Below are positions 1 through 64,000 of a stretch of DNA of 64,000 nt, piece after piece. Where the stretch lies: the NCBI GenBank assembly GCA_964234715.1, contig OZ174277.1, one strand, 5' to 3'. Numbering within the stretch: position 1 is the first letter of the stretch; each line of letters opens with the position of its first letter. The notes beneath the pieces were generated by a model. The model was not told the origin of the DNA, ran no database searches, and was given only the letters and a program-made list of their open reading frames with translations. The position numbers were made by a program, and so were the translations under genes. Origin of the DNA: Podarcis melisellensis. Lineage: Eukaryota.

Positions 1-22
1 TGTAACCTGAGGTACCAATGTA
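1..22. mobile_element. Right end of a Tc1/mariner-type MITE, truncated by the window start
   Basis: tgtaacctgaggtaccaatg-TA matches the end of the MITE at 59339-59586. Confidence 0.7.
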
Positions 23-59
23 TAGAGACTTGCTAACTGTCACCAGAGAGGACGATAAA

Positions 60-1136
60 TTGAAAGAGTATGGAGAGGTAAACAATCACTGGACAGATTG
101 GTTAAGTTACTATAAACTCCCCCAACTTTTAAGTTAGACAAAAAATATGGATTTGCAGAACAGAGTTCACAGTTTGAAAAAGTGGTATCAGGATCCAGGG
201 TCAAAATATTATTTTTAAAAAATGTAAAACTTATTACTTGAGTGGCACACAATGGAGGAAATGGTTGAATCTTAAATGATAAATTGGGCTAGGGATGTGG
301 GGCACAATACTGATTTTGCACTATGGGAACAACTGTAGAAAGTAAACATATAGTTTACAGCATGCTACACACTAAGAGAAAACTTTATGAAGTTGCTGCA
401 TAAGTGGTATCTGACACCAAATACACTAGCAAAAAAGGGCAATTGCTGGAAATGTAAGACAGCAGAGGGATCCGTTTATCACATGTGGTGATTGTGTAGC
501 TTAATTAAAAACTACTGGGAAATTATCTATAATGAACAAAAAAAAATGTTTTAGAAATCCTTCTCTAAAAACCTAGAATCATTGTTGCTGGGGTTAATAA
601 CAACAGAAGTGACAAAAAAGAGAAATTTGTTCCTATATGCTGCACGTATATTACTAGCCCCAAAATGGAAAACAGATAAGGTACCAACAAAAGAAGAATT
701 TCATATTAAATGGTTAGAATATGCAGAGTTAGCAGGGATGACCACTAGAATAAGAAATCAAAATGCTGAAAAATATAAGGAGGACTGGTTATATATATAT
801 ATTTATTGAATATATGAAAAAGTATTATAAACAAACAATTAACCTAGCAAGATGGTAAGATTTTGAGCAGTGTAAGAAAAAACTAAAGTGTATATAAGAA
901 GTTGTGACAGACTGGGTGAATGAAGAAAACATGAGAAAAAGAAGCAAAAGGAACCATGGAAAGAGAGGATGGGAAGACGGTGGAGAAATGATTTCTGGTT
1001 TTCTGTTTATTTTTTTATATCCTAAAATTGTTATTTAATTTCTATTTCAGAGGGGAGTTTTGTGTGTCGTTTGCATTGTTTCCGTTCATTTCTTGGATAT
1101 GGAATTGTGTCAGAAACTCCAATAAATAAATAAAAA
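60..1136 (+). mobile_element. Decayed L1-clade LINE 3' end (ORF2 C-terminus, 3'UTR, A-rich tail)
   Basis: Translation from 363: CYTLRENFMKLLHKWYLTP...CWKCKTAEGSVYHMW*LC (CCHC knuckle with a stop). Tail aataaataaataaaaa at 1121-1136. Confidence 0.85.
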
Positions 1137-3230
1137 GGAGTGGAGGAAAGGCGATTGTTGGCAAAAAGTTGTGCCTTTCCTCCATTTGCAGACATACAGC
1201 CCCCGTTAGCAGCTCTTTGTTTTTAAAGAGTGTTGTTGAAATGACACAGATCTCTGTGTTGTGTGCAGTTTGGCCCTCAGGCCTGTACCTACTTTCCAGT
1301 GATCAAAGGTCTAAGTGTGTTATCAGTCATAAACCAGACCAGTTGAAAAGAATAACGTTGTTTTCTCAGTCTTCAAAGCATGAACATTACAAAATCACGT
1401 GGGATGGCTTGCTTGCAAGAACAATGGTTACAAATTGAAAGGGATGGATTAATATGCTAAATAAACCTCTTAAAAATGAAAGTTAATCTTAAACGCATCA
1501 AGCAAGTGAAAGGTATAATAAGATTACAATAGGAAAATAAACTTAACGTGGAGAGATGATTCCTAGCTTTTCTTTTTTTAAAAAAAAGCAACCTCAATTA
1601 ATTGTTCTTAAAATGTTTCGAAGATTACGTTAGCAGTTAAGAAATAGGAAGCTGAGTTTAAAACAGAAATGATTTATAATTTAAAATAAGAGATCAAGAC
1701 TAGTTTTAGCTTCGTCAAGGCTAGTCATACGTTACCAAAGAACAGCTATGTTCTTGCTTCCATTGAAGTTTCTTCTCAGAAGTCCCAGAGTAACTAATAG
1801 AAGTCAGTCGCTGCTTTTCCCTTCTATTGAATGAGCCCAACTTCTCTTCCCTCCGTCTCATTTCTCTTGTCTTTCCCCATGCCTACCTTTTAACATTTAA
1901 AAAAATGCATGTTTGATCAATCACCCGCCAGATATTGATCTTGATCCTAGAGAGGATTTGGTATATGTGACACGAACATGATGTATATGCTTCTATAGTG
2001 AAACAGCTCCTATTACATATATTTGAATGCACCCTAATTGAATATAGTCCCAACCACACTTCTCAGATGGCAAAAGCATACAAACTAAGGATAGCAATTG
2101 AGTAGCTAGTTATATCTCACCAAAAAAGAGAGATGAAATATTCCACCAAAATCAGGGGGGAGGGTGGGACTTGCATAAAATTGGTATGTGCTAGTTTATA
2201 CCTATATAAATTATATAGGTATCGCAGCGGAATGGGGAAGAATAATATCCGATGACCAGCATGCCTGTAGATTGCCTTGCAAGATTGTTTTCTTTAAAAG
2301 GCAAGGAATATAAACCATGAATGCATGAATAAAATGTGGGGAGGCAAGGGAAATTGGTTTATGGTGAACATTAGCAAAGGAAGTTGGTATGTCTTTAAGG
2401 CTACAATCCTGGGATTATGTGGCATTGAAATCAGTGGGACTGAGTGGGCATATATAGGAAAGATTGTACTTTTAGTAGTTTATGTGCAGTGTTGTGGTAC
2501 AGTAGTTGCAGGAGAAGAGAAGAGACAGTCTTGTGCCACTGAATAAGAGAAGTGCATGGAGCTTAGGAACTTGGGTTAAGCACTTTATTTGCTGATATTT
2601 GCTGATATTTGATCTTATTGTCTACTATAATATTCTAATGAATTATTGAATATTGTTGTTATCTGAAAGTTATGTTTTTATCACAAACTTTTTGTACTGA
2701 ATCAGTAATATAGAAAGGGGGCATACAAATTAAAAGTAAAATGAAATCAAACCAGATATTTGGAGCTGAAGTTCCATGGCTATCAACTGCACTGCATTTA
2801 TATGGAACAGATACACTCAGGTTTGTAATGTAACACTGCTTCCTATTACACAGATCAAGTAATGCTGGAGAGGGCAATCTGCTCCACTGAAGTCATATTA
2901 AACAAAGTAAGGGTGGTTTTTAAGGCACATCTGAGAGGCTGCAGTGATAGCGGGCTTAATGTTGTTTGCTCTCTCCATTTATTGTAAAAGAGACTGACTA
3001 AATATCCTCTGTTCGATTAACAACAACACTCTCAATCTCACTCCAGTCTAAAATGACCTTTGTAAAACTATACCAGTGGTCTGAATTCTAATTACACCAG
3101 AATTGATTTCCCTCCCTCCCCTGGGTACAAATGGGAGAACATACACTTAACTTTATAGACCAAAATAACAACTATGTATTATTACATATACATAATTATG
3201 TAGTCAATGTGTTTATGGAACCAAAAAAGG

Positions 3231-3281
<51 letters not shown>
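3231..3281. repeat. (ATT)17 microsatellite
   Basis: Read directly. Confidence 0.98.
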
Positions 3282-4814
3282 GGGGTGAATTATCAAATTC
3301 AATCATCACTAGATTTTCACACCTAGATTTGGTTTTGATTTGTCAGCCAATGTTTGGCAGCTTTAATATTCCAAGAATATTATGTGAGCTCTGCCTTTCC
3401 AATAGAGCTTTGTTACCTAAACAGGGTTGCCATCTTTTTAAAAGCCAAAAAGGAGAGGTCACACATTACATTCAATGGATGTTGAGTCTGAATACACAAA
3501 TAGTTTAGCTCGTACGGTTACTGACATGTACCGTTCAACAAGTGTACAGCGTATGTACCTCTGTACACAACAGTTGAGCAGTATAAACCAACAAGTGTAC
3601 GCTCTTTCACACGAACACTTATGTGTAGAGGTAGTTTGTACCTGTGTTCAGTGTAACATGTGAACAAACTTAGAAATTATGGTCCCTGGGTAGGGCCTTG
3701 GAAGTAGGCCCTCTGAATCCAGAGGCAGAGCTCAGAGCATGTCTAGAAGTGGAAATATTAGGACTGGCTCTGCCCTCAGGCAAAGCGAGGGAGCTGCCTC
3801 AGAGAGCTGATTTTGTGAATCTTATTTATTTGCAGAATGTGCATCTTACTTTGGGGGGGGGGGGGCAAATCTCCCAACTTGGTTTACTACAACCAAGACA
3901 GTCCCTGCCCTCAGGCTTACATCTTAAAAAGGCACAACACAAAAGGGCAATGGATTGGGGAGGAAGGAGGAAACACATAATTCAGAGCAAGCACCGTCCT
4001 CTCCCCCTTCAGGCAAGGATCATGGCCCACAAAGAGTATTCTCATTCGAAAAAATTAGACAGAGAATCTAGGCTCTTTCCAGTGATCAAATATTAAATTT
4101 AGTAGATTGGAGCCTGAGTGGGAAATAGTGGTGAAATATAAGTCTAGGGATACAATTTAAGCAACAGTAATTTGCAAGGATTAATAGTGCAGATTCAGAC
4201 ACATGTACTCAGAAATAAGCCCCACTGAGCTCAGTTGGTCTTACTCTCTAATAAGTGTGATTAGGCTTGAATTTTCAGTGTGCTAAAGTAGTTTAGGTTA
4301 GAAGTTAGTGCAAAGCAACAGACTAGCAGGGTTTGCTATCTCACCTTACAGCTCAGTAACTCATCTGCGTTCGTTCTGTTTATTCAAACATACCAGATGC
4401 CTGAGGAGCCCTTCGAATTTAAATCATAGGCATGCAGGGCTAAAAGGAATTTGGAAATAATACAGGCAAGAGTTGCCCGACACAAAATGACAATGCACTG
4501 GCAGAGTCATTGTGACAAAGTATAACATTTCTCTCATTAGACAGCAGGGGGGTCCCAGATAAAGAAGGCGACAGTTAACACACTGAACCATACTAGCTAC
4601 TAAGTCCCCAAACGCTATGCAGGTGCTATTGTTTTTTTTAAAAAAAACGTACCCTGCTTTCCTCTCCATAAAGAAGTTTTCTGAAGCAGCTTACAAATAT
4701 AAAAGCAAACATCAGAAATTCCTCTGGGGAATGTGAGACAGCAATACAGGAGCAGATGCTTGGGAAGGAGGATTCTGCTTAGAAGCCTTGCTTCAGAGCT
4801 CCCTGGGAAAGAAC

Positions 4815-4948
4815 AGACGGCCCATGTTCAGCTGCTGAAATATCAAGGCAAAGCTGGGAAAGAGTCATGCTGGAAACCCAGAGGGGCTTCTGCCAGTCAG
4901 TGCAGGTGTTGAGCTAGATGGAGCAAAGTTCTAAGGCAGCTTCCTATG
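4815..4948 (+). mobile_element. Squam3-like tRNA-derived SINE relic
   Basis: gctgggaaaga...ctgccagtcagtg...gagctagatgga...aaggcagcttcctatgt; reverse-complement similarity to 52745-52921. Confidence 0.6.
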
Positions 4949-5205
4949 TGGTGGTGAGATGGAAGAAAAGGGCAGCTAAATCAAAAGAGTTTCAGATGAT
5001 TTATTGGCAAAATATATCCCTTCTCCAGAATTCCATCTGCAGGTCAGATTATGGAAACCCTATGCTTTAATACAGAAGAACCAATAGCACATGAGTGTCA
5101 TGGCAATCCTGGTGTGTGGCAGTCTGAACACTTCAGATAATGGAGGACTTTCAGTGAATTCACTCCTTTCTTTCAAAATAACCAGTTCCCACAATCATTT
5201 GAAGC

Positions 5206-5412
5206 AGGCATGTCCAAAGTCCGTCTTGGGGGTCCAATCCGGCCTGCCAGTCGGCTAAATCCGGCCCCTGTGGCAGTTTATTTCCTGGGGTAAAATCCTC
5301 AATGACTTCAATCCTAAGAAAAGGTTAACAACAAAGGTTGGCCCTTTGGCTGGCTCTCACAGCCCTTCACTTCAGTAAATCTGGCCCTCTTTGAAAAAAG
5401 TTTGGACACCAC
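5206..5412. mobile_element. hAT-like MITE relic
   Basis: Imperfect terminal inverted repeats caggcatgtccaaagt / agtttggacaccact; internal cggccc motifs. Confidence 0.55.
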
Positions 5413-6374
5413 TATGAAGTAGTGAAGCTAAGCAGCTCTGGTCCTGTATGTTGCTTGGATTACAGCCCTCCTAAAAACCAAACGTAGGCCAATCTGAGCC
5501 CCACAGAGGAAGAGCTGAGGATGTGAAATACATCAAAGAAGAATGATTCTTTTGCACAGACACCAAATTTGGGTTGGTGTTGGGAAGCAGCCTTGACAAA
5601 TAAAATTTAGGGAACAGATGGATCTGAACTGGCACAATATCTAAATCAAATCTAAATTTTGAATTCGGAACTTCAAAATTTGAACTTCTGCACTCCAAAA
5701 TGTCAAATTATAAAGCAGAATTACTTTCCACCCTCCAATTTTTTTTCAGTCCTAGCAACCACTTTCCTCTTGTGCTGGAGCCCTGCAGGACTTCATCTCA
5801 TTACTAGACATACATGGATGCTAGTGGAGATAGGAAAGCAACAGGAAATGAAGTGTGAATGGACAGCAGATACACAAGACTAAATCACACCTGGACTTAG
5901 CAGCCTCTTTGATTTCCCATGGACTCAGAGACGTAAATGGGAATGAACTGGCTGAAATTCAACCATCACAAAATAATAGATGTTGACAGGTAGGGGAATT
6001 GCTTGAAAGAATGAGCAATGGGCATACATAAGATTATGCCTAAATCTTGCCAGCATTTTGTTTAAGTAGTCAAGAGGTCCAGTGTCTATCAGTGAAGGTG
6101 CTCCATATAAGACATAATGCAATACATGTCTAACTATGCCATCCAGTAATCTTTGTCAGAGTAATTTGCTGTCTGAAAGCAGTTAATTCATATAGCAATG
6201 GTTACAGGTGATGAATATTTGGACATGGCCACATATTGACTCCCTGCGCTGCTAATTCAGTCTGAAGATGATACCTAGGAAACAAAATCTAACTGGAGCT
6301 TGGCGAGGGTCTCTTCAGATGTACCAAACATCACCATAGTTGACAAATGTGATTTTTTGGTGAAATTTCCTACT

Positions 6375-6508
6375 TAGAATCGTAGAGTTGGAAGGGACTC
6401 TGAGGATCATCTAGTCCAATCTGCTGCAATGCAGGAAGATGCCATTGTCTCATACGGGGATCAAACCTGCAACCGTAGCATTATCAGCACCATGCTCTAA
6501 CCAACTGG
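6375..6508 (-). mobile_element. Short tRNA-head/CR1-tail SINE (POM-like)
   Basis: tagaatcgtagagttggaaggga...ctagtccaa tail plus a tRNA-like head. Related copies at 45431-45560 and 46590-46714. Confidence 0.6.
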
Positions 6509-7287
6509 CAATTGCTTGCTTTTTTGCCAGAACAACAGACAAACCACAGGATTCAATCTGGGAGAGCATTTCTTGTGAAGCATCCTAATTCTACACTGAC
6601 GTCATTTTAATATAGTCCAGCCTAGCCCAACTTGGTGCTCTCCAGATGTTTCAGATTACAATTTACATCAGCCACAGCCAATTGAACTAGAAAGCTGATC
6701 TAGAACACTACCAGGGTCCATGCCTGGATCGTTTAAATCCCATGGCAGAAATATGACGAAAGATAGAATCTCCCAGACTCTTCACAGAGTGGAATTGTAC
6801 CATTTAGACCTCTCAGAATGTCTGAGTTTTGTGAAAGAGCCTAGTTATCTTCCCCAAACAAACAAAAAGCTATTGCACCCTAGGAGCATATTCATCATCA
6901 TTTTATTTTATGCCGCCTTTCCTCAGTTAAAAACAATGCTCAAGGCGGCTTACAACATGACAAGATTTACATAATTACAAAAGTCATAAACAATAAATAA
7001 ACCACATCAAAAAAAATACACAACGAAATGGAAAACAATTTCCACATAAATCAAAATCTAAAATGAAGGATAAAGCATTAATATCACAGTTTAAAATGAC
7101 ATAGGTAAAAAATAACAGCATTTTTTAAAAACAACAACAACAAAAAAACAAAAAAACGAGCCCTCTCTGCCCAGCAGCAGCAGCGGCAGCAGTCCTTTAT
7201 GGAGCCTGTCAGGCCCCGCTCTAGGCCAGGTGGTGAGTGGCAGGACTGGGGCCCTCAGGATGCTACAGTAACTCCTAAATATAGATT

Positions 7288-7804
7288 CAGGTAAGTAGCC
7301 ATGTCAGTCTGACACAGTCGAAAAAAAAAAAAATTGTATCTGAATAAGTATGCATGCACATGAAAGCTTATACCCAGAACAAACTAGTTGGTCTCTAAGG
7401 TAAAAGGTAAAGGTAAAGGTACCCCTGCCCGTGCGGGCCAGTCTTGACAGACTCTGGGGTTGTGCGCCCATCTCACTTAAGAGGCCAGGGGCCAGCGCTG
7501 TCCGGAGACACTTCCGGGTCACGTGGCCAGTGTGACATCGCTGCTCTGGCGAGCCAGAGCTGCACACGGAAACGCCGTTTACCTTCCCGCTAGTAAGCGG
7601 TCCCTATTTATCTACTTGCACCCGGGGGTGCTTTCGAACTGCTAGGTTGGCAGGCGCTGGGACCGAGCAACGGGAGCGCACCCCGCCACGGGGATTCGAA
7701 CCGCCGACCTTTCGATCGGCAAGCCCTAGGCACTGAGGCTTTTACCCACAGCGCCACCCGCGTCCCTGGTCTCTAAGGTGCTACTGGACAATTTTTTTAT
7801 TTAT
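7288..7804. mobile_element. Penelope-like element relic, host of a nested Sauria SINE
   Basis: 15-bp flanking direct repeat TCCTAAATATAGATT (7273-7287, 7805-7819). Terminal motif gaaagctta...gttggtctctaaggtgctactgg. Inverted aaaaattgt / acaattttt arrangement. Confidence 0.65.
7402..7766 (-). mobile_element. Full-length Sauria SINE
   Basis: 5' GGGACGCGGGTGGCGCTGTGG, B-box GGTTCGAATCC, (ACCTTT)n tail. Perfect 13-bp TSD TGGTCTCTAAGGT (7389-7401, 7767-7779). Confidence 0.95.
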
Positions 7805-9669
7805 TCCTAAATATAGATTTACATTCCCATCCACATCTAAAGAGGCATCCAGCCAATTCAATGGACTCCAGATGATGAGCATCTCCAATTACACATCTGT
7901 ACGAGCATCTGCATCAGCTACACACACAAAACCTGGCTTCTACATGATCTACCTTGTGGTTTTGGGTGCCGTTCTTTCTCTTTTCAATCATAAAAGTAAA
8001 TGTTCTATTATTATTTGTACTAGTACCTAAAAATACTTTTAGATTTACAACTGTGCAGACAATGTATCTTAATGTTCAGGAGGATATCGAGGTCTAAAGA
8101 AAATAATAGTATATAGATTGGACACAATAATCAATTGCTCACCAGACACCAGAAAGAAAATAATACCATACATTTATTATTCAAATAAATCATTCTTCTA
8201 GAATTACTTCAGGAAAAACATGTATCCCACTTTTTTATGTTTTATTAGTACATTCCAGTCAGAAGCCATCTAAGGAGGAGAAAATAATTCATTAAACAAT
8301 CAAGGAGACATTTGTAAGTCAAGGACTTATTATTATCCAGACTTGAGGAAACATACAAGTCTTCAAAAATATATTACGTTTTTATCTATTCCAGTTAAGT
8401 TGTTTTACATAAGAGAGAGGAATTTAATCCGACTGATCTATCTCTGTAGCAGCTCAAGGGGAAAGCAATTCAGATTCACTATAATCTGAGTAATAGGTTC
8501 AATGCTAGCTTCCTCTTATCATAGGGAAAGGAGCCGTTTTCATTTCACAGTTTATGGTGCCTTCCCTATAGTTAGCTTCTCCCTGATGGCCAGACATAAC
8601 AGAAGTTCTATTAGTGAAGTCTTTTGCACTTGTGGCTTACGCTAGAGTGGAGCCACCACCCGTGCTTAGCTGAAGTGTGAACACAGCCTCTTGGGGAATA
8701 ATAGACACTAAATCCTTCATAATTAGATCTCATTGAGGAGGTGAAAATGAAACACTTGCTAGTTGGCTCACTGAATTCTCCCCCAAATCTGGCACATTTG
8801 ACTCTCCCAAACTATAGAGATGGACAAAAGGGTCTTCTTCTTGGTCCTTCGTTCAATACACACATTTATTTACCGTATATCCCAGCTTTCCTCTGTGGTG
8901 CTTAAGGTGGCATATTTGGTTCCCTTCCTGCACATGGTGTCCTCACAACCATGGTAGGTTAGGTTGAAGAGATGGTGATTGGCCCAAGGTCACTCAAAGA
9001 ACTTCCTTCATGGTCTCCCATGGTCGCCCAACACTAACCACTGCTCCACACTGGCTCTCAGTTAATACATAAATAGCTCCCAGCACAACACATCTAAGCT
9101 ATGTGGGGAATGAATGTCATGTTTGACCTAAGTACAGGGATGACTCAAGGTCTTTTGCCTCCTGATGAATGACCTAGACCATTCCATGCAAGACAGCTGC
9201 CCACTTCCTATTTCAATTGTTTCCCCTCCTGCTGCATCTTGCTATAGCCAACCTCAAGTCTTTCTGGAGGGTCCCTGATCCTGGCATGCATGTGCAGGAT
9301 TAGTTGAGAGAATCAAGTCAGCAAACCGCCCCCCCCCCCGTGCAATCAGGGTTCTCCCATCAAGCCTACTTTGCTGCCCTATCAAAAGGCAGCCTGATTG
9401 CATGGAGAGATCAATGTTTACATATTCATGTGAACATTCTTCTCTCAAGAAAACGATTTGAATGAACAAATCGTGCAGGATGCATTTTGAGAAAAGTGGT
9501 GATTTATGCTTCTCAGCTCCCTGACACTGAAATGAAGAGAAAGAACCCACAGAGAGTCAACATAGGGCTTATGCACACTAAACTTTTCCCCATGCTTCCA
9601 GGATGGCCGTAAAGAGTGGGTTTTTGGGAGGAAAGCTCCAGAACATTCAGACATGGAGCTTCAAGGCAT

Positions 9670-9915
9670 GGACCATGCCTGCAAAGCATGGAGGAAAGCT
9701 AAGTGTGGATAGTGGCTGGGAGGAGCGCAGAGAGAAGAAACGCCAGGGTGCATCTGCACAACTGGGTGCCTACATCTGCCCCAGCTGCAACAAAACATGT
9801 TTCTCCCGCATCAGTCTCTACAGCCACAGCAGGTGCTGCAACCGTCCAACAGCTTGACCTCATCCCCAAAGGCACACTCCTCTATTGTTTCCTGAGACAG
9901 CCAGATGCCAACAAG
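9670..9915 (+). mobile_element. RTE-clade LINE 3' fragment
   Basis: EERREKKRQ...YICPSCNKTCFSRISLYSHSRCC C-terminal zinc-finger-like motif followed by a short 3'UTR. Confidence 0.7.
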
Positions 9916-12900
9916 AGAGGCTGGAGTGTTGGCATGATAACCAGAGACAGGGATGGATTAAAATTCTCATTCTCAGTCATAAAATGCATTGTGGGATTTT
10001 CAGCTAGACACTTAGTTTCAGCCTAACTGGCCCTCCCTACAGGGTTCTTGTATAAGGATAAGGGGGAAGCTATGTGCTTTTCTGAGTTACCTGGAAGGAA
10101 AAACAGAATATGGATAATTTAGATTGCAATGGAAATAAATCTGTGACAAAATAGACCTCAATTAATAGGAACTTTTAATGGTATGTGTAAATTCTCGTGT
10201 TTATTGTGGACAAGAACAGAAACCCAAAATTGTCAGGAGCAGTAGGAACATCTAGGTGCTCTTGGTCTGTGGAATAGGGACTCCAGTATTGCCATCGCAC
10301 CTCTTCCAGGTTGAAACACATGTGTGGGAGAAGGAGCATAAGCAACTGAGAACATCAAGGTCTGGAACATCTGCCCTGCCTTGTTGATGGCTTAATAATG
10401 GGTTATATTCTCCTTCTTGGCTGCTACTGAATGGAATGTGCTAATAAAACATTATAAAAAAGCAGGTAATTGTTTAGTCTTATTTTCTTGCTGGTATCTG
10501 GTGAGCAATGGATTATTGTGCCCTTATCTTAGTTTGGCTGAGTTACAGCTACTTTCTGGGAACTAATCTGGAAGGCTGCTGCTGGCCTTGGAACGAAGCA
10601 ACAGCATCAGCATCAACCACAGCAGGAGAAACATCTGCTCTTGGGTGAAGGTATTGTCATCTCAACTCCCCCACATACAACCATTCCTGTGAGAACAGTG
10701 TCCAGTGGCTAAGAGCATCAAGGCTTGTAGAATCTGCTCTGCCCACTCTGGAGGTGTTTTCATGCTGAGAGAAGCAGCACCATCAACTGGGCCAATGCCA
10801 GAAGGTAGACCCACCCTGTCCCCATGAATGATGTAGTCAACTATAGGGCCTGGATTTCCGGGTCGGGGTGGTTTACAATTACTGGGCCAACGTGGCTCCA
10901 AAAAGACTCAGCACCCGGTGGAGAGGTGCAGTAGTTGGCTAATCCCTCATTCAGCAAGAGGGAAACTCACTGTTGCTTTGCCTTTGTCAGTAGACAAGCA
11001 TGTATCCTCAGGTATAGAAAAATCAATAGTAAGAGTCCTTACTGATCTCATTATACTCGCTCCATTTAGGTGAGCGACTCAAAATGAGTAAACCGAACAC
11101 TTTTATTGGACTAATTTCCATTCAGGACCAAAATATGCACACTTGCAAGCGGCAGAGAACTCATCTCCAGGCAGAATGAGGAAAAAGCTAATTCTCAACT
11201 GCGTACAGAGTAATGGTGCTAATGCTAATACCTTTTAGTCATTTCCGGTAGATGGTGTCCCAATTACAAAACTTTTAGCACATCAAATTGTTGTTTACAA
11301 TATATTAACCAGCAGGGGGGTTACGGGCTTATGTAATGACCCAAGAAACTATTTGCAGCATAGCGTTTAGCCAAGGTAATCCATGTGATCAGTGAACCTC
11401 CGTGTATCTGAAGGAAGCAGAAGCAGAGTGGCAAGGGAGCTGTGAAAGGAGAGATTGCATTGCCAGGAATAGATTTCAGGCCTGACCCTTGAGATTCCTT
11501 GGGCCTCAGTAAAGCAGGCACTCTCTCCTTTAGTCATCTGTAGTTTCACAGCTTCCAAACGGGGATCAAGGTTGTGTCTGTTGTCTTCCTTTACCAACCT
11601 GGCACCCTCCAGATGTTTTGGATTATAACAGCTGTGTTGACTGGGAGTTGTAGTCCATCAGGTTGGCAGACTTCATTTTGTGATGCATTTCTAGGCACTG
11701 GTCTGCATTTTCTCCCATTTGCTCTGATTCAGCAGTAAAATGGGGGTTTTCCCAGGGAAAGTGCCAGGACACGAAAACAGCTGTTTGGACACAGAGCTTT
11801 AAAGCACGGACCTGTGTCTCAAAAGCATGGCACGAAAGCTTGTAACAATGGCTTGAGAGCAAGAATCCTGCCCTCAGTAACTCCTACCAACTATAAATTT
11901 ACTTAATCATGAGTATACTCGGTTTTAAAAACAGCTGCCCTAACTCTCAGTTCATTTCTAAAAGTGTGTTTGCATAGATAAACATCTGACAGGGCCAGAC
12001 TGCAATAGCCACCCTTTGCTGTCCTTAGATCTCGAAATCAGCCCCTCAATTTGCAGGTTCCACATAAGTTACCTCAAACAATATGGAGACATAATGTATC
12101 AGTGTTTTAGAATTTAGCGAGAATTTGGTTTATAAAGATAGTTTAGAGCACCACTAAGAAGTTAAATGCCAAACTCATTTCCAAAGAGCCAGTTTTATCA
12201 TCCTGTCACCTATGCCATGGCCCTGCCAAGCACATCCCTTGTCAACTGTCCAGACCTTGGCAAGAGTACGTTTCTGAACAACTGCAGCAGTATCACAAGG
12301 GACGTCCTTAAAAGGGGGTGTGTGTGCAAATTATCATGTCCTTACTAATGTGTAGTAACACATCTTGATCCTACAAATAACATGTGGAATCCCACATGCA
12401 GAAGTGGAAAGGAAAAGCCCCTCAGTACACATGGTCAATAGAAGGATCAGGAGCACAGCTGACCAGTCCCCTCAGGGGGGTCCTCTGTCCTCCTCATATT
12501 AAGGCTGTATAAGAGTTATAATTTCCTGAGAAATTCTAATTTCCTGTAGCAAAATGCACTTTGATGAACAGAATCCAAAGCTGAGGGAGTTTATCATTCA
12601 AATGTGTTCTTTGATGAAAAGACCCAGCAGAGACCAAATAAAAAGACAAGAGGTCAGTGAAAGGAGGGTGTGTGTCTATTTTGCTTTTGAATGTTTGTTG
12701 ACCTTTGTACATGAAACACTTATCTTATTAGTATGTTCGGCATTGCACAGCAGAAAGCAGTGCTTTTTCCACAAAGGCCTTTGTAATGAGGGGCTCTAAA
12801 AAGACTTTCAGCAGTGTGGCAAGTTCCCTCAGAGGCTTGGCAAGAATCTGAGGTGCGCAGGTCACCATTTCTAGAAGCAGAAGACATCTGGTTTATTGGA

Positions 12901-14000
12901 AGTGACACCCAGATCACAGTTAAGAAAGCCACTTAGGAGGATTAGTCGCTGCTCATTTGTGCCTTTTGGATCTTTTCTCATTCAGAAGTTGTGTTAATAA
13001 TCATCCTCTTTGCAACCTAAAGGAAGGGAAGCACTGGGGAATGGGATTTGCAAAAAATGCAGGGCAAAGGAAAGGGTGTACGATAAGCCTGAAAAATGTG
13101 TGATCTACCAAGCAGGCATGGAAACTTAACAGGCTTGACAAACTTCCCACCAGCGCTGGCCTGCCTGTGTGAGACGTCTCAGGCTATGATTTGTATCTGG
13201 TGGGCTGTGTCAGGCTTCATGGCATACACATTTTGCAGGCCTGAGGTAAAAAACAAAAGTTGTAGGACAATGAATGTGTAGTGAAGAGGCCCTATCTTAG
13301 CCCCTTACTCTGCCTTTTATGTTGGTTACACCAAATTGTGCCAAGAAAGAAAATAGCTATTCCTTATGAATAGGAAGAAGGAAGATGGCTCCATTCCAGA
13401 AAGCTTGGATGACCAGGAACACATTTGAAAAGCAATAGGGCTTTCATTGTATATGGGCCAAAGCACTAAATTTCTGGCTTTCCTCAGATCTTTTGTACTT
13501 GTTCCCAGGAAACAGAAAATACGGGCAAGGACATAGCTAAGTGGTAGAGCTCTTTGTGGGATGTATCCAGAGATATGCTTGTGGAAGACGTGCCGACGGT
13601 ATCGATGTTCCAAGAACTGCTGCACAATAATTAGCAGAAGTAACTGTACAACACAAGACTCTTATGCTAACTTGTGGCGGGGGGGGGGGTGCTCTCATGC
13701 ATAGAAGAGGCTTTCTGTCCATGGAAGGACTCCTGAAGACTTAAACTTAATTCAGGGGTTGCTGACACTGGAAGGCTAGTAGGCTCATTTGGAATTTTGA
13801 GCAGGTGCTAAGGGTGCCAATCACAAAATGGCAGCCATGGGCAGTGTAGGATAACAGAAAATGGCTGCTAGAGCTAAAAGAGAGGAGAGGAAAATGGTTT
13901 GGGCACGCCCCCTCCAATCAGCTGCCCCATAAATGGTCAGGAAGGAGGGAGCCACCGCCATTAGTCACTGCCACATTTTGTGCCTCTGATCTATTCAGAA

Positions 14001-14270
14001 CATAGAATCAAAGAATCTTAGAGTTGGAAAGGACCTTGGGGGTGGGGGGAATCCCAATTAAAGCATCCATGACAGATAACCTCTGCTAAAAAAAACCTCC
14101 AAGGAAGGAGAGACCACTACTTCTTGTGGGAGTCTGTTCCACTGCCGAACAGCTCTTACTGTCAGAAATGTTTTCCCCTGAAAGTTTAGTCGGAATCTCC
14201 TTTCTTGTAAATTGAAGGCATTGCCTCGAGTCCTACCCTCCAGAGCAGGAGAAAAGATGGAGCACATCCA
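14001..14270 (-). mobile_element. CR1 LINE 3' end
   Basis: EGRTRGNAFNLQERRFRLN...FLTVRAVRQWNRLPQEVV.SPSLEVF, and a gattctatg tail. Confidence 0.9.
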
Positions 14271-17200
14271 ACCCTGACATCCAATTGTGTGCATGTTTAA
14301 GTGTACACATTCAATGCCGAACAGGTTGAGCTAGTGCAGACCAACTGAGCAGGAAAGAGAAGGCTCTTGTGCTTTGTAGATTTCTGAAGTGATATTACCG
14401 AGACCATTTGTGAGTGCCACAGAGGGTATTGGCCAGCATGCTGGTACCTGTGTTTGTTGGAGAACCCTTCCTCGATACATCTAAGATCCGAGGTTCAATA
14501 TATGGCACCTCTCCTCAAAACTAGGGGCAGACAAACCTATTTCTGCTCCATGACACTTTTACATGTTTCTCCCATAATTCTGTTCTATTTCTGCACTGAT
14601 CTTTTTTTAAAAAAAAATGATCTCAAAATACACATTTAAATGCTTTCCACCTTCCAAACATGTAATTCGTACACTGTTACCTTAACCCACTGAGTATTAC
14701 ATCAAAATATTTGGAGATATGTGAATACTGGGGTAGTTAAGTTCTACTTCTCATATTGCAGGAATTTTGGATCAGAAAAAACCCATATAGAAATCCACAA
14801 TGATCATATTCACAACAATCATATTCCTCAAACTATCCCTAGAGATATAAATGTTCAGGATTCTCTGTAGCTGCTTGTCCACATAGAAACTACTGTACTG
14901 TTTTGACCATGTTGAGCATTGGCCTTTATAAGCAGTAAAACGAGTGCAAAGGGCTTGTTTTCTGTTGCAATCTTTAATTATGATAATGGACTAAGTCAGG
15001 ATAATAGTTGCCAGGCACAAATAATCATACTTATGAATAAAATAGTTTGTTCTAATGCTGCATTTTGATAGGACAATGTTTTGCTCCAGCCTGGTAACAT
15101 TTTTTAAATGTCATACTGGATTTGAACAAGTAATCCCGTTGTAATGTAAAATATAACTGAATTGGAATGAAGCAGAGTAATTCTGATTGGTGCAACAGAT
15201 TTTTCTTTTTTTTTCTTTTTTGCTGCTATGATGATACACCAGCTTTCAGCTCAAAGTTCAAACACTCCTCAAACAGGGGAGTATTTATTTTAACAGATCA
15301 GCTTGACCCAAGAGATGTTGCACATACAAAAATAAAATAAAATGATAAACTAATTTCCCCTTTACAACCCAGTTCCATGCCTCCTCCTTGCATCACATGG
15401 AGTCTCTTTTTGTCTGTTTCTGTACCTTTTACATACCATAGCAGAACTATGCGAGTTGTTACAGGGTTGCTTTTCTCTGTAAAAGATAACTAGATCTACA
15501 GTACTCAAATTTTTATTAACATTAGTAGCTGAAATTTATTGTTAGGGAGTTCCAGCGTGATCTGCTATTAACAACATACACACAGTTGCTCACAAGGGTT
15601 ATGTTTTTGCCATGAAAATCATTGACTCTTTTTGACAAGCATTGTTATTTTGCTGCTTGACTATGATTGCTGGGCAGGGAGAATAAACACATTAGCTGTT
15701 GTGCCTGTCACTCACTCAGCACAGGGGACTCCTCACATCCAGCAGCAAAGGTTGATATTTGTCGTCCAATCTAATTTGCCTGGCCTGCTGGCTCTGATCA
15801 GTTCAGGCGATGCTCTTAGCTCTTTCCCCAATTTGTCTCTGCAAGCTACCCAGCCAAAAAAAAGAGAGAGAGATTGTGCCCTGGAGGCTGCTTCTCATCT
15901 CTCCATCTGCACCTTCATAAAGCCCTGCGAAAAAAGCACTTGGCCTTTGAATCACAAAGCCAAGAACAGGACCACAAATGGGACTGTGCACACATAAAAT
16001 ATGTGAAATAGACTGAATCCCAACATGTATTCAATTTGGATGTGGGAATTTCTGGTTCATGTATTTCCATCAAGAGCACGGGTTCCCATCTTTTTTATAT
16101 TATAGGTGGGGGTGGCATTTTTTTAAAATATAAAAAAGATCACAAGTCTATGGGTAGGGAGTTGTCACTTAACATTTTGAACGGTCCCAAGAATTTTTAA
16201 GCTGGACATTAAAAATGTTCAGAAACTAGGCACTAAATCTGCCCCATAGCGAAGATGCCGCTATGTTAAAGCAAAGCAAACCCTTCAAAACCTGAATTTC
16301 TTTTCTTTTTCAAAATTGTAACTCCAAACATATCAGCATAGATCTCAAGGCAGGAAGTTTAGAATATTTTTAAAAATAACTCAGAAAAGAATGTTTCCTT
16401 TCCTTTTCCATTTCCCCCTTCCTACTAGCTCCTTGCCACATTGCTTAAAGCAACAGAAATCCTTTGGACAGGGTTGTCTTTTTATAGCCTTTTCCTTTTT
16501 TATTTCTTCCAATGCACTTTCCCACTTGTGGTCATTTGTGTTTTTCATTCTAAAGCTATTTAAGTTTTCAGTTAACTTTGGCTTCTTTGTTAATTAACAG
16601 CCCAATCCTTTACCCTTCTCATGATGGGTAAAAATTACACTGTGCATTGAACACTTTGCTTAGTACCCGGTGGATGACATATACTTGCCAGTTGGGTCTT
16701 CATCCTCCAAGTACTCCAACTGGCCTCAGAAGTTGGGGGGAAATCTGGGACAACCAAGCTGTTATTTATTTAGTTTCAAGACTAAGAAAGCTAATCTATG
16801 ACTAGGCAACACATTCTGTGATGCTTTCAAATTGCAAAGGCTCTCGTGTTTGTTGGGACAGTTGACACATTTCAGAAGTGTAGACTGCAGATAATCCCTA
16901 CCACTCTTATTTCCTTTCTCTTTTCAAAGACTAAAATATCTGGTGGTTCATGTGGGAGATTCAGAGGCTGGTTGATACAGAACATCTCTCCCACCAAGTA
17001 TTTCCTTTCTGAATAATCACCACAGTAAATCCAGTGTTTCAGTATGCAACATCTTTGCTACTAGTGCCGTAAGTGTGCATGTAGCAAACCTGAAACATTC
17101 CATACCTTACAATTACATAGCAAGGGCTGTGTGTTATATGTGGGGAGGAAGTTGTGTTCAAACTGTTTCATCAGCTCTCAAGAGGACCAAACAGCAAGAG

Positions 17201-19329
17201 AAAAGCTACTCTTAACATGCTCTTAAGACACAGTCACCAGAAGTGTTGCTAGGGATGGGTCCTTAGGCACAGGCTCCCCCTTTTTCCCTGAGTGCCTCAA
17301 GAGCTTCTAGGTGAATAATGAATTCAAGGAAATAAATTAAGAGGACTATCTAGTAAGATTGGTGGTACTTGAAGAGATCTGGAACAGGATCTGTTGGGAA
17401 ATTGAGGTCAAGTGAATGATTGAGGGTGATCTAGAGTGGGGAGCAAATTAAGACTTTATTGGGGGCAATTTGTGGATTGGAAATTAATTTGTTTCTGTGA
17501 TATTTGTATTCTAAATTGGCATATGTAAATATCAGCTTATACTTGAAACTCGGAAGTACTTAGCAATCCCCCTATTTATCATGCTCTTGGTATCTTAGCA
17601 CAAACCACAAAGGAGAAAAGGGATTTACTGGCAACCAGGATCCCAGGTTCATAAAAGCACTGCATGGATCTTTGCTTTCATGAAGAATGAGTTTATGATC
17701 TGTAGTCCATACGACAGTGCATTTTAACCAGAAGACCAAGCGTTCAGCCTTTTGCCACAGAAAGGAGTTCAAGTTTCTCAGCAGCACAACTTTAGCATTG
17801 TTTTGCACAATTCATTTGTGATATCGCCTGCGATTTCATGCAAAGAATAAAAGCTTTATTTACATTTGCAACTTTTTCTGGATTATTATCCTTGTGAGCA
17901 TTTTTATTCAGATGAATGCAGGTGTTAACAGGACATGAGAAAATCTTAACATGCAAAAGGATAACGTAGCATATTCTGGAAGGTGCTTAAGCCCTTTATG
18001 AGAAGGCTTGTTCCTACACAGGAGGGCTCGAGCTCAGAGCAGAGGACATATCAAAGTAATAGTAAAAAAAGGCAAATAGAGCAAATGAGTCATGGCTGGA
18101 GCCATTAGGACAGCAGCCAGCTACATAAACATTCCAAGGTGGAACCTAAGAAACATTGCTTGTTGTGCCTGTTTCATCCCACCTTTATTTCTTTAGTAAT
18201 GGCTATTTCAATTAATTCATGTCAGCAACTGACTAAAACAGTAGCTCAATCGATCGTGGCCTAGAAGCCTTGAATATGGTGGTGGTGGTTGTTTTAATTG
18301 TAACTTACTTTTACAATGTGCAGGACAAGCAGATCAAAGGCAGTAGAGCTGAACCAACAGGGGCTACATGATGTTGCCTAGATGAGGTTATGAGAACAAA
18401 AACAAGCAAGGAAAAGGTGTGTGCCTTAGGCTACAAACAATGACCAGCCAAAGAAGAGGTGAATATGATCTCCTGTGCTGTACTGACTGAGTAGTCTTGG
18501 AAAATGGTTTTCCCTCTGACACGTTGTCCATAGGTTACACACCTGGGCAGGCCATATTGGGTTTAAAGAGCCCAGCAAAACCGTTACCTCTCTTTTTGCT
18601 GTTTAGATGTAGTTCACTGCAAACTGGACTGCCAGTAATTCAAGCTACTGATCAAACAGAACTGATGCCAGGAATGTTAACTGTATGTTGTCCTCTTGCT
18701 GTTGCTGTAAGCAAGTGACAAGGGGAAAGTGATGCTCTGATCCAAGGCAACTGCTGACTGGATATATTGTTCCCCAGTGCAGGATATACAGTATGCAATC
18801 ACAATGTACCTCTTATTAGCATAGCAGCACCATTCAGCTAGAGTTCTGACGAAGCCACAGGCCATCTTGGCTGTGAGTCCTCCTGGAAGGCATGCTCCTT
18901 GCCTGGGAGGGATAAAAAGCTGAGGCTACTGTGGAGACTATCTTGGCTGTTTCTTAGTGCAGACCCAGGTCATGAAGTCTGAGCTTCCATGACCGCCACT
19001 CACCATGATCTACCATTGGCAAGATTGACAGCAACAGCACCAGAGGTGTTCTATGCTTGTGACAATATTTTATTCTCATTAATTATAGTGTTTCAAATGT
19101 GCCTTTTATATTTCACTTCCTTTAGTAATGTTTTCTTCTGACATGTTTAATAAAAATGTACTTCATTGTGTTAAATGTACATTCTGTAGTTGACCTCCTT
19201 TGTAACATTTTATTTTGAAATCTTCTAATATTTTGGTTTCCTGTTCATTATGCTTTGGATGTATGCTGGCTTTTTTTTTTTACTTTCTTCAGTAATGTTT
19301 TACTATGGTTTGCTTTATTTGATGTTTTG

Positions 19330-19465
19330 CAGGCATAGGCAAACTCAGCCCTCCAGATGTTTTGGGACTACAACTCCCATCATTCCTAGCCAACAGAACC
19401 AGTGGTCAGGGATGATGGGAGTTATAGTCCCAAAACATGTGGAGTGCCAAGTTTGCCTATGCCTG
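19330..19465. mobile_element. Palindromic hAT-like MITE (136 bp)
   Basis: Perfect 16-bp TIR CAGGCATAGGCAAACT / AGTTTGCCTATGCCTG. Internal arms tgttttgggactacaactcccatcat / atgatgggagttatagtcccaaaaca. Confidence 0.85.
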
Positions 19466-20332
19466 TTTTAATGTGTTGTAAACCACTTCCAGATTTTTTT
19501 CTTTAAAATATAAAGTGATACAGAAATGAAATGAATAATAATAAAGCCAAAGAAATTTTTGAGAACACTGAAATGATGTGATTGAGGTAAGCTGGTTCCC
19601 TTAGTGGTCTGTATGATACCTCAAGCAGGAAACCGGTGAATATTGGGAAGGGATGCAACTTGGGAGAAGGGAAGCAAAGAAATAGGAGGTCATTGTGGAG
19701 GGTTGACTTGCTTAATGCTACAACCATCCTGTGCCTCAGCAACCTATAAGAGGCAGAGTGCCAATAACACAGTTGAGTGCCCACCTCTTCTTGAGGCTGA
19801 AAATATTGACCAGGTTTCCAGAATATCCCCACCAACAGTTGCAACACAAAGGCATCTAGAGAATCTACCATTTCAAAAACAAAAGTTGCCATTTCCTTAA
19901 ACCTTCAGAGACAGAGTAGAATAAGGGCAGGGACCTTCATTAAAGCAAAAGGTTAAGTACTCCTGGAATAACATGCCATAAAGCAAGGGAAATGTGCAGT
20001 TTTGCTCTTCCTAGGATGTAGCACCTAGCCACAGAAGTTTAATTACCTGTAAGACAAGTACAACATTTATTTATCTTGTTCAATAACTACATGAAACACA
20101 AGGATTCTACTTTTTGTTGGACTTTACTCATCCTTGTCTGGTTGTTTAAGGAGTATTTCTAAATTAACTCATCGATTACACACACACACAATTCTGATCT
20201 CCTTTGACTGATACAGGCTATCTCACATGTATTTTACAATGAGAATGAATTAGGGAACTAGATGCAGAACTCTGGAATCTCTTAAGGTGTTAGAAACATT
20301 AATGACAGTTAAAGAGTGCAAAATGTACATTC

Positions 20333-20338
20333 TTTATT
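20333..20338 (-). terminator. AATAAA, candidate distal poly(A) signal of the extended QKI-5 3'UTR (another at 20452-20457)
   Basis: UGUA motifs upstream and U/GU-rich sequence downstream. Lies near the edge of the repeat-poor block. Confidence 0.5.
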
Positions 20339-21936
20339 CTGCCATACATTGATACAGAATAAAATTTGACTTTTCAAAATATAAAAGTATTGACAGCCCT
20401 GCAAGCTGTCAATTGGCTTTTGAGGATAAAGCACATATAATTTTTCCAGTTTTTATTGCACATCATTTACAGGCGTGTTTCTTATTATTATTTACAAGTG
20501 TTTGGGCAACACCCATTTTTTCCTAATACACTGTGTTGCACAAACAAAAACTTAAATGATTCAAGCATTCTCACAACAGAACTCAATAGGTTATTTATAT
20601 ATATTTTAAAAATTCTTCTTATTCATTAGTCCTTCAGAAGCAAACCTTTGTCCTGGGAGTAATTTCTCCTGATGCAATTAGTAGTCAACCACTAGCACAA
20701 CTTGTATCCAGAAGTGAATACTGCAAGTAAGCCACCTGCTGCTTCTCAAATACCCACTTCTAAGGCAGGATTTTTACACCTGCAGTTAGTGATCTGGCAG
20801 CATAAAAAGAATCAGGAGCACTGTTCTTTAGTTAACCAGTTTGATTCAACATTGATTAGCAGAAAGTATTTCACTGGCGATTGTGTTCACTTCATATATT
20901 AATGCTACATTAAAAATAAAGATAGGAATTCCAAGCACAATTCACAATTTGCATCCTGGGAATGTTTTCAGACTGTGGACCTATCTTTATTCTATGAAAT
21001 ATGCTACTTCAGAAACTTGTGTTAACATACACTTATTGTACACAGTTGTGCCTATTATGTGATTATTGTATGGCTGTCCACTTCCACTGGCATTTCCTAA
21101 TGAAATTACTTCAGTGGTCCCTACCTATACTAAAAGTTGTCAATTGGTAATGGTGGTCTACAGTAATGGTTATTTTAAGAAAAGAGCGGGCATCTTTTAA
21201 GTGTTCACTTAAAGATCTGGTATTGGAGAACTACTATTTAATCCAACTAGGTTAGGTGCACAAAGATAAATTCTACTTGAATGGACAAAATTATGGCCTA
21301 AGGACTATTTTTAACTTCTACAGGATATCATAGCACAATCCTAAACATGTTTACTCATATGCCAGCTTCATCATGGTTAATAGGACTTGTAAGCAGGCTA
21401 TGAATTTGGTTTCCTGACCAGTTTATTCCTTCCAGTTACATATTGTCTTGTATTTAGATGAGCTTGTTTATTTCAGGAAAAATAGCCACAAACTCTCCCC
21501 ACTTCAGAGGAAAAATCACAGGGACCTGCTGGTAAAGGGCGAATAATAAAATTAATGATAGCTATACTAAAGAGTGTAACAGCAACAAGCAGACTTAAGT
21601 AACTCATCCTTATTTCAGTGAGCCTTTTCCGATGAGACTTAACAATGGGTACCCCCATCCCCCATGGTAGTAGATTTTTTTTACTAAGTAACCAGCAGTG
21701 TTTAAAATGTGACTTAAGTATTTAGAAATAATGTCTAACTCCAATTTCAAATTAAATACATAAGGTGCCATCTCAAGGAACTATATGGCAAGGATCCTGA
21801 TTTATGAGGTGCTGTGCTTGTGCATGGGTGCTTCCCAACTCCATTGAATAGCAGCTTTTTCAAAAGCCCATCCACACTCAGGAGGGCTCAACAGGCATGA
21901 GCATCTGTCATAGGAATGACATGCCTTTTGCCTTTA

Positions 21937-22299
21937 AAGGTAAAGGTAAAGGTACCCCTGCCCGTACGGGCCAGTCTTGCCAGACTCTGGGGTTGTGCGC
22001 CCATCTCACTCAAGAGGCCAGGGGCCAGCGCTGTCCGAAGACACTTCCGGGTCACGTGGCCAGCATGACATTGCTGCTCTGGCGAGCCAGAGCTGCTCAC
22101 GGAAATGCCGTTTACCTTCCCGCTAGAAAACGGTCCCTATTTATCTACTTGCACCTGGGGGTGCTTTCGAACTGCTAGGTTGGCAGGCGCTGGGACCGAG
22201 CAACGGGAGCGCACCCCGCCGCGGGGATTCGAACCGCCGACCTTTCAATCGGCAAGCCCTAGGCGCTGAGGCTTTTACCCACAGCGCCACCCGCATCCC
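21937..22299 (-). mobile_element. Full-length Sauria SINE
   Basis: Near-identical to 7402-7766. 13-bp TSD CCTTTTGCCTTTA (21924-21936, 22301-22313). Confidence 0.95.
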
Positions 22300-24336
22300 T
22301 CCTTTTGCCTTTACATACAAATTAAATCCCTTCTTCCAGCTCACAGGAAGGTTTGGTTTCTCACCATAAAACAAGCCATGGTTATTATTACTATTCTTAT
22401 TTTAAAAATGTGTCTCACTGTTCTATATTATATAATTAATCAACGTTGGCTGTGGCTTCAAACAAGTGGGTATGCAACCAGTGCTGCAAGGGAAGACATC
22501 CACTTGCACAGCAGGACTTCTCACCTTCCCCAAACCCTCTGGAGCAATTTTTAGGGTGTGTAGAAGGTTGCATGGGGTAGAAAATGAAGGTGACATCCAA
22601 CCACACAAGCAAAGTAGTGTAGTGTTCATGTAGTGTTGAATACAACTCATGGGGCAAGGCTGACATTTGTTGACCACTGAAGCATATTGATGACATATTG
22701 TATATTGGTGTAATACTGAAGTGGGTTATCAACCTTTATTACAAAACACCCTTGTATTGTTTTATACATAAGAGCAAACTTTCATATTATCACAAATATT
22801 GAGTATTATCTAGTTAAAACTCTGGATTTCAGTATTTTCTACTTTATTATATTATTCATAAAGAATCCTTGATTATGTTTAAAATGTATCAATCTGTCCT
22901 AACATAGCCTCTATCTAATAGATGGGATTTTGTTTTTATTATGTGGTGGAACTGAAGTATAATGCTTCAGTTATATATATTTTCATGGGTATATTTAAAA
23001 CTGATTACTTTAATCAGGTGTCATTGTCTATACAAAATCATTTTTGTTTACAAATGAGTAAATTTTAAACAAATGTAATTAACATAGCAGCTATGAATAG
23101 GCCACAGAAAGCATGGGTTGTACTGAACAAAGTCACCCCATTTTCACACAAGGACACTGTTTGTGCAATGGAACTCCCCCTTTCCTCTCTTCATGCACCC
23201 CCACAGCATGCTTTGGAGAGACAGGGAAACCTCCCAGAAGAGGTGCACATGGGACAAGACAGAGAAATTCGGTTGCACAAGCTGTAGTCCTTGTGTACAT
23301 AGGATGAATTTGGGGATATAGCCCCAAGTTCTTAACAATTGTTTCCTTGTCGAATGAAGTTGATTGAAAGTAACTTACTACAGCTTGCTTCCCTGAATTG
23401 ATTGCTAAAGTTATCCCTTGGTAACAGTCAACTTTAGACCTCCTTTTTGAAAATGGCTACTACTAAAGAGTTTATTTACTTTTTGCAGTTATTACAAAAT
23501 GACCTATTCGACTTTGTACAGCTTTGTACTGCCCTGAGCTAAGTGGTGTTCAAACACTACAGTAGATTTAAAAACCCGCAATCCTAAAAGTAGTTAAGCT
23601 ACAGTGTTCAAGCTGTTTACTGTGAAGCAACCTGCTTGAAGTCAGTACAATTACCTGAGAATTATGTAGTTTGAGGATTGCAACTTAAACCCCTTCAGGG
23701 TCACAGTGAAAGTAATTTAGATTCATGTACAAGGGAGAGAGGCAGATTCTGCTAGAGTAAGGGGTGAAAAGTTTCTTGCTTCAAATACATTCAGAAGCAT
23801 GAACAACACAGGAGAGTTACATATTGAGATGTCTGCTGAATTGTCCTTTTAATCAGTGCTTCAAATCACACTGAATTTGTGTAGCTTCAAAATGGCTCAA
23901 CAAAGAATCAAACTGGTTCCTCTGGGCACATAACATAATTTACCAATAGATTGGTATCTTTGCCCTTTTGCTGTGAGCTGACAGTGATTATTTCAGAGAA
24001 GGAAAGTGTGGAATTAGTAATGCAGATGCTGAAAGGCAAGTGGCAAGACTCTACAAGAATGCCTCCAATAATGCTACTTGTTCCCAACTCTATTGGCACC
24101 TACCCCCAAGGTAAGAGGCCAGAATGACCAAAGCCAATTTAATAGTAGTGTGCAGAATGTCAGCCAAACAAACAACATAAAACAAGTCACGTTGTGTTAT
24201 CGGTGGTCACGTTCTTCAGGGTTAGTCCAATAACTCAAGACTTTACATTCTTCCGTCTTTCCTTGTTTATTTTAATTAAACATGTAATGGTTAATAAACT
24301 GACATAGTCCAGAGTTAGTAGGTTGGTATTATAACA

Positions 24337-24342
24337 TTTATT
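24337..24342 (-). terminator. AATAAA, candidate proximal QKI-5 poly(A) signal (a second hexamer at 24266-24271)
   Basis: About 3 kb after inferred exon 8, consistent with a ~5 kb mRNA. Confidence 0.55.
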
Positions 24343-27118
24343 AAAATAATGCTATGGGTTAATAGAAACAGCAAAGAACCAAAGAATTAAAATGCAAGCT
24401 ATGTAAAAACCCAACTAAAACCCAGATATGTCTAATGTATTCAATCCAGTAGCTAACTAAAAGCCCAAAGACAACACTCCCAATATAATAATAAAGTACT
24501 GCAAAACAATTGGCAATTTTCAGTTATCAAAATTGTGGGTTTTGCATTTTTGTATCCTTTTCTCAATCAGNNNNNNNNNNNNNNNNNNNNNNNNNNNNNN
24601 NNNNNNNNNNNNNNNNNNNNNNNNNNNNNNNNNNNNNNNNNNNNNNNNNNNNNNNNNNNNNNNNNNNNNNNNNNNNNNNNNNNNNNNNNNNNNNNNNNNN
24701 NNNNNNNNNNNNNNNNNNNNNNNNNNAAGGAATAGACAAATACATGTCATCTGTATGGTAACATACAAGCGATGTATGTATACCCACTCTAAAAAAAATT
24801 ACATAATACTGTCAGAAAAAAGTCTTAAACTACATATTTTAATAAAGAAAAATTCAATAAAGAATGATAATACTGAGAACCAAGGCATTCAGAGATTTCA
24901 AATGTCATGCTTTAAGTTGATCCAAAATGTTGTCAACTAAGTCTTCAAACTTTTTCAGAACAAACATTACTTTTATAAGTCACACTTCTCCCAAGAAGAG
25001 ACCTTTGATCAGCATCTAAAAATGTCCAGGTTTATCATAGTTGAGATGAAACTGGATCAAATACTGGTTATGTTTTAGCAATTCTCTCTCCAAAATTTTT
25101 GAGTGTTGCAAGTTTATTCAACCAAACAAAAATCAAAATGGCACAGCATATACTGAAAGTCAAACCACAAAACCTATGTGTAACAGGAAGACAAAGCCAG
25201 TGGCAAGATAAAATAAAAGCTAGCTGAATACAAAAGGATGTATGTTTATTGCATAGTAAATAAATTGATACTTGTTTCCAGGTGAGACACAATGGTTAGA
25301 CCAAGTCACCATGGAGGTGCTTAAAAAGTAAGCCCTCTTACCTAACTTACTATTGACCTTTGATTTGGAAGCTGTGAAGATTTTTAGGATAATAAGTTGA
25401 CACAATGGAGGGGGGTTATCACCTGATCTTTGCCAAATCTGCTCAAAGCAATTAACGTATCACTACTTGCTCATATATTTTTTTACTTCACCTTTGTGCG
25501 TAAAGTGTTTTATCACCACTAGCCCAGCTATGCAAATGTTTACTGACTCAAACTGAAGCATAGCTGAACTTCCAGATAGTTAACTGATACTTCTTTTCTT
25601 TTTCAGTAAAGCGCAACCGGCAGTTAACATTCATCAAGTAGGAGTTTGATGAGGAGTACACACTATTTGGCATTGTAGATGAAGCACACAAAAACCTAAA
25701 ACATGCTCAAAGACAGACTGTCTGAATGCTCAGTTTAGTCATGGACAAAATCATCCTGTAGGCAAGTTCACGTTCTGCTGTGTTTTCCCTTATCTATTTC
25801 AAATAGGGACAATGCAACCTATTCCGGGGGCGGGGGGGGGGGGGATAACACTTGCTACTGTATAAATAGTGTAATCTAATACTTTGATTTAGAATGAGAC
25901 TGCATCTTAGAACCCTTTGGTTTAAGGCTGAGCAAGTACTATAAAAATATATTGTCTACAATTGAAGAGGGAACATGTTACAAAAATATTGCGGTTGGCT
26001 GTTGGTGGAACAATTCCATTTCACAGTTTCAGATCTGACAAAGTTGCATTATGCTATGGCAAAAACCAGGTAATTTAAATGGTCAACTCATTTGTCTTTC
26101 CTCACAGCTTCTTTTCACATACTGGGCGACAGAGTGGCATGCATTAACTTGCTGTCTGAGGGAGGAGCGGATTATACGAGACATCTGACTAAATGACCAT
26201 GAAGAAAATAAGGCACNNNNNNNNNNNNNNNNNNNNNNNNNNNNNNNNNNNNNNNNNNNNNNNNNNNNNNNNNNNNNNNNNNNNNNNNNNNNNNNNNNNN
26301 NNNNNNNNNNNNNNNNNNNNNNNNNNNNNNNNNNNNNNNNNNNNNNNNNNNNNNNNNNNNNNNNNNNNNNNNNNNNNNNNNNNNNNNNNNNNNNNNNNNN
26401 NNNNNNNNNNNNNNNNNNNNNNNNNNNNNNNNNNNNNNNNNNNNNNNNNNNNNNNNNNNNNNNNNNNNNNNNNNNNNNNNNNNNNNNNNNNNNNNNNNNN
26501 NNNNNNNNNNNNNNNNNNNNNNNNNNNNNNNNNNNNNNNNNNNNNNNNAGGGAGGTTTAAAAAAATATTTGAACAGTTTGCCCAGTAATGTGACACATAA
26601 TGCATGTACCTTGTACTCATGTAATCTTTTAAGGAAGTTGATGTATAGTAAAAGAAAGTATCTCAGGATTAGCTTCAATAGTGTTGCTGTTTAGTTTATG
26701 CATTGATGTAGTTCAAAAATTCAGTAACCTATCTTTCATGGCACTTTTTTCTTCTTAAAAACACCCAATTTGGCAGGTAATATAAAAAAGGCTGCATCTT
26801 CTGCCCTTTGAGGGCATTGGTAGTGACTACACTGCATGTCAAATTTTGAATACTTTTAGGAATCCCTTCACCAATGACATCCCTGACCAAAGGTTCATGC
26901 ATGATGCATCATCACACAGTACATTCAAAGAGAACTTTGACTTCTTTATGAGAAGAAAAAGATTCCTAGAAGTCTCACAGTAACTGCCTCTGTCATCAGG
27001 GAGTTAAGGGACATCTGCCTCCATCTCTCAAGTGAGGCCGTTCTTACCATTCATTTAGGGTGGGACACTAAAAGATGATCAGTGCGGAGGGATGAATTGG
27101 ACCTTATTGCTTTACTAC

Positions 27119-27397
27119 NNNNNNNNNNNNNNNNNNNNNNNNNNNNNNNNNNNNNNNNNNNNNNNNNNNNNNNNNNNNNNNNNNNNNNNNNNNNNNNNNN
27201 NNNNNNNNNNNNNNNNNNNNNNNNNNNNNNNNNNNNNNNNNNNNNNNNNNNNNNNNNNNNNNNNNNNNNNNNNNNNNNNNNNNNNNNNNNNNNNNNNNNN
27301 NNNNNNNNNNNNNNNNNNNNNNNNNNNNNNNNNNNNNNNNNNNNNNNNNNNNNNNNNNNNNNNNNNNNNNNNNNNNNNNNNNNNNNNNNNNNNNNNN
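27119..27397 (-). other. QKI: N-run (279 nt), inferred to hide the QKI-5 exon 8 acceptor, stop codon and proximal 3'UTR
   Basis: The upstream flank on the minus strand is ACTAAT plus ctcttctctatctttcttt running into the gap. The downstream flank (GTAGTAAAGCAATAAGG...CACTGATCATCTTT) resembles the recalled QKI-5 3'UTR. Confidence 0.8.
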
Positions 27398-27902
27398 AAA
27401 GAAAGATAGAGAAGAGATTAGTTTCAGCTAGTGACGGCTTAATGACAACATGAAAACTAATCACAACTAATAAAAACAAGCATGTTTAATTCTGACATAC
27501 TGCTTGACACCATCTACAGAATGCAATAAAAATCATGACAGCCTTCTATCATGATTTGAACATATGAAGGAGAAGCCCACTCCCACAAAACTGGTTAACG
27601 AGGAAAAATAGAAATAAAATATATCTAATGGTTAGTAGCAGTCGATGAAAGGGGAAAAAAAACAATGAACAGTTTCTGGAACTTGGTAAAAGAATTTAGA
27701 ACAGTCAGTGCACCATATCAGTATCTGACTGCTATTAAGCATTAGTATTCTCCCATGTGCAAGCATCAAAGCAAGTAGTAATGATGAATGTGATTATTAA
27801 AAACTGATTGTTAAAAGAAATGAATCTAAGGAATTTGATTTGTCATGAACAATTTGGTTTCACATAAACTATGGGCCAAACAAGTTTTTTTGTTCAATAT
27901 AT

Positions 27903-27908
27903 TTTATT
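27903..27908 (-). terminator. AATAAA, candidate poly(A) signal for QKI-6/QKI-7 mRNAs
   Basis: AATAAA followed by a GU/U-rich tract (cttgtttggc, tttatgtg), ~0.5 kb before the exon 8 acceptor. Gives UTRs of ~4.8 and ~6.3 kb. Confidence 0.6.
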
Positions 27909-30900
27909 GCTTTTCAATGATTCTATTTACAAACAACATTGAATTTCTTGGCTTCATGATACAAAGCAATACTAAATTGAAGTCTAGAAGTGTAGGCATC
28001 ATCATAGGGACCAGGAAAAGGCCAAATGTTCTAGCCAGCTTTTCCTGCTGAAAATGCTATTTTACACATATAGGACACTAAGAAAATGCACTTGTATGTA
28101 AACACTGTAAAAGTCCTGCCATTTTAAATTCTATACTTAAAATGCTCTAGTTACATCAAAAATAGAGGAAATCTAATTGATACTAATAAGGCATTTTAAA
28201 AACTANNNNNNNNNNNNNNNNNNNNNNNNNNNNNNNNNNNNNNNNNNNNNNNNNNNNNNNNNNNNNNNNNNNNNNNNNNNNNNNNNNNNNNNNNNNNNNN
28301 NNNNNNNNNNNNNNNNNNNNNNNNNNNNNNNNNNNNNCACAAAAATTACAGTAAAACATAAAAAAAGTTCTCAAGTGGAAAGTTATCATTCCCAATGATC
28401 TTGAGCTGTTCCTTCTTTAATGACTCTCTCACATTCTCCTTCAACAACTTGGTCCACTTTACAGTAGTACAAATTTTAAGACTCATTCAACAGCTTTATC
28501 ATCTCTAATAAATTGAGGTTTGAAAAAAATATTTGTACTGTTGCCATTGACTAAAGCAGAGGAGATGGAAGTGAGAAAGGTATTCAGTGCAAAGTCAGAT
28601 TTGTGCCATTTTGTAAAATGAAATTCAGTAGGTGCAATGTTCACAGATAGCACACTATTTAATGACAGACATCATGGGTTGGATTCATCTTCACATGTTA
28701 CATTGTTTCTATGGCCTATCATTTAGGCTACAGTTCATGAACACTAAACATTATTGCTGTAACTTAAATGAGACCTCATGTTCCCTGATTTATTGATTTT
28801 TTTGAAAAAAAAATGATGAGAAGTGGGGTTTAAGCTAAAAATGTTGTCAAAAAATAAAAACAAAAACAAAATTAAAAAATAAATATTTAGTGTGGCACCA
28901 TCTTGCCACCTTAAAATGTATACTAGATATCCGGAATCTTAAAGCATTCTTGGTACTTACTACAATTTTGATTAAAATGGTATTACAAATTTTAGACATA
29001 AATTATGTGACAATTGGCTTTGAAAACATTCAGTTATGGCCTTAGCATTGCCATTTTGTGTGGTTTATAAAATCAATGCAAGCTATCTTAAGATACCAGT
29101 ACACCTGTGATACATCCTCTGCCAAGTCCCTGGCCTTCTACAGTACACACAGGTTTGTCAACTGTGCAACACACACCATTTACAGTTTATTACAATTAGA
29201 TCAGTCAGTCACTCTCGTTACATGAATCAAATTCAGTTTTGTATTATTTATATAGCGGGGCCTTAACCTTGGCAGAAATTAATTAAGTACTGCTGAATTC
29301 TTCCATTCTAAACTTAGAAAAAGAATGCTGACAAATTGTGGGCTCTTGCTTTGAATGCAATGCTTACATGTAAGCCAGCATTAAGAATAACAGCTTGCTT
29401 AATGAGAGAATATAATAGTAGCATACATAATTTGGAAAAAAGTTTAATCATAGACCCAGTGAATGTACATTCTGCCTCTCATCTTCTTGCAGCTTTTCCT
29501 TATGAAGAGAAAGCAATTCGGTTTACTGACATTGTATTTTAACTACCATCAATATTGGACAGGTAATCAAGGTATTATAAATCCACAGCAAGTGTAAATA
29601 AAAAGTGCCCACTAATTTTAGCATAATGGAAATGTTCAAAAAGTGAAATTTCTTTTAACTTAGAAGTTGGTTGTATGGAAGCAGTTAAATAAAATCTAAA
29701 CAAAATACCAATATATGCACACAACAATCGTATTGAGAGAAACAGGTGTAGCACGCAACTCTACTGCAACTTAAAATGAACACAAATACTATATTAGTTT
29801 TATGAAATCTTAAATTACCTACAGTGTTCACTAATTACACTTATTTTTGAATCATATAGCACCATTAGCAAATAAGCACTGAAGGAAAAACGTTAAGGAG
29901 GTCACCTTCATCTCCTTATATTATATACAATAGTAGTTATAACTGAGAAGGCACTTTGGGAGCCCTTGCTACTAAAAGGAATTCCAATTCCAAGACTATA
30001 GTTAATAAAACTAAAAACCTTGATGCTACATCCTCAAGTTACTTGAAGCCAAAATCTGACCAAAAAAACTTACAAAATATTTTCCAACAGCCACATCTAG
30101 TTAGAAGCAAAAGTAAGTGGCTGCCTGTATTAGTACCCAAATGCTCAAACTTTCCAGCTGCAAAAAACAGAAACAAGGACAGTCTGTGGCTGAGTTCAGC
30201 AATACTTTCCACTACCTTTTTTCTTTACCAGCAATTGAGTGTGAAATTATTCCTTCCCACCCTATTCACCAGACAAAGCTGTCCTGCTTCCAGCATCCTT
30301 TCACATCCCTATATATTAATAACACTTTAATAGTGTGCAAGCATGTAAAATCCACATAACTGCATTAAGCAGAATCATGTAATTTACCCCATTCCTCAAA
30401 TATGTGAACCAAGTGAACTGGGTCTATGTGCATTCTTTTTCTTCCCCTGCATGTACACCCTGTTCAAATATTATACTCACATTTGGGCAATCTAACAAAG
30501 ATAGAACTGGAAAGGCACACTATCTGTATGTAATGAGAAAGTAGGGTAGGGGGAAAGATTGTTCAAAAGAAGCTTGTCATAACTAAGTAATGTATTGAGG
30601 GAAACCATATTAATTCTGTTGTAGCATTTTAGAAATGCTCCAGATTATTCAACTACTACTCTGGTTTGGAATGTCTGTAGTAACACTGAGTTGCTTTGGT
30701 ATGAGCCCAAGAACAGGTTAAATGTATGAAAAGGCTCACGGGGTGTTATACGACCTTCTAAGTCTTGCAAGTAGATAAAAGAGCCATTACCTGAATGCTA
30801 TCAAATGTATCAAACCTACAGAAAACTCTCATACCTCAAGCACTGCAATTCAACACTTCCATTCTAGTTTGTATTTCTGAACTGTACAACACACATTAAG

Positions 30901-31878
30901 CCCCACAACACCCCTGTGAGGTAGGGAAGGAGGATTTCTACGGAAACAGGCAGTACTGCTACTTATCAAATCCACAAACCAAGCTGATACTACATGTGGG
31001 ATAAATGCTCCTGAGAATACAGTCACACTACTGCCAGTAGCACACTCAATGTCAATAAACCGAGAGCTCACTTTTCACAGGAGGATTAAACCATTCATGG
31101 GTCCAAGAGTTCGAGGAACATGAATTACATTTCATGTAAAAGGAGAAAATGAAGATTTATTTTCCATCAGTTAGCTAAGCCAAACAGAGTCCAAAAGCAG
31201 TTGTCTTTGCTAACCAGAATGTCAAAATTGTAACAAGTTCAAGAAATAAATTTTAGCATCAAATGATATAACTAAAAATTTATATTTTTTAACAGAAGTG
31301 AAATATTCTTTATCAGCACAAACCCTAACCAACTTCTGATATATCAATTTTACTGTTGTTGTTTGTTTGTTTGTGTTTTTTTGCTAAATTTAGAGACGGG
31401 TTTTGTTCTCAGATATCTGCTCAAGTTACAGTACAGTGGCACAAACCATTTATCAGAAGAGAGGAAACTAAATCTTCAGCTTTCTCCTGTAATAATAAGA
31501 AAGCATTTACTTCTATCTCATTAAGCGCCCATCCATTCATTTTATTTTGCAACACCAATCTGATATCTCCAATTAATAATAGTCACATGGGAGGGTCAAC
31601 TATTAATGCAATACTAAGACTTCAGTCCTGCTTGAATTTAAATCATACATAGTGCTTACAAAAGGAACAAGTTATAGCATTTTATATTGAATACACTGAA
31701 GGTTTTTTTAAAAAAAGAAAAAATCATTTAGATGAAAAGAGTACAGTAGTTAACAATTTTAAACCTCTGGAACAAATATTACTAGCACTTCAATTTAATG
31801 TAAAACATCAATATAATGGTCAAAATAGTATTTGGTTAACCAGCTGTGGTGTTGCAAATTTCATGTACACTCAAAGCA

Positions 31879-32026
31879 NNNNNNNNNNNNNNNNNNNNNN
31901 NNNNNNNNNNNNNNNNNNNNNNNNNNNNNNNNNNNNNNNNNNNNNNNNNNNNNNNNNNNNNNNNNNNNNNNNNNNNNNNNNNNNNNNNNNNNNNNNNNNN
32001 NNNNNNNNNNNNNNNNNNNNNNNNNN
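31879..32026 (-). other. QKI: N-run (148 nt), inferred to hide QKI-5 exon 7 ([25 protein letters not shown])
   Basis: This exon was not found in readable sequence. The gap lies ~0.7 kb past the QKI-6 acceptor where it is expected, and is long enough for a 75-nt exon. The upstream flank reads ...ctgttaatgttttatcaa[N]. Confidence 0.7.
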
Positions 32027-32721
32027 TTGATAAAACATTAACAGCAGGCTTATCAAAATGGATTTAAAATGATCATTTTCTAAAAAAAAAAATTCATTTT
32101 AAGAAAGCAACAAGTTAAGGCACAGTAGTTTCAAATTTTAATCTTAATATATGAAGTATACCTGTGCAGATTAATATTGCATTTATTTTAAACATCCGGG
32201 CCTTAACCTGCATTATCCATTCATTTACAAACTCAAGATTACAGTTTCATGAAATCTACTAGACCCAAGCACATTTGAGCTTTACTAGTCACATATTCAC
32301 TGAAGTGCCTTCCTTGCAGCAGGACTACCTTAAATAATGCCATTTTTAATACTGAAGATTCTTTGCTAATTTTAAAACAACTTCCAGTTTTTACCATTTT
32401 AAAAAGTTTTAAAGCAATTCCTCAAGCCTACAGACTGTGGTTTAAAACTAAGTCAATAACTGTGAACTGCAATGAATTAGGTGATTAGTAAAGCAAATAG
32501 TACAGAATACATAGCAGTCAGTATACTACCATACACTCATAAATCACAGCTAGTTTGTCATAGTACAGGCTATACCAAATTAATAGCATTTTTATTTCTA
32601 TGTGCAAAAAAGTGCAAGTAAGTCACTGACTGCTAGGCTATGTTTTTTCAAGGCTGCTGAAAACTAAGCATTTGTTAAAGTCAGCTCTGACGAGGGTTCA
32701 GTTAAGACCATTCTTGAATTC

Positions 32722-32747
32722 TTAGCCTTTCGTTGGGAAAGCCATAC
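32722..32747 (-). CDS. QKI: QKI-6 terminal exon, coding part: GMAFPTKG*
   Basis: cttttatctttag|GT ATG GCT TTC CCA ACG AAA GGC TAA, identical to the QKI-6 tail. Confidence 0.97.
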
Positions 32748-33421
32748 CTAAAGATAAAAGGAAGGGAATGAAACATTAGTCAACTAAGATTTGATACTAT
32801 TGCCAATCTTCCTTTCCTCTATCACATATTTTTCCTAAATCAATCTTTTCAGAACTTTATATTATCTCAATATGTCACCATTTTACTGCAAATCGCATGT
32901 GGATCTATTATGTGCCACTCAAATCAATGAGGCTAACTTCATTTTTCAACACTGCCATTTTGCATTTTCACCTAGTAGCACTGTATACATTTGTCCCAGA
33001 CCAGGGGCAACTTTCTTTTTCCAATTGTCTCAATGTTGCAGTCAGTTCTTCACATAATCTCTCCAATCACAAACATGGCTCTAATTCTGTGCCCATCCCC
33101 AGCGAGAAAATTGGATGTGTTATGGCATCTACAAAGCTTTGAGTATGGTTGATTACTCTGAATTCACCACATAGGTAAAATTAGTACTTCCACACAATTC
33201 GGGTACTGTAGTTAAATTGAAATAGTCTATGGAGGGGAGGGGTTGAGGTCAGCTAAAAGTAATTCACCTATTTCCATACTATAATACTGTACAATGCTTT
33301 ATCTTTTACTATAGACTGCAATTATTATGATTACCAATAGTCTGCTCCCCAAAACTAAGCTAATAATGGATTATGGATTAGGCTAGATTATTGCCTATGG
33401 AACTGCTACATTTATAATTTG

Positions 33422-33552
33422 TTATGCATGACTTCCAGTAATCCATACCACAGAAGTGTTAGGATTGGATGAAGTCATGTAAAGAGATTTGCTACCGGTG
33501 ACAGAATGTGGGGCTAAACTACTAATATTGCTCCTGAAAAGACGGTCTGCAT
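33422..33552 (-). CDS. QKI: Candidate additional QKI terminal exon: DADRLFRSNISSLAPHSVTGSKSLYMTSSNPNTSVVWITGSHA*
   Basis: CACTAAC (33600-33606), long pyrimidine tract, then tttcag|AT. Open for 43 codons in the phase required by the exon 6 donor. Confidence 0.5.
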
Positions 33553-34181
33553 CTGAAATAAAAAAGACTTGCAAAGGAAGAGAAATGAATATAGGAAAAG
33601 TTAGTGTACCAATGGCCCCAAAGCACCACATTGTAGATGTCATTAATTCAAAATCAGGGCTAAGATAAAAGGCAAAGCACTGTGAAGAGCTGAATTGGTT
33701 CTACAAAAGTAGTAACAAACAATGAAAAGCAACAACTTGAGTGCTTAATGTTCTCTTCCTATGACCAAGAAGATGTGAGCTTGTGCATACAGACACACAA
33801 GGTCTATTCTTCTGTAAACGAGCACTACTTTCAACATAGTAACTGTTTAGATATGAACCAGCCAAAGTTAAGCACTTATAAGTCTCATTGATTCCAACAC
33901 AAGTGTTTAACAGGGATTTAAATAGAGATTCAAATCAAACAGACTTAAAATGTGCATAACTTTGGCTGGATTATGTTCTTAGAATGTGAAAAACATTATT
34001 GCTGACCCAAATTTAACAACCAAAGTCCCATAAATCAACAAGATCAGCAATGCCAAGGCCATACATATTTCACACAAAAATATAGGCAGAAAAATATATT
34101 CAAAATTATGGGAAGGACACAAACTGCCCTGCAATGCCTGCATTGACCATTTCTTAATTAATTGCTGCTATAGTCTGGCCT

Positions 34182-34237
34182 TCATCCAGCAAATGAACAG
34201 ACCAAAGTATCAGGAATGTGAGACATTTCAATCTCCT
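34182..34237 (-). CDS. QKI: QKI-7-type terminal exon, coding part: EEIEMSHIPDTLVCSFAG*
   Basis: Acceptor cctccttttttacag|AG, phase 1. E-x-I-E-M-x-x-x-P-D aligns with mammalian QKI-7 EWIEMPVMPDISAH. It is the first terminal exon after exon 6. Confidence 0.85.
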
Positions 34238-35126
34238 CTGTAAAAAAGGAGGCAGTAATGTATTAAATTGCAACTTCTTTTAAGTTATGTTCTCACCTAA
34301 CTTCAGTGATTTTAATTACTTTAAAATTGGTGGCACAGAAAAAAGAGATACATATTTTTCCGAGTCCCTAGAAAAGCAGGACAAGTTATTTTACTTGCAC
34401 CTCTGGGGCAGCCCATTTAATATTAACCTGTGGTTTCCCACCCTCCTCTGCGCCCAGTTTCAAAAATGAGACTGTGCCTTTTTCAATAATTAGAGATATG
34501 CAGCACAGGCTGTGTCAGAGAATTCTAAAATATCCTTCAACCCTCTCTTTCAGTATATATCTAAACTTTTTCACATTTCAGTGTGCCTTGTTACTTCCAA
34601 CTCTAAAATTCTATAATTCTATCTTGTATGCCTCCATCTAGCAACTTCTGAAGCCAATTTGGTGCCAAACACATTGCTGTGCTTTCCTTTGGACCACAGC
34701 AGCAAGGTAGAGTGTGGGGCTTGTCATTTGGGCAGACCAGGACCTCCATACACCCTGTCCAGGCTTGTGCCCCAGAAAGGTCACCTTGGTACTGCTAATG
34801 CAGCAAAAACAACGTGGGAGGCAGTAGTTACGAGTTACTCTGTGATTCTCCAGAGGTTTGACTTCATCTCTGGAGGCGCACTCCATTGTCTCTTGGGACA
34901 GATGGATGCCAACTATCTTTTCCAACTAAATCTAGTTGTTTGTAAGAAAGAGTTGAACTATGTTTAAACTGATATTTTCAAAATCTGAAAAGGGGACATG
35001 GTGAAACGAAACAGATGCCAATGAAAAATTCACCAAGTTGCCCAATATGCTCTGATAACATCATCAGCGGCGAGTTCTATAGCAAAAGGGTACTTGTACA
35101 ATATAGTATGTTTCCTCATACTATAT

Positions 35127-35194
35127 TTATCTTAGTATAAGAAACTCACCACCTGATAAATTAATATTCAAATAATTATCTAGGAAGAACTTAC
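35127..35194 (-). CDS. QKI: Read-through tail past the exon 6 donor (QKI-7B-like): [22 protein letters not shown]
   Basis: The ORF continues through the donor to TAA. It starts GKFF, as recalled for human QKI-7B. Expression is not shown by sequence. Confidence 0.5.
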
Positions 35195-35491
35195 CTAATA
35201 CACCACTGGGTTCAATAGGATACTCAAGAATTGATGTAGCAGGAGCCAGTGTGTAGGGATACTCATACGGTGTGTAAATTAAACCAGCTTCAGGTCCTGG
35301 GGGAACTATTGCAGCAGTTGGGTGAGGAGTTCCATTTGGCATGACAGCGGTCTGTATTTGTCTGATCAAAGGCATTAAGGTAGGGCCACCTGGCGTAGGG
35401 GTACGCAGGGCAGCTGGTGGGAGAACAGGCGCAGGCCCCGTAATAATCCTTGGAGCCTGGGCTGTTGCTGCAAGAGAAAAGGCAAGGGCTG
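35195..35491 (-). CDS. QKI: QKI exon 6 (297 nt): (P)[31 protein letters not shown]...[27 protein letters not shown]
   Basis: Lies within ORF 35127..35504. Acceptor ttactgtag|CAGCC, donor TTA G|gtaagt. Phase 1 at both ends, compatible with exon 5. Confidence 0.98.
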
Positions 35492-36244
35492 CTACAGTAA
35501 GCAAAGAAATTTAGAAGAAAGTATGGAGACAGCAGTGCAAAACATGGAAAGATGAGAAAGTAGGAAAATAGGAAAGAAGAAAAATAAAAGGAAATCATTA
35601 GTACATGCATTGATCACACAGTGGCAAAGCACACCATTCAAAAGCAAACAGCTTTTCATTTCCCAGTGTGATTAAGTATGAACATGCAAAACAAAAGCCA
35701 ATTTAAAATGGTAGAGGAGATTTCTAAAACAGGTTACACAGCACAAAAGCTCAATTTAGACCACATATTTTTTCATTACCTATGCCTTCAAGACTGCATG
35801 AGACTGAGAGGCATGCAGGAAACAAAGAAAATACTGTTGTAATTGCATATGGAATATTTTAAAAAGTGAGATTACAGAGTCCACAGAACTTCAGTTAAGC
35901 TTAGATATCATACAATGTAACATGTTTAAATTGCAACTCATCATAAAAACATTCTATTTAGTATACAAACATCAGCATTTATAACATTTATCTACTTTCA
36001 GCATCAACACTTTTGCCTTTCTGGTATAGTTAGCTACAAAAAAAATCTCTCTTACTCTATTTTTCTTAAATGCCAGAATGAACGCTAGAAAAATAGACTC
36101 CGGTAGTATTTAAAAAAACAAGTAAGTTAAGATGTGTAAATGTGCTGTTAATACATAATGCTGTCACTGGTTTTAAAATCAATTAGTGTTTAAGCGTAGC
36201 TTTACTGATTCATCAAACATAATGTCCAGTGATTAAGTATTGTT

Positions 36245-36462
36245 AATCAGATTTAGACTACAATTCACTTTTTGGAGAGCCTTTTGGACCTGGTAACAAC
36301 ATGCTTCTGAGAGGCTGCAGTTTAAAAGCACTCTCAAATTGGTGCAGAATGCTGCTGCTAAAATCTTAATAGGGCAAAGTGCTCTATGAACAGGTGACTT
36401 CATTATTGTATCAGCTGCACTGGCTTGTACTGGTTTTCAAATGCAATTCAAGGAGCTGGTTT
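36245..36462 (+). mobile_element. Decayed L2 LINE fragment
   Basis: Remnants of RLDY, KLVQNAAA, LHWL and QFK.LV motifs shared with the 37795-38402 copy. Confidence 0.7.
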
Positions 36463-37794
36463 TTACCAATAAAGTTCAAAGTAACTTGAAATCAAGTTAT
36501 TCTTGTATGAATCTGTCCATCTGTTAAGATCAGCTGTTGCTTTTGTCTTGTATGTGTAGGTAACCAACACATAAGAGAGCTTTTTCTGTGGTGGTGCCTC
36601 CTTGTCCCAAGAGGTTACGTTACCTTCCTCTTTCTTGTCCACCAGCACATAAACACTTGCTTTTTAAAATCTGCTTTTGATTCTGTTGCTGCTCAATGTA
36701 TTGTCAATGAGACTCTTAGTGTTTTTGCTGTTTTTAGTTTTGTTAATTTATGTTTTAGTGATTGTATTTAATGCTTTTGTGTTTGCTCTTCATTTGTAAG
36801 CAGCTTTAAGTGACTCCTTTGTGGAAGGGGAATGGGTATAAATCTTTTAAATAAATAAAAGTTAGGAAAGGACCAATGAAAAATACCCAACTATTTGCTC
36901 ATGTCATGGAAGAGTGACCTGAAATTCAGTCTGCTAAGAGCACAGGAGAGCATATTTAGGACAGAAGTGGCAGGTTACTGTTCCTGGTTCGACTTTTCTA
37001 ATAAAACAGTCATGTGATAGTAAAAAAATCTGTTAAGTGGGGGAAGCTCTTTGCTTTTCTCTCAGACCTTGAACCTTTAGTGTTAGTACACAATTCCCAA
37101 AACATCCCATTTTTTAGTATGGAAAACCTAAGTTTGGTTAGAAAAGACAGGAACAGCCTTGACTCAGCAGAATATTTAGACTGAAATCCTGTGTCTGCTT
37201 ACTTGGGAGTAAGTCATTGATACATCAAAATAGTTATCTTGGATTTAGGTTTTAAATTTCCCTTTCTAACTCTTTAGAACACAGCAGCTACAGATTGGAT
37301 GGGTAGTAACTGAACTCATTAGCACCTTCTTGGCTTTAGTTGCTCACATCCTAGGTCACAATACAAGAAACAGTAGTACCACAAAACTAAACTCTAAAAT
37401 TGTCAAGTTCCATGGTCAGTTTCCCAGTACCACATATGCAATATACCTTGCAAATATCACCTCAGAGATTCAGAGAAAGATGTACAAATTTTTTTTTTAT
37501 CTTGTATCAACGTTTTAAAAGTTTCTTATGCTTAATCTTTTGTATGGAGGAACAATTAAAACAAGCTGCAGATGCCAGTGCAAATCAGAATGTGAGAAAC
37601 TAAAGTGCAGCAGATTCATCTGGAAGGACCATGTAGAACCCTCACTCAGTGGACAAATCCTCTGTGAGAAAGAGTGATCCACAATAACCTAGCCAAAGTC
37701 ATCATGTATGTTGACTGGGCTCACTAAGTGAGGGCCAGTATAATTTGACCAGACTGACAGCATAATTGACCAGACTGAGAGAACTACCGTATTT

Positions 37795-38402
37795 TTCTGG
37801 ACTGAGGCCGTTTAGGGCTTTAAAGGTCAGCACCAACACTTTGAATTGTGCTCGGAAACATACTGGGAGCCAATGTAGGTCTTTCAAGACCGGTGTTATA
37901 TGGTCTCGGCGGCCGCTTCCAGTCACCAGTCTAGCTGCCGCATTCTGGATTAGTTGTAGTTTCCGAGTCACCTTCAAAGGTAGCCCCACGTAGAGTGCAT
38001 TGCAGTAGTCCAAGCGGGAGATAACCAGAGCATGCACCACTCTGGCGAGACAGTCCACAGGCAGATAGAGTCTCAGCCTACGTACCAGATGGAGCTGGTA
38101 AACAGCTGCCCTGGACACAGATTTGACCTGTGCCTCCATGGACAGCTGTGAGTCCAAAATGACTCCCAGGCTGCGCACCTGGTCCTTCAGGGGCACAGTT
38201 ACCCCATTCAGGACCAGGGAATCCTCCACACCTGCCAGCCTCCTGTCCCCCAGAAACAGTACTTCTGTCTTGTCAGGATTCAACCTCAATCTGTTAGCCG
38301 CCATCCATCCTCCAACCGCCTCCAGACACTCACACAGGACCTTCACTGCCCTCACTGGTTCTGATTTAAAAGAGAGGTAGAGCTGGGTATCATCTGCATT
38401 CA
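37795..38402 (-). mobile_element. L2-clade LINE reverse transcriptase C-terminal fragment, 5'-truncated, frame still open
   Basis: ORF 37702..38418: ADDTQLY, NRLRLNPDKTE, SRLDYCNALY, QNAAARL, HITPVL..LHWLP, FKVLVLTFKAL. Confidence 0.93.
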
Positions 38403-38735
38403 TGTAGCAAAGTCCCAATTATAATTTTTTCTTTTACTTGAAGATGAGAGAGATCAGAAACTTGAACTTGAATGAAAGAAACCAAGCTTTAGGGTCCAGT
38501 AGGCAGAAGTATAAGCCATTGTTGAACAATGAAGCTTTGTATTATTAGATGTTTATGTGTTTGTTTTACAATGTTTTTGCCAACAGGGGTATTTAAAAAA
38601 TCCATTGAGACATGAGCTAGGCAGCCATGCCACTCTGCACACAGATTCTGCTGTCGTTGTCTCCCCATGTATCTGAATGAGGGAACACATCCTGTGGCAT
38701 TGAATAGGATTGACACATGCAACCAATTCAAGTAA

Positions 38736-39086
38736 GGGATGAAGGTGGTGCTGTGGTCTAAACCACTGAGCCTAGGGCTTGCCAATCAGAAGGTCGGCGG
38801 TTCGGAATACCCATGATGGGTAAGCTCCCATTACTCGGCCCCTGCTCCTGCCCACCTAGCAGTTTGAAAGCACATCAAAGTGCAAGTAGATAAATAGGTA
38901 CTGCTCCAGTGGGAAGGTAAACGGCATTTCCGTGTGCTGCTCTGGTTCGCTAGAAGCGGCTTAGTCATGCTGGCCACATGACCCAGAAGCTGTATGCCGG
39001 CTCCCTCGGCCAGTAAAGCGAGATGAGCGTCACAACCCCAGAGTCGGTCATGACTGGACCTAACGGTCAGGGGTACTTTTACCTTT
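38736..39086 (+). mobile_element. Sauria SINE, older subfamily
   Basis: Head, body and acctttacc tail. TSD accaattcaagta / accaatacaagta (1 mismatch). Confidence 0.92.
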
Positions 39087-39500
39087 ACCAATACAAGTAT
39101 GAATGAAGCCTGGCCAGATCATAAGGAATGTATGCTACTTATGACCCAGCTGGGCCTATGAAAAGTGAGAGCTTGAAACATGCTCACCTGACTTCTGATC
39201 ATTCACAGCAAGAAGTTACCTAATAATGAAAGGAAAGCCCTAAAGAGAATTCTTAAGTTGTAATTCTGAGAGAATTATCATGGTGTTATTTAGAGAACCA
39301 AATAACCAGGCCTTGCTAGGCTAGACTAAATTGGTTCAAAGTTAGGTGCCACGGTCAACCGAAGCCTGTAAAAAATATATGACTAGATGGGAGTTTACAA
39401 GAGCTATCCTGCTGTTGTTGTTTTAATTCCATTCACTTCTGTTAAGAGGACCTACCTCAGATGCAGGACTGATCTTGTTATAGTTAGTTTATATACTAGA

Positions 39501-39632
39501 CAAGGGCTAGGAAACCTGTTGCCCTCCAGACATTGCAAGACTACAGTTCCCATGACCATTGCCCATGCTGGCTAGAGATGTTGGGAGCTTGAGTCTAGCA
39601 ACATTTGGAGGGTTATGTGTTCCCCTTCCCTG
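39501..39632. mobile_element. Decayed palindromic hAT-like MITE
   Basis: ccctccagacatt...gactacagttccca / tgggagcttgagtc...catttggaggg; resembles 19330-19465. Confidence 0.6.
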
Positions 39633-40639
39633 TGCTAGGCATACTGGTATGAAACAGTAAATAGGATAAGAACAGATTAGCTACAGTGCTGTTGGGGTGT
39701 CTCTAAATCTGTATCTATATCTATATTCATATCTAAATTACCCTATGCTAGAACCAACCAGACAACAAAGTTTGCCTTTACTAAAAAAACATTAACACCT
39801 GCATCAATTTTATACAATACCTCTCGTTTAAGGGTGCCTGGTCTGAATTTTATCCTTGTGGCCAGTTGCCAGAATGGAACCATGAAAAGTAGGGGGGGGG
39901 CAGTAAAATACAGCTGAATCATTCTTGTTGTTAGTCATATATGTATGCTGTTACAGCACATACTTGCTTTTTAAAACACCACACGGTAGTGGTGGCTGCA
40001 TTTGTAGTACAGTTGGGCATGTGCATGCTGTGAAGCAAATGCAAACACACAAACACTGTGCTCACTCATAGTGAAGGAATAGGCCCTAGGGTGACTGGCA
40101 CAACTATGAAAACATGTAGCAGCCTAATGAATTATGACACTGGTTCATCTACCCTAGTATTGTTTACTTTAACAGCCTAGGCAGGTCAGACTCGAAGATC
40201 AGCCTGGTAAATTAGCCCCAAAGTTGGTAGTCTACAAAATGTTTGATAGCCTGCTTTTTACTCATAAGAAGGGCTAGCAGAGAAAGGCCTATTTTGCGAG
40301 CCTACTTAGTTCCTATAGAAGAGAATGGAAGAGAAGCCTCTCCTCTGTGGAGAAGGGAAAATTTGCTCTCTACTCTTAAACTGGGTGGCCCAGGTTCAAA
40401 CTATCTAGACTCATGTCAGCCTTGTTTTAGCACTGAAAAGCCAAGTACACTCTAATGACCTCTATTTGAAGAGAGACAGAGCGGTGTAACTCTGCTGGTC
40501 TCCTTGAACTCTCCATTGTTTTTTATGCCATGATCCATGGTGTGCTTCTGGAATGATGCAGGGAGGTGAAAGTTACAAGGCACTGTATTACAATGGCTCT
40601 GCTCCAACCAAAAAGTAGCACTAGGACACGGTTGCTCAG

Positions 40640-41295
40640 CCAATGGCTTTTGAACTGTGGGACCTGCAAGGTACCACTCTGTCTCCAACATTATCCAGCA
40701 GCTATATGAAATCATCCAGAACTGTCATGTGGGGATTTTGATCATGATGTCCTCAGCATGCTGATACCATGCAGATCTTTGTCTTCCACCTGAATCAGCA
40801 GACACTGTGCAGGTGTTGGATTAGTGCTTGAAGCAGTGACGGGCTAATAAACTGAGATTGAATTCTAACCAAACAGAAGTACTGTGGCTGGGTAGTACCC
40901 GTGTCCAGGAATTATTAGAAAGACAACCTTTTTTGTGGGGGGAGGATGGCTGCACTCCACATGAAGGAACATGTTTACACTCTGGGAATATTGCTGGATT
41001 CCAACCTGTCAATGGAGTCCAAAGTGGCTTCTGTGGCTAGAAGTGATTGTGCCCAGCTTAGGCTGGTTTGCCTGCTATAGATGTTCCAGGACTGGGAAAA
41101 TCTGGCCTCAGTTGTCTATTCTCTAGTGACATCCTGCCTAGACTACTGTAATGTGCTCATTGAGTGGGGCAACCCAACAGGACCATGTATTACTGGTCCT
41201 AAAAGCACCACACGGGCTGCAAGTATGCTTCTTTGCCCAATTCAAAGTGTTGTTACTAGCATACAAAGCCCTCAAAACCCTGGGACCTAAGTTCC
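40640..41295 (+). mobile_element. Decayed L2 RT fragment
   Basis: Frameshifted ANKLRLN..TEVL, LVTSCLDYCN and AQFKVLLLAYKAL motifs. Confidence 0.8.
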
Positions 41296-41654
41296 TTAAC
41301 CCCTGGGAGCTTACCCCTCAGTATCAACTTTATTGTACTGCTGCCCTGGATTTTGGGAGGAAGAGCGGGCTAGAAATAAAAATAAAAAAAGAAATGTGGC
41401 AGTGTAGCACATTTAGGGTCACTGCTATCCTAAAGAAGGCAGACAGATTGAAGGAAATTAGATTCTGGAAAAAACCTGGGTAAACAAGGAAGAGCTCCCT
41501 TAACCAAGGAAATGCATTCTGCATATGCTCAGAGGCACGTAACACTATGTGTCAAATATTTGGTAGAGAAAAAAGATGCTAACCCTACCTTTAGTTAAGA
41601 GTAACTCCCTACACGCCACAGTACAGACCCTCAAATTATATGAACATATGAATA

Positions 41655-41785
41655 AAGCTACCTTATTTAGTCAGAACACTGATCTATCTAGCTTAGTATT
41701 GTCTATACTGACTTAAAGCAACTCTCCTGGTTTCAGACAGGAGTCTTTTCTAGCCCTACCCAGAGGTGCCTGGGAATAAATCAGA
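41655..41785 (-). mobile_element. Squam3-like SINE relic
   Basis: aagctaccttat..agtcaga...ctatctagcttagtattgtctatactgac body. Confidence 0.6.
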
Positions 41786-43320
41786 CTTTACTGAAAACAT
41801 CAACATAATATTGCTTGCACATTTCCACTATATCTAGAACTACAGCAGCTAGAACCTCCCATCACCACCACTACATCCACTTAAAGAAAGCAAATAATCC
41901 AGGGAATGCTAATGTTCCAAGCAAGCTTCAAGATACACGCCTAAAATGTAAGAAAAATTCAGCTACTGGGAAATCTACCTGTAAGACACTCCACAAAAAT
42001 CACTGAAAATCAGCTGAGTTTTAATTGGATTGCAAGGTCCCATATGCATCAATTGGACTTGTAGGTTTTAACCAATACATATTTACTTAGAAATTACTCC
42101 CAAGTATAGACAGGATTTCAGTTTTAAGTTCTTTTAACCAATTTAAGCACAGTTTAAACATATACAGATGATATCAAGAGACAATAGAACAGCAGGAAGA
42201 TATTTTTTTGTTAACATTTCACCTCTTTTCAATGAAAGCAGTTAACCTTAATGCATGCATCTGGAGCCTTCAACACACTGATCAAAGCCTAAGAATAATT
42301 TTAGGTCCCCTTAACACACAAGAAATCCATTTTTTTCTGGACAAGCTCTGTGTTAAAGCTAACAGAATGAGCTAACTTAGTTGCATTATGTAAGTCTCTG
42401 TTGGGTTTGTTATGCGAGACTGTGGTTCATTAAATGAAAGAAGGCAGTGACAGGAAAAATTATTGCCCATATCAATTAGTGATTAGGCTGACTACTCTTA
42501 CCCTCAAAGTGCAATGATTTGCCCGTTAATTATGTTTCAAACATGACTGAAATCTAACCCAATTAGTTCAAGACATTTAGTTTTAAGATAACCTTGAATA
42601 TGCAGTTTCTGAAAACATGCTGAATGAAACCAAGAACCATTGCAAAAAATATATGACTGAACTCATAGCTGAAGAGTTGAAAAAAGGGAAAACATGCCAA
42701 TAATTACACAGAAAACACTAACTATATATTAAATATCTTCAAAACATTTGTTTTATTTTTAAACTGGTCCTTCTTGGAACTAAGAGAGGGTAGCTTATTC
42801 AGTGGGTTTTTCCTACAGCACTGGCATATATACCCTTCCTTGCAGGTGCCAATTCTTTTGCCAGCAACCATACAATCAGCCTCTGCTCACATGGCTAGAT
42901 CTAAGTTAACCCCAGTCATGCAGAAGCCCTTCTAAGAAAAGTGGGTCTTACACAGCTAGATCAATATTTAAAGATACTCTTAAGGAGAGTTAAGATGTGA
43001 AAGAAATGTGCCTAATCCCAATCCTCTCAGCAGCATGCTTTGCTCACTTTGTATGATGCCATGACATTATAAGTACAGCAGTGTCATATTACTAAACAAA
43101 CAGAGTGTGCACATTCTGGAAAAGCAAGATAGGGCATGTGAAGCACATTCATGAGATGTTTTCTGTGTAGGAGTCAAGATTATGGAAATGGCAAGATCTA
43201 TAAGGGGTCAGTGGGCTACATATGTAACACAGGCAATATTTTGTCTTCCAATCTAGTGCGAACAAACACAACTTAAAAGCATCCTCCCATATAAAACCCC
43301 CACATTTCTGTTGTACTTAC

Positions 43321-43408
43321 GTGATTTGATATTGGCGTCTCTGTAGGTGCCATTGAGAATTGCAAGTTCCATCAACTGCATCTTTTTAAGGCTATCTTCT
43401 CCTTCTGC
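43321..43408 (-). CDS. QKI: QKI exon 5 (88 nt, QUA2 region): [29 protein letters not shown](P)
   Basis: Manual translation of the reverse complement: tttgttcag|GCA GAA GGA...AAA TCA C|gtaagt. Phase 0 in, phase 1 out. Not present in the ORF track. Confidence 0.98.
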
Positions 43409-45430
43409 CTGAACAAATAAAGTAGACTATTAGTAGAGTATTTTACAGTATCAATGCGCTTGCAAAAGCTTATCACATTTCAATATATGAAGTGGAAACA
43501 TGTTTGCAAAATAGAGAAACTCCCTCAGATGCTACTCTACCTACATGAGGTCCCTATTTTTTCAGTCCTAAATCTAAAACACTACTCTCCTTGGACTTCC
43601 TCCTACATTCTAAGAACACTGGAAGGAAGCCAATATTCATAACTTCTAAACAGCACTGAGCTTTTTAGAAGGACAGCATAGCAGAATTGGAGGCTGTTCT
43701 CTTTCACACAACATTTTGGATACCATAGACTTTATCAAACAGAACTGCATGAAAGGCACAAATGCAGAGCTATAGGCGGTCTGCAACGGAAAACTTTATT
43801 AACAGCTTTGCATGAAACATGGTTGTATAGTGGAAGCTGCACATGAGGCTATCTTGGGCTTCCATCAAGTCTTATAAAGTAAGTATCTCTTTAAATCCCA
43901 AAAGAAAAATAACAATTGGCAGTTGCAAGCAGTTACAGAGTTATTGACGGTAGATTGGGGAAACCATTTAGATATTGTTTCTGCCAGGGACATCTGCAGA
44001 CAACATATTTCCAAAGTTACTATCCATGCACACAAATGCTGTTTTCCATCTGGATTCAAAGTCCATAGTTCAGTTGCTAAAACTTTAACAGACACAATTT
44101 CTACAATTACAGCAGTCTTGTGCTGACAGATCACAAAGCTACAAATAGCAAGGTGTTTAATTCTGTATTTGGATTTATTTTGCAGCTTTAATGGATAGTA
44201 AGTATAAACTTATGAAAGATAATCTTATGTACTGGAAATGCAGCAAATACTGCAACACCCCCACCTTCCACTTCTATCTTGTCAGAAGGTGGGGTTGCCT
44301 ATATCACCTGATAATTTTGCTTCTACCATGGCTGTGGATATTGTATCATTTTGAAATGATACTTACCCATATATTTGGTTTACAAAACTCTCTCTATAAA
44401 CGTGGCTGCATGGCCCACAATGTAGTTTTTGTTTATTATGCCATTGTTTAAAATTAGCTGGTGTTTTTTCATTAATGTTCAAGGACAATAATAATTGTTC
44501 CACAGTCTTTTCTTTTCAAATCCTGAAAATTGTATAATTCTTTTTTGTGATCCAGAAACACAAGTTAAAACAATTTATGGTGTAAAAGCACACCACAATT
44601 TTTTAATTGTTTTCTTTGGCCAATACCTCTCCTCTCAATTTACTAAAAAGCATGTTTCCAATGTCAGAAATTTCAGTAAGCATTCTACTTCAAAGAGGGT
44701 GAAACTGAGGGTGCAAAAGGGAGATGAAGAATCTTCAACGGAAATCAGACTACATGTAAGTCTGTATCAATGAATAAAGTACCGTAATTTATACTGCTAA
44801 GGTGCTGCTGTAAGTAGACTTCTGGAAAGTCTGACAAAGCATGGTTTTTATTAGTTTAATATAGTTGGCAAACCTTTTATTGTCTAACTAGCTTTTCTTC
44901 TCTAACACACTAAACACTCACATAATTGAAATGTTTAGTGTTCTTGTTAATAATTGGAGGGGGCGGGCAAAGAAATTGTTGAATTCTAGTCTCTAGTAAC
45001 ATTGAAAACCATATTATATGCTGTTAAGATTTTGCGCTGAATTTTCTGATACTTTTTACTATGCTATAAATGTTAGATAAAAGCTAGGTGTTACNNNNNN
45101 NNNNNNNNNNNNNNNNNNNNNNNNNNNNNNNNNNNNNNNNNNNNNNNNNNNNNNNNNNNNNNNNNNNNNNNNNNNNNNNNNNNNNNNNNNNNNNNNNNNN
45201 NNNNNNNNNNNNNNNNNNNNNNNNNNNNNNNNNNTTTATATATATTTCATACAGTAAAACCTAGTTGAAATCATTTTTGAATTTCACATGCAAGTATGGG
45301 AGAATTCCATGTAAGAGATTTTTTTCCACCAGGCAAGAGTAAGAATCTTGAGCACATAAAAGTGATTAATCACAAGCTAATCACCCACAGTTGCCCAGCA
45401 CAAATAACAACAATCAAACAGCTTCCATAT

Positions 45431-45560
45431 AGAATTCATAGAATTGTAGAGTTGGAAAGGACCAAGAGGTCATCTAGTTCAACCACCTGCAATGCAAGAA
45501 TCTTTTTTGCCTGAAGTAGGGCTCAAACCCATGAACCCGCTCTACTGAATGTGCTATCTC
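45431..45560 (-). mobile_element. POM-like SINE relic
   Basis: catagaattgtagagttggaaagg...catctagttcaacc.cctgcaatgcaag, as at 6375. Confidence 0.55.
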
Positions 45561-45781
45561 TAAAGCGACTTTTCCACATATGCACTGGAGCTTCAAGAGT
45601 ACACTGTCATTCCCTCTGTCTACAATGCCCAGTCTATGAGTGCTGTTGTTTATGTAGCCAAAAATGCACCACTCGTGTGCAAGAGGGAGGTACCACCAAG
45701 CTTTGGTAGACACTAACCATCTGCAGAAATACAAAAAATAGTTAGGAAAGCGGGGTGATTCCAAAAACAGCCCACGAGCTC

Positions 45782-46041
45782 TAGGGCTGGGCGATACCTG
45801 GTTTCAACAATGCACTATTATCACCAGCTAAATATCACAACATACTGATATATCACAATGTCTGAATTTAGGATGGAGCTTTGTCGAGCCACTGGTTGTC
45901 TTTGAGGTTTTTCCCACATTGTGATTTTTGCATAGCATGCACACACCATGAATTGCAATATATTGCCAGGTCAAAAATTATGAAATGTGTATCATAATAT
46001 AGACTCGAAAGTGAATTTGGGCAATATAACACCCAGTTCTA
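45782..46041. mobile_element. hAT-like MITE
   Basis: TIR tagggctgggcgata / tataacacccagttcta. 8-bp flanks acgagctc / aagagttc (6 of 8 match). Confidence 0.65.
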
Positions 46042-46197
46042 AAGAGTTCATAGTGTTCTCAGTTGTCACAGTGTGCTGACTGCTGGAGTGGCTAGAAGTC
46101 GAAACAGCAGCACTCCACACTACAACATTTTGTTGCGAATCCAGTATTATGTTCTAACTTTGAGACAAAAATGTTACACATCATTAAGATCAAAATA

Positions 46198-46404
46198 CAG
46201 TGGTACCTCCAGTTGCAGACAGGATCCGTTCCACAGCTCCGGTTGGATCCCGAGGTTTTTGCAACTGGAGGTGCCTGTTCTGTGCATGCACGCAGAGCGC
46301 GCTTCTGAGCATGCGAAGAAACCCAAAAATATACTTCAGGTTTTGCCACGTGCGTATCCCGAAGGATACGTAACCAGAGGTGTGTGTAAGTAGAGGTACC
46401 ACTG
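46198..46404. mobile_element. Tc1/mariner-type MITE
   Basis: 12-bp perfect TIR CAGTGGTACCTC; TA target duplication on both sides. Confidence 0.9.
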
Positions 46405-46947
46405 TACTGGCATTTAACTTGCAAGGACCCACAAAAACACTGTGAGAAAACTGTGAAAATGGAACATTGGTATAAGACAGAAAATTATCATGTGGTTTTA
46501 TAGTTACCAGTACTCTTAACTCAAAACAGGCTGTGACGAAGGAAGGATGCTTGGGAGAGGCTTTTCCCACTCGTTTCCTTGCCCAATTGCAACACAACAG
46601 TTCTGCAGTGCTGCCAATGGGTCTTACTCTCTGGTAGTTCCTGCCACCCACTCCTACTTACTGTTGAGATTCCTGCATTGCAGGAGGTTGGACTAGAGTA
46701 TGATTCTATGATTCTTGCAGCCCAGATGGGATATACCAAAGCAACTTTGGGAAACAACTGACTGGTACCATTAAAGATGGAAAAGATTCATTCAAGAAAT
46801 GAATTTATGAAGAAAGTTCTGAAAGAAATGTAGCCATTTTAGGAAACAACAGGATTTACTGAAATAAACCCCAATAAGAAAAAGAAATTGTGATAGGGAA
46901 TGAGCATGGATTATGTTCAACTAAGTGCACTTGCAGAAGAATAGTAG

Positions 46948-47110
46948 ATAGGAAGGTACCTTTTACTGAGTCAGACCACTGTTCTATATAGCTCTTTATT
47001 GTCTACACTGAGTGGCAGGGCCTGTCTAGGGTTTCAAGCATTGCCAGGGGTTGAACCTGTGACCTTCCAATGCAATGCAATAAGCTCTACCACTGAGCTG
47101 TGACCCTTCC
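46948..47110 (-). mobile_element. Squam3-like SINE
   Basis: ataggaagg..cctt..actgagtcagacca...gaacctg.gaccttc...gctctaccactgagct tRNA-like head. Confidence 0.7.
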
Positions 47111-48469
47111 CGAAAGTAAACAAAAATTACTACTAGCAGCTAAGAATGGATACCAAATGAAAACAAGACATACTATTTCTGGCTTAAACATTTGTGGACA
47201 CTCAAACTGTCAACGCCGTTGTACTTTTCTGATACAACTTGGTAACTAAAAAAAATAATCAAAGTCAGATTTGGATCCCTGCAAATACCTCAGCAGGATA
47301 TGCAGCACCAAACTAATGATATGGCATACTTTCTTTGGAATAAATCTATGATGCACATTACAGTGCTTAGGCCAAGCAACAGTAAACTGACATCATTATT
47401 TTTTAGCCAGCGCTACTGCCTTATCTTTTTCAAAGTAAGCTATCAGTTCAAATGATATGCAAAGACTATTTCACTGACAAATTTAATGGTCACAATGTTA
47501 AAGACACACCAAGGGTGGGGGGAGCTAGCACTATCTCCTTGCATTTCTCTTCACTTGGACATTTTCTATTTAATGATACTTGCTCTAATTGCAACTTTTC
47601 CCATGATTCCTTTTTTTAGTTATTTAACATGCAACAAGATAAAGTGCCAGGAGTGAATACATTTGTATATGTCCAGGTTCAGAGTCACTACCATGGAACT
47701 TATATAATTCTAAATATTGACTTAGTTTTTGGTAACACTGCTCTACATAAGAGGGGCTAAAAACCATATTCTTTGGGCATGAACACGAGTTAATGTGAGC
47801 TGTTTATACAAAAAAAATGTATAAACATTTAAGCTCACCACACTATTTGCACAGCAACTGAATACCAAGCCCTGCCATGGGAACCCTGGTGATGGAAGCT
47901 GAGATACCCATGAAAGGAAGTTACCAAGTTGACCCTACTCAGATCCAAGTACTTAGACAGTTTGCAGTTCTTTGACAGAAAGGCAAGTAGTAAATTGGAG
48001 GTATGGTGTTTTGTTTGAGGTGCCATCTTTCCTTTAAAAGTTTGCCTCTGGCAGGCAAGGATACAGGTGTGTCTTATCTGCTTGCTTGTTTTTGTTTTTT
48101 AAGAAAAAGGGTGCCCATATTTGGAATTTCTAAGGTACAAAATTTAGAGATTGCTTATTTGGATGTGTGGTCCTACAAATAAATGCTTCTCTTGCAGAAC
48201 ACACCTACGTAATCTAATACAGTTCACTAATTAATCTACGGAATTGGATTCCACAAGAATCAGTGATAACCTCCAACTTAAGACAGCTTTAAAAGGAGAA
48301 TGGGGCCAACTCATGGGAAATAAGGCTATTAACTTCACCTGGTGCAGAATTCAGTGGCCAGGTTGTTCATCAGAGCAAGACATTTTGAGCCTATTACACT
48401 GATGCTGGCCCAAACTGCACTGGCTGTCAATTGGTTTCCTGGACCAATTCAAGTGCTGGTTTTGACCTA

Positions 48470-48820
48470 GTAAAGGTAAAGGGACCCCTGACTATTAGGT
48501 CCAGTCATGACCGACTCGGGGGTTGCGGCGCTCATCTCGCTTTATTGGCTGAGGGAGCTGGCGTACAGCTTCCAGGTCATGTGGCCAGCATGACTAAGCC
48601 GCTTCTGGTGAACCAGAGCAGCGCACGGAAACGTCGTTTACCTTCCCGCCGGAGCGGTACCTATTTATCTACTTACACTGGCATGCTTTTGAACTCCTAG
48701 GTTGGCAGGAGCAGGGACCGAACAACGGAAGCTCACCCCATCGTGGGGATTCGAACCACCGACCATCTGATCGGCAAGTCCTAGGCTCTGTGGTTTAACC
48801 CACAGCGTCACCCGCATCCC
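48470..48820 (-). mobile_element. Sauria SINE inserted into an L2 relic (~48415-48870)
   Basis: Same subfamily as 38736-39086. Duplicated gttttgaccta (48459-48469, 48826-48836). Rejoined flanks read LHWL...QF..LVLTYKALNG. Confidence 0.92.
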
Positions 48821-50729
48821 TAGGTGTTTTGACCTATAAAGCCTTAAATGGCTCAGGACTGCAATGCCTCAAGGACTTTTTATTACGTATTTTGTGTTTT
48901 TCATATTGTATTTTGATGTTGTGAACCATCCTAAGATCTACTGATGATGGGTGATATAATAACGATGACAACAACAACTAGTAGTGGCAGTGGCAGTGGT
49001 GGTGATGGCTACATACTACCTCCAGGATCAGAGACAGCACTACTCTGAACAGGGGAAAGGTCTATTGTCCTCATTTCCTGTTTGTGGAATTTTTCACTAG
49101 CATCTAGTAAAAGGATAGGCTTTAATCTGATTCAGCAGGGCTCTTCTTATGCCATTATTACTCAAACGTATGCATCCTCTAAACCGCCAGAGATAATACA
49201 TATTACAGACCAGTGTGCACCCCGTGCAGAAAGAACTTTTGTTATAAAAAGGTACATGCACAACAAATAAAGTTACTCAGCTCAACAAGATACATTATAA
49301 ACCCAAGTCAAGTTATTTTCCACTAGTGTTTTGTTGTTACCAGCATATAAATTCCAGAATGATGATAATGCTATTTCTGTTGGGTGGCTACAGCTCATCT
49401 TACTTCTGGCTAAGACTTGCATTCAGCCAGTTAAAAATACAGAGTACTAAAGAAAGAATTGCATGTCCTCTCTTTAGAGGACAAATGTGTCAGTCACATG
49501 ACCTTACATTTGAAAGACTTGACTGCTCGACTGGCAGAGTATGCTGCCAGAGATTTTTAAATTATCTAGCTTTGCATTTACATTTTTGTTTCTGAAAGTA
49601 GAAATATTCAGGTAATTTACAGGGACTTTGATAACTTCTTGAAAAAACCTACATGCACTAATGTGACCATTTTAGTCATATTTTTAGTCATATTGTTAGT
49701 GAGGCTACCACCTTCTACTTGGCATGCCCATAACCATATTTTTTAAATCACTGCCTCAATCTTATCTTCAACATAAAAAATAAAAAATTCACATCACTAC
49801 CTTGAAGGCTTGTGTTCAGAGTATTCAAGTATGTGAGAAATGTCTGCCAAGTAAGCTACCATACACAACCATGCAAAGTTGATCACATGGAAATTTTAAA
49901 TCTGTCAAAAAAAGTTTTGCTTCATCATGTAACTTAAAGAATTGATTCAATATCCCCCCCCCCCTTTACAGCCAACACACTTCTGTATGTAAAAGTAACT
50001 GCATATGTTGGCTTTTCATTTCTTCACACAATTTTGAGAAGATCCTAGAAGTCAAAGCTCAAGATTTGATCTAATTAATAATCTGGACAACTTTATGAAG
50101 CACCTAAACTCAATCATCAGAGGGTGAGCTGTTGTGCTAATCATAATGGAAATTTTGCTTAGTGATTTCTTTGCACTTTCTCCCCACCCCCTCCAATTTC
50201 AAGAGCCCCAAGAAACTGTTTTTTTGCCCAATCCCAGCTCACTTGCTATCCAGCAACTCTTTCACAAGTTTTTCCCCTGCCAGCAAACAAGTGCTAGTTG
50301 GGAGCAGAGGCTGGATGGTCCATGTAAGCTTTCACTGTGCAATTAACAAGGTAAGTGAGTCCCTGGCAGGGGAAGGTTCGTTCCGCAGACCCCCAGGGAT
50401 GCCCTGACCCGCAATGGGAATCACTGTACTAAGAGGTCAAAAACAGGGAGTAGTATAGGGAAAACAATGCTGATTTAACACAATGTAAGCTTTGATAAAA
50501 TGGCAGAAGCTCAGTGGTCAAGTATATGATTTGCATACAAAAGGCCTCAGAGGTTCAATCCCTAGAATCTCTAGGTAGGCTGGGAAAGCATCATGGGATA
50601 GGCAGTTTTATTTTTCCATCCCTTTCATAATGATTTCTAAAATGGAATTAGCTTTTCTTCACAGCTGCTACACACTAGGTTGCCAACACAAATTCAAAAG
50701 CTACTAGTGTATGTGTGTATGCTGTGGAG

Positions 50730-51060
50730 TTTATATCCACAGACACCGGTGTCCCATTAATTCACTTATTTTTACCATGTTTCTGCTATGAGCACAATAC
50801 CTATGTATGCTTTTCTTTAAAACCAAGCACCCCAGCCCACCCATTTTGATCTGGATACCTCTAGCATTAGCATTTAAACATTGGTATACAGTGTACCTCT
50901 GCAAATGTCTTTGGCACAAATGTTTTAATCTAAAGCAACCTGGATTCACTGAATGGCTATTATGCCCACCTGCACTTGCATTGTCTAGTTCTGCCCTCTT
51001 CCATTTGAACATTCAATCGTTTTCACCCTCAACCCTTCAGAATGATATATCTTGAACATT
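50730..51060 (-). mobile_element. CR1-type LINE endonuclease N-terminal relic
   Basis: CLNANARGIQIKMGGLGCLV resembles the CR1 APE start (CLY.NARS...K..ELE.LV). Confidence 0.6.
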
Positions 51061-51423
51061 CACCAGCCTTCTCCCAGTTATCAATTTAAAAGCTGCTCTT
51101 CCACCTTTTTGTTTTTAAACAGCAACATTTTTGTTCCACTCTGGTTTAAGTAGAGCCCTCCCAGTTCTATGGGGCTGGTTTATACCCTTATGCGCCACCC
51201 GACAGTACCAAACAAATCCACCACCCCCCATACAAACATCACTGTCTATTTCACTTGTTGAAGTCCCCCCTGAGCTGTGCCTGTCCAGGTGGCCCTATGA
51301 ATGGTATAGGTAGCTTTTCAGATAAAGCTACTTTGAAGATTCTAGCTTTCAACCTCCTAACTAGCAACCTAAGTTTTGCATCAATGGGGCCTGCATTCAC
51401 CCTTTCCGTTGAAAACTCTTAGG

Positions 51424-51704
51424 CAGGGTAGGCAACCTAAGGCCCATGGGCCACAAGTGGCCCACAGGGGTCATTTAACTGGCCCACGAGCCGTCCCCGA
51501 ACTGAGCCGTCCACTTGGGGAGTCTCCGCGCACTGTGCTAAACTGGTGCAGCGTGGTGCCTTGCTTCCGGGGTGCCGAAAATCAAGTTTGCGCAGAAGCC
51601 GGAAATCATGGGCGCATGTGCTCACACACAGGCACAGTCCAACCCACGGAGGAATCTACACTGGAGTGAACCGGCCCAGGTGAGGTAACCCTTGCCGATC
51701 CCTG
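51424..51704. mobile_element. hAT MITE
   Basis: TIR cagggtaggcaa / ttgccgatccctg. Perfect 8-bp TSD CTCTTAGG (51416-51423, 51705-51712). Confidence 0.9.
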
Positions 51705-52744
51705 CTCTTAGGTGTATGTAAGTGTAAAATAAACCATTTATATTTAAACTCTACAGTCTATGATGTGCCTGAATTTACAACGGAAACATGACCCTGGAAC
51801 CCCCTGGAATCTTGCCATCACTCAGCAGAGACTGGGGTGATGTGCAACCGTTGTAACACAACTTTTACTTTGCTGCTTGGCATTTCTTAGGTGAGGAGAG
51901 TAGTGTGCCCTGGGCTCCTTGTCCTGCTGCTGAGCTTGTACATCTGCCAGACTAGCGTGCTACAATAATGCTTTATCACTAGGGCTGAAATGCTTTGTCA
52001 CAGGGCAGTCTCCATCACTAGATTGCCCTAAATATATAGCTTTGGCTACTTTCCCTCACCTCTTCCTGCAACCAAGCAGATCAAGAGGTCATTGTTTGAT
52101 GAATATAAGGATGTGTGGCTCAAATTGCTGGGCTGCACCAAATTCCAGGGAACAGAAATTTGAAATATGGAGTGTAGGTCCATTTAGCCCTCTAGGGATG
52201 TGTGTGTGTTTTTTGTTGTTGTTTTTTTTAGGCTAGGAGGCAATGGATGGAATTAAGATAAGGGTGTGCCCTTGAAGCCCTTCAGAAAATGTAAGACTCA
52301 AACTCCTTGTATAAGTTTTAAAACTGAAGAAGGTGTGGCTGGTTTTGAAATTCAACCAAATACTGAGCTTAACATTCACTGAGTCTCTAACACTTGAAAT
52401 TTATATGAAGCACACCTTAAATAAAGTCTATACCGAACATGAACTTATGTTTAAAGTGTAAGTTACCCTCTAGTTTTCACTTGCTTTCATTTTCAAAACC
52501 GAGTGAGTTTTTAGCTAGTTTTAACTTGAAATGAAAGCTGAAACTTGAATCTCAAACTTTGTTTTAGGTCTTAAAGGGCAACATATAAACTGAGACATAT
52601 ACTGGGTTTGATCTGAAAGCTAAGCTTGCACTTTTATTCTAAGCTGACTTTTTCCTAAGTGCCATAGACATACCTTGGGACTAACACCCATGGAGCAAGA
52701 ATCTTTAATCAGTTGACAGTCCTTAAACTTATCACACAACACAG

Positions 52745-52921
52745 GAATAGGAAGCTGCCTTATCTGAGTCAGATGCATTGGTCCACATACAATAATCAGC
52801 AGCAGCTCTCCAGAGTTTCAGAAAGAGAATCTCTTCCAGCCCTCCCTGGAGATGCAGGGGGGAAAACATAGGACCTTTTGCATACAAGGCAGATGCTCTG
52901 CCACTGAGCTACAACCCTTCC
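52745..52921 (-). mobile_element. Squam3-like SINE
   Basis: ataggaagctgcctta...gagtcaga tail; head GAAGGGTTGTAGCTCAGTGGCAGAGCATCTGC on the minus strand. Confidence 0.75.
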
Positions 52922-52959
52922 AACACTATCAAAAAATGATGATGATGATGATTATGATA

Positions 52960-53345
52960 GTAATTTATTACTTGTACCTTACCCATCTGACTGGGTTGCC
53001 CCAGCCATTCTGGGCTGCTTCCAACAGAATATTAAAAAAAGACAATGAAACGTCCAGTAACTTCCATCAGATAACAAAACTTTCCAATACGGGTATTGCC
53101 TTCAGATGTCTGAGGAAAATTGTATAATTGTTTTATCTCTTTAGCATCTGATAGGAGGGCATTCCACAGGGTGGGCGCTCTCTGCCTGGTTCCTTGTAAC
53201 TTCACTTCTCACAATGAAGGAACTGCCAGAAGAGAACCTTGGAGCCTGACATCACAAATATAAGCTGAGGGCCAAATATCTTTTATTTGCACAACACAGG
53301 TTTTGGGGATCAAAATCAGCACATGAATGAGGACAGCTGAATCCT
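52960..53345 (-). mobile_element. L2-like LINE 3' end relic
   Basis: atttatt...cccatctgactgggttgccccagcca.tctggg tail and gcattccacag (LWNA on the minus strand). Confidence 0.55.
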
Positions 53346-56300
53346 CCCCAAATACTTGCCAATCCCAGGCACTTTTCTCCTAGCCTAGTTGATATTGTGT
53401 CAGCCAAGTTGGGACAAATGTACCTCAAGAGAGACAGCACAGCCAGCTTATGTGAGGTACAGTTCTGCCCCTTTCACACACCCNNNNNNNNNNNNNNNNN
53501 NNNNNNNNNNNNNNNNNNNNNNNNNNNNNNNNNNNNNNNNNNNNNNNNNNNNNNNNNNNNNNNNNNNNNNNNNNNNNNNNNNNNNNNNNNNNNNNNNNNN
53601 NNNNNNNNNNNNNNNNNNNNNNNNNNNNNNNNNNNNNNNNCTCTGTCACATCCAATTTGGTATCAACAAAAATAAAAGACAAAGGCTTCAATTAAAACCA
53701 TGCTCTTAAAGCCCAGAACAGAACACATGTTACTGTTACATCTACAGCTGACTCATCAAGAACAACTGAAGGTTAAACAAGCATGAGCAATGTTCATTAC
53801 TTAAGTTATTTACAGAAAGAGAATCTACCTGCTCACATTTAAACAGTGTCAAAGTTGACTAGCAAAGTCAATAGGTCAAAGCCCAACTTCTTTAGTGAGA
53901 ATGAGCATGGTCTCTGCAAATGTTTACACGTGACCCAAAAGAACCAGATCAAAGTGCCCAGACATCTTATTTGCTTTCAAATGAAGTCTTCAGTGTCCCT
54001 TTATCCCCTCCATAGTCAGATTTGACAAGTATTGTAATAAATATTACATGCAGGGAGGAAAGTTAAAATCAAGTTAATGTTTACTGAAACAAAATAAAGA
54101 ACCATTTTTAATAGTATTACTTGAAAAGAGATCTAATCCAGCAAGGGAAATTCAATTTACATCTACAGCAATCAGATTTTGTTTTTTACTCTAGGGATTT
54201 GTTACAAACTGTCTCTCTTGAAATGTGCTTACTGTACAGTATTTAGCAGAAACAGTTTAGCTTTAATAAGCTGATAGTCTGCACGGGAGCATGGATCAAC
54301 TCGTTCTCATTAAGCATAAGCAGTTTCTAACAGCCTTCATGTTGCTGCTCAGCCTATGCCAGAGAAAGCAGAGATTGCTGCTGCTCTAAAAACCATAATT
54401 TATGAGTTTATTCAAACCCTTCAAATTGCTCTAAGTAAACGCCTCTTACGTTTGAAAATTCCCATGGCAACTTAGTTTGGCAGGCAAAGGGACCCAAATT
54501 CAATCCTTTTATCCTCCAGCTAAACCATTACAATGGTAATTTTGCTCTGACACTCTGAAGAGACAGCTAATTACTGTACTTCAGCCCTGAGACAGATTTT
54601 CTATTCAGATTAAAATGGCCCTGCATGGTTGGAAAGAGTAGCAACACCTTTCTGCACATTGGGGTGGGGGTGGGGAGATGCACTCTCACAGCATAGCTTC
54701 CTACTAGAAAGGTTATATTATTACTAAGTCAAGATATACCTTCAACTAAAAGATTAAAACCATGTTTTCTAAATAGAATACCACGAGTACAATGTGCTTT
54801 GGACCAGTCTAGTTGGAAAGATCAGCTTTCCCCATATATGCCCAACTGGAAGTTTTACAATGTCATGTAATGTTCATTTTCCACTTGCAAGGAATCAACC
54901 TACTGTCTGGAACTCCCTAACTGCTATTAATAGGCAGATCCCTTCACCATATGTAGCAATGTCTTTGTTTACACTAGCCTACACATATTTTAGTAACTGC
55001 TGCTTTTACTTATATTGTGATAAAATGTAGCTTAAAGTCAAATGTTAAAAACAAGTTACTTGTATCTCTAAATGAGCATTTTATATTCTATGCACATCTT
55101 AGATGTTAAGGATGATTAAATGGTCTATACATCCTGTTGAATAAATAATTAAGTTCAGCAACCAAGAATTGAGTTGTGTCACAAGACAATAAAAGTAGAT
55201 CAGCTGCAGAAAAGATTATGGATTCATAAGAGAAAGTCACATTTGTCATCACTATCGTTATGTTAAGTTTTATTAATATTTGAAAACTGAATAAGGGATC
55301 AGCAGTGAAAATTACAACAGTTAATAAAACCTGTCTATTGCACTTCTTAAGAGGACATTGTCTAATTCTACTTACAGAAGAAAATAGCTCATATTTTGGT
55401 GGAGAGAGAAACTGTAGAATGTAGAATGCTGGCCAATATTTGCAACTCTTCTAAAATAATTTAATCATTTGTTGTATTAGGTATTTTATAATCTGTATCT
55501 GTAACAGATTATATGTTTACTTGAAGCGGCTTTATTTGTTTTATTGAAATCAATAAAAATATTTTTAAAACACAAAATTCTATATCAATTATCATTTGAA
55601 AAAGAAAACAAAAATGTGGAGGCTGGAAATGCAATCTATAGTAATAGCAGAAAAAAATAGATCCACATATAAACAATGAGTATCCTTCTAATTTTAGTAG
55701 AGTGATTAGGAATAGGCATTTTATTCTTGAAAGTAAAGTTTGTCACATTCAAATCAATTAAGAAATTTGCAAACATTCTTTTCATCGATTAAAGGTTTAT
55801 GTGTACAATTTGTTGTTTTATAATTATATAAAGCTAATTATTTCATTCTGAAATTTCTCTTCAAGAAGGCAACCGAAGTTCAGAAGCCACTGAGGTTCAA
55901 ACTGTGTATAAGGGAGGTGGGTGAATCATCTCCAAAGCAGCGGGGGAGGGAAAGATCCAGGTACAATTGCTGGCACCCATACTTTTACTACTATGGCAAA
56001 TAGCCACTGCAGAAGAAAGGGGAGGGGACTTCCACCTTTAGTCCCAAACTGGATGCTACTTTCCAAAAAATCAGTGGCAAAGATGCATTCATATACTATC
56101 ATCATGCCTGGCTTGGCACAGAAGGAAAAGTACATTTGAATTTCAAGTTCAAGTAGGCACAGCGATTTATATGGATGAGCATTTTCATTAATTTATGGGA
56201 CATCTGGCCAGGCAGTATTTTCCAAGCATTAATCCACACACTGGGTGGTAACCAACTAAGTTTTACTCAGAGTAGAGCCATTAAAATGAATGGACCTAAC

Positions 56301-58730
56301 TTAACAATGTTCATTAACTTTAATGGGTCTACTTTGAGGAAACTTGGTTGAATACCACACATAATTCCTCCACCCCATATTGCAACAACACATTTGCAAT
56401 TGACTAAATTACCCATGCTACTCTAACTATACTTTTCAAAACTCTTATATTTAAAATATTTAAGATAGTACAAATAAAAAGTCTCCCAAGCAGACTGTCA
56501 GCCATAAGTTAATTATTCAGGTTCTCAGTTTAGGCTTTATGACAGGATTCTACCACCAACACCCCAGCACAAATTTATTGTCATAGCAGGTCAATGCTTA
56601 TGCAGTGAAACATTTGAAATACTTCCATGCATGTTTGAAATATTTCCATGGCTTCTTGTTATATGCCAACAGAGTTCTCTAATAGATTTAAACATACACC
56701 AAAGTTTATTGAGGAGCTCAGCAGAACTTGATGTTTCTTGCTTTACTATGTCATACTGCAAAAATATAAACACAGCACACCTAGCATCATTTGATTAACT
56801 ACAGCTTATTGCTAACTGCATCAATTAAGAGTTATCACATACATACCCCATATTAAAAACTGCTTTTTCAAGTCAGTTACCCCAAATGCTTGCACTAGAA
56901 AATCTTACTGGTAGACTCTGAATTTCAGAATCAAAATATGAAAGGTAAATTTTAGGTTATGCTGTCATGCAGTTTAGAACATTAGTTACAAAGCAACATT
57001 GTGATCTTCTTTAACAGAAATGCCTCAGAGGACATGAATGAAAAATTGAAGTATTTAGTCAAGTCAAGCATGTATCACTCTAAGTCAGACATGAGTACTG
57101 GGACAGGAGGTGTAACACTACAAGTGGCAGGGGCAGCAGGGAGTTGCAGTATTCCTGGACATGAGCAGGACAGGATGAAAACTTGGTCATAATTCTACAG
57201 CTCGCTATAACAAAGGCAATACCCAAGCCAACACTTTAAAAGGATATGCTACACATGTACTGGACAATAGCTCTACTATATTACACTTAAATCTTGCTGA
57301 CATGTGGCACATGTGCTCAACTACCATTACTTTAGAGAAAATAATAATTGAAGAAACAGATTTTAAAAGATGTAAATAAGCTAGCAAACAAACATTTCCT
57401 TGTTTTCACAACACCTAAGGAGTTATTCAGGATAATTGTACAGTACATTGTAAGAAGGGGATCAGGGACAAAGAACACTTCAATCTGTTTTAAATTAGTT
57501 TTGTCTTAATCTTCAATTATGGTTGCTATAAGAGATACATAGAATAGAAAGACAAGCAATGTAAAAAACATGATAGTTAATTTAATTATGAAAAGATCTT
57601 GGTGTATTTTCCATTTAAGTTTTTTAAAAACAGGCCTCTTCTATACATAATTTTATGGATCAAAGGAATTTATGGTATCTACAACAGATTATGGGATACT
57701 AAAGTTAGGGCAAGCTTTCGAATTAGGATTAAAGACGCATGCCTAGGTTTTAAGATGATTAAACTAGGCTGGTAGCAAATTAAGTTCTACAAATGGTTAG
57801 GGATAAGATTATGATGATCGTCCCCAGTCTTCTATACATCCGCTTTTGCTATGATTAAGATTGGTAATCTTATCTTATTGCTGTTTGGGGAAGAAAAGAT
57901 TTGGTAGCTTATATATACATCATGACAATTCTATGCTTTAAAGGTATTAACCCTCGGACATAAATTTGAATGCTGAACTCCGATGTGATCTCTGTCAAAC
58001 ATTGCAGAGCTGCCCACTCAATCTGTGGAACTGCTATTTCTCTAAGGGCCACATAATATTCATTCTGCACATGTAAGGAATCAATCTTTCAGTGCGGCAG
58101 CACCTGTACTCCCCGCCTATTCATATTACGTAGGAACATCTATTGTATTGTTTTTGGCACCTGATAAAAAAATAGTTTACCCAGATGTGTGAATTTGACT
58201 TGGCTTTCAACATCTAATTTTATGAGTATTTGTAAGTTAATCCGCTTAGAGGCTTTGATGATTAAGTGCTATACAAATCCTGCTAAATAAAATAAATAAA
58301 TCTTAGCCCTCCCATCCCTCATTTTACTAGGTTTATTCTCTGAGTAAACCTGAATGCTTTCACACACTTTTGTGCCTTCTACCTATCTGATATATTCAAT
58401 GAGCTCAATTCTCCAAGAAGTACTGATGTCTAGATATCAAACATAGGTCTTTACTGTACATTGCATGTACGCACACTTATCTGCCTGCTTATTTCTTAAA
58501 AAAATAAAAGCAATTAACTGAGTATTCAAAGAACATGCAACTATATATCTTTGGGCAAAATATTTCTTCTATAACCAGGCCTTTGAACTATCTGTGGCCT
58601 TTTAGAAGTGGGTGGAGTGTTTTTCATGTATTTCTCCCCTTAATTTTAATGTATATTTGGGCATGGGGTATTTGGCTTTTGGTTTAAATCGCTTTGGGTT
58701 GCCATGGGCAAGATAAAGCAACTAACAAAT

Positions 58731-58732
<2 letters not shown>

Positions 58733-58777
<45 letters not shown>
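58733..58777. repeat. (AAT)15 microsatellite
   Basis: Read directly. Confidence 0.97.
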
Positions 58778-58778
<1 letters not shown>

Positions 58779-59338
58779 GTTTGCATATTCAACAAGGACT
58801 GGATTTCTCAAACAGCCATTCCTGCAGTGTTCTGAAAACCATTTTTGAAAAAGCTAGTTGTGATTCAACAACAGATCCCAGTGTTCCAAGAAAAAAAAGT
58901 CCAGAACACTCTCAAATCACTGTCATGTGTGAACCAAATGGTAAGCAGAAAGATTTAGAACAGACAAGTCGTAAGAAGGCAAAACATTAAGCATTCCTTT
59001 CCTCTCATTCTAACCTCCAAACTACCCCTACCTTAAGCAGCTTTTCCTAGAAGGGGCAGAGTATCAGGATTGAGTTTGGTATATTTTCATGCCACATGTA
59101 ATTAGGTCTGTAAGAGCTGCTTCACCCAACACAGGACTGCTTTATTATTTGAACAGGTCGCTACATCAAATTACACTTTACTTTTGAAATGCTGCCTACC
59201 TCCCACATGTGACGCATACAACTGCAGGTGTCAGTACTCTGTCCCATCGGACTGTGGAAAGATTTTCATCCGTGGTATGTGGACTAAAAGCCCCTTGGCC
59301 TTCTTCTTACTCCAGACTAGCGAGTTCAGATCCCTTTA

Positions 59339-59586
59339 CAGTGGTACCTCTGGTTACGCACTTAATTTGTTCTGGAGGTCCCTTCTTAACCTGGAACTGT
59401 TCTTAACCTGAAGCACCACTTTAGCTAATGAGGCCTCTCACTGCTGCTGCTGCTGCGCCGCTGCCGTACAATTTCTGTTCTCATCCTGAAGCAAAGTTCT
59501 TAACCCGAAGTAATATTTCTGGGTTAGCGGAGTCTGTAACCTGAAGCATATGTAACCTGAAGCGTATGTAACCCAAGGTACCACTG
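59339..59586. mobile_element. Tc1/mariner-type MITE
   Basis: TIR CAGTGGTACCT, TA duplication, 16-bp subterminal repeats gtaacctgaagc.tat. Confidence 0.9.
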
Positions 59587-61150
59587 TATCCACATTTCCC
59601 CAAACTCACAGGACTCAGTGTTTCGATAAGGAAAACTCATCTTTGAATAATAGTTACCCATGACTATGAAAGTCTGGAATACCTATTAGATGTTCTCTAG
59701 TTTAGCTTATTCAAAATTTTGCTTATAATTTGCAATATTGTTCTTTCCTGATTCTAAATGAAGTTTCTTAATTTAACCGAGTGATGTTGACTGAGTAATT
59801 TGACAATCTAACCCAGCCCCCACATATCAGAATGCACAATGCATGCTTAGATAAAGGGTGGGTGTGGAGAAGATGGGCTTAGTATGTATTTTGGAGGTAA
59901 CGGAATATCAGCCAAGTGCTCCTTCCCCCGATTGTAACTTAAGATTCCCAATAGAACCTCCTGCATACAAGTCTATAATGAAATTTAGGAGGTGGAAGCT
60001 AGCATTGACAGATTGATCTATACACCAGTGGTCATCCGGATCTGTAGCAAATTGTCACAATCTCCATTAAATGGATAAATCTGTAAGTTATTTTCCACTG
60101 CCCTTTGCTTCAACTAGTACTTTTTACCATCCTTCATCCATTGCTCTATCTTTTAATAAGCAAATATCTACCACAAATATAGCTGAAGCTCAAAAGATTT
60201 TACATAATACTCCAGAGTACAGTTCATTGGTTAAAATAACCCAATGCTATGCAGTCAGTACCAACAGATTGCTGCCACCCACTTATTGCAGAAGTGGTTT
60301 CCTAAAATCTATTTTGGGAGCAAACCCTCAATAATGTTCTATGCTGCAATGGTACCACCCTACAGTTTAGCCCAGAGCTAACTAATTTTTGTTCATTTCC
60401 ACATCAGCCATTGGTGTGGTTTGTTAGCCATCTCATTCTCTTTTTAAATCTTAAAATTTGTTGGTACAAACTATGTGTCTGACATGACAACATTCTATTC
60501 CAAACTGCATACTTTATAATAGTCCTAAAGTGCATGGATTTTAAAAATAGAAGTATGATTAATGTACTTCTCATTGTGAAAGAGGGCCTTATCCTAGAGA
60601 AAAGAGTCCTTACTATTTATATCAGTAAATGCCTGAACATGAAATGGCACGCAAATGTTCAGCACAACAGACAGATCAATCAAGCCAGACAGCCTGGCAT
60701 TGTTTGAAGATGACATTGTCATAATTAGAACCTTTTAAATTCACAAATATATTCCATTTAGGATTCCATCTACTAGTCCTTGGCATTTTTAAATTTTATT
60801 AACTTAACCACTATTATCTTCAAATATTAGCTTCTCCCATTTACAATGTAAGTGCTCAGAATAAATCCACAAAAATATCATTTTTTTTACCATTTTAGTG
60901 GAATATATAGTATCATAAGTCAGTTTTATCATGTTGCAACTGCACAAGTTAAGATGACTTGGAAAATAAAGCAACTACAACTGTACACAGCCAACCCTTT
61001 ATAAAATCATGAAGAGGCAGAATGACCACTAAATTTCTCTCTATAAATCAGAAAAATCACAACCCAACTTACTTTTTCTGGGAGGGGCTTATCAACCTTT
61101 GGAAGACCTGGAACATGACACAAAAACTGGAGTTAGAAAGGGGAAGTCCC

Positions 61151-61406
61151 TTACCTGTTAGGAGAATTCTTCCTAAGTGACCCTGTCTAGCCAAGTAATA
61201 GGTGGGAGCACTGGAACCTTTTAACTACCAATGCACAGGAAGTATACCATCCAACACATGGAGATAAAGTCTTTAAAGCAGAGCTACTGCTCAGTCCCTC
61301 TGCTTCTCTATCTTTTAGTAAATAAAAAAATATTTCCCAAAAGAGGGAAGTGGTAGGGATACCTGACTAGACAATGGCACTTGGGAAGAACTCCGTTTAC
61401 AGGGAA
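61151..61406. mobile_element. Inverted-repeat element, possibly a DIRS-like terminal relic
   Basis: ~40-bp imperfect inverted repeat ttacctgt..gagaattcttcctaagtg..ctgtctag / ctagacaa..cacttgggaagaactcc..tacagggaa. Confidence 0.45.
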
Positions 61407-64000
61407 GCAACCTCCATTTCTCATTCAGATGGCATAGGGTCCGGATCACAGGCAAAAGAAAGATGAAAACAGTATGACCAGGTGTGTCAACCAAATCACT
61501 ACTAGTAGATAGGCAAGTCTTTTAGATTGTGCAGTTTGAAAGACGGAGGCCTACAGGTTTGCAATGGCTCTAGAGAACAGTGTTATCAAGAACTCAGGAG
61601 AAAATATGTCTCCCTGCATATGCTACTCAGGATACAAGTTATGACCCCTGTATAATTATCATAGGAAGCTAGTTATTCTGTGGCTTTATTTTAATAAACA
61701 ACAATTTTGCAAGGTAATTTGATGATCAGGACTAACTAATGAGCTACACAGGTAAGCAAATATCAAACCTGAGTTTCCCATATAGATATCCAAAGCTTTG
61801 GTCATTATGCCATTATTTAGTTCTATGGAAGGAGGTAAAATGCCAGAACAACTGTGGACACAGAATACTTTGTGGTAGTGTCTGCAAAAGTCTGGAGTTA
61901 TGGCAGCTTCATCATCACTGAAAACAGAAGGCATGTGAAACAGATGCACAAAACTCCTATGTTTTATGATTTACATTTGCAATATGATCCTACACTAGCT
62001 CCAAGTTCTTTATGCCACCTCCGCTCAAGTGCAGCAACATCAGAAAACAGATGAGCAGCATCATTTAAAATGCAAACACCACTGCTGACTTTAAGACTGC
62101 GTGGAATCAGAGCTGGATCAACCTCATTTAGTCCGATTCCTGCCATTGTAGAAAATTCACTATTACAAATGAATATGTTCTTAACATAGTTCAGAAAGTT
62201 GCTGTAACAGATTTATGACTTTGTAATTTGCAATTAGGTTCGGTCACTACTAGAGATGTCCTGTTAAAATAAGACCACTGTACTAGTAAATCTTATTTTC
62301 AACCTCATTCAGTAATCTGGTCAAAATGTCTAGCAGATTACAAAAGTAAATTTAGTTCAAAAAGAAGAAAGAAAATCAGAGAAGCTTTTTACTTCTGCTT
62401 TAAATTAACATATTACAACTGTCACAGAACACACTGGCGTGAAAGAGAACTACGGCTTGCTTGTTATAAGAAGGAACCATGTTCTTATGCTCCTTAAATA
62501 TTAAAGCAGTTTCCTTTAATTCTACCACTTCTTACAGATACTCAGCCTGGTTGGCACAACACTATTTTATTGCAGGCCCTCACTACTCACATAGTTCAAG
62601 TGAACTTCTGCAAATTAAGCTGATGCAACTTACAGAGCATGTTGCCAGGTTCTGTGAATCTCATTTGACCAGAAGCCAAATAAGAGATTGTAGAACCACC
62701 TGATAGTAAAAAAAATTCCTAAATGTAAGATGGATCTATTATAACAGCCAATTCAATTATTAAAAGGAATGCAGAAGTAAAACATAATTTACAGTTCTCC
62801 GATCTCTGTTCCCATCATTAACTGAGAAGCAAGTTCTTTGATTTCACCTGCATTTATGAGCCACAACTATATCTGACATTATACTATAAAGTTTTGACTG
62901 CCTGAAATGGCAAAAGTAAAACCAAGCAGAGCAGCCAAGTACTACATTAAAAAAACAGCAAAATACTGGCATCAAATCAGGTCTGAGGTCTTGTGGTGGC
63001 TGAGAGGTGTATCAACTAGAGGCCAGTAATAAGGGGCCTAACAAACCAGCACTCTGACTGTAATGCATACTTCAGTCCAAGTACAATAGTCCAAGGTTAA
63101 AAAAATATTTATGCTTCTGCTATAGGCAGAAAGGCGAGTACATTCCTGACAGAAGAAATGGCCTTATCTCCATCTTTTAGAATGCATTTGGGAACTCTGA
63201 TTCGCTGGCATTGATACTTAACTTTAAGAGAAGCAATCAGGATCTTCTAAATCTAAATTCAACATGTTAAGTATCCCTAGACCCCTACCATTTTTAAAGA
63301 TTTAAATATTCTCCTTGCAACAGTGGATATTTCAACTATTCCCTAGGGTGACTGGACTGAATTATTGTTAGTCAAACTCAACTGTTGGTGGATACAGATT
63401 TAGCTATGTTATAGTAACCAAAACTATGGCTAGAGCCATAGTTCTGTTTATTCAAACCATGCCACTTTAAATTATTTTCTGTTCTGAAACAACTCTTAGA
63501 AGTGTGGTGGGATTAGCAGCACATTACCTACACCTAAACCATTTGTGAGGCATTCATCACCTAAGCGGAACCCATGGTATTCCAGGTGAACCCATTCCTG
63601 GGGCCCCATCTACCACAAAAAGGATAGAATAAAATTTGACAATATAATCACAGGATGTCATGAGATCTTCCTTAGGAAAAAATGTAAAGCCTACAAAATT
63701 AACAAATTGCTGTCCATGTAAAAACTGTCCAAGAAACCAGATGTTTGATCTGCCTAAACTGCATTAACTATTGTGAATAGTTTATTATTCCTCTAATAGT
63801 AAACTACACGACTGGAGACAAAGCTAAGCTGTTGAGAAATAAGAAGGAAGTATCAGCATATTTGAGCAAAACCTAAGGTATGCAAAAAAACACACCACGC
63901 GACAACGTTAAAAACCCAAGAGGGAGTAACCCTTCCACCAGCAGTCCAGCTAGAACTGATGATGCTCAGTGACCTCCAAAAGCCATGCGATGTTGTGTGT

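What the first reader, a model, noticed from the sequence alone, without database searches (positions are those of the whole stretch)
27417..43435. Most QKI acceptors carry QKI's own binding motif at the likely branch point: a possible autoregulatory branch-point code
Seen (minus strand): TACTAAT before exon 5 (43429-43435), TACTAAT before exon 6 (35597-35603), CACTAAC before the candidate exon (33600-33606), GACTAAT before the QKI-6 exon (core 32775-32780) and AACTAAT before inferred exon 8 (core 27417-27422). The QKI-7 acceptor and the visible flank of inferred exon 7 have only weak tttaat/gttaat. Known: ACUAAY is the QKI response element core and the SF1 branch-point motif, and vertebrate branch points are usually more degenerate. 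QKI-SF1 competition and QKI autoregulation are established in mammals. Inference: nuclear QKI level could tune 5 of 7 acceptors and shift terminal-exon choice toward the two that lack the motif.
Basis: partly seen in the sequence, partly recalled or inferred. Interest (0 to 1): 0.72.

Follow-up and report, generated by a model that had tools for sequence, protein, structure and literature searches.

The report
Conserved consensus branch points in QKI
In this lizard's QKI gene, four real splice acceptors sit behind a perfect ACUAAU branch-point motif, which is also QKI's own binding core; three of the motifs are kept from bony fish to lizards, so they are almost certainly real branch points, but whether QKI uses them to control its own splicing is untested.

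Summary
All five motifs are at the stated coordinates on the minus strand. Four lie at supported acceptors:
- Exon 5: branch A at -22.
- Exon 6: -107, inside a 161-nt AG-free tract.
- QKI-6 exon: -29.
- Exon 8: motif visible, acceptor masked.

The fifth sits before a "candidate exon" whose motif and AGs are absent in Gekko, so it is probably chance.

Chance expects 0.17 hits in the five branch zones (P about 3e-5). Against literature branch-point base rates of 5-20%, P is 3e-5 to 7e-3.

In orthologous loci, ACTAAY is kept before exon 6 (8 of 9 sequences), the QKI-6 exon (5 of 5, at -29/-30) and exon 8 (4 of 4). The exon 5 motif is lineage-specific.

Exon 7 lies under a mask. Four of five orthologs carry TCTAAY there, so "exon 7 lacks the motif" is untestable here and misleading.

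None of the conserved cores has a conserved UAAY half-site.

Verdict: these are real, deeply conserved, SF1-optimal branch points. Autoregulation by QKI-SF1 competition is plausible, apparently undescribed and testable, but unproven.

The parts
43429..43435 (-). TACTAAT, likely branch point of the exon 5 acceptor (branch A 43430, -22). Lineage-specific.
   Evidence: Absent before exon 5 in sturgeon, arowana, eel and ide; catfish has CTCTAAT at -33.
43321..43408 (-). QKI exon 5 (88 nt, AEGEDSLKK...ANIKS).
   Evidence: The translation is 97-100% identical to the exon next to exon 6 in the five fish loci.
35597..35603 (-). TACTAAT, distant branch point candidate for exon 6 (branch A 35598, -107).
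   Evidence: ACTAAY lies inside the AG-free zone in 8 of 9 sequences. CTAA is the only invariant 4-mer around it in alignment A2.
35604..35609 (-). TGCATG (RBFOX-type motif), one base upstream of the exon 6 branch motif.
   Evidence: GCATG is kept in lizard, Gekko, L011, arowana, L007-L009 and ide; it is absent in sturgeon and catfish.
35492..35596 (-). AG-free, CU-rich tract between the distant branch motif and the exon 6 acceptor. The whole AG-free zone is 161 nt.
   Evidence: AG-free zones of 78-241 nt are kept in orthologs.
35195..35491 (-). QKI exon 6 (297 nt), with an in-frame alternative acceptor at 35467.
   Evidence: (hits named QKI/quaking, E down to 5e-51). The sturgeon and arowana gene models use the downstream acceptor.
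34182..34237 (-). QKI-7-like tail exon (EEIEMSHIPDTLVCSFAG, then stop). Its acceptor has only TTTAAT at -26.
   Evidence: No counterpart was found in Gekko or the fish loci, so the exon itself is unverified.
33600..33606 (-). CACTAAC before the 'candidate exon'. Probably a chance occurrence.
   Evidence: The motif and both candidate AGs are not conserved in Gekko.
32775..32781 (-). GACTAAT, branch point of the QKI-6 terminal exon acceptor (branch A 32776, -29).
   Evidence: ACTAAT sits at -29/-30 in all five sequences compared.
32722..32747 (-). Coding part of the QKI-6 exon (G-MAFPTKG-stop).
   Evidence: The Sphaerodactylus model P0007 ends GMAFPTKG.
31879..32026 (-). Mask that holds exon 7 (QKI-5 NLS exon) and its branch zone, by synteny. 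Letters not read.
   Evidence: Gekko exon 7 lies inside the collinear 153-nt interval.
27417..27423 (-). AACTAAT, likely distant branch point of the exon 8 acceptor. The acceptor is under the mask.
   Evidence: The same heptamer and flanks occur in Gekko (-53), arowana (-89), eel (-93) and catfish (-81), each about 10 nt after the last AG.
27119..27397 (-). Mask that holds the exon 8 acceptor and the start of exon 8, by synteny. Letters not read.

Best explanation
The ACUAAU heptamers before exon 5, exon 6, the QKI-6 terminal exon and exon 8 are the working branch-point sequences of those acceptors. They are near-perfect matches to the SF1/U2 consensus UACUAAC.

Two of them (exons 6 and 8) are distant branch points. 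They lie at the 5' edge of long AG-free polypyrimidine tracts, an architecture typical of regulated exons.

Shown here: position, rank as best U2-type match, placement beyond chance, and conservation over the bony-fish to squamate distance for three of the four.

Inferred: these acceptors depend strongly on SF1. Because the same hexamer is the QKI core, they are exposed to nuclear QKI-5.
For: - Motifs and distances.
- Best heptamer in each AG-free zone.
- Placement: 0.17 hits expected in five zones, 4 seen, P about 3e-5. Against assumed branch-point base rates of 0.05 / 0.1 / 0.2, P(at least 4 of 5) is 3e-5 / 5e-4 / 7e-3.
- Base rates come from two sources. CUAAU is associated with 9.1% of the human exons for which a motif was predicted (PMC4315302). 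[quoted passage not shown]
- Conservation: exon 6 in 8 of 9 sequences, at distances from -68 to -171 and always inside the AG-free zone. QKI-6 exon in 5 of 5 at -29/-30. Exon 8 in 4 of 4 orthologs plus the window.
- Branch points lie near the 5' end of AG exclusion zones, and such exons tend to be regulated (PMC1431707).
Against: - No lariat data exist here, so no branch point is mapped.
- Exon 6 also has a proximal candidate: TTCTAAA at -20 in the window, and TTCTAAT at -21 in L007-L009.
- In ide the exon 6 zone holds TTCTAAC, not ACTAAC.
- The exon 8 and QKI-6 motifs lie inside broadly conserved blocks, so their conservation is not specific to the hexamer.
- The exon 8 acceptor is masked in the window.
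- The base rates are human and rough; no lizard genome-wide rate could be computed.
Confidence: 0.72

Rival explanations
1. Autoregulatory branch-point competition, in general form. Nuclear QKI-5 binds at least one of these conserved ACUAAU branch points in its own pre-mRNA, displaces SF1, and so tunes the QKI-5 : QKI-6/-7 ratio. The most likely site is the exon 8 acceptor, which in relatives is bracketed by a second AACUAAC core 13 nt into the exon.
For: - QKI-SF1 competition at ACUAA branch sites is demonstrated for RAI14 and NUMB (PMC13004596; PMC9786888).
- QKI controls its own 3'-end splicing. Loss of QKI shifts output to qkI-5, and 24 QREs were counted in the 3' region (PMC5548867).
- The mechanism is stated to be undetermined (PMC9786888).
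- Four of five visible branch zones hold the core, far above base rates, and the full ACUAAY is kept over deep time.
- A second conserved core overlaps the QKI-5 stop codon in four orthologs. This fits reported repression of QKI-5 through its coding region.
- Blocking exon 8 when QKI is high would match the shift towards qkI-5 seen in the knockout.
Against: - No conserved UAAY half-site lies within 26 nt of any conserved core, and RAI14 repression needed both elements.
- The QKI-6 acceptor carries the core, yet QKI promotes QKI-6.
- Exons 5 and 6 are shared coding exons, and repressing them would not give known isoforms.
- No CLIP data could be examined here.
Confidence: 0.35
2. One reading: QKI represses the five motif-bearing acceptors and thereby shifts terminal-exon choice to the two that lack the motif (QKI-7 and exon 7).
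For: The QKI-7-like acceptor in the window has only TTTAAT. QKI-5 promotes the QKI-7 exon in human cells (PMC5548867). Exon 7 in relatives has U, not A, before CUAAY.
Against: - One of the five is not an exon.
- Exon 7's branch zone is masked, and relatives carry a strong CUAAY there.
- The QKI-7-like exon is unverified outside this lizard.
- QKI-6 is promoted, not repressed, by QKI in mouse.
- Choosing exon 7 still requires the motif-bearing exon 8 acceptor to make QKI-5.
Confidence: 0.08
3. Chance. ACTAAY is a common AT-rich hexamer in AT-rich introns, and its nearness to acceptors is coincidental.
For: Motif density is below the shuffle expectation (60 vs 85), and 38 copies lie on the sense strand. 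The candidate-exon copy is best explained this way. The exon 5 copy is not conserved in fish.
Against: The chance of at least 4 hits in five short zones is about 3e-5. Three sites are kept across lineages, at changing distances for exon 6.
Confidence: 0.03

Closest known systems
QKI-SF1 competition at ACUAA branch sites (RAI14 exon 11, NUMB exon 12; PMC13004596, Zong 2014 as cited in PMC9786888)
   Same: The same hexamer sits at a branch-point position upstream of alternatively used exons, and the same two STAR proteins could read it.
   Different: RAI14 has two tandem ACUAAC elements that form a bipartite high-affinity site. Here the cores are single and have no conserved half-site. The target would be QKI's own pre-mRNA, which those papers do not discuss (no mention of QKI's own branch points).
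QKI autogenous and cross-isoform regulation (Fagg 2017, PMC5695090; Darbelli 2017, PMC5548867)
   Same: The same gene region (exon 6 to exon 8) is involved. QKI motifs in the introns and UTRs of its own transcript are known, and QKI level changes isoform output.
   Different: [quoted passage not shown] None assigns the QREs to branch points, and the reported directions do not fit simple branch-point repression.
Distant-branch-point exons with long AG exclusion zones (Gooding 2006, PMC1431707), such as PTBP1 exon 11
   Same: Exon 6 (AG-free 161 nt) and exon 8 in relatives (63-103 nt) have a consensus branch sequence at the 5' edge of a long pyrimidine-rich AG-free tract.
   Different: The branch sequence is UACUAAU rather than the vertebrate-typical UACUGAC, and it coincides with the gene product's own binding core.
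RBFOX blocking of SF1 at a branch point next to UGCAUG (CALCA exon 4; Zhou and Lou 2008, recalled from memory, not checked here)
   Same: UGCAUG lies 1-2 nt upstream of the exon 6 distal branch motif in most lineages.
   Different: No evidence that exon 6 is RBFOX-regulated. This is a lead only.

Membership tests
U2-type branch-point sequence | Match to yUnAy / UACUAAC with a branch adenosine | tested here: met
   In exons 5, 6 and QKI-6 the motif is the top-scoring heptamer in the AG-free zone.
U2-type branch-point sequence | Lies upstream of the acceptor with no usable AG in between, and is followed by a pyrimidine tract | tested here: met
   Before exon 5, one AG lies 2-3 nt after the branch A, too close to serve as an acceptor. 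Exon 8 was tested in orthologs only.
U2-type branch-point sequence | Lariat formed at this adenosine | not testable with these tools
   No RNA data available.
Bipartite QKI response element (ACUAAY-N1-20-UAAY) | ACUAAY core | tested here: met
Bipartite QKI response element (ACUAAY-N1-20-UAAY) | [quoted passage not shown] | tested here: not met
   There is no UAAY within 26 nt of any core in the window. The only one within 20 nt is beside the catfish exon 6 core; eel has one 23 nt upstream of its exon 8 core. Scattered YAAY sites are not conserved in position.
QKI/SF1 competition-regulated acceptor | ACUAA at the branch site | tested here: met
QKI/SF1 competition-regulated acceptor | QKI occupancy and opposite responses to QKI and SF1 depletion | not testable with these tools
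   No CLIP or expression data; the supplements of PMC5695090 are not held. Published mouse directions are mixed.
Distant-branch-point exon (AG exclusion zone of 100 nt or more) | AG-free zone of at least 100 nt with a consensus branch sequence near its 5' end | tested here: met
   Exon 6 has 161 nt in the window and 78-241 nt in orthologs. For exon 8, one ortholog (eel, 103 nt) reaches 100 nt and three do not (63, 91 and 99 nt).

The most novel reading that the evidence does not exclude
The unexplained QKI-5-dependent switch between QKI-5 and QKI-6/-7 mRNAs works through branch-point competition on QKI's own transcript. Conserved ACUAAU branch points make the exon 8 acceptor (and perhaps the QKI-6 and exon 6 acceptors) depend on SF1 and sense QKI. 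In relatives the exon 8 3' splice site is bracketed by two conserved cores: AACUAAU upstream, and AACUAAC over the QKI-5 stop codon. A QKI dimer could clamp both. This would be a feedback device more than 400 million years old.
Probability: 0.25. Interest if true: 0.72.

Novelty: new member of a known kind. Interest (0 to 1): 0.55.

Why it matters
QKI isoform balance governs myelination, muscle and vascular differentiation. [quoted passage not shown]

Placing conserved QKI cores exactly at the branch points of three acceptors in the alternatively spliced 3' end yields a short list of nucleotides to mutate. It also links self-regulation to a competition mechanism already proven on other genes.

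If QKI does not act there, the result still matters in a smaller way. It shows an unusual run of yeast-like and distant branch points kept since the fish-tetrapod ancestor, which predicts strong SF1 dependence of this gene.

Tried and rejected
- Whole-window motif density is not enriched: 60 against 85 expected. Sense-strand bias is only modest: 20 vs 7 in 27-45 kb, and not significant gene-wide. The signal is positional, not a matter of density.
- The candidate exon was rejected as an exon by alignment with Gekko.
- I looked for the QKI-7-like tail in Gekko and the fish loci by peptide pattern and DNA pattern and found nothing.
- I tried to find exons 3 and 4 in the 10 kb upstream of exon 5 in the fish loci, to ask whether all QKI acceptors share the motif. 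No conserved ORF segments turned up, so exons 2-4 remain untested. In the window they are masked or outside it.
- The Sarcophilus hit (L002) is an intronless retrocopy and was not used.
- Two proteins had no contig on record.
- The CLIP tables of PMC5695090 are not held.
- Mammal-type assemblies P0002, P0003, P0005 and P0006 were deliberately not fetched, because they could be human. Their ORF starts (MISFYFS; HVLMVSF) fit the same motif context in a mammal, but that is only a hint.
- No contig that I took for human was saved or compared.
- The spliced QKI model was searched exon by exon only (exon 6 by reference). The joined protein was not built or searched.
- N-runs were not filled. Exon 7 and exon 8 positions were inferred from other species, and only motif positions in those species are reported.
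Full report
**What the window holds.** The minus strand carries the 3' half of a QKI (quaking) gene.
- Exon 6, translated by reference, matches proteins named QKI/quaking with E-values down to 5e-51.
- Exon 5 and the QKI-6 tail (MAFPTKG) read directly from the sequence.
- Earlier notes of this scan call the genome a lizard. Non-coding flanks are 77-97% identical to Gekko kuhli, which fits a squamate.
- Exon coordinates, first to last base on the minus strand: exon 5 is 43408-43321; exon 6 is 35491-35195, with an in-frame alternative acceptor at 35467; a QKI-7-like tail exon starts at 34237; the QKI-6 exon starts at 32747.

**The N-runs.** The scan's program asked that continuity be tested first.
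- The window is collinear with Gekko locus L001 across every run. The run lengths agree: 153 vs 153 nt around 31879-32026, 132 vs 132 nt for 28206-28337, and 279/273 and 332/330 for two others.
- They are therefore true-length masks with continuous flanks.
- By synteny, 31879-32026 holds exon 7, the QKI-5 exon encoding the nuclear localisation signal (Gekko L001 13906-13979). The run 27119-27397 holds the exon 8 acceptor.
- I did not fill the masks. For exons 7 and 8 I report only motif positions in other species.

**The observation.**
- Branch-A distances are -22 (exon 5), -107 (exon 6), -29 (QKI-6 exon) and -34/-49 (candidate exon).
- Before exon 8, AACTAAT is followed by 19 visible AG-free pyrimidine-rich bases and then the mask.
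- The exon 6 motif is far from the acceptor but inside a 161-nt AG-free, CU-rich zone, and it is the best U2-type heptamer in that zone. The same is true of the exon 5 and QKI-6 motifs. This is the distant-branch-point architecture described by Gooding et al. (PMC1431707).

**Is it more than chance?**
- Motif density is not raised: 60 copies against 85 expected from shuffles, with only a modest sense-strand bias.
- Position is what stands out. At the sense-strand density of one per 1,649 nt, the five visible branch zones should hold 0.17 copies. They hold four, P about 3e-5.
- The fairer null is that branch points resemble this motif anyway. Mercer et al. associate CUAAU with 9.1% of the human exons for which a motif was predicted. 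[quoted passage not shown]
- With per-acceptor rates of 0.05, 0.1 and 0.2, four of five has P = 3e-5, 5e-4 and 7e-3.
- These base rates are human and rough. A lizard genome-wide rate could not be computed here.

**Comparison with other species.** I looked up partial QKI models found with exon 6 and read the surrounding DNA. The loci were:
- Gekko kuhli (L001), sturgeon (L003), arowana (L004), a moray eel (L005), a catfish quaking-B (L006) and ide (L010).
- Short unnamed assemblies (L007-L009, L011). Their exon 6 differs from the mammal type, so they are not human.

Results by acceptor:
- *Exon 6.* ACTAAY lies inside the AG-free zone in 8 of 9 sequences, at -68 to -171. Ide has TTCTAAC instead. 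In alignment A2, CTAA is the only invariant 4-mer near the site.
- *QKI-6 exon.* ACTAAT sits at -29/-30 in 5 of 5, inside a conserved acceptor block.
- *Exon 8.* AACTAAT occurs in all four orthologs at -53 to -93, each about 10 nt after the last AG, with flanks nearly identical to the window's visible flank.
- *Exon 5.* There is no ACTAAY in five fish, so this one is lineage-specific or chance.
- *Exon 7.* TCTAAY sits at -28 to -37 in four of five orthologs, never ACTAAY.
- *Candidate exon.* The motif and both AGs are absent in Gekko.
- *QKI-7-like exon.* No counterpart was found.

"5 of 7" becomes four supported acceptors with the core. One further acceptor (exon 7) has a hidden branch zone here, which in relatives holds a strong CUAAY without the leading A. 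One acceptor (QKI-7-like) lacks the motif, but the exon itself is unverified. One pseudo-exon drops out.

**Mechanism.**
- Firmest reading (about 0.7): these are the real branch points, near-ideal for SF1 and U2, and two of them are distant ones.
- Whether QKI uses them is open.
- In favour: competition of QKI with SF1 at ACUAA branch sites is proven on other genes. QKI controls its own 3'-end splicing, and many QREs were counted there. A review states that the mechanism is undetermined. None of the papers I read places the QREs at QKI's own branch points.
- Against: no conserved UAAY half-site lies within 26 nt of any conserved core, whereas RAI14 repression needed both elements. QKI promotes QKI-6, whose acceptor bears the core. 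[quoted passage not shown]
- A general form centred on exon 8 is plausible (about 0.35). It would fit the knockout shift to qkI-5.
- In four orthologs a second core, AACTAAC, overlaps the QKI-5 Asn-stop codons 13 nt into exon 8. This matches reported repression of QKI-5 through its coding region. That stretch is masked in the window.

**Limits.**
- There is no RNA, CLIP or lariat data.
- No bird, turtle, frog or named mammal was compared.
- Exons 2-4 are untested.
- Mammal-type assemblies were not fetched because they might be human. No contig that I took for human was used.
- The joined spliced protein was not built or searched. Exon 6 was searched alone, by reference.

**Verdict.** It is unproven, and its stated direction conflicts with mouse data.

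Noticed in passing
window 35604-35609 (minus strand); also L001, L004, L007-L011: TGCATG, the RBFOX-type motif, lies one base upstream of the exon 6 distal branch motif. GCATG is kept in lizard, Gekko, L011, arowana, L007-L009 and ide, but not in sturgeon or catfish. Together with the CU-rich AG-free tract of about 100 nt, and an exon of 297 nt that would stay in frame if skipped, this hints that exon 6 use could be regulated by RBFOX or PTB.
   Followed up: partly
L001 18231, L004, L005, L006 (13 nt into exon 8); masked in the window (27119-27397): In four other species the QKI-5 stop codon lies inside AACTAAC (Asn-stop). The exon 8 3' splice site is therefore bracketed by two QKI cores.
   Followed up: partly
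orthologs of the window mask 31879-32026 (L001, L004, L005, L006): The exon 7 acceptor carries TCTAAY at -28 to -37 in four species. This is a strong U2-type branch site that consistently lacks the leading A of the QKI core. Ide shows none within 70 nt.
   Followed up: partly
window 34182-34237 (minus strand): The QKI-7-like tail exon has no detectable counterpart in Gekko kuhli or the fish loci, by blastn, peptide pattern or DNA pattern. Its status as a real exon rests on five residues of similarity to the mammalian tail as I recall it.
   Followed up: partly
window 35467 (minus strand): An in-frame alternative acceptor lies 24 nt inside exon 6 and would remove ALAFSLAA. The sturgeon and arowana gene models use it.
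   Followed up: no
window 28206-28337: A 132-nt masked block lies inside intron 7, about 800 nt upstream of the exon 8 mask, and is exactly collinear with Gekko. Its nature is unknown; it could be a conserved intronic element or an unannotated exon.
   Followed up: no
L002 10001-10450: The Sarcophilus 'QKI-like' protein is encoded by a single intronless ORF spanning exons 5-8 of QKI-5, so it is a processed retrocopy.
   Followed up: no
L003 16305-23299: In the sturgeon contig an RBFOX-like gene (RRM_1 plus Fox-1_C) lies about 3 kb downstream of the QKI fragment, on the opposite strand. The record is flagged UNVERIFIED_CONTAM.
   Followed up: no
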